Part shown: positions 1-64,000 of the stretch, piece by piece
Layout of the letters: the number at the start of each line of letters is the position of its first letter
Position numbering within the stretch: the stretch's first letter is position 1
DNA from: Octopus vulgaris
Lineage: Eukaryota
Direction of reading: 5' to 3'
Length of the DNA stretch: 64,000 nucleotides
Assembly: GCA_951406725.2 (NCBI GenBank)
Contig: OX597832.1
Coordinates: 65,534,001-65,598,000, forward strand
The notes under the pieces: model-generated
Databases searched by the model: none
Told to the model about the DNA's origin: nothing
The model's input: only the letters and a program-made list of their open reading frames with translations
Made by a program: the position numbers and the translations under genes

Positions 1-77
1 GTAGTAATTACACCAACAACGGTTATCAAACGATGGTGAGGAAAAATACAGAAACACCAACACATACATCTGTACAT

Positions 78-85
78 ATCTATAT

Positions 86-167
<82 letters not shown>

Positions 168-169
168 CC

Positions 170-216
<47 letters not shown>
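78..216. repeat. Compound microsatellite (TATC)n-(TC)n-(TA)n
   Basis: Directly visible; representative of dozens of (TA)n, (CA)n, (TATC)n and (TAA)n tracts across the window. Confidence 0.95.
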
Positions 217-219
<3 letters not shown>

Positions 220-738
220 AGAATGAGTTAAGAATCAACGGCTGTGGAAGATTTCAGAACACTGTTTTTTGTTTTGGGGATATTTTACATAGCCCTTCAT
301 CGTAGTGAGAAAATGGTTAAGCAATGGTTATTATAGATAAGATATGAAATAGAGTTTGAAGTGGAGGAATGAAAATAGGAAAAACGAATGAATATACAGG
401 AATATTGCATCTCCAGTTTCATTATTTAAGCAGAATGGTATACATACAAGATTCCTGTACCTTACACTTAATTTCCTGACACCTTTGGGTCTTCTTGACA
501 CCATTACCTCTCATAACCTATATATATATTTAATATATTCGTTTTGCAAGATCCTTGATGTGGACTCGTGTGTTGAGACAGATATTGTTGTATTGCGAGT
601 TTAGCCAATGAAATCACACACACGATTTATTCGAAAGAACTCTGCCCGAAATATAATTAATATGAAATAAAGCTGCAGCAAACGAACACCGACTAAATTG
701 GCAATACGACCATCCCCGAATACAACACCACACACACA

Positions 739-843
<105 letters not shown>

Positions 844-864
844 GTATGTACATATGTACATATT

Positions 865-914
<50 letters not shown>

Positions 915-1280
915 CACGGAATAAGAGAGGGAGAAAGAGAGGGCGAGAGAGATACATATATTTGTATATGTATGGTGTTTGCAGCCGATGCAATTCAAAG
1001 CAGCTCTTGTTACCCATTTCACAATATCAAATGGAAATGGAAACATATACATGTCAGATTGTATCGTTCTAGTTGTGTCTCGTACATTTACATGCAGAAA
1101 CATACACACATGGCACATGTCGATACACACACGCACACACGCACACCTATATGTATATGCATACACAAAGACATTTATATATACCAACATATATATATAT
1201 ATAAGGAAGGATAGGAAAATAGGGAGCAGTGAAATGAATAATAATATTAATAATAATAATAACATTTTATTAAAAAATTT

Positions 1281-1437
1281 ATTTATTAGACATTCACTAG
1301 TACAACACCAAAAAACTCCCAAATATATGGCACACTAGGCATAACAACAACGTGAACTTCCAACCTGTTGTCTCTTGTGGTCTCTGGGTGAGACTTGGAG
1401 CCAACTTGTACAAACCTTAAAGCAAAAGTCAAACATA

Positions 1438-1440
<3 letters not shown>
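1281..1440 (+). mobile_element. 3' UTR-only fragment of R4/Dong-type LINE (family B) between (TAA)n tracts
   Basis: Close match to 57670-57828, which follows the RLE-domain ORF 57295-57594, and to the reverse complement of ~28454-28600; ends ...CAAAAGTCAAACATAG+(AAT)n. Confidence 0.85.
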
Positions 1441-1518
<78 letters not shown>

Positions 1519-1532
1519 TAATAATAATAATA

Positions 1533-1814
1533 ATATGGTTGTGATGCATGTGCCTGGTATGCCCTTATGACACATATGGTTGTGATGCATGTGCCTGGTA
1601 TGCCCTTATCACACATATGGTTGTGATGCATGTGCCTGGTATGCCCTTATCACACATGGTTGTGATGCATGTGCCTGGTATGCCCTTATCACACATATGG
1701 TTGTGATGCATGTGCCTGGTATGCCCTTATCACACATATGGTTGTGATGCATGTGCCTGGTATGCCCTTATCACACATATCGTTGTGATGCATGTGCCTG
1801 GTATGCCCTTATCA
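1533..1814 (+). repeat. Tandem array of 7 x ~41 bp (ATATGGTTGTGATGCATGTGCCTGGTATGCCCTTATCACAC)
   Basis: Units start at about 1533, 1574, 1615, 1656, 1695, 1736 and 1777; the unit is an internal segment of the adjacent element (native copy ~2157-2195). Confidence 0.95.
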
Positions 1815-2278
1815 AAAGATGGGCTACAGCAAATATTCTGCTCAATACCACAGATTTGCTTGTCAGTTGTTTGACTTTAACCAGTTGAGCATGTCCCTTA
1901 GTGGCTGACGATATGTGCATCTCTGATCACGAACAGAAGTAGTGGGGGAGCATCATAGCCATGTGTTGAGAGGGATTCTTTGGGGTTTGAATAATTCACC
2001 TCTGGAGACATGGGTGGGTTTTTCAACATCCTTAAACAACCCTTATTCAGGGACCGTTTGAGCGGGATGGGCTACTCAACCTGAAGAAAATTCTAACTGG
2101 GCCCCACCTGCAAGGTCATGTGCAGTTTATCTTGATATGAGATCACCATGCCGCGCACATATGGTTGTGATGCATGTGCCTGGTATGCCCTTATCAGACG
2201 GGTAGTCATGATGGGTATATTGGGCTTCGTATATTTTACCCCAGTGTCACTTTGATGGCATGAACTGCTCTCTCACTC
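1815..2278 (+). mobile_element. Non-coding (TAA)n-targeted retroelement 'E', 5'-truncated copy
   Basis: Near-identical to ~26878-27342; shared 3' end CTCTCTCACTC+(AAT)n; third copy at 56381-56536. Confidence 0.8.
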
Positions 2279-2358
<80 letters not shown>

Positions 2359-2418
2359 TGATGATGATAACATCGAAAAATGCCTTAGGAATTAGAACCC
2401 ATGTTAAAATTTCACCAA

Positions 2419-2465
2419 GACACCTCATGAAGGCTGGAGGGTATAACAGTTGAAACGTTGTATTA
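2419..2465 (+). ncRNA. Decayed minimal type I hammerhead-like motif (Penelope-type)
   Basis: GACAC-CTCATGA-A-GGCTG...CAGTT-GAAACGTT-GTATT; core G5 is replaced (CUCAUGA) and stem I is imperfect. Confidence 0.35.
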
Positions 2466-3441
2466 ACAACAAACAAAGTGAGGAGAGATCCCCGTCAAAT
2501 GTAAATAACGTAGATAATTCCTAATTTCTTAAATATAGAACTGTATATATATATATATATATATTTGCATAAAAATATATTTCGGTTTTACATTTTTTAT
2601 TATGTTCCTGATATTTGGTGGATATCATTGATGAAGATCAGAATGGCGACCAAGTACTTCGGCAGACAACCGTCATTGAATTTGTGGATCTGCTTAATTA
2701 TTCTCATAATGGCCCTCTTGAGATAAAAAAATATACATTCCATATGCGTATATATAAATTCACACATAGAAACATGGCTCAAATTTCGACAGAGGTCTAT
2801 GTTCCTCTGAGTTAAGAGAGCCCTCTCAACACATACTACCCTTTTATAATGCTAAGTAATAGCGTTTGGAATGTAGGATCATTTTGTAAGGAAACATGTA
2901 AGCGCCACGTGCGTCAGTATACTACAGGAGATAAAGGAATTTTCCAACACAGAGGAATTTTAGAGAAGCACAATTCCATTCCCTGTGGAAGTTTGCTGAC
3001 CAACATTTCCCATCTTCTAAAGGGTGTTTACTCGATTCCCTAAGCTTTCTTCACAGCCCTCCTGCGTTCGAGAATGTCTCCTATTTTCTGTTCAATGCTG
3101 ACAACTCGACGCTGAGAAGTTTCTTTACAATACATATGCATACCTGAAGATTGCGCTAAAGCACGAGAGAAGTTGAAAATCACTGCCTGGCATGCTTTCA
3201 TCAAATGAAATTAATAGTAGCCTATAAAAATATATGTTGAGTTTATTACATTGTATTTACCTCTCACTAAATGCAGTACTTAGTAGATCCCAGAACAATA
3301 CACTAAATATGCATGTGTGTATATTTACATGTGCATGGATGCATGGATGCATATATTGTATTGCAAACAACTTATAAGCGCAGTGTTGTCGGTATTCTAT
3401 TGAGGAATTATAAAATAATATATATTAAATAATATTTTTTA

Positions 3442-4312
3442 ATGCAGTTTAATGCGGAAAAATTCCAATCCCTGCGCTGCCAGCGTCCAAAACAGAATAT
3501 ACAACTTACAGGGTACACTATTCCACAGGGGATTACAATCCCAGAGCGTAAAACAGTGAGGTACCTGGGTATCAACAGGAGTGATGATATCTCTTTCCGA
3601 GTGCATATTAGCAGGACAGCCACAAAGTGCAGACGACTGGCTGGCTGTATCCTGAGAACGTTCAGGACCAGAAAGAAGGAAACCATGATGGTCCTCTGGA
3701 GGAAATTTATCCTCAGCCGCCTGGACTACTGCTCCCAGCTATGGTCACCCAACAGTGCAAAATTAAAAGCAGACCTTGAAGCAATCCAGCGAAGCTTCAC
3801 AAAAAAGAACGTATCGTTACAACAGCTCAGCTACAGGGAAAATCTGAAACATCAAAGACTGTACTCCCTGGAGCGAAGGTGGGAGACTTATTCAGTAATA
3901 TATATCTGGAAGATCCTGGAAGGAGTTGTGCCAAATTTTGTCATTGTAAGCTACACCAATGCCAGAACACGTCAACAATGCACAGTGTCACAGATCCCAG
4001 CAATGCCATCGCGCGTCAGGGACAGTTATTACAACAATCTGGGTTTCAGGGGCCTATAGCTTTTTAATATTCCCCTAAAGACCCTGAGGGACCTACACAA
4101 AGTGGATGTGGTCGTTTTCAAATCCAAACTGGACCTCTTCCTGTCGAGAGTCCCAGATAAACCTAACTCGCGACAAGAGGTGCATATGAGGATAGCGACA
4201 TCAACCTCCCTTATTTACGAAATGCCATATAGTAGAGGAGGCTCTCAATAAGAACAGTGTAGCAAAACGGTGGTGCCCCAGCATGGCCGCAACTCTAATC
4301 TGAAAATACAAA
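3442..4312 (+). mobile_element. CR1/L2-group LINE 3' fragment (end of RT, C-terminal domain, 3' UTR)
   Basis: ORF 3442-4059: MQFNAEKFQ..YLGI..ILRTF..SRLDYCSQLWSP..LEAIQRSFTK..LYSLERR, typical of a CR1-group ORF2 C-terminus; 5'-truncated. Confidence 0.85.
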
Positions 4313-4489
4313 AAATATGTATATATATATATATTTATATATATATATATATACACATATATATATATACACACAGAGATCTACATACATGTCTGTATAT
4401 ATATACATATATATATTTATATATATATATGTATGTATGTATATATATACATATATATACATATGTATACATATATATATATATGTATA

Positions 4490-4534
<45 letters not shown>

Positions 4535-4557
4535 GTATATATATGTGTGTGTGTAAA

Positions 4558-5633
4558 TATTCATGTCTTTTTTATAGTAGACTTTATATTTTATTTTCTC
4601 GCAAAATCGCTATTTCTCTTCGTTTATATCTCTGCCTATCTATCTTTCATTTATTCTGATCATTCGCACTCCTTCCCTATATCTCCATATATATGTATGT
4701 ATATACTACATATATACCTCTGCGTGTGTTTGTGTATGTTTGTTTATGTATATGTGCCTTAGAATTCGAAATCTGCGAAGTACTGCTGAAATATAATCAA
4801 GCACAACAACGAAAGCAGTATGACAATCATCATCATCATCATTCAGTCTACTACCACAATCACTATCACCACCACCACCACAAGTATAGTCACGAGGAAT
4901 GACAACAGCAACAACAACGACAACAGACATTTGCACACAGTGTCAACCCACAACAGCCAATCTGCCGGTTATACGGGCGAATATTCCAGTTAATCCGATT
5001 ACCGAAACAGCCTGCTCGTGAGATTAGCGTGCGGGTGGCTGAGCACTCCACAGACACGCGACCCCTTAATGTAGACACCGGGGAAAATTTGGTGGCATAG
5101 AATGTGACGGGGCTGGCCATTTGATTCACAAATAAAACTCACTTTTGCCAGGAGAGTGAAAGAAAGTGTCTCGCTCAAGGACACAAAGCACCGGCGGAAA
5201 ACGAACTTACAACCTTATAATCGGCAGCCGCATACACTAACCACTAAGGAAAGCGCTTTCACTTATGTCAACTCTAACAAGAGAAACTATAGCAACAACA
5301 ACAACTACAACAAGAAGACTGAGAATAACAATTTCTTTAACCAGCAATGGAAGTAGATGAAAAAAGAAAAACGACATAAAACAGAAAAAACAAATGAATG
5401 AATAAAATGGAGTCTGATAGGAATCTTTAATTTTCAGAAGATTCGATATATTGATGTTTTGTTTGTGAGTAATGTCTGGGGGGTTGTATATGGGGTGAGG
5501 TGAAGAAAAAAAAGGGAAGGAGTGAGAATGATCAGAATAAATGAAAGATAGATAGGCAGAGATATAAACGAAGAGAAATAGCGATTTTGCGAGAAAATAA
5601 AATATAAAGTCTACTATAAAAAAGACATGAATA
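4558..5633. repeat. ~121 bp inverted repeat pair (4558-4678 / 5513-5633)
   Basis: TATTCATGTCTTTTTTATAG...CCTTCCCT versus its reverse complement; one mismatch seen; ~835 bp spacer. Confidence 0.9.
4960..5250 (-). mobile_element. Degenerate SINE copy (same family as ~17740-17945)
   Basis: Shared blocks GGGGAAAATTTGGTGGCATAGAATGTGACGGGGCTGGCC / GGGAGATTCAGCGTGATACAGAG..GCTGGCC and AAAGTGTC..GCTC.A.GACA.AA. Confidence 0.55.
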
Positions 5634-6097
5634 GGAGCGAATATTCACACTTGAGAGGGAGAAAATAAGCGGAATAAAGAGACACAATAAAGACAGAGAG
5701 ACTAACTAGCGTATAATGAGTAAAGTAGAATGTGTTTGAGTGTAATATCCATGAGAGATAGATACACTGCAAGGAAAAAATAAGGATTAAAGTTACACGA
5801 GAAGGAGATGCGGGGTTTCAGCGTATATGAGAAGAAAAGCGAGAAATAGAGAGTAAGGAGGCAGTAGGATAGATGGCAGTAGGAGAGCTTAAAGACATTT
5901 TTGAGAAGGAGCGGTAGAATGTTAGAAGCATGGAGTAAAGGAATATGAGAGAAAATGAAAGGATGTTTTAAAATACATGGGAAAAGAGGAGAGAAGGATG
6001 CAAATTGGAATAAAGAATATGCAAAAGGGAGAACAGAGAGATAAAGTGTTGTAAAGTCGGTATGTGAGAATGTGTGAGATCGTGCGCGCGCGTAAAC

Positions 6098-6134
<37 letters not shown>

Positions 6135-6869
6135 TTAAATACGTGAGCATAGTTAAGAGTAAATAAATATAGGCGAAAATAATGCATATTGAGAAATAAA
6201 GGAAAAACGAAAAAATCTAAATAAACTGTGATCGAGCGAGATAACACTCTGCCACGAAATATATCGATGCATTTAGGAGTGCGTTTATAGTGTGTGTACG
6301 TGTATATACTTGTATGTGTGTATAAGTTAATGCATATCGACTAATGTATATATTTTAATAATAGTTGAGTATCTAAAAGTATTAGAATGTTTAATGAAAG
6401 GACGTGACAAACACAATCATTTAGGTAGGAGAGTGTATCTACGAAAGAAATAGAAATAAAACAAAGATGCATGCGTGAATTACTGGTTAAGATTTTAATG
6501 TAAAATAATACGAGAAATTCTAAAGAGTAAACGAAGGAGAAGAGAAATAATCTCAAGCATTGGGTTTAAACCACCTACAGCTCTCCAGCGGAAAACAATA
6601 CAGGTTCAAAATAAATACTATCAAAAAATTTTCTTGGAGAGCAAAATAAACATTGGATGGTTATTCATAAAGTTTTGGGAATGGTCGTAATTTATAAATG
6701 CCATTTAAAATAATTTTACGCCTTAAATTTCCTATCTGTCTGTCGGTAAATTTTGATACTTGACTTTCAACGAATTTGTTATAATGTAGTGTTTTCCACA
6801 GCTATAATGCCTGGCCAATGTTGTGGCTGTACCTGTTGTATCTGTTAAAATATAGAAATATTCTTTTCT

Positions 6870-7220
6870 ATACTAGGCACAAGGCCCGAAAGTTCGACCT
6901 CAGTACGTAACAGGTAATGAATTTATCGACCGCGTAAGGACGAAAGGCAAATTCGAACTCGGCGAAATTTGAACGCAGAACCTAAAGATAGAAGTAACTA
7001 TTTCTTTACTACCCACAAGGGGCTAAACACAGAGAGGACAAACAAGGACAGACAAACGGATTAAGTTGATTATATCGACCCCAGTGCGTAACTTGTACTT
7101 ATTTAATCGACCTCGAAAGGATGAAAGGCAAAGTTGACCACCGTAGAATTTGAACTCAGAACGTAGCGGTAGATGAAATACCGCAAAGCATTTCGCCCGG
7201 CATGTTAACGAGTCTCCCAG
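6870..7220 (-). mobile_element. Two partial SINE copies with the GTCGACTTTGCCTTTCATCC..GTCGAT core
   Basis: Reverse complement of the block at 47510-47705; further copies at ~21200-21395(-), 45000-45190(+), 45695-45870(+), 53925-54110(-) and 54270-54400(-). Confidence 0.7.
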
Positions 7221-7874
7221 TGCTAGAGTAGACCACATAGTGGTCGCTCTCTTATATTTATGTATAAAATGTATGAAAATCCGGGTTTTATATGCACTAA
7301 GCCGCTTGGTGTTAAATGGATGTACTATTAAATTAGTATACAACTTTATCACCCTCATTAGTTGATTGTAACTATGCTACATTTAATTTTGGATGTAGTA
7401 TCTGTTTCTGTGAGTGTTGGCGGGCTAAGACAGGGGCACTTAAACTATAGCAGCGAATGCAATTGGCTGGACTACACGTGCGTTTGTCGTGGTGGTGAAG
7501 TCTAGCGTGCGGTCGAGTTAATTGTATTCTGAATGGGTTCGGCCGAGGAGCTACAAATAAAGGTATATTATGTGAGTAAAATTACATAATTTATTAATCT
7601 ATTAATAGCGAAACAATTGTCCGAACTAATTTGAATTTTTGTTATGTTTATTTGCCCTGTCTGCGCCAGTAGTTGTGCTAATATTCATCGGAAACATTTT
7701 TTATGTGGCTGAAGCCCAATGGTTCTATTTTTAGTGCTAGAGTAGACCACATAGTGGTCGCTCTCTTATATTTATGTATAAAATGTATGAAAATCCGGGT
7801 TTTATATGCACTAAGCCGCTTGGTGTTAAATGGATGTACTATTAAATTAGTATACAACTTTATCTCCCTCATTA
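7219..7874 (+). mobile_element. Non-coding element with 142 bp terminal direct repeat (period 514 bp) and a hammerhead variant; retrozyme or Penelope pLTR-like
   Basis: 7219-7360 = 7733-7874 (one mismatch); ends in (TA)n; hammerhead-like motif at 7536-7627. Confidence 0.7.
7536..7627 (+). ncRNA. Type I hammerhead ribozyme variant (CCGAGGA core)
   Basis: Stem I GGTTCG/CGAACT, extra G, CCGAGGA, stem II GCTA/TAGC with internal hairpin, GAAA, palindromic ACAATTGT stem III, GTC triplet. Confidence 0.6.
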
Positions 7875-7924
<50 letters not shown>

Positions 7925-8144
7925 TCAATATAGGGTGGCAAAAAATTTCGTAGAATTCTTTGGCCACCAGCGGCCTAGTGGGAAAAAAATTAAATAGTCA
8001 TAGACCATTTATAAATTCAACAGCAAAATCAAGGAACGGCCATAATAGGCCATTCACCCACTAGAAATAACAGCCAAAGCTTCAACCGCAAAACAACATT
8101 AATTCCGCAAACAAGGAGAAAATTAAAAAAACATTTACCCTGTA

Positions 8145-8251
8145 GTTTTTTATACGATGCACCGTTTCATCTATTGTTTAATGGTAAACTAACCTGATTA
8201 AATTAAATCAAGCTAGTCTTCCATAGGCCGATAGATTCGTCAGTAAAGAAC
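8145..8251 (-). ncRNA. Type I hammerhead ribozyme (one stem I mismatch)
   Basis: Reverse complement: GTTCTTTA-CTGACGA-ATCTAT...ATAGAT-GAAA-CGGTGCATC-GTA-TAAAAAAC. Confidence 0.85.
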
Positions 8252-8628
8252 GGCCAGATCGGAGCAGATATTTACACGAGGCACTTCTATCACTGTCTCG
8301 GCAATATCTGACCTAAAATTTTCAAATCATCGCACTAGCGCCAAATTTATCGGCAGCAAATATAAGCCGCCGATTCCATTACGGAATTAACCAGAAAATT
8401 CATAATTAATCAATATAGGGTGGCAAAAAATTTCGTAGAATTCTTTTGCCACCAGCGGCCTAGTGGGAAAAAATTAAATAGTCATAGACCATTTATAAAT
8501 TCAACAGCAAAATCAAGGAACGGCCATAATAGGCCATTCACCCACTAGAAATAACAGCCAAAGCTTCAACCGCAAAACAACATTAATTCCGCAAACCAGG
8601 AGAAAATTAAAAAAACATTTACCCTGTA

Positions 8629-8735
8629 GTTCTTTATACGATGCACCGTTTCATCTATTGTTTAATGGTAAACTAACCTGATTAAATTAAATCAAGCTAG
8701 TCTTCCATAGGCCGATAGATTCGTCAGTAAAGAAC
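8629..8735 (-). ncRNA. Type I hammerhead ribozyme
   Basis: Intact core CUGACGA/GAAA/GUA and perfect 8 bp stem I. Confidence 0.9.
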
Positions 8736-9096
8736 GGCTAGATCGGAGCAGATATTTACACGAGGCATTTCTATCACTGTCTCGGCAATATCTGACCTAA
8801 AATTTTCAAATCATCGCACTCGCGCCAAATTTATCGGCAGCAAATATAAGCCGCCGATTCCATTACGGAATTAACCAGAAAATTCATAATTAATCAATAT
8901 AGGGTGGCAAAAAATTTCGTAGAATTCTTTTGCCACCAGCGGCCTAGTGGGAAAAAATTAAATAGTCATAGACCATTTATAAATTCAACAGCAAAATCAT
9001 ATAAATTCAACAGTGCGATGATTTGAAAATTTTAGGTAAGATATTGCCGAGACAGTGATAGAAGTGCCTCGTGTAAATATCTGCTCCGATCTGGCC

Positions 9097-9203
9097 GTTC
9101 TTTACTGACGAATCTATCGGCCTATGGAAGACTAGCTTGATTTAATTTAATCAGGTTAGTTTACCATTAAACAATAGATGAAACGGTGCATCGTATAAAG
9201 AAC
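9097..9203 (+). ncRNA. Type I hammerhead ribozyme
   Basis: GTTCTTTA(9097)-CTGACGA(9105-9111)-ATCTAT..ATAGAT-GAAA(9180-9183)-CGGTGCATC-GTA(9193-9195)-TAAAGAAC; predicted cleavage after 9195. Confidence 0.92.
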
Positions 9204-9324
9204 TACAGGGTAAATGTTTTTTTAATTTTCTCCTGGTTTGCGGAATTAATGTTGTTTTGCGGTTGAAGCTTTGGCTGTTATTTCTAGTGGGTGAATGGCC
9301 TATTATGGCCGTTCCTTGATTTTG

Positions 9325-9385
<61 letters not shown>

Positions 9386-9782
9386 TTGTAACCACTTTAG
9401 TATAGCTGTCCGTTCGAGCGGACTCTACTGCGATATTTTTAAACCCAAGAGTACATCTCCTCTAGCAGGTTAACGATGCGTAGCCGCATCCAATAAAATC
9501 GTGAACAGGGGAGCTAACTCCCATCAACTACCGACGTGACCAGCGTACCGGTCCTGGTTTTCAGCTATTTCTGCCACTCCTCAGTACAGAAAACCTCGTC
9601 TGCTACAGATGATAGCAGCACACCTCTGCTCTTAATATATATATATTTCAAGCGAAAACATGGTCGATGTTCATGCAACATGCAAAAATACATACATGCA
9701 TACATATATATTATGTATATATATATATGTATATAGATATTTAATACATATATCTATATTGCTATATACACACACACACACA

Positions 9783-9826
<44 letters not shown>

Positions 9827-10039
9827 TGTGTGTGTGTGTGTATATGTGTGTGTGTTAAAATTGTAGACGAGCATCTGATAACTTTTTTCTTATGATAATT
9901 TATATTCGTTTATCAGCCTTTTATGTTTCGCTTAAATCCTACCTAAATTCATACTTCTGAAGAATCGATACTTTCAGAACCACTTTTCCAAAATTAACTG
10001 ATACCTATAGCTTGCCAGAAGGCTAAATAAAACACACAA

Positions 10040-10091
<52 letters not shown>

Positions 10092-10095
10092 ACAT

Positions 10096-10144
<49 letters not shown>

Positions 10145-10645
10145 TCTCACAGATTTCTTATCTACCAGGGCTGACTGTTACATAGTTTGTTACAATTTTC
10201 AATCGAGCGTTGGTGGTTTTATCATTTACAACAATATCGTTGAAACTCTTGTTGTTAAGACAAAATTCACATAATTACAACTGTTCTATTTACGGAAACA
10301 AGACAAATTCATAGGAGACCGCTTTTGTGCCAAATGACAAAGGGAGGACTTGTAATGAACTATGAATAAAATATTGATACACATCAGAGAAATAAGATAT
10401 GGACACACCCGTGTTTGAATATGATTTGTCTAAAAGTAAATGTCTCGTTCATTCGAACAAATGTGCGCCCATTTTGCCAGACACACGTGCAACATTTCAC
10501 TCGTAAAATATAGTTGAAAATATATACAGTACATGCAAGCATATATATATATATATACACATTCATACATATATGTGCATGTGTGTTTGTGTGTTTCTGC
10601 TTGTGTGTATATATATATATATATACACATACATACATTCATACG

Positions 10646-10739
<94 letters not shown>

Positions 10740-12089
10740 ACTTTGAAGACTAGACTTTATACTCGTATCACCAGTGAAATTTGAAACTCAGAAAACTTTT
10801 TAAAAATGAATATGACGAAAATAAAATGAAACCGGAGAATTTTGGGGGGAACGACAGAATTTATTGGTTTTTCCACATTCGGGTTGGAGAGTAGAAAGAA
10901 TTAGAGACTTGAAGAAAAAGACGTGGGGAAACACAAATTTAAGGATAAGAAAAAATGGGAAAATAATCACTGCCATTTTAAAAATACATCGAATTAGAAT
11001 AGAAAGAAATATTTATTTTCGAAAAGAATACTCTCATTCGAGGGGACACTTCGTAAAAAGAATGAGATAGCTGCATTTCAGAGCTACTCATTCGCATGGT
11101 ACATCGTATTCAGTCTGATCTTGAGAACTTAAAATGCAAATCATTATAGAGTTTCGAGAAACATAAATATGTATAGTGTTTTGATGTATAGTGTTTTGAG
11201 CGCTTGCACCTACATACGTACACTACACTCACAGTGGCGCACACACAGGTGTATATACAGATATAAATTAATGTAATTTTAGCGCCAAACACTCTTTAGG
11301 CATAAGCCAAGTCCAGGTTACTGAAAATATGTTCGTGACATTTTAACAGCTAAAAGGCAAATTCACTGTATTTACTGTGGAGAAAAATTCCTCGTACGGT
11401 AAAAAGGTATAATAATGTCATATCTGTCCCGTGTAACCATCTATCAGGATTTCCCGTCATCGATGTTTGTAGCTCTTTAGCTCTTTAGCTCTTTAGCTGT
11501 TATCAATGTGAAATACCGAAGAGAGGTAAATCTGGACAAACCATATTAACGCTACAGCTGTAATCTAAATACAGGCAAAAACACTGACTGATCTGCGCCA
11601 GTAGCCCACAAGGTCGTGAAAATTACCGTAATATTAGCGCAAAGCAGTGTTTAGGTATAAGAAAATTTTATGTTATAATGTGTTTATGACGTATTTCAAG
11701 TCCTAAAAGGCAAATTCACTGCGATTAGAGTGTATAATTTTTTCTCCTATGGTAAAATGTTATAAAAACACCTGGAATTTTAAATAGAGGTTAAGCATTT
11801 CCTCAGTTTAAAGATACGTGCGGAAATACTGAGTATAAATTAAAATATATCGCTGAGTTGAAGTTAAGAATGATTTCCATTTTGCTAATTGAATCGTCCT
11901 TCAACTACCTTCTATGAATACTTTGAAATGCCAATGTTCACGTACAATCACTATATACACACATAGATATATGTAAGTATATATTTATGCATGTATCTAT
12001 ATCTGTCTGTCTATCTATCTATCTACATGCATACATAAATACATATATACATTCATGTATATATATATATATATATATGTATATATAAA

Positions 12090-12480
12090 AGACGAGCTTC
12101 TTTCAGTTTCCGTCTACCAAATCCGCTCGCAAGGCTTTGGTCAGCCTGAGGCTACAGTAGTAGAAATTTGCAGAAAGTGCCTCGCAGGGTGACTGGACCC
12201 GGAACCATGTAGCTGGTAAGTACGCTACTTACCACAGAGACACTCCTGCGCCTATATATATATATATATGATGTGTATTTTTGTGTGTCTTTGTGTTTGT
12301 CCCCTTCACCGCTTGACAAACGGTGTTGGCCTGTCGACATCCCGTAACTTAGGAGTGTTTCAGCAAAAGAGCCCGGTAGAATAAATAGACATAAAAAAAT
12401 TACTGGGGTCGATTCATTCGTCTACTATCCTTTAAGGCGGTGCCCTTGCATGGTCGCAGTCTAATGACTGAAACATAATA
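12090..12480. mobile_element. tRNA-related SINE with 5' half on minus (12090-12254) and 3' half on plus (12275-12480)
   Basis: The halves match the co-linear copies at 51883-52270(+) and 41020-41408(-). Confidence 0.75.
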
Positions 12481-12910
12481 GGTAAAATACGTGCATACAC
12501 ACACATACAATGACACACACGGAAACACACATATTATACGTCAGGAATGGAGAAATGGCAATTAGACAAAGTTGGGTTGTTTTTGTATGGCAACGTGGGT
12601 GATTGCTGAAGAAGTAATGCAGAAACGCAAAATGAGGGAAATACAGTTTACGCGGGAGATATTGATTTTAATGAAAGCTGCAAAATTTCACTCTTCAAAC
12701 GAAAATAAAAGAAAAGTAAAACAAAAATTCAATATTTGTAACCAAACAATCTAGCCAAAGAAGGATTTTAGTGAACAAAAGGAAAAACCTCCAAAGAGCA
12801 TACAAATATTTAATTTTGTTGCCAGTTTTACAGATTGAGACGAAATGAAAACGGAAGGGTGGAATAGATTAACAAGTATGAAAAAGGCAACAAATTTATT
12901 GTTGTTATTA

Positions 12911-12987
<77 letters not shown>

Positions 12988-13090
12988 TTTATTATTGTTA
13001 TTTTCATTGTTATTATTATTATTGTTGTTGTTGTTGCTGTCGTTGTTGTTATTATCGTTACTTTAATAACAATAATAACAACAACAACAA

Positions 13091-13213
<123 letters not shown>

Positions 13214-13221
13214 TGATGATG

Positions 13222-13259
<38 letters not shown>

Positions 13260-13755
13260 CCACACACTGCACATACACTATCATATAACAAAGGGATAAT
13301 GAAGGAGGCAAATATTGTAAGTAAAGAAGGAAAAGTAAATATAAGGGGGCAGATATCCCCACACATACACATCCCACAAAATACATAACAAACATATACG
13401 CAACAGTTGATAAAAATAAGGTATGTAACAAAAAGGGAGAAAAAAAAATTAAAAGACGCAAATAAGAAGCAAACAATCAAGAAGAAAAATAACAAAAAAA
13501 CAATATATAATTGAGAAGAAGATCAGCTCCAAGAATGCATGGATGTGAATGTATGAGATGAGCGTGTATATAGAAATGCAATGATGATACAAGTTAATAT
13601 CAGCTGAAGGAAATCTGATTAATCTAAAACTGCATACATTCACAGCCGCATAGACGTGTATGCGGAATAACAAATATTACAGACACACACACACACACAT
13701 GCACGCACACACACACATACATACCCACACGCACTCGCGTTCACGCGCGCGCACA

Positions 13756-13790
<35 letters not shown>

Positions 13791-14134
13791 TCGGTTCCCA
13801 ACACTTATCCGGCACAATTAAAGGTCATCTACGGCTTAATAAAATAGCATTGGTGCAATCGTTCGAGCTGCTTATAATCTATCTGTCTCCCTATTTCCTG
13901 TCTCTTTCTCTCTCACTCTCTCACTGTCTCTCTTTCACACACACTCACAGGCCGCTCCATCCCCACTCAAACACACACATATACACCTCCACGAACTTCT
14001 TTGAAATGTCACCACACTGTTTTAGCTCATTACTGATGATGATGATGATGATGATGACGGTAGTGTGATGGTACTAGCTGTGGTGATAGTGATCTTATCG
14101 GTGGTAGATGTGTCAAGAGAATAGAGTTGATATA

Positions 14135-14530
14135 GGAGTACTCCTGAGACAGCCACAGAAAATGACGAAGCAACCTCCTTCTAGGATATGCTGCAGAGAG
14201 AAAGATTTAGGCTAATGGACCTGACAGTATCATCGAGGACCACTATGGGAAAGGAATCTCTTTCATTCGAGATATCATTCCCAACAGAGTGTGTCCGAAT
14301 CACAGTGTATCCGTAAAAGAAATGGGGATATTGAGGAAATAATTATCTATGGGGACATAATAATAAAACGAAAGTGCGCCTAAAAACAGGAACAGACCCT
14401 AAATATTATTTGTTACTTTAGGACTTATCAAAGTACTCACAAATTATGACGGAAACTCTGGGAGTTCCGAATATATATAACATTGATCAAGCTTATGCTA
14501 ATCCAAGCAGGCTCTTTTCGATGACCTTAA
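14135..14530 (+). pseudogene. Old, degenerate R4/Dong RLE-domain remnant
   Basis: Reads TPETATENDEATSF*DM..ANGPDSIIEDH..VSVKEM..LGLIK..PNIYNI, compared with TPEKVTENEKATILWDM..ANRPDIVVRDH..VSLKEM in the young copies. Confidence 0.65.
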
Positions 14531-16194
14531 ATGCACTTGGAGGAACTTGCAGTTTCTAATCAGATCGATTGTAACGAAATAAATCTAATGATGAACACAA
14601 TAATCGTAGGCTAAATTATTAGATAAGAGGGAATATAAGGATATGTTTTATTGACAACACGCTAATTTTGTAATTTAAGTTTAATACAAGATGTACCTTC
14701 TCTGAGAATCTGAGACTTTCTCTTCATTAGAATACCGTTAGGAAAAAAAAAGGAAAAGAAAGCAAAAACAAAGCGAAAAGATTTCAAGGCCGATTGATGG
14801 GAAAAATAAAAGCAAAAAAAAATAAACATGCATGTGTTGGACCCCTGCAAAATCCCTGTTGACTTTATTGCAGTTGAATAGGCATGATCTCTGTTCTCAG
14901 AAAGCTGCTTTACTATCAGAAGGATGAAAAATGTTTTTAAGGAATCAAGGGCGACGTTAGCTAATATGGTCAAGGTGTCCTTCCGAATCATAGAAAGGGG
15001 AATATGATGTTTGAAAAGTGAGTTTGCTATTTCTAGTACGTCAAGCAAACACGATGTTTTTCACCAAAGTGCAAACATCCGTCAAATATAACAACTAACA
15101 GATAACTGCAGGGTGTCTTTTAGTAATATAAAATTCAGACTGTGACCCATATAATCGAAGCTGGAAGGTAAAGAATAAAATGCATTAAAGTAAAAATTTC
15201 TTTTACTTAGGTAGCGTGAAAGGGGAAGAAAGAAAGAAGGAAAGGGGAGAAAGAAATGCTTGTAGAACCAACAGCATAAATGTAAGGTAAAATAATAAAC
15301 GGTGACATTCAGAGAATTTATTCAAAACGAATCGTAGGTGTAGACAGGTCGAAAATTGAAAAATAGCTAAGTAGAATTATAAGCAAATATTACGATTTCT
15401 TTCCTTCACTCCCTTCTCACTCTCTCTTATTCTCTCTCTCTCACTCTCTCTATGATATATATATATCTCTTCTCTTTCCTCTGATTCTTTGGTCTAATCT
15501 TCCACTACCCTCCTAATTCTTTGTCTCGCTCTGCACTCACAGGTCAATCTTCGACACCCATCCCTTCTCCTCTCTGATTCCTTCTTTCTCTCTCTTCTCT
15601 CTCTTTGTTGCGTTTGTCCCTCCTCTCTCTCTCTCCTCTCTCTCTCTCTTCCGTTGCTTCTCTCTCTTTTCTTTTCTCTCTTCTCTGTCACGTGACTGCT
15701 GGCCGAAATCTGCCTTTCAGCTCCGGACCAGCGTCGTGTTAACATCGTTGTTTTTCGTCCGCCGCTATAGGCGTTCCTTGCGCCAGAGAAATAATTTGTT
15801 TGCTTGTTATCAGTCGTAAGACACTTGTTGTTGTTTTCACCGTTAATGCTTCTGTATTTCATGTTTCTGTATTCCATTATTTTTTTATATTCGTCCCTTT
15901 TGCTGTCCTGGTGTCCGTATGCATTCGATCCTTCTTCCAGGAAATCTACGCTCCCAGCATAGTTTTTCTAATGCTCGTTGCTTAGTTTTTCTTGGAGGGC
16001 TGGCCGTGATCTAGTAATCTCAAGATTAATCAGCCGAAATTACTACGATGATCCGGTTCTTGACTGAAGACTGAGGGTTTCGAATGTCCTGTCCGTGTTT
16101 ATTGTATCGTCTTCTAAGAGTTATACGTTCTTGTCCATGTTGTATTTTTCTACATACCTTAATATATATATATATATATATATATAACGGGATG

Positions 16195-16263
<69 letters not shown>

Positions 16264-17309
16264 TATATCTATACATATATGTACATACATATATACACAT
16301 ATACACACACACACACATATATATATGTATATTATATGATAATATCTATTTTTATGATCAGTTGTAATAAAAACCTAACATTAATCTGATGGATTACTGA
16401 ATATTTTGTAGAGTACAAATTTATTACCCTGAACAAAACTATCATTGAGAGTGACTTCGAATCTTTGTCCAGTTAACCTACCTTGAAATATATTTATATT
16501 ATATACATACATATATATAAATATATATATATATATACATACATATATTTTTTTCTGTACATATTTATATGTGTGTGTGTGTGCGCTTACAGATGGAAAT
16601 TGTGGGCAATAATAATAAAGCAACTTTGGGAACCCTACCATCTCAGACTTGTATAACAGAACGTTAGATTTGGAGAATTTTGTATTGCTGTGACATTTGT
16701 CAATCAGTGTAATGCAACAGGAAAAACAATATTGCTGGTTTTAACAATTGGTGTCTTACTGTCTTGCTGAATGCTTCCATTTCCCAGATCCAGTAACTGA
16801 GCTGCAAATATAGCATCCAAATCTATGAATAAACGGACTCCTTCGAAATTCCGTTCCGGTCTGAAATCTGATTTGGGCAGAAAGTCCGACTTTGGCCGAA
16901 AGTACGAGTTCTGCAATATTTATTTCTGAACGCTTCACTTCACAATCTTCAGTTAAATTCCAAACCTCACGAACACAAAACATTTCACTCTAACGTGGAC
17001 CTAGCTTTAAATAAACTGAATTAAAAATATTTTTTAAATTCACAAAGTTTTGGCATTACTTAAAATGCAGGTTAAATGAAAAATATGAATTTTTATCTTT
17101 CAGCATATAAGAAATCCTCATCAGAAATTGATTCCAATGCTGGATGTTCAAGAATGAAATCAGGGGCATATTATTAATCCCGTGATCATGCAGATTACAA
17201 TATAACATAGGCTATAATATGCCTTTGTAGAACAAGTATAAACCGAGATACAAGGGTCCTGGAGGGACGGACAGATAGAGTTTTGCGTTTATTATAATAT
17301 ATTATAATA

Positions 17310-17411
17310 ATATATATAATATAATATAATAATATAATATAATATAATATAGTATAACATAATATAATATAATATAATATAATATAATATAATATAATAT
17401 AATATAATATA

Positions 17412-17420
<9 letters not shown>
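17310..17420. repeat. (AATAT)n pentanucleotide microsatellite
   Basis: Directly visible. Confidence 0.9.
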
Positions 17421-17476
<56 letters not shown>

Positions 17477-17598
17477 CAATCCCTACTTTTCTTTTCCTCT
17501 ATCGAAGAGCGTAGTTTTGAAACGTAAAAGACTTTTGCGTTCTTCGCAAGCGTAAAACAAATACATCTGCTTTTCCTTTCCACACGTCATCTATAGTT

Positions 17599-17661
<63 letters not shown>

Positions 17662-18034
17662 AAAACGAGTGTTACAATCAATCAGGTCACCGGAATACTT
17701 AGTCTACTGGTGAAATTTGCCACGGAAATTTGCCAAGCATAGCCTTAAAGTAGTTCTAAGGGAGATTCAGCGTGATACAGAGCTTTAAATAGCTGGCCCT
17801 TTGAAATAGGGATACTATCCAGTTTTTCCAAATGGGTGGGCTGGTTCAACGCGAAATAAAGTGTCATGCTCGAAGACAAAACGCACCACCGTGAATCGGA
17901 CTCATAAATTTACGATCACGAATGGATACCGTAACCAGCTCACCTGCGACGGACCGGCGTCCCGTCCAGTGGGAAACCGTGAAACCGGCCCTATGAGACA
18001 GGCGTGGCTCGAGAAGGAACAAACAACAATATAT

Positions 18035-18083
<49 letters not shown>

Positions 18084-18115
18084 GCACTTGTGTATCTATC
18101 TATCTAACTATCTAT

Positions 18116-18189
<74 letters not shown>

Positions 18190-19486
18190 CACACTTACAC
18201 ATATAAATACACGTATAGATAATATATGTGTGTACGTCGATATAAGAGAGGAATGATGTCGATGATGATGACATTGAAGATGACGGTGATGTTGTACTTA
18301 ATTAACTACATACCACTTAATTATGTTTCACATAGTATAATTAGTTGCTCGCGCATCACTAAACTTTGTTACGATGTCATCTCTTTATTACATATTAGGA
18401 CTTTAAACGTCAATTAAAAAGTCGTTGTTATTACATTAATCATTGTAACTTCCTTGGCCGTTGGTACTATACTACAGTATGATCCGGTAATCCGTTTTCT
18501 CCCGTGTGAGCAGCTACATCAGGGGAGCTCGCGATATATCAGAGACTATTACCAAAGAGAAATACGTTTAGCCTTCATACCATCACGGACTATAGATAGA
18601 AAATATCAAAAACGATTAACTCCCCTCCCGAAGATTCCTCCTCTCACCTCTTCAAAACCACTCGCTCACCGTCTCACTTCATCTCCTCGCCGCCGTTTCA
18701 TCTTCCTATATTATACTCATTATTTATATTACTGATATCTATGCACGTTCTCGATAAACGGCCATCTTTTCCTATAATACAATATTTTCAATATAAAAGC
18801 GCTTGATTATTATTATTATTCATGTATTAGCAGGATCTGAAGTATGATTTTTGAAAACTATTGTATGCAAAGACGTTTCGGTTAGGGTCACCTCATTTAT
18901 TTTACGAATACATTATCAAATATGACCTTCTTTGTTTAAGAAAACATCGTGTTATTACAATCTTACACAATTGCTAATTCTTGCAGATTAATCCATTCAA
19001 TAGAATCTTCTTCTGTGATATAAACGCTAACAAGTTGGAAGACACCATATTAATATTAATACAGATATTGATGTTTATGAAGATTATTAACGATTATTTT
19101 TATAACGATATTAACAAAGTGGGAGACAGCTTGTTAATATTAATGTTAATATTAACATACAACACCAAGAGAGAAATTCTATGAGATTGTGATACCTGCA
19201 ACAGCCAGAAGCCATGTTTCCCCAGAAAAGTAGCTTTGTATACTGCCAGTTTGAAAAGTAGCGACTATTAATACGAGTCTTGTCCTTTGCTTGTTTCAGT
19301 CATTAGACTACGACCAGGCTAAGGCAACGCATTTTAGGGTTTTGATGGAACAGATCAGCCACAGTACACATTTTTATTTTTAAGGATTGCTATGATTCCA
19401 TTTGTCTCTCTTTCCGAATGGGAAACTTAGTGGGAAAGAAGTCTTGAAGGGTGAAGCACATACACAAAAATTCAAACACATATAGA

Positions 19487-19720
19487 GGCGCAATGGCCTA
19501 GTGGTTAGGGCAGCGGACTCGCGGTCGCAGGATCGCGGTTTCGATTCTCAGACCGGGCGTTGTGTGTGTTTATTGAGCGAAAACACCTAAAAGCTCTACG
19601 AGGCTCCGGCAGGGGGTGGTGATCCCTGCTGTACTCTTTCACCACAATGGCGGTGCCCCAGCATGGCCACAGCTCAAGGGCTGAAACTGGAAAAACAAAA
19701 ACAAACAAACAAAAACAAAA
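19487..19720 (+). mobile_element. tRNA-derived SINE with Pol III A and B boxes and a CR1-like tail
   Basis: A box TGGCCTAGTGG (19494-19504), B box GGTTTCGATTC (19537-19547); tail GGCGGTGCCCCAGCATGGCC..CTGAAA shared with the LINE end at 4267-4305. Confidence 0.8.
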
Positions 19721-19734
19721 CATGTATAAATACA

Positions 19735-19850
<116 letters not shown>

Positions 19851-21794
19851 ACGAGCTTCCACATAGGTTTAGCAAATTCATTGATAAGGCTTTGGTTGAC
19901 TTCAGGGTATAGACGAAAATACAAGCCCAAAGTGCCGTGCAGCGATACGAAACAGGAAACCAGGTAGTTGTAAAGTAGACAGTTTAACTGCACAGCCATG
20001 CCTACATCATACCTCACTGAAAACAATGTCCGGACAATTTTGTATGCCAAGATCTGGTTCATATTAGAGGCACTTCTCAGATACATAGCATAAAGTTAAT
20101 GATATTTCCAACGTGTCTAGCTGCCTTATTCTCGTTTTGTAACCGGCAAAACGAATTGTGGAGAATATCATGTTGTTCCGTGTAGAGGTTTCGTTGTTAG
20201 TTCCTTATGTCTGTTTTAAAAATGATTTCCTCATTTATCAATGAATAACAAATATGTGTCTATAAATATCATACAATGAGTAATTCCATTATTTTACGCT
20301 ACGGGATGAATTACACAATAAATATTCGTTGTGTCTCCAATATTTGAGGTCAGTACTATACGTAAAGTTGAGCGGTGTCCTGGTTCTAAATACCATGCTT
20401 CCAAGTTCGATATTACAAAGCGGCATCTTTAGTTCATGTTCACTGCAATAGTCACACATTGAATAATCCGACATGAAAGCAACATCAAAATCGGAGACGC
20501 GTTCATAAGATTGTCACAGACACGCATACACAAACATATACACAAGCAACACAATCGCGATCGGTTATTATTTCTCTCTCTCTCTCTCTCTCTCTCTTCA
20601 ATTTCTATTGATTTATCGTAATCAAATAGAAGAATATCATGAAAGCCGATAATTTGTATTATACATTTGCGTGTATTTTCAGTGTTAATATTTATTCAGT
20701 GTGTGTCTGTAGGTGCGTGTGACTGTGTATACATTGGATTGTTCATATATGTGCATAAAAGTATTGTACGGAATTTGTTTAAAAGTGTGATAAGAATTTA
20801 TGTGAGGAATTTAGGGCGCAAACAAGGTAAAAATTAAGTTCCATTTTCCTAATTAAGTCTTCACCTGAATTTCCTTTCCCCAAATTCACCCAACATAAAA
20901 TTTAAAATGCTATTGTAAAGGTGCTTGGTTTGTGGTGAGGTAGTTGTACTCACAATCACGGGATCGATTCTTGCACCAAGCTTTGCGTTGTGTTCTGGAA
21001 ATAAACACTGCATTTGAAGTTGCTTCTAGTCAGAGAAACAGGGCAACCGGATCTCCGACACTTAAGACGCGAGATTGTAATGTCAATAAGCTGATGACGA
21101 TGATAAATCTTATTCACAAACTAAGAAAATAATGTAACCGATGCCTTTAAGATTGCCTAGAAATAAAGACTATCACCACATCAATATTGGCTTCAAATTT
21201 TGGCCCAAGACCAGCAATTTTAGAGGAGGATGTAAGTTGATAAAATCGACCTCAGTGTTCAGAGGGAACTTATTTTATCGACTCAGAAAGACATGAAAAT
21301 CAAAATTAACCTCGGTAGAATTTAAACTCAGAACGTAAAGACGGACGAAATGCCGCTATGAATTTTGCCCGACTGGAAAACGATTCTGGTAGCTGGCAAT
21401 CCTATTAACATAGTAATATTATCCTCATGGAATTAAGCTTTACCTTTTCACTTTTTTGTGCTGTTTGAATAAGCTGCCAAGCGAAACCTAAACCCGAAAC
21501 GTATTTGGACGTCATTTTAATTGTGAGATTCTTACAATAATATAAAACACCCATCGATTTTTATCCATATAATTACTTCAAACAAAGAAGATTCAAATTC
21601 ACATTTATACAGAAGTACATACGTGAAGCACACACGCAAACAAGGGCGAGCACAAACTCGTATAAAAATGTATATGTATGTACACACACACACACACATA
21701 TATATATACATATACATAAATACATATGTATGTATGTATATATATATACATATATATACATATGTATGTATATATATATATACATATATATATG

Positions 21795-21838
<44 letters not shown>

Positions 21839-21846
21839 TGTATGCA

Positions 21847-21900
<54 letters not shown>

Positions 21901-22132
21901 TATATACATATATATATATATACATATATGCATATATATATATATATGACACAGGAACTTAGTTTGATTTGAAAACCCCACTAGAATGGGAGAAAGCGCT
22001 AATACATGATCTAAGTTATGTGATGTATAAAAACATGTAATATACAAATAAATATCTGTAAATATAAAACCATCCGAATTTCTGAGTACCTCATTTCTTC
22101 TAATATAAAATACCTGTGCATCATCTCCAAAA

Positions 22133-22249
<117 letters not shown>

Positions 22250-22601
22250 GTATATATATATGTATTCATGTGTGTGTGTGTATGTATTCCTATCTACAAA
22301 TAATAATGATCGTGTATGTGTGTGTGTGCTGTGTATATGCTCCCCTATGGGAAAAAGTCTTATGGTAGAGTATATATATATTTCGTCTGGAACACTACCC
22401 ATAAGTGATTGTATATTTCTAATTAGCAGGATATTGGCATTTGCCGCAAATGCATCCATCTGACGTCGTTACGTCAACTACTTATTATGTCTACATTGAA
22501 TATATTTTATATGAAACTAATTGATAGAAATAATCAAATTATAGCTTTGATGTTGTACGATTTCCAACAGGCTCTCTCTAAATAATAACAATATTTAATG
22601 A

Positions 22602-22647
<46 letters not shown>

Positions 22648-22795
22648 GATAATGATGTCAATGATTATATGTGTATATATACATAAGTATATCAAGTGAG
22701 CTGAAGAGAATATGAGAGAAAATTATATACGTATACACCCGCACATATGCGTGTACATATAGATATATATGTGTGTGTGTGCCTGTCTGTATGTA

Positions 22796-22834
<39 letters not shown>

Positions 22835-23060
22835 TGATAATTATACAAAAACGCAGTGTTTTCTCAACGGTAAAGCGGTATAAAATTGATTAATATTTAC
22901 TAATGAAAATGTGTAATTATTTTGTCTTCAACAAAAGATTTGAAACAGAAAAATAAGACCAATACTTTTATAGGTTCTTGGTGCGTTCTAAATATATCAG
23001 TATTTGCAATGTAATCGCCACAAAAGGATATGTATATAATTAAATCTTTACATAGATATA

Positions 23061-23128
<68 letters not shown>

Positions 23129-23719
23129 TATATGAAAGGTATGAGAGGTATTGGTATCCAGAAGAACCAAGGTAGCATATAACGCTATGTAAGTGCTATG
23201 GAAGGGCCGTAGTTAAACTCTCGGTAATGATACAAGGGAGAACATAGATGTATATATATTTCACCACCTCCTCCTCCTTCTTCTTCTTCTTCATCGTCGT
23301 CGTTTTCTTTTTCCTATTGTGGCCCAACTTCTTGCGGTCACCTTATTGGAGAAGTCGCCGGTGTGACAGAATCAAAGTTGGGAACAATGAGAGTTTCAAC
23401 TTCACAATGCGGATGCATCAGGATGTGTACTGTCACTATTTTAGATCCCACAGTGTTTCGATTTCATCACGAAGAAATCGATAGAGCATCCAGCACACAA
23501 CATTAAGCAAGGACAGCAAACACTCAAAGACCTTAATTTAGCTAACGACATTTAACTCCTTAGTGATACATGAGCGGTAATGTAACATATGACATTCAAT
23601 CTCAGTAGCAACTGCTCAAACGTGAATCTGCCGAGCAGTAATGGGAAAACATTTCATGAATATTAATGAGGTACAGCAGCGACAATTTCTGCTCTGGTAG
23701 TAATTGATTCGTGCAGTAA

Positions 23720-24110
23720 CACTAGAAACAGGGAAACGGATGTGGAGGAGATAATTGGCAATGCTACAGTTGTCTGCAATCGCCTGGCGCTTGTATAATT
23801 AAATTTCCCCACCGACCAAGTTACCGTACATTTCATGTAATGATCTGCAGTGAAACTGATGGAGAATTATGTCAGTACGTTTTGGCCAGAAAACCCAGCA
23901 GAATATGTAACCACCATGGTTTTTTTTTCATAGATGTTTCACTAGGATCGAACTATGTTTTGGCACTGCCATTTTGTGGATGCAGAAGAAGAGGAGATCG
24001 CCTTGGAAGTTGGACTTTAGCTGAACTTACGACTATACTTACTGGAGAACTTACAGCAACCGAGTCTTCACGAACAATGGAAGAAATTATGACGAAAATG
24101 ATAACAGTTA
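23720..24110 (+). pseudogene. Possible highly decayed RTE-type LINE 3' region
   Basis: ICNHHG..CGCRRRGDR..SWTLAEL resembles the RTE C-terminal G.RRRGRP..W motif; weak. Confidence 0.3.
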
Positions 24111-24121
24111 TGCACATGAAA

Positions 24122-24301
<180 letters not shown>

Positions 24302-24316
24302 ATTATTATTATTATT

Positions 24317-25093
24317 CAGTAGTTTTATTTTTTATAGCGTGGTTTCACTTCACTACCGAGCGCAGCTCTGTGTGCCTTGGGTATGTGCTGTGATTTGTTG
24401 TGATGCTCTGATGGTTATTGTATGGAAAGTGTTCTGCGTAGGATGTGTGCAGTGCTAGTAGTGCAATTTTCTGTATGTTATATGTGTTTGTAAGTCGTGG
24501 TGTATTTGTTATGTATTTGTCTGAATATTTTTTTATCATGCCTAATGTACCTACTATGATAGGAATTGTTTCTGTTTTCAGATTCCACATTCTGGTTACC
24601 TCTATTTCCAGGTCTTTGTATTTTGAGAGTTTCTCCATTTCTTTTAGAGAAACGTTGTCATCTGCCGGTATTGATACATCAATTAGAAAGCATTTTTTTC
24701 TTCATGATCCCTGACAACTATATCTGGTCTGTTGGCCTTAATTTCTCGATCTGTGTGTATCGGCATATCCCAGAGTATGGTTGCTTTCTCGTTTTTCTGT
24801 GACCTTTTCTGGTGTGTGCATATACCATCTTTTTTTTGTTGTTATTCCATAATGTTGGCTTAGCTTCCAGTGTATGTAGGTTCCAACTCCGTCATGTCTG
24901 TGAATATATTCCTTCTTAGCCAGGACTGGGCAGCCAGACATAATATGATTTATTGTTTCTTGTCCATCTCCACATATTCTGCAGTTACTTGTTATATTTC
25001 TTTTCATTACATGTTTTTGGTAATTTCTGGTGGGGAGGCTTTGGTCTTCTTCTGCAATTAAAGATCCCTCTGTCTCTGATTTGAGTCCTGAGC
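24317..25093 (-). mobile_element. R4/Dong-type LINE family A, 5'-truncated, frameshifted
   Basis: SSGLKSETEG..DQSLPTRNYQ..CRICG..ETINHIMSGC (CCHC) ..RHD..PD..KYKDL; flanked by (TTA)n and (TTC)n. Confidence 0.9.
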
Positions 25094-25125
25094 TTCTTCT
25101 TCTTCTTCTTCTTCTTCTTCTTCTT

Positions 25126-25233
<108 letters not shown>

Positions 25234-25264
25234 GTTATTATTATTATTATTATTATTATTAATC

Positions 25265-25305
<41 letters not shown>

Positions 25306-25321
25306 ATTATTATTATTATTA

Positions 25322-25364
<43 letters not shown>

Positions 25365-25427
25365 CATCATCATCATCATCATCGTCATTATCATCATTAA
25401 TTTTATTATTATTATTTTTTTTATTTT

Positions 25428-26657
25428 TGCATATTAAAACTGAAAATATCTGTGTGTGTGTGTATGTGTGTGTATCGCTATGTCCTCACTTTGCACCAAA
25501 ACCGCTTGACCGATTTTTCTTAAACTTCACACGCATATTCTTTATGTGTCTTGGGAGGTTTTAAATATATATTGATTTCGAAAAAATGTTTCCGTAATCG
25601 GCGGGTGGAATAACATTTGGGCGCGGTTGAACGGCGGGTATAATTATTTTTAAGCTTACAAGGGAAATAACCCATTCCCTCCTTCGTAAATTATTTTTAA
25701 ACTTCCAAGGGAAATTACCCATTCCCTCCTTCGTAACTGTTTTGGTAAAAATGAAATTGAGCATACTTATTTCTTAGTAATTCAACTATTTTAGTTATTT
25801 TCTCAATATATCCAGTACAAGGCTAAAACAAGTTAATAGTATTCTCCTCAAAAATACATCCAATTATTTCGGTTAGCGACTTTTTCACGAATATGCCAAC
25901 ACTAGCGCCGGTGAGGGTAATATTTTCTGGGATCGCAAAAAAGCTTTTTCACAGTTAATTACCGTGAATTGTTATTATCTCATAAATGTTATCACTAAAT
26001 AACATGTTTCACAATTTTAGTAAACATACCTTATTAGTATTTCCTCCTATGTTCCGTATACTCTGGGAACATATTAAAGCCCCTTTCGGGGTTACTTTAT
26101 TTGAATTCATACTATAGGGTAATTAATTTCATGTTATTACATAACTGACTTCACAATTTGGGTATTCATAACTTATTGGGAATTCCTAAATACAAGATAC
26201 TTTGTAAGCCAGCTCGGTATTCTCAATAAATGCACAAAAACCGTTTTAAGGGATACATTCATTGTACAGTTGTTGCTGGATTAGTGAAACAATTATAAGA
26301 ATGGAACGAAGGGATAAGCTCGCTTTCCCGAGGATTACCGGGCATATCACCTGGTAGATATATATATATATATGTGTTGTATATATGTGTATATTTGTGC
26401 ATGTGTGTGGTGCTTCTTGTGTTTGTACTCCCACCATTGCTAGACAACTGATGTTGCTGTGTTTACATTCCTGTACTTAGCGGTTTGGTAAAATACTCTG
26501 ACAGACTGAGTACTAGGCTTACAAAGAATAAATCCTGTAGTTGATAACTTCGATCAACGGCGGTGCTCCAGCATGGCCGCAGTCACATGACTGAAACAAG
26601 AAAAGCAATAAAAATTTATGCAATTTCAATCCCGAGCTAAGCCGGGTAAGTCTTCTA

Positions 26658-26659
<2 letters not shown>
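25428..26659 (+). mobile_element. Probable non-autonomous Helitron with nested SINE (~26360-26610)
   Basis: 3' hairpin CCCGAGCTAAGCCGGG (26631-26646) followed by CTAG|T (26655-26659); 5' region with (TG)n and AAACCGCTTGACCGATTTTT resembles invertebrate non-autonomous Helitron starts; 5' TC not clear. Confidence 0.6.
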
Positions 26660-26717
<58 letters not shown>

Positions 26718-26786
26718 GTTACTAAAAGTAATTATAATAATAATGATAATAATAATAATAATCATAAATATAATAATAATAATAAT

Positions 26787-27342
26787 ATGCCCTGATGCAG
26801 TACCAGGCAGTGGCTCTCGTGGCTTCTGATCTTAACTGATTGGAAGTGTTATCATGTACATTGTTTTGACTTGGTATAAAAGATGGGCTACAGCAAATAT
26901 TCTGCTCAATACCACAGATTTGCTTGTCAGTTGTTTGACCTTAACCAGTTGAGCATGTCCCTTAGTGGCTGACGATATGTGCATCTCTGATCACGAGCAG
27001 AAGTAGTGGGGGAGCATCATAGCCATGTGTTGAGAGGGATTCTTTGGGGTTTGAATAATTCACCTCTGGAAACATGGGTGGTTCTTTCAACATCCTTAAA
27101 CAACCCTTATTCGGGGACCTTTTGAGCGGGATGGGCTACTCAACCTGAAGAAAATTCTAACTGGGCTCCACCTGCAAGGTCATGTGCTGTTTATCTTGAT
27201 ATGAGATCACCATGTCGCGCACATATGGTTGTGATGCATGTGCCTGGTGTACCCTTATCAGACGGGTAGTCATGATGGGTATATTGGGCTTCGTATATTT
27301 TACCCCAGTGTCACATTGATGGCATGCACTGCTCTCTCACTC
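26787..27342 (+). mobile_element. Non-coding (TAA)n-targeted retroelement 'E', longest copy (~556 bp)
   Basis: Embedded in (TAA)n on both sides; matches 1815-2278 and 56381-56536. Confidence 0.8.
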
Positions 27343-27451
<109 letters not shown>

Positions 27452-44360: not shown

Positions 44361-47300
44361 CACACACACACCCATAGATATAGTTAGGGAGTGCGAGGGA
44401 AAGTGAAATTCACATAGACATGCATATGTATGTTATCGATGACAATCGCAAAGCACTCGCACTAACGCTCATATACCTTTTTTTGTATCCCTCTTCTACT
44501 GTCACTCACTCCCCCTCTCTCTTTATTGCTCTACCACACATTATATGTATGTTCATGTTATTATTTCTTTATTTATGATAAATATTTTCTGTCACGTAAA
44601 TTGTATTTCTTGCGAGATTAACACAATATTCTGCTGAATGTCCTCAAACAAAAATTCAATTAACATAAACCAGAAAAGAAAAAATAAAGCTAAAAAGACA
44701 AAAATCAAAAACCACACATAAAAATGTACAAAGCTTAATACAATTAATATAGAAATATAGATCTCTCTCATTATATTGTTATACATGAAGAAATATATAT
44801 ATTTTTTAAAGTATACTTATAAAAACATAATATTTAAAAGACAGGCTATAAATATATCTTATCATTTCGTGTGTCTATCAACGAAAATTCAACAAACGGC
44901 ACCTTTGCAAACCAAATGCCCTTTTTTTATACACTCCAAAGCCTGATGAAATTATTAATTGTTAATCACAGCAGAGGAATGAACTGGTTGAAGTGGTCGC
45001 ATTCTCGGTGAAATATTTAGCGGTATATCGCCCACCTTTACGTTTTGTGTTCAAATATCGCTGAAGTTGATTTAAGCTTTCATCCGTTCTGAGTCGATGA
45101 AAGAAAGAGCACGCTAAGCAGAAGGGTGGATGTTATTGACTGGAACCCTCACCCCATCAAATTTCAGTCCTTGGGCTTATAGTAAATAGGATTATCATAG
45201 CACAGGATCCGGCAGAATCGTTTGAACATCGGCTTAAATTCCATGCTTTATTTTTGTGGATTTATTACATCCAGCTTCAAAATATTCCAAGAACAAATTC
45301 ATGTTTCGTACATTTGGTGTCGTAATGTCCAAGTAAGGTATTGTGACCCACGTCATCGACTTTTCACTCCCTTCAATTCCTGGCAGTAGTGAAGTGAAAG
45401 ACCATTTCTTGTTTCATCCATCTTCGCTCTTACTTCGGATCGACCTAGGCTCGAAACCACACATTCACTGTTTGCAATCAACAAAACTATCAAATATATC
45501 TGAATCTACATGGTTTCCTGTTCTCGAAGTAATTGAAAGCTTTCCTTTCTAAAACCTTTTTTAAACGCAAGGAATTCGGTTTCTGACGTATGGTATCATA
45601 TATATGTATATATATATATATATATATTCTTTTTGATGCTCTGATAATGGTTAGATCTATATTGCTATATCGCTCTTATTAGCCATCATATTAAGGCAGT
45701 GAGGTGATAGTGCGTTTAGAGATTCAGAATAATATACTTTAATGGCATTTCTTCACAGTCTTTCCCTTCTGATTTCAAATGGCTCTCCGGTCAACGTTGC
45801 CTTCTATCCGTCAAGGGTCTGTAAAATAAAGAACCAGCCCAGTTCAGGGGTAAATGGTATCGATTAATCAACTCTTCTCAGTATTGCTAGCTTAATATTT
45901 AAAGGAGAAACACTGACGTATCCGATTAAATAGTTTAGTCGTCGAGAGACAAATAACTAAAACAGTTATAGTATAGTAATGTTGTATATTAACAAATTTA
46001 CTTCTGCTAAATGTTTGAGGGCTACATTGATAGAATTTATTTACGAAGACAGAACAGTACATTTGAAAAGATTAAATTGAGTATTTATGCCTTATTTCAT
46101 AAAGATTTCGATGGCAATTTACAGCTGTGTAATCGACAGAGGTGGTGATGGTTATATAGCCATAAATCCGGTTAAGAATTTGAGTGGGCTTTCCTTCCAC
46201 ATTTAATAAATAGATATATGTATATCCTCAAGACCGTGCCAAGGAAACCAAAGACCAGTACTTATAAACGCAATACAATCCGGATATTTGACATAACTGA
46301 GCTACACAGACCATCCTTTCTCATGTTTGTGTTCAGAAATCATGTTAACAATCGAGTGGAGAGTGTTGTATCTGTATTTAAAGAAGGTATATTCACAAAT
46401 TGTCACGTAAACGTATTGGATAAACGTGAAATAATATTTCGCGCATGTTTGAATATATATATTACGTAAATATGCGTATACGCATATGCATGAACGCATG
46501 GACGTATGGGTGTGTGTATATGTGTGGGTGTGCGTGTGTACCTGTGTGTGTGTGCGCATATGTCTGTACACACATAAAATATAGACACAAACACTTGCAT
46601 AAATCGCAAACGGTGTGGATTTTAAGGTTCTCTGTTGATGATTGCTAGAGTAACATTTCCTGAAATTGTCATTCAGATAAACCATTACCATTAAAACGAT
46701 GATAGGAAGTAAATGACCCATTAACGTTCCTCTATTTTTGCGCCAGTAAATCATGTATATAATTTACATCCTGCTCATTTTTGTCAGCCTCACCAATAAC
46801 AAACACATCAGCAACAGAGTTAACGGCTACATCTTTAGCAAAGATAATACCCCATGGAATTTGTCGCATTCGAAACATTTATTAAAACTATAAGGATTAT
46901 TTTAAATATATTGTGAAAATAAATATTAATGTCTTCAATCATCTTGCACCATTGTCGTTCTGGCAAATGTTTCCATTAAAGCAGCTGAAACGACCGTTGT
47001 TATCATAATTTCATGTTATTTAATTCGCCCTGCATCACGTTTATAGATAACGTAATGCACGGCGAATTATTGGAATGATAAGGATTAATTGCATCTAAAT
47101 TTGCGCACAAAGTAGTTAATATATTCCTAAACATTAATTGTTTTCTGTGAGAGTTAAACATATTTCTGGATCGAATAAGGATCAAATACGTCTTATAAAA
47201 TGATTGAATATTAAACTTAAAACAGTTTGGATAACGTCGCATCATTATAAAATAAATATGGAACCAGATATACAAATATTAGTAAATGTCGGTGTTTCGA

Positions 47301-47509
47301 TCATTGAAAATAGAAGCACCTTATAAAATACGACAGTAATATATATAGTCACCAAGACATATGTCAAGCTATTGGATAATTGACTGAAAGCATGTTTTCA
47401 TCAACTTATACACATATCTTTAAGAAATCTGAAAGTTTCTTTGACCTGTACCTCTACAAGCAAAGCTACTATCTCGCGAAAGGAAGATTCGTAGAATTCA
47501 CGTTTCAAT

Positions 47510-47705
47510 AAGACGGCGAGCTCGGAGAAAATTTGGACGCCGGGCGAAATGCTTAGCAGTATTTCGTCTGCCTTTACGTTCTGAGTTCAAATTCCGCCGA
47601 GGTCGACTTTGCCATTCATCCTTTCGGAGTCGGTAAATTAATTAACAGTTGCTTACTGGGAATCGATCTAATCGACTGGCTCCCACTCCCGAAATTTCGG
47701 GCTTT
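47510..47705 (+). mobile_element. SINE with GAGTTCAAATTCCGCCGAGGTCGACTTTGCC..CATCCTTTCGG.GTCG core
   Basis: B-box-like GAGTTCAAATTCC; multiple dispersed copies in the window. Confidence 0.7.
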
Positions 47706-48019
47706 GTGCAATGTTTCAATGATTCCTCCTCAATTTTATCACCACACATTGTAGTCTACATTCAAACCGTTGCTGCAAAAGTTGAGAAAAATTATTGATA
47801 TTATCTTACAAAGACAATCTTTCTAAAACACTTGGAAATTATCAACATTTTCACATATTTATGATGTAATTCTGTGTTTAAGCGCTTCCAAGTAAATGAT
47901 TGTAAACGCAAAACACTACATGATGTGAAATGTCACACCGATTTATGCTACATTGACACGACTCTTAGCTAGTGTTATATACTTTATTATAATAATCATC
48001 ATCATCATCATTATTATTG

Positions 48020-48056
<37 letters not shown>

Positions 48057-48109
48057 CATTATTATTATTATCATCGTCATCATCATCATTATTGTTATTA
48101 TTATTATTA

Positions 48110-48179
<70 letters not shown>

Positions 48180-49118
48180 CATTATTGATTTACACAAAAG
48201 AACTTGCCAACATATATATTTTTCATAATGTTTTTTCCTCTTTAGTCGCAAAATACTTTGTGAAAATATCGCTATCTTCTTCAATAATACGAACGACCAA
48301 CCACTCTTCAAATAATGCTTACATCGTCAGCCAAAAATATACTCCTGCGATACTATGATATAAACAGTGTTTGTTATTGTATTCAAATATTTGTTTGCCC
48401 TGCTTGCGTATTATATATCAGATAACATTGTTTTATTTTTCATTAGCATCCCAAACCAGGAGCAAATATTTAGTTATAAGAATATATGTGAACATATATT
48501 CCGACACAGACACACAGACACACACACAGACACACATACACACACACACACAAACACACACACACATTTATATATGATGAATCTGACAAAGATGTATATT
48601 TTACAGAGAGTCTCCAAGCAAACTTTTAGGCCCATTCATAGATCATAAATATATAGCTAGATAGTTCAACTTACCGTATATATCTATCTGTTACTTGTTT
48701 CAGTCATTTTACTGCGGCGATGCTGTGGCACCGCCTTGATGGGTATTTTAGTAGACTATTCAACACCAGAGCGTACTTTTTACTTGTATTATTCTATCGA
48801 TCTGTCTTGCCAGACCATCAGGGTACGAGGCCATGGTAGCTGCCGTGAGGGACAAACCCAGACACAAATACACACGGACATAAATATATAAACACACACA
48901 CACACACACGCACACACACATATATATATACGTATGTATAAATATATATATACACATATACAATATATAAATATAAATATATATATGTCTATATATCAAC
49001 AATAAAGGAACGGCCATAATAGGCCATTCACCCACTAGAAATAACAGCCAAAGCTTCAACCGCAAATAAAAGTTAATTCAGTAAACCAGGAGAAAATTTT
49101 AAAAACATTTACCCTGTA

Positions 49119-49225
49119 ATTTCTTATACGATATACCGTTTCATCTGCTGATTAATGGTAAACTAACCTGATTAAATTAAACCAAGCCAATCTTCCACAG
49201 GCCCTCAGATTCTTCAGTAAGAAAT
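49119..49225 (-). ncRNA. Type I hammerhead ribozyme
   Basis: Reverse complement: ATTTCTTA-CTGAAGA-ATCTG..CAGAT-GAAA-CGGTATATC-GTA-TAAGAAAT. Confidence 0.9.
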
Positions 49226-49613
49226 AGCCCAAGACGGAACAGATATTTTCACGAGGCATTTCCGACGTTGCCAAGTTAATATCTGACCTAAAATTTTCAA
49301 ATCGTCGCACTCGCGCCAAATTTATCGGCAGCAAATAAATATAAGCCGTCGATTCCATTACGGAATTAACCAGAAAATTCATAATTAATCAATATAGGGT
49401 GGCAAAAAAAAAATTTTGTAGAATTCTTTTGCCACCAGCGGCCTAGTAGGAAAAAATTAAAATAGTCAAAGACCATTTTTAAGTTCAACATCAACAATAA
49501 AGGAACGGCCATAATAGGCCATTCACCCACTAGAAATAACAGCCAAAGCTTCAACCGCAAATAAAAGTTAATTCAGTAAACCAGGAGAAAATTTAAAAAA
49601 CATTTACCCTGTA

Positions 49614-49720
49614 ATTTCTTATACGATATACCGTTTCATCTGCTGATTAATGGTAAACTAACCTGATTAAATTAAACCAAGCCAATCTTCCACAGGCCCT
49701 CAGATTCTTCAGTAAGAAAT
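49614..49720 (-). ncRNA. Type I hammerhead ribozyme
   Basis: Same motif as 49119-49225. Confidence 0.9.
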
Positions 49721-50464
49721 AGCCCAAGACGGAACAGATATTTTCACGAGGCATTTCCGACGTTGCCAAGTTAATATCTGACCTAAAATTTTCAAATCGT
49801 CGCACTCGCGCCAAATTTATCGGCAGCAAATAAATATAAGCCGTCGATTCCATTACGGAATTAACCAGAAAATTCATAATTAATCAATATAGGGTGGCAA
49901 AAAAAAATTTTGTAGAATTCTTTTGCCACCAGCGGCCTAGTAGGAAAAAATTAAAATAGTCAAAGACCATTTTTAAGTTCGACATCAACAATCTGTGGAA
50001 GATTGGCTTGGTTTAATTTAATCAGGTTAGTTTACCATTAATCAGCAGATGAAACGGTATATCGTATAAGAAATTACAGGGTAAATGTTTTTTAAATTTT
50101 CTCCTGGTTTACTGAATTAACTTTTATTTGCGGTTGAAGCTTTGGCTGTTATTTCTAGTGGGTGAATGGCCTATTATGGCCGTTCCTTTATTGTTGATGT
50201 TGAACTTAAAAATGGTCTTTGACTATTTTAATTTTTTCCTACTAGGCCGCTGGTGGCAAAAGAATTCTACAAATTTTTTTTTTTTTGCCACCCTATATTG
50301 ATTAATTATGAATTTTCTGGTTAATTCCGTAATGGAATCGACGGCTTATATTTATTTGCTGCCGATAAATTTGGCGCGAGTGCGACGATTTGAAAATTTT
50401 AGGTCAGATATTAACTTGGCAACGTCGGAAATGCCTCGTGAAAATATCTGTTCCGTCTTGGGCT

Positions 50465-50571
50465 ATTTCTTACTGAAGAATCTGAGGGCCTGTGGAAGAT
50501 TGGCTTGGTTTAATTTAATCAGGTTAGTTTACCATTAATCAGCAGATGAAACGGTATATCGTATAAGAAAT
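50465..50571 (+). ncRNA. Type I hammerhead ribozyme
   Basis: CTGAAGA 50473-50479, GAAA 50548-50551, GTA 50561-50563, stem I ATTTCTTA/TAAGAAAT. Confidence 0.92.
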
Positions 50572-50958
50572 TACAGGGTAAATGTTTTTTAAATGTTCTC
50601 CTGGTTTACTGAATTAACTTTTATTTGCGGTTGAAGCTTTGGCTGTTATTTCTAGTGGGTGAATGGCCTATTATGGCCGTTCCTTTATTGTTGATGTTGA
50701 ACTTAAAAATGGTCTTTGACTATTTTAATTTTTTCCTACTAGGCCGCTGGTGGCAAAAGAATTCTACAAAATTTTTTTTTGCCACCCTATATTGATTAAT
50801 TATGAATTTTCTGGTTAATTCCGTAATGGAATCGACGGCTTATATTTATTTGCTGCCGATAAATTTGGCGCGAGTGCGACGATTTGAAAATTTTAGGTCA
50901 GATATTAACTTGGCAACGTCGGAAATGCCTCGTGAAAATATCTGTTCCGTCTTGGGCT

Positions 50959-51065
50959 ATTTCTTACTGAAGAATCTGAGGGCCTGTGGAAGATTGGCTT
51001 GGTTTAATTTAATCAGGTTAGTTTACCATTAATCAGCAGATGAAACGGTATATCGTATAAGAAAT
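50959..51065 (+). ncRNA. Type I hammerhead ribozyme
   Basis: Same motif; GTA at 51055-51057. Confidence 0.92.
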
Positions 51066-51882
51066 TACAGGGTAAATGTTTTTTAAATTTTCTCCTGGTT
51101 TACTGAATTAACTTTTATTTGCGGTTGAAGCTTTGGCTGTTATTTCTAGTGGGTGAATGGCCTATTATGGCCGTTCCTTTATTGTTAATGTTGAACTTAA
51201 AAATGGTCTTTGACTATTTTAATTTTTTCCTACTAGGCCGCTGGTGGCAAAAGAATTCTACAAAATTTTTTTTTTTTTTGCCACCCTATATTGATTAATT
51301 ATATATGTCTATATATATATACATACATACATACGCACACACACAAACACGCATACACACACACACATGTATATGTTCAAATAGATACAGTAGCAAAAAA
51401 CTAAAAATAAATTCATACTCACCGTTAGATATGACAGAGAATATGATGCTCGGATGAAAGATATAATATCCTATATCAAATGACGGTATATACACGATTC
51501 ATAGCAAAACGCCATTCATAATTTCGGAGCTATGTGAAATTTCACACAAATCTACTTCGAAAAGCACCAAACAGCTGATTGAAAGAGTCACTGCGTTTAA
51601 CGGAAATTCTAATTATATTTTTGTTTGTCGCCAACATCTTATTGAACTAATTACAAACTAATTGTAGGAGACAACTTTACATTGTCTAAACGCTCCATCT
51701 TTGCCTTTTGTAATTCATAGTATGTCGCGTCTTCATCCTCCATTCCGTAATTGTACAGGAAGCTGCACACATATACACAAACGCACAAATACACACATAC
51801 AAACACACACACATAGAGATATATCGATAGATATCGCTCTAACGTGGTATATACATACATACATACATATATATATATATAT

Positions 51883-52270
51883 AGGCGCAAGAGTGACTGT
51901 GTGGTAAGAAGCATGCTTTCCCAACCACATAGTTCTGGGTTCAGTCCTACTGTGTGGCCACTTGGGCAACTGTCTTCTACTGTAGCCTCAGGCCGACCAA
52001 AGCCTTGTGAATGGATTTGGTGGACGGGAACTGAAATAAGCCCTTCGTATACATATATGTGTATACGTGTGTGTGTGTGTGTGTAATTGTATGTATGTGT
52101 TTGTCTCCCCACAATCGCTTGACAACCGATGCTCGAGTGTTTATGTCCCCGTAATTTAGCGGTTCGGCTAAAAAGACGGATAGAATAAGTACTAGAATTA
52201 CAAGGAATAAATACCGGGATCGATTTGTTCGACAAAACGATGCTTCAGCATGACCGCAGTCAGAAACATG
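51883..52270 (+). mobile_element. Bipartite SINE, near full length
   Basis: GGCGCAAGAGTGACTGTGTGGTAAG..GGGTTCAGTCC head, internal (TG)n, tail GCTTCAGCATGACCGCAGTC. Confidence 0.75.
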
Positions 52271-52290
52271 TAAAGGAGAAAAGAATATGT

Positions 52291-52381
<91 letters not shown>

Positions 52382-53833
52382 TCTGCATGTATGTATGTCT
52401 ATATCTATATATATATATATGTATGAGCAGTATATATTATTTTTATATCTGATATAATTAGGAATTGACAAATTATTTAGTCAATATAAAGAGAGTCGAA
52501 GCTCCATTTGGATATTATGATGTTTTCTGGAATTTCAGTGGAATGAGTTAAATAGTAACTGTAGTTGAGTGAGTACACACACCCCATTCACACATAACAC
52601 ATACAAAGTCACGTACACACATACACACGCACACGCACACACACACACACACACACCTACATTCACACAAACACAAATGTCAGTACAAGAAACGTTACTG
52701 ACCCAAAGAGTGTAAAGTGTACGCATATACATGTACGTATGTACGTGTGTAAGTAGAAATATTTGCATATGTAACGAAAAATGTATTCAGAATAATGGCT
52801 AATTAAATTTCGGAGATGAACCTAGAGAAAAAGTCGTTCAGAAATAGACAAAATCTCCTGTTGATTATTTCCGAAATTTCTGGTCTCCATCTTCGCTGTA
52901 AATTGTTTGAATTTTCTTGCAGTTGAACTCCAAGTCTGCTCTGAGTGATCATGCATATCACAAAGGGCATTTCATCCTTGAACCTCGCCTCATTGTACAA
53001 TGTTGTAGAACTATGGATCGTTAAGATTTTAAACTCTTATCTAGACGAGGTTTGGCGGTAAATTCTAGAATACAACAATCGATTGCTTGAGTTCGAGTCT
53101 GTAGCAGCAGAGTATAAAATGGTGTTTATGATATTATAAACTCGTTTTGTTTTATTTTTTTTCAAGACAGAATTAGAGCTGGGGTGTGGAGTGATTTCAT
53201 TTCCCTTTTCGCAGGATTGTTGATTTATATAATGGCAGCCATATCACTTCTGTCAAATAAATACGATATACACTTTATCACAAGATCTTGCAATTCGCAT
53301 TGTTCCCATACTTCGAAACGACGTTTGATTTATACTTTTTGTTCTGGTTGAGGGTATGGTGGGAAAGTCTGTCGTTTCACTTGGTATGTTACCGTCTTTT
53401 TTGACTGACTCTTATTCTCTAAATCTCTCTCTCTCTTTCTCCCTTTCTCTCTCTCTATGTGTGTACCTCTTTCTATTTCATTCTCCCCACTAGTCTGCAT
53501 CTTTGTATCTCTTTCTCTCGCTAACTTTTTTGCTATCATTTTGTTTTATTTACACATTTCCTATCTGATGACGTTTTACAGTTGAATCAGTCCCTAAGTC
53601 TGAAGATATCGTCCTATTTTCTTTCTGATTTATATTAACGAATAACATTATTTTATTTTATCTTTTTTTGTTTCTCTTCGCCTACTTATTCTAGAATACG
53701 ACTAATGTTGTTTATTATTATACTGTTGTTTTTCTTTATACGTATTTACGTTCTTTCTATTCCAAGGAATTCCGTTTTATAAATAATGATGCCGATAATA
53801 ATACTAAAAACAGCTACAACAAAAACTTATACA

Positions 53834-53912
<79 letters not shown>

Positions 53913-54180
53913 TAATAATAATAGTTTCAAATTTTGACACAAGCGCAGCATTTTGAAAGAGGGATAATCCGATTACATAGACCCTTAACTTATCGACCCC
54001 AAAAGTATGAAAGGCAATACAATCTCGGCGGGATTTGAACTCAGAACATGGAGACTGACGAAATATCGCTAAGTATTCATTCCAGTGTGTTACTGATTCT
54101 GTCAGCTCACCATCTTAATGATGATGACGACGACGACGATGATAATGATGATGATGAATATGATGATGATGATGATGATG

Positions 54181-54251
<71 letters not shown>

Positions 54252-55116
54252 TTCTACTAGTCTTGAAAATTTTTGGGTGGAGTGAGGCCAGTCGGTTATA
54301 TCAACCGCTATGCTTAGCTGGTAATTATTTCATCGATCTCGAAAGGATGAAACACAAAGTCGACTTAGGCGGAATTTGATCTCGGAAACGTGAAGATTGG
54401 CGAACTCGTAATGTAAGAATAATAATAGAAATATAAAAGGAAATATTAGTAAAAAAACTTTAAAAAGTGTTAACGTTAAATTTAGAAAGAAAGTATTCCA
54501 GATCTCATGTAGAGACACAAGGAAATTATGGAAAAGCTAAGCGTAAAACCTTGCTTCACAAAAACCAAACCAAAACCTCCCCACGCCAGTAAAAAAGCAG
54601 AATAAAAAAAACACACAAAAAAACAAAAAAAAACAAAGAAACATTTTAAACAATAACACCAAAGAGTGAAATAAGAATCTATAAAGAATTCGTCAAATCA
54701 GAAACATAAACACAATCGAATGTCGAAAAAAAAGACAAAAAATGAAAGAAACGAACCAATAAATTAAACAAAAAATTGTTTATTCTTGTGTGCTTGATTT
54801 TAATGTTTGTGCCTTACATTTGGTTGTGTGTGTTTTCGTTTTACCTATATACACTTTTTTGTCAGATTTGAATGCTATGTGTGTATATAAAAATGATATA
54901 TTAGCAAAACAAATTCAGGGGCTATTATAGTATGCATCAGCGAACAACCTTAAATACACTTACATCGATAGTGTAGAATGTTATCCTGACTATTTGATAA
55001 GCAACAAGAACAGCACTATTATTGATTATAACAACAACAACGACAACAACAATAATAATGACGATAAAAATAATATCTATTAAACAAGTAGAGCTATGGA
55101 AGTATAGAAACGAGCA

Positions 55117-56002
55117 TACGAGGTGATATCAAAAAGTTCCCAGATTAGTTATACTTAATAAAAAATAATTTATTTACCTTAGTTTTAACAGCATCTCCTT
55201 CGAAATAGTTGCTTTGCGCTGCAGTACACCTGTCCCAGCGTTCCTGCCGCTTCTAGAATCGTTTTCCGTAAGCGGGTAGAGGATATTCTGCGATTAACTC
55301 TTGATCTCGAAAACGGTGTTAAAACCTTTTAACTGTCTTTTTAGTGTGTAGCAGCAATGGAAGTCTGCAGGTGCTAAATCTGGTGCAAGGGCGGGTGCGG
55401 AAACGATATCATGTTGTTTTGGGCGGGAACCTCACGAGTGACGAGATACCGGTGACAGGGAACATCGTTGTCGTGAAGATTCCAATGCTTAGCGCACCTC
55501 AGTTCCGGTCGCTTTCACCGAATGTCTACGCTCGAAACCTCATTGGTTGTCCTCCGTCGAACCTCATGCAGAATCTCAAGAACTTTCTCCACATTTCTCC
55601 AGGGTTGAAGCACGTGGAACTTTTCCAGGTCACTCACCATGTTCCAGGGGGGTTCTTTCGCATTTGAAGCGCCCGTAAGACTCGAATCGTTGCGTACATC
55701 ATATTACCTCGTCTTGGTAAGCTTTCTGAAGATTTCTTAATGACTGTGTAGCAGAATTCCTAAGTTTAATGCAAAATTTCACGTTGAATCTTTATTCCAA
55801 TTTCCTGTCCGTGACAAAAATCGCCGACTACTCGTAATCACAAAAATACAAATTTCACAATTTGCGAAGTAAACTCAGCAAATATACTCGATATAATGTC
55901 TCATAAAAGTTACCGCTAGCTCTCACTGCGCAAGCAACCGTGTGCTGCCATCTGTTGGCGCGCTACAGAAATAGTCGAGGAATGTTTTGATACCACATTC
56001 TA
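55117..56002. mobile_element. Internally deleted mariner-like element with TIRs
   Basis: TA|CGAGGTGATATCAAAAAGTTCC at the left and imperfect reverse complement GGAATGTTTTGATACCACATTC|TA at the right. Confidence 0.65.
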
Positions 56003-56380
56003 CGATTCGCAGCAATGTGAGGGTTAAGAGCGTGTGTTGCCTTCTAATGTGTTTATGAAAAGTTAGATGAGAATAATACTGCTGGTGAGACTGAGTGGAT
56101 CTACTTTCCTATGTATGCCTTTCGCAGCAGGAGGAATGAAGATGGAATATGATACTTCTCGTGCCTTGGGGTAGTAAAATAATCCGGGGCACTTTGTGCG
56201 GGGTTTACACCACTTGCGCTATTGGGAATTCTATTAATTATTATTTCCTAATTTCTATTTTTATATATTTTTATATCATATTCTCAAATATTGTACTTCC
56301 CATTCACCCCATTCACCATTCCCCTCAAATTGTTTCTCTATTTTACTTCGTCCTCCATGTCCTGTAATAACAATAATATT

Positions 56381-56536
56381 ATGTGACCACCATATGTGAC
56401 CACCATATCGCGCACATATGGTTGTGATGCATGTGTCTGGTGCACCCTTATCAGATGGGTAGCCATGATAGGTATATTAGGCTTCATATAATTGTAACCC
56501 AGTGTCACTTTGATGGCATGCACTGCTCTCTCACAC
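56381..56536 (+). mobile_element. Element 'E' short 3' fragment
   Basis: Matches ~27200-27342; small ATGTGACCACCAT duplication at the 5' junction. Confidence 0.75.
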
Positions 56537-56552
56537 AATAATAATAATAATA

Positions 56553-57265
56553 AATTACCAAAAACATGTAACGAAAAGAAATATTACAAGTAACTGCAGA
56601 ATATGTGGAGATGGACAAGAAACAATAAATCATATTATCTCTAGCTGCCCAGTCCTGGCTAAGAAGGAATATATTCACAGATATGACAGAGTTGGAACCT
56701 ACATACATTGGAAGCTATGCCAACATTATGGAATAACAACAGAAAAAAGATGGTATAGGCACACACCAGAAAAGGTCACAGAAAATGAGAAAGCAACCAT
56801 ACTCTGGGATATGCCGATACACACAGATAGAGAAATTGAGGCCAACAGACCAGATATAGTTGTCAGAGATCATGAAGGAAAAAAATGCTTTCTAATTGAT
56901 GTATCAATACCGGCAGATGACAACGTGTCTCTAAAAGAAATGGAGAAACTCTCAAAATACAAAGACCTGGAAATAGAGGTAACTAGAATGTGGAATCTGA
57001 AAACAGAAACAATTCCTATCATAGTAGGTGCATTAGGCATGATAAAAAAAATATTCAGACAAATACATAACAAAAACACCAGGACTTACAAACACATATA
57101 ACATACAGAAAATTGCACTACTAGGCATTGCACACATCCTACGCAGAAGACTTTCCATACAATAACCATCAGAGCATCACAACAAATCACAGCACATACC
57201 CAAGGCACAGAGAGCTGCGCTCGGTAGTGAAGTGAAAGCACGCTATAAAAATAAAGCTACTGAAT
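56553..57265 (+). mobile_element. R4/Dong-type LINE family A, 3' fragment
   Basis: NYQKHV..CRICG..ETINHIISSC..ANRPD..KYKDL; ends CTACTG+(AAT)n. Confidence 0.9.
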
Positions 57266-57295
57266 AATGATAATAATAATAATAATAATAATAAT

Positions 57296-57825
57296 TGAAA
57301 AACTTCAAACAAAGAACATGCCTCCTCATTGATATGACTGTCCCAATCGATATAAACGTATCTGTCAAGACCTACCAAAAACTGAGCAAATATAAAGATC
57401 TTGAAATAGAAATCAGCAAAATGTGGAAGCTGAAGACTAAAACAATACCTGTTGTCATAGGTGCCCTGGGAATGATAGCAAAAGGGGCTGATAGCTACCT
57501 AACTCAGATACCAGGAAACCCAAAAATGGCAGAAGTTCAAAAGATAGTGCTCATGGGAACTGCTCATATCCTACGCAAAATACTCTCTATGTAATCTCAA
57601 GGTTTAAAACAAACATAATTTTCGGTTTAAAAAAAAAAACCAAAAAAAAAAAAACCTTTTTTTATTTTTTATTTTTAGACATTCATTAGTACAACATCCC
57701 CACCCCCCAAATATATGGCACACTAGGCATAACAACAACATGAACTTCCAACCCTGTTGTCTCTTGAGGTCTCTGGGTGAGACTTGGAGACAACTTGTAC
57801 AAATATAAAGCAAAAGTCAAACATA

Positions 57826-57828
<3 letters not shown>
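57296..57828 (+). mobile_element. R4/Dong-type LINE family B, 3' fragment
   Basis: ORF 57295-57594 CLLIDMTVP..KLSKYKDLEIEISKMW..VVIGALG; 3' UTR followed by (TAA)n. Confidence 0.9.
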
Positions 57829-57894
<66 letters not shown>

Positions 57895-57939
57895 TAAAAA
57901 TAACAACAACAACAATAACAATATTAATAATAATTAAAT

Positions 57940-64000: not shown

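Follow-up and report, generated by a model that had tools for sequence, protein, structure and literature searches.

The two inverted arrays in the window (the whole stretch of 64,000 nt of octopus DNA analyzed here) are, judged from their sequence, a non-LTR retrozyme whose monomer carries a predicted type I hammerhead ribozyme. We consider it probable, at roughly three chances in four, that this presumably non-coding element is copied in trans by a Penelope-like protein (reverse transcriptase (RT) plus GIY-YIG) through paired target-primed reverse transcription. Each array inserts with two fixed outer ends, named S and T here, and 72 of the 92 arrays examined in the genome pair one S end with one T end; neither S+S nor T+T pairs were found among them (0 and 0). 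A Penelope-like insertion mechanism had been proposed in a first-pass annotation of this DNA and is supported by two families of autonomous Penelope-like elements (PLEs) in the same genome, which show the same architecture.

Monomer, predicted ribozyme and layout of the two loci

The monomer occurs in two variants that are ~87% alike, m1 (484 nt, locus 1) and m2 (494 nt, locus 2); over a block of ~60 nt (positions 61-122) they are identical. Monomer positions are numbered on m2 from the predicted ribozyme cut, which places S ~132 nt and T ~240 nt past the cut. Each monomer contains a type I hammerhead with an 8-bp stem I, CUGANGA, a stem II of 5-6 bp that closes a 68-nt insert, GAAA, a 4-bp stem III and GUA. 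Of 269 monomers, 266 have an intact core, in which N7 varies (A, C, U), and the 34 distinct hammerhead variants exchange C-G and U-A at stem I positions 4-5 and A-U and G-C at stem II position 5. Rfam gave no match in the 64-kb window at the gathering threshold and the hammerheads were found by our own pattern scans; the one with its cut predicted after 8153 escaped the strict scan because of a single mismatch in stem I. The monomer folds with an energy far better than that of shuffled sequences (z -5.1), and its minimum-energy structure differs from the hammerhead fold. By eye, the alignment shows a short open frame in m2 that a 4-nt indel interrupts in m1.

The dispersed tandem arrays have units of a few hundred bp, no LTR architecture and, by our own scans, a type I hammerhead in each unit, as is typical of non-LTR retrozymes. 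They consist of monomer sequence end to end and contain no RT/GIY-YIG open reading frame, and therefore do not represent an autonomous PLE. In sequencing run X2 (RNA by guess), a single contig of 523 nt has the monomer length plus 30; contigs show neither ends nor strand. This is the length that a 493-nt cycle would give at a word size of 31, and a tandem transcript would look alike. A conserved 23-mer of the monomer had no matches in metagenome contigs. Other type I hammerhead-like motifs, unrelated to this monomer, lie on the minus strands of L149 (2967), L159 (6182) and L166 (1054), and more ribozyme-bearing families are therefore likely in this genome.

Both window loci consist of a minus arm and a plus arm joined 5'-to-5' within (TA)n (Table 1). 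The arms are head-to-head with the ribozyme-sense 3' ends pointing outward, and both arrays use the same two outer termini (S at 9327 and 48995; T at 7917-7919 and 51300-51302), as the first-pass annotation had described. The T ends read ...GATTAATT, of which TAT is common to the target. The S positions were given correctly, but S sits 10-11 nt past GGCCGTTCCTT and not directly after it, and the spacing of ~105 nt assigned to the two termini is close to the S-T distance of ~108 nt found here (monomer 132 vs 240). Also as described, the inner junctions differ (~9012 vs 49993): the arm boundaries are 8999/9012 at locus 1 and 49992/49993 at locus 2, the latter being blunt by BLAST ends. The short duplication reported at the locus 1 junction is a 14-nt local one, TATAAATTCAACAG, present at 8978 and 9000. 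Locus 1 is flanked by pure (TA)n, and locus 2 by a 17-bp target duplication (TATATATGTCTATATAT at 48980 and 51300) that adjoins both ends with an overlap of 2-3 nt, a feature not noted in the first-pass annotation.

Table 1. Features of the two retrozyme loci, in window positions.
Feature	Position	Strand	Details
(TA)n target, left flank of locus 1	7878..7919	.	
Locus 1 T arm	7917..8999	-	~2.2 monomers, 484-nt variant; 3' end at the T (tail) site, monomer ~240; 5' end ~122
Locus 1 type I hammerhead	8145..8251	-	predicted from sequence, cut after 8153; one mismatch in stem I
Locus 1 type I hammerhead	8629..8735	-	CUGACGA, GAAA, GUA; predicted cut after 8637
Locus 1 junction filler	9000..9013	+	copy of 8978-8991; last two bases common to the right arm
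Locus 1 S arm	9012..9327	+	316 nt; 3' end at the S site, ~132; 5' end ~310
Locus 1 type I hammerhead	9097..9203	+	predicted cut after 9195
(AT)n target, right flank of locus 1	9328..9385	.	
Locus 2 target-site duplication, left copy	48980..48996	+	17 bp
Locus 2 S arm	48995..49992	-	2.0 monomers, 494-nt variant; hammerheads with predicted cuts after 49622 and 49127
Locus 2 T arm	49993..51302	+	2.65 monomers; hammerheads with predicted cuts after 50563 and 51057
Locus 2 target-site duplication, right copy	51300..51316	+	17 bp

Other repeats were seen in the window. A direct repeat of ~135 nt (7222-7358 and 7736-7872, by eye) lies immediately left of locus 1, and a 41-bp tandem repeat of 6.9 copies at 1533-1814 has a like unit near 56410 (56380-56450). 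Fragments repeated beside (TAA)n runs are located at 56552-57624, with kin at 24793-25026, 28617-28897, 29963-30213 and 34131-34757. A CCHC knuckle and a restriction-like endonuclease can be read in them by eye, and presumably they resemble R4/Dong-type LINEs.

Outer ends and their pairing across the genome

Genome-wide counts were made on the 2.8-Gb assembly. We mapped 79 arrays, consisting of the two in the window and 38 and 39 picked among the matches listed in two genome searches, and 62 of the 79 in this set, which is biased to long, young copies, are S+T (56 called by script and six by eye). In the latter six (L037, L055, L061, L065, L113 and L114) the second arm is tiny or partly deleted and the complementary end is present. 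The other 17 comprise ten single-arm copies (two with the same flanks), three arrays with an off-site or unclear second end, three broken ones and one gapped one. For a second sample, 13 arrays were drawn at regular intervals along the first 100 of the 711 T junctions; it contains ten S+T arrays (two with a small deletion before S), two single-arm copies and one broken array. Contig C1 has 28 T ends and 48 S ends; they form 11 S-T pairs, all of which face outward, and neither T-T pairs nor inverted S-S pairs.

The ends concentrate on two monomer positions, with 32 of 47 S ends at 132 and 31 of 47 T ends at 240. Whether such ends are fixed or scattered genome-wide was the test set by the first-pass annotation; they are fixed, since exact junctions number 711 for T and 611 for S, the latter on the forward strand only because the reverse-strand count is inflated by overlapping matches. 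At a control site of the monomer, a 17-mer with 2,567 occurrences, (AT)5 follows within 30 nt in only 5 of 1270 forward-strand copies and at two distinct reverse places. The predominance of S+T, the lack of S+S and T+T and the control site together exclude chance as the origin of the S and T ends.

Nearly all array ends are flanked by (TA)n. Most target duplications can therefore not be delimited, the informative ones being those of window locus 2 (17 bp), L124, L031, L049 and L101. An AT-rich or (TA)n target with a target-site duplication is what a non-autonomous element mobilized by a PLE should show, as is an inverted 5'-truncated copy with a 3' tail at one end, here ~108 nt long and present in the 72 paired arrays. 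L101 (1914-4226) is a lone S arm whose 49-bp target duplication is far longer than those of two-arm arrays. L118 and L120, 219 kb apart on contig C10, have the same 5' end and similar flanks and probably derive from a segmental duplication.

In the mechanism that we propose, arrays would be transcribed and self-cleave to monomers, some of which may circularize. One complex, probably a dimer, would nick both strands of the (TA)n target with a stagger of roughly 13-22 nt, whereupon one 3'-OH would prime at T and the other at S on the same RNA, with a strong hairpin 10-17 nt 5' of each site. A circular template would allow each cDNA to roll beyond one monomer, and on a linear self-cleaved monomer both would halt near the cut. 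Both cDNA ends would then be trimmed and joined by microhomology-mediated end joining, a single-arm copy being one in which only one cDNA was retained. Staggered nicks on opposite strands, combined with a template of ribozyme sense, would produce the target duplication, the outward 3' ends and the 5'-to-5' junction. The earlier suggestion of priming at two fixed RNA sites on opposite target strands is thus supported, as it fits both the geometry and the target duplication, and the strictness of the S+T rule indicates that the two primings are coupled. Weighing against a PLE is the tail length of ~108 nt, compared with 32-38 nt in the two autonomous families.

Template, inner junctions and alternative explanations

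Within an array the two arms appear to descend from the same template sequence. Divergence between opposite arms resembles that between monomers of one arm (0.95% and 1.05% for the m1 group; 0.29% and 0.22% for m2), with 4.25% and 0.55%, respectively, for other loci. Eleven one-locus variants are fixed in both arms, occurring in every monomer that covers the site; one lies at window locus 2, and one, situated at an end, is doubtful. The other one-locus variants are 15 partial ones and 153 singletons, in a comparison that covers 79 of over 1,000 loci. The longest arm measures 4,608 nt (9.3 monomers) and passes through intact ribozyme sites, for which a circular template would be the simplest explanation; the multimeric or circular template put forward earlier fits such arms.

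The inner junctions are less regular. The 5' ends of 47 clean arrays are spread evenly over the monomer (Rayleigh p 0.86 and 0.30), and the two arms do not differ consistently in length (medians 793 and 669 nt). On a stricter count, 39 of the 47 junctions could be resolved: 14 contain inserted bases, often local copies, and 24 of the 25 insertion-free ones overlap by 1-6 nt (45% expected by chance), with a mean overlap of 2.2 nt vs 0.73 by chance. We take this combination of overlap and filler to be the mark of microhomology-mediated end joining. On the monomer circle, no more than 90 nt separate the two inner ends in 27/47 arrays of the first set and in 9/11 of the second (36/58 in total; 37% expected). 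For the first set, where the distance limit was picked after seeing the data, this closeness is modest (permutation p 0.02, Rayleigh p 0.11); the second sample gives a p of 0.003. Microhomology derived from hairpins was rejected as its cause (36-42% expected vs 62% observed). At both window loci one inner end falls at the S position (122 and 124), but the even spread of inner ends across the 47 arrays led us to drop the idea that this is always so. In four short arrays both arms start at positions 6-74, as if both cDNAs had run off the 5' end of a self-cleaved linear monomer. The first 16 nt past the cut contain an excess of 5' ends in m2 (9/75; 2.4 expected) and no excess in m1 (1/77).

Two RNAs transcribed from a single source locus, or gene conversion, could also have given rise to the shared variants. 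An alternative of the former kind, which we regard as unlikely, is Penelope-type double priming in which each subunit uses its own RNA from one locally active source array and the asymmetry resides in the protein. It would account for arms with the same variants and for arm lengths that are roughly independent (Spearman -0.27, p 0.06), but leaves the closeness of the inner ends unexplained. In addition, chimeric m1/m2 arrays are absent (0/79), though the two subfamilies may have differed in their time of activity. Identical variants in both arms together with nearby inner ends favor one RNA over two.

Self-priming or fold-back, in which the cDNA (or an antisense template; PMC3846280) copies itself and the second end is cleaved at a fixed site, seems improbable to us. 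Near-palindromic junctions (L188, 298/298; L191, 435/433) and the clustering of inner ends would suit it, but small offsets occur in both directions (11 positive, 16 negative) and in L181, L184, L185 and L187 neither arm can copy the other. The arm lengths are impossible in either direction in 8 of 47 arrays (seven clearly), although 12 +/- 2.7 such arrays would be expected if lengths were independent, a number from which 8 does not stand clearly apart, and at least 11 of 58 two-arm arrays checked cannot arise in this way.

Inversion with microhomology at the junction is also known from L1 5' inversions, which the retrozyme arrays resemble in both respects. Twin priming by L1 places the inner end of one arm directly at the second priming site and leaves the second outer end variable. 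The retrozyme arrays, on the contrary, have two fixed outer ends, uniform inner ends and no poly(A) or repeat tail, making twin priming by an unrelated LINE protein very unlikely. An assembly artefact or later rearrangement at the DNA level is hardly credible: inverted tandem arrays in microsatellites are indeed hard to assemble (PMC8557442) and no short-read contig covers a whole locus, but an artefact would not yield fixed one-of-each ends, target duplications and locus-specific filler, and short-read contigs contain 151 joints, of which the 15 listed (DNA run X4) mostly join left-arm to right-arm sequence at scattered positions. In organism B (run X4), several inversion-type joints at 49212-50493 of the window have a word depth of 220-730, vs ~18 in the unique flank; these may be multi-copy junctions in that organism, or repeat words may inflate the depth.

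Autonomous families of the same genome and comparison with known systems

An autonomous Penelope element sharing the termini or the conserved block of the monomer, as envisaged in the first-pass annotation, was not found among the 40 GIY-YIG loci examined (20 of 148 scored matches and 20 longer loci, out of 6,136 candidates in all). Neither these loci nor the ends of the autonomous families N1 and N2 have sequence in common with the monomer, alignments of the N1 and N2 ends being no better than shuffled controls, and tblastn of the N1 protein against the window gave no match. For the connection with Penelope machinery we therefore rely on architecture and on the choice of target rather than on shared sequence. 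Two candidates were rejected as partners: L140, where a solo 57-nt S-end fragment stands beside an unrelated GIY-YIG remnant, and a match in L175 (E 0.27).

N1 encodes an intact frame of 781 aa with RT and GIY-YIG domains and has its own hammerhead; N2 encodes an intact frame of 775 aa. Both families are very young, and 149 of 150 scored N2 matches tie at 99% identity to the query. Both carry a CX4CxxC linker before the GIY-YIG domain, a feature tied to the Neptune and Nematis clades and to (TA)n targeting (PMC8557442). They end in (TA)n at two fixed sites, ~38 nt (N1) and ~32 nt (N2) apart. One end of each type was present in 19 of 19 inverted N2 pairs examined (read by eye) and in 3 of 3 inverted N1 copies, so that the pairing rule holds in 22 of 22 inverted copies across two autonomous PLE families. 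N1 and N2 thus share with the retrozyme the (TA)n target, the two fixed ends and the outward one-of-each pairs, whereas the retrozyme tail is about three times as long. We consider them candidate helpers of, and controls for, the retrozyme.

The two families have further peculiarities. In some N1 copies, two short direct repeats enclose ~600 additional bases (L160 863-1470; L158 has an inverted piece at 161-737). This segment precedes a long upstream frame (479 aa in L161 and L169) and starts with GT and has AG near its end; the short form is no clean splice product. N2 (L178, L192-L229) is an abundant, extremely young unit of 4,270 nt with many tandem and inverted copies, which would suit PLE biochemistry.

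A broader reading, which we put forward tentatively and hold to be somewhat less than an even bet, is that integration of the Penelope type necessarily proceeds by asymmetric double priming on one RNA molecule, with one strand invariably starting at S and the other invariably at T. The retrozyme RNA would be a ribozyme-made circle on which two RTs roll in tandem, recognized by structure only and with no sequence in common with its helper. The origin of PLE inverted repeats and tails and the mobilizer of animal retrozymes are open questions in the literature (PMC8557442, PMC11167929, bioRxiv 10.64898/2026.07.22.740005). The arrays described here offer a countable in vivo footprint, with one-of-each ends, one variant per insertion and arms longer than the self-cleaving unit. 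This footprint makes a clear-cut prediction for the in vitro system that already exists, speaks against self-priming as the general route and lends support to the idea that RNA circles made by ribozymes are reverse transcribed in an animal germ line.

Metazoan non-LTR retrozymes are described as non-coding, low-GC tandem monomers, each with a type I hammerhead, that are dispersed as dimers to multimers and co-occur with PLEs; a circular template and mobilization by PLEs have been proposed (PMC7229834; bioRxiv 10.64898/2026.07.22.740005). The octopus arrays resemble them in their low GC content, their tandem hammerhead monomers, their dispersal as dimers to multimers and their co-occurrence with PLEs. 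The octopus monomer of 484-494 nt compares with 170-400 nt (PMC7229834) and with family lengths of 51-972 nt (bioRxiv 10.64898/2026.07.22.740005), and its hammerhead differs by the 68-nt insert closed by stem II. In the main texts of these two papers there is no account of inverted arms, of fixed termini or of a tail. Their link to PLEs consists of co-occurrence and pLTR homology, whereas here it is an insertion footprint, with no homology found.

Endonuclease-containing (EN+) PLEs of the Neptune/Naiad type have an inverted 5'-truncated copy at the 5' end, a one-ended tail, (TA)n targets, short target duplications and a hammerhead near the end (PMC8557442, PMC3846280). The retrozyme arrays agree with them in the inverted truncated copy, the one-ended tail, (TA)n, the short duplications and the hammerhead near the end, but differ in the apparent lack of an open reading frame, the multimeric arms and a tail of ~108 vs 30-40 nt. 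As far as these sources describe it, the tail of EN+ PLEs is optional or often one-ended, and the retrozyme has an apparently strict one-of-each arrangement. The Poseidon protein PAc (Anolis) nicks and extends both strands of AT-rich targets in vitro, and two internal RT start sites downstream of the hammerhead set the tail (PMC11167929). In that study no difference in start site was seen between the strands, unlike the one S and one T of the octopus arrays, and neither pairing on one target molecule nor a circular template was examined.

Inverted PLE copies, a one-sided 30-40-bp tail, two internal RT starts, double-strand extension, non-autonomous multicopy PLEs (Chlamys MRC1) and the retrozyme-PLE hypothesis have already been published (bioRxiv 10.64898/2026.07.22.740005, PMC11167929, PMC8557442, PMC3846280, PMC7229834, PMC7761336). 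Among the publications covered by our literature search, none was found to describe inverted fixed-end retrozyme arrays, an obligate S+T rule or a 108-nt tail. This work adds a new retrozyme family whose insertions bear a Penelope-type footprint, and it puts numbers on a pairing rule that this family has in common with autonomous PLEs of the same genome.

Follow-up and report, generated by a model that had tools for sequence, protein, structure and literature searches.

How does a non-coding repeat of ~490 nt, with a hammerhead ribozyme in every unit, copy itself into an animal genome? The question is raised by two loci, A and B, in a 64,000-nt stretch of the Octopus vulgaris genome (contig OX597832.1; this whole stretch is called the window here). 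Our reading, to which we give a probability of roughly 0.7, is that the repeat is a non-autonomous, non-coding retrozyme parasitising the RT/GIY-YIG protein of a Penelope-like element (PLE). Each locus is an insertion in (TA)n made of two inverted arms, whose fixed 3' ends face outward (Table 1), an architecture absent from the preliminary description of this DNA. Monomers measure 494-497 nt at locus B and ~484 nt at locus A, with ~87% identity between the loci.

Table 1. Parts of the two insertions, in positions of the window. CUGA, position of the CUGA of the ribozyme core.
Feature	Position	Strand	Description
Locus B left arm	48995..49992	-	5'-truncated multimer beginning at monomer position 124; two cut crossings; 3' end is the short end E130 (monomer position ~132), facing outward into (TA)n
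Locus B right arm	49993..51302	+	Begins at monomer position 421; three cut crossings; 3' end is the long end E240 (position ~240), facing outward into (TA)n
Locus B 5'/5' inversion junction	49992/49993		
Cut-to-cut monomer	50564..51057	+	494 nt, non-coding; 36% G+C; longest ATG frame 76 codons; circular fold z = -4.0 (vs 40 shuffles)
Type I hammerhead	50461..50575	+	CUGA 50473; cut after GUA at 50563; 8-bp stem I; 5-bp stem II plus 18-bp distal hairpin; stem III weak, loop palindromic
Type I hammerhead	50955..51069	+	CUGA 50967; cut after 51057
Type I hammerhead	49610..49724	-	CUGA 49712; cut at 49622
Type I hammerhead	49115..49229	-	CUGA 49217; cut at 49127
Hairpin	50661..50682	+	Monomer positions 98-119; loop CC-UAUUAU-GG; lies 11-13 nt before the short end; older families O and P have the same loop on a replaced stem; candidate for RT binding
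Tail between the two fixed ends	50696..50803	+	~108 nt
Hairpin within the locus B tail	50749-50786		Immediately precedes the long end
Apparent target-site duplication, left copy	48980..48996		12-17 bp, interrupted TA tract
Apparent target-site duplication, right copy	51300..51316		Matches the left copy
Locus A left arm	7917..8999	-	Subfamily of 484 nt; its long end E240 lies in (TA)n at 7917; hammerheads with CUGA 8727 (cut 8637) and CUGA 8243 (cut 8153, stem I mismatch)
Locus A junction	~9000-9011		Short templated insert
Locus A right arm	9012..9327	+	Begins at monomer position ~310; short end in (TA)n at ~9327; hammerhead with CUGA 9105, cut after 9195

The window contains seven type I cores of the form CUGAnGA...GAAA...GUA, set in the three-helix architecture, open at helix I and with a CUGAnGA / GAAA / NUH core, that defines the type I hammerhead. 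All seven have 68 nt from CUGAnGA to GAAA, made up of 5-6 bp of stem II and a long hairpin, and the position of loop II is taken by an internal loop plus this hairpin. A strict descriptor returns six matches, against none in each of 20 dinucleotide shuffles. Complete hammerheads at both loci, as first described, are therefore confirmed for six cores, the seventh being the mismatched one at 8243, and the seven full copies reported at that time come down to three cut-to-cut units with complete cores on both sides, one of which is bounded by the mismatched copy (8153 cut). An Rfam search of the window produced no hammerhead match at the gathering score or at E<=10.

Comparison of loci A and B reveals two-sided changes in stem I (3 pairs) and in the outermost pair of stem II. 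Stem III, in which the palindromic loop alone differs, has none, so that the compensatory change once claimed for all helices does not extend to it. Variation confined to the free core position likewise describes the difference between the two loci, but not the family, in which the base preceding the cut is also A (315/355 junctions) or C (25/355). Pairing is kept in 98.2% of 1,120 cells taken from 32 distinct ribozyme variants; older families, ~57-65% identical, retain the ribozyme, the hairpin and both end positions, with the same fold built on largely different stem sequences. Together with the concentration of 5' ends at the cut site described below, this supports the proposal that the subfamilies are under selection for cleavage. 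Covariation is found at four pairs through few independent events, yet this count does not exceed that of shuffles (254/500). In the monomer, stem III is barely formed (pair probability 0.02-0.08), and the intermolecular duplex of the palindromic stem III has fold energies of -13.6 and -17.5 kcal/mol.

The family comprises about 1,000 genomic insertions in (TA)n, and exact ribozyme matches number 1,424, against 0 for the control. An insertion consists of two head-to-head, 5'-truncated arms that end ~130 nt and ~240 nt after the cut; both arms are present in 99 of the 130 parsed insertions. The two ends are paired one of each kind in 88 of these 99, with an atypical end in the other 11 and no homotypic pair, and among loci not selected by their ends every one of the 64 typed pairs is heterotypic. 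(TA)n adjoins 213/216 typed ends. Target duplication is visible in 4/88 insertions (control mean 0.8, max 3), in a scan that is weak because pure TA hides duplications. The arms meet through microhomology or short inserts, and tandem units, each with its type I hammerhead, extend over up to ten cut crossings per arm. A class of short 130+240 insertions without a ribozyme is also present. Inverted arms and TA targets are known from Tc1/mariner-type MITEs, and their combination here with some local tandem duplication would suit a MITE, a foldback or a satellite acting at the DNA level, with the arms as terminal inverted repeats. This explanation is largely excluded by the ~108-nt difference between the ends, by arm lengths and junctions that are different in every copy, and by internal ends that concentrate at an RNA cleavage site.

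The same arrangement is seen in coding elements of this genome. In a young autonomous RT+GIY-YIG PLE, 7/7 inverted pairs combine one long end, 181-191 nt after its own ribozyme cut, with one short end at 142-143 nt (one at 83), and the tail measures ~40 nt compared with ~108 nt in the Octopus retrozyme. In a second family the two ends lie 40 nt from each other. The back-to-back arms and the two fixed starts argue that a Penelope-type copying enzyme is borrowed, and we hold it very probable that the retrozyme is moved by PLE-type machinery. In the mechanism that we propose, arrays would be transcribed to multimers and then cleaved by the hammerheads, probably as dimers through the palindromic stem III, a mode put forward because of the fold energies and of PMC4209133. 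The PLE protein would bind the region 100-240 nt past the cut, nick the two strands of the (TA)n target and begin reverse transcription from two internal sites of one RNA, ~130 at one nick and ~240 at the other. The pairing of the two starts is observed; their position on a single RNA molecule is what we infer from it. On linear cut RNA both enzymes would run off near the cut and leave the short insertions without a ribozyme. On a template continuous over the cut, presumably a ligated monomer circle in most cases and sometimes an uncut multimer, they would continue for up to ten units. The two same-polarity cDNAs would then be joined head-to-head through microhomology or short inserts. Insertion in vitro did not require ribozyme cleavage (PMC11167929).

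Coding PLEs normally give 5'-truncated, inverted and tailed insertions (PMC8557442; the young PLE above), and retrozymes are related to pLTRs (10.64898/2026.07.22.740005). Both points would also suit remnants of the pLTRs of a single coding PLE, truncated and lacking an independent non-coding cycle, as would the scoring of 150 of the 6,136 GIY-YIG candidates. This search, over ~10 PLE families, found no ORF-bearing partner related in sequence; young intact RT+GIY-YIG PLE families are present in the same genome. PLE proteins of 781 and 811 aa are encoded at loci L091 and L257. The GIY-YIG loci L061-L102, F9 (L257) and the L271-L274 family show neither homology to nor fusion with the monomer, and neither do twelve family-P loci. 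A 57-nt perfect match at L063 was rejected as a coding partner, being a short Octopus-retrozyme insertion beside another PLE. Identity with an autonomous PLE was likewise discarded, with no RT + GIY-YIG ORF between pLTRs. The preliminary description had allowed that all copies might be merely pLTRs of an already described Penelope element, but in the sample 0/210 monomer loci are joined to an ORF. PLE coding fragments occur near the monomer at 10/210 loci, all of them 157-1,308 nt away and 8 separated by a TA tract. Upstream, the arms enter more 484-494-nt units and never coding sequence, and the same is true at the loci of families O and P that were examined. Remnants of a coding element are thus an improbable source.

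The 5' ends of the arms are concentrated just downstream of the predicted cut, and jointly so in both arms. In the end-ascertained set (C1), 20 of the 66 arms that reach positions 1-40 stop there, against 34/514 in other 40-nt bins (P=1.4e-7) and 2/30 on later passes over the identical sequence (P=0.01). Both arms stop at the cut in 8 insertions, one arm in 4 and neither in 23 (P=7e-5). AT-rich microhomology (positions 18-35) was considered as the cause of the excess and rejected, as later passes show an effect of at most ~2-fold. We read the joint excess as a mark that cleavage in vivo, and one RNA serving both arms, have left in the genome. On the strength of these genomic ends, hammerhead cleavage at the predicted site in vivo is likely, and we are a little more confident that the same RNA templates both arms of an insertion.

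Sequence variants across the arms provide insights on whether this RNA is a circle or a multimer. Cut crossings are exact in 340/355 cases, the remaining 15 being point or 1-2 nt changes. Over the 22,746 bases compared, the arms share no minor variant in register, where ~55 would be expected if heterogeneity were all template-borne, although the power of this comparison is low if source arrays are very young. Homopolymer lengths agree no more often in register (42/83 comparisons) than out of it (121/285). Twenty-one variants private to one of 57 arrays are each fixed in both its arms, which speaks for a common template of the arms. Exact junctions without in-register shared variants favour repeated reading of one monomer, and we lean slightly towards a circle as the main source of the multimers. 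Of 59 insertions, 12 have another locus nearer to one arm than the partner arm is, and 22 are ties, which counts against the proposed reading.

The alternative retains two-site PLE priming and restricts it to linear templates (cut monomers and partly uncut multimers), with circles as by-products and long arrays formed by multimer copying and later unequal crossing-over. Later passes stop at the cut in 16/166 cases compared with 108/2,445 elsewhere (P=0.007), and at one insertion (L187) both arms end at the cut after two passes; these stops fit linear multimers and count against the circle as sole source. Thirty minor variants are shared, most of them within a single arm (L108, L110, L208), which indicates that some multimers grew by later duplication. 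A stem III as weak as the one modelled would let many sites escape cleavage, and unprocessed RNA served as the principal substrate in PMC11167929. Linear templates alone are harder to reconcile with the missing in-register substitutions, the homopolymer lengths and the variants fixed over all units of both arms. Arrays should, moreover, become shorter from one generation to the next through random 5' truncation, but 6-10 units are present in very young copies. We regard a purely linear route as a real possibility, though not one that we expect to hold. The data as a whole suggest a single RNA, possibly a circle, copied from two sites simultaneously. Its most specific form, which we advance tentatively and at slightly less than even odds, is twin rolling-circle target-primed reverse transcription on a single circle of ~490 nt produced by the ribozyme. 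A dimeric Penelope-type RT would use the two nicked strands as primers at two fixed circle sites, and the two enzymes would chase each other around the circle by strand displacement to yield the head-to-head multimer pair.

A circle could also belong to a viroid-like RNA with RNA-to-RNA replication, the genomic copies being occasional fossils. Circular folds are compact (z -4.0 to -6.2), and the fixation of variants within arrays implies a bottleneck at the monomer. The predicted fold, however, is branched instead of a rod, the descriptor scan of the window places every match in the sense of the monomer and none antisense to it, and ~1,000 genomic templates with retrotransposition marks suffice as a source. 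This origin is very improbable, and the RNA replicon of the preliminary description gives way to copies that all bear Penelope-type marks of DNA integration. The sequence also occurs in other organisms, but no sequencing run that contains it is recorded as RNA. In four contig sets examined, X1 has a contig of 523 nt that wraps by 494, and X20 a contig that wraps too; tandem DNA would look identical, the RNA origin of their source runs is guessed or unrecorded, and they are not taken as evidence.

The Octopus family is a non-LTR retrozyme: it is tandem, non-coding, dispersed, multicopy and low in G+C (30-37%), with longest stop-free frames of 78 (monomer B), 60 (A) and 51 (O) codons. A tRNA scan found none; a sigma-70 promoter scan stayed at chance level and is a method not applicable to an animal genome. 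Because this class is already known, "new replicon" was an overstatement. Neither this family nor strict end pairing is the subject of any paper in the literature searched, which lay outside Repbase, Dfam and most subscription papers, and the family may already be catalogued. How retrozymes re-enter the genome and how PLE tails and inverted repeats form were left open in PMC7229834, PMC8557442, PMC11167929 and the 2026 preprint. The ~1,000 insertions offer one countable dataset that records RT starts, RNA 5' ends and ribozyme-junction crossings; the evidence for retrozyme use of PLE machinery is mechanistic, not phylogenetic, and includes a per-event rule for the two starts. A defined 490-nt template becomes usable for in vitro circle-templated integration. 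Were the twin rolling circle true, its one-short-one-long rule would explain PLE tails and inverted pLTRs generally, and the ORF-less Octopus RNA would be a minimal substrate for reconstitution.

The metazoan non-LTR retrozymes described by Cervera and de la Pena in 2020 (PMC7229834) are likewise low-G+C, non-coding tandem units with one type I hammerhead each and no LTR/PBS/PPT, and PLEs were suggested there as the likely mobiliser of their circular templates. RNA circles were shown for them, whereas the Octopus family is known here from genomic DNA. Its unit of 465-494 nt, first called unusually long, exceeds their ~170-400 nt, but lies within the 51-972 bp of Li, Clavereau and Pollet (bioRxiv 10.64898/2026.07.22.740005); its stem II is extended to 68 nt. 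Fixed-end, head-to-head two-armed insertions distinguish the Octopus family, and the word "inverted" is absent from the main text of PMC7229834. A palindrome-capped, unstable helix III and an intermolecular duplex strong by fold energy are shared with dimeric hammerheads (PMC4209133; for the palindromic loop III also the axolotl retrozymes of PMC7229834). In contrast to those of PMC4209133, the Octopus helix III is modelled as nominally 4 bp, and helix II with a long distal hairpin. Li, Clavereau and Pollet reach the same conclusion, that retrozymes are non-autonomous PLE derivatives, from co-occurrence and pLTR homology in vertebrates, while ours comes from the insertion signature; unlike in their study, no homologous coding PLE was found among the sampled families.

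Closest in their ends are the EN+ PLEs (PMC8557442) and PAc, with its two internal RT starts (PMC11167929), which have two fixed 3' ends past a hammerhead, an inverted 5'-truncated arm, AT-rich targets and little homology at the short start. The Octopus family differs in having no ORF and in its ~108-nt tail, which far exceeds the 30-40 nt known from PLEs and speaks against the proposed PLE mode. It shows the 5'-end excess at the cut, whereas no PAc reads were found to end there (PMC11167929). In those studies the tail is optional or at one end, and strict short-plus-long pairing per insertion is quantified here. The retrozyme class itself has been described before; the novelty lies in the insertion signature.

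All seven hammerhead cores placed in the window by the preliminary description are present. Six of them pass a strict three-helix descriptor that gives 0 matches in 20 shuffles, and the seventh has a mismatch in stem I. Both ~125-nt ribozyme regions fold more stably than shuffles (z of -3.2 and -4.9). An Rfam search of the window did not recover these hammerheads, probably on account of their 68-nt stem II region. The earlier claim that all helices change compensatorily is not confirmed: among 32 distinct variants with at least two copies each (out of 52 variants at 103 loci), three pairs of stem I and one of stem II are changed on both sides, and none of stem III. Pairing is kept in 98.2% of 1,120 cells, and the distal hairpin of stem II, with one-sided changes only, is still 99.7% paired. 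Covarying pairs are no more numerous than in shuffles (254/500), whereas the paired cells and the covariation score exceed them (0/500), for sequences that are related to one another. In the predicted fold of the monomer stem III hardly forms (pair probability 0.02–0.08), and its palindrome is predicted to give a strong intermolecular duplex, a combination that corresponds to the dimeric mode described in the accessible text of PMC4209133. In five sublineages (L155, L171, L207, L215 and L219) a mismatch at the first stem II pair, beside the core, has become fixed in most of the units; either it is tolerated or these templates are dead on arrival.

Features of the window (positions on the forward strand)
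Feature	Position	Description
Tandem repeat	1533–1814	41 bp, 6.9 copies, 97% matches
208-aa frame	3433–4059	presumably resembles the C-terminal part of LINE ORF2
Locus A	7917–9327	two-armed, ~484-nt monomers
Non-LTR retrotransposon 3' fragment	24738–25100	
Non-LTR retrotransposon 3' fragment	28846–29295	
Non-LTR retrotransposon 3' fragment	30561–31300	
Non-LTR retrotransposon 3' fragment	34221–34750	
Locus B	48995–51302	two-armed, ~494-nt monomers
Tail	50694–50803	monomer positions 131–240; two hairpins, about 25 and 38 nt
Non-LTR retrotransposon 3' fragment	56514–57101	

The non-LTR fragments carry a CCHC motif and an RPD endonuclease-like C-terminus, and each adjoins long (TAA)n tracts; we take them to resemble R4/Dong-type elements.

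Loci A and B each consist of two arms with a 5'-to-5' junction, inside (TA)n. At both, the 3' ends of the two arms lie at about 130 and about 240, counted from the ribozyme cut (the short and the long end, with the tail between them). In the assembly (2.8 Gb, 227 contigs), exact patterns, each with a control of 0, find 945 short ends, 1,424 GUA-subfamily ribozymes and, on the forward strand, 602 long ends, so that ~1,000 insertions is a lower bound; the reverse-strand count of long ends, 1,683, includes overlapping matches. We parsed 130 insertions, with two complex ones (L174 and L209) put aside. Ninety-nine are two-armed; the remaining 31 rows are one-armed, one being a fragment of the older family O and some (L110, L128, L137) having a second arm below BLAST-detectable length. 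A short end is paired with a long one in 88 of the 99, 11 have an atypical end and none is homotypic. When the 40 loci selected by end patterns are left out, the typed pairs are heterotypic in 64/64; an equal and independent choice on each strand would make half of them homotypic. TA repeats adjoin 213 of 216 typed ends. Among 77 arm junctions, 43 overlap (41 of them by 1–6 nt), 6 are blunt and 28 contain inserts. Locus B has a 12–17-bp target duplication, and such duplications are visible in 4/88 insertions (control mean 0.8). A bolder reading, to which we give a probability of about 0.45, is a twin rolling circle, in which the reverse transcriptase (RT) of a Penelope-like element (PLE) would prime both nicked strands at two fixed sites of one ~490-nt circle.

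The 5' ends bear on the form of the template. We used all 51 long ends listed for positions 1–119 Mb of one contig (50 usable, L174 dropped). Of the arms reaching positions 1–40, 20/66 stop there, compared with 34/514 in other bins (P=1.4e-7); on later passes through the identical sequence only 2/30 do (P=0.01). In a larger, length-biased set the difference between first and later passes is not significant (25/151 and 16/166, P=0.09), and later-pass stops at the cut exceed other bins (P=0.007). Of 35 arm pairs, 8 have both arms ending at the cut, 4 have one and 23 have neither (P=7e-5). We read this excess as linear templates with the ribozyme cut as 5' end, each serving both arms; AT-rich microhomology common to these sites may contribute.

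A circle as template of the multimeric arrays is slightly favored. Passages across the cut junction are exact in 340/355 cases, the other 15 carrying minor alterations close by, a pattern that speaks against imprecise jumps between templates. The 57 arrays contain 24 variants that are confined, within the sample, to a single array and fixed there, 21 of them across both arms; there are also 211 singletons, and 30 variants common to a subset of units, mostly inside one arm. Minor variants shared in register between arms number 0 in 22,746 compared bases, against ~55 expected had all the heterogeneity come from the template, and no effect of register is seen in homopolymer lengths. Both observations favor a single monomer being read again and again, as the Discussion of PMC7229834 proposes; the in-register test has low power if the sources are young. 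Against the circle, later-pass stops and L187 are compatible with linear multimers, L108, L110 and L208 indicate later duplication or template change, and the two arms of one array are strictly each other's nearest relatives in just 25/59 cases (22 ties, 12 not). At L108, L110, L115, L183, L188 and L191, units of one arm that are not neighbors carry an identical minor base change; it could stem from duplication of blocks of units, from gene conversion, from damage to or modification of a base in the template, or from polishing of the assembly.

Two older families, O and P (L224–L242 and L259–L270, units of ~465–470 nt), keep the type I ribozyme, extended stem II and palindromic loop III, with stems that differ in sequence. 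The 465-nt unit of O is 57% identical to B by global alignment and 60–65% locally. The hairpin before the short end is kept in both, its CC-UA..-GG loop unchanged and its stem replaced, and their ends lie at about 137–159 and 233–248 nt after the cut in 20 of 21 listed, the other at 258. Exact O/P ribozymes left in the genome number 200, and related sequence occurs in sequencing runs of five other organisms. The core of O is mostly UUGAUGA (U3 opposite G8), with a 2-bp stem III and a CAUG palindrome.

The genome holds intact young RT+GIY-YIG families of 781 and 811 aa, which we take to be Neptune-like by their Cys-rich linker (a label partly from PMC8557442). The 811-aa family (L257; L243–L256) is very young, with two ORFs, many identical copies and 26 identical top matches. 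Seven opposite-strand pairs were picked from the match list, their contiguity judged from coordinates with one middle retrieved; in 7/7 a long end is combined with a short one downstream of the family's own minimal ribozyme, at ~183 and ~142 nt in six and ~184 and 83 in one. In the 781-aa family two 3' ends are separated by 40 nt. Its copies (L091, L101, L102) are 99.4–99.5% identical, with a separate upstream ORF and a minimal U3/A8 hammerhead in the pLTR; the 5' end of L101 coincides with the cut site of its own ribozyme. Another PLE family, which is older (L271–L274), is rich in pyrimidines in its 3' region, with a short UUGAAGA hammerhead close to the 3' end, and is unrelated to the monomer. 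No sequence shared with the monomer was seen in the 781-aa, 811-aa or other PLE families among the 150 of 6,136 GIY-YIG candidates scored. Minus its two hairpins the tail has ~45 unpaired nt, near the 40-nt tail of coding PLEs; one may speculate that the long tail of the retrozyme imitates the short PLE tail.

A literature search, with the supplements of the cited papers, Repbase and Dfam outside its scope, found no description of a ~108-nt tail or strict one-short-one-long pairing, of a 5'-end excess at the ribozyme cut, or of this family. The link between retrozymes and PLEs has already been argued from co-occurrence and pLTR homology, in the available part of 10.64898/2026.07.22.740005. The family, known here from DNA, qualifies at the DNA level as a non-LTR retrozyme, and its insertion architecture is the PLE signature: the accessible text of PMC8557442 describes PLEs in partial tandem, with one copy inverted and truncated at its 5' end, a tail of 30–40 bp and (TA)n targets, and that of PMC11167929 a PLE protein that nicks and extends both strands, reverse transcription beginning at two internal sites of the RNA, which delimit the tail. 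The retrozyme family behaves as a SINE-like parasite of a PLE.
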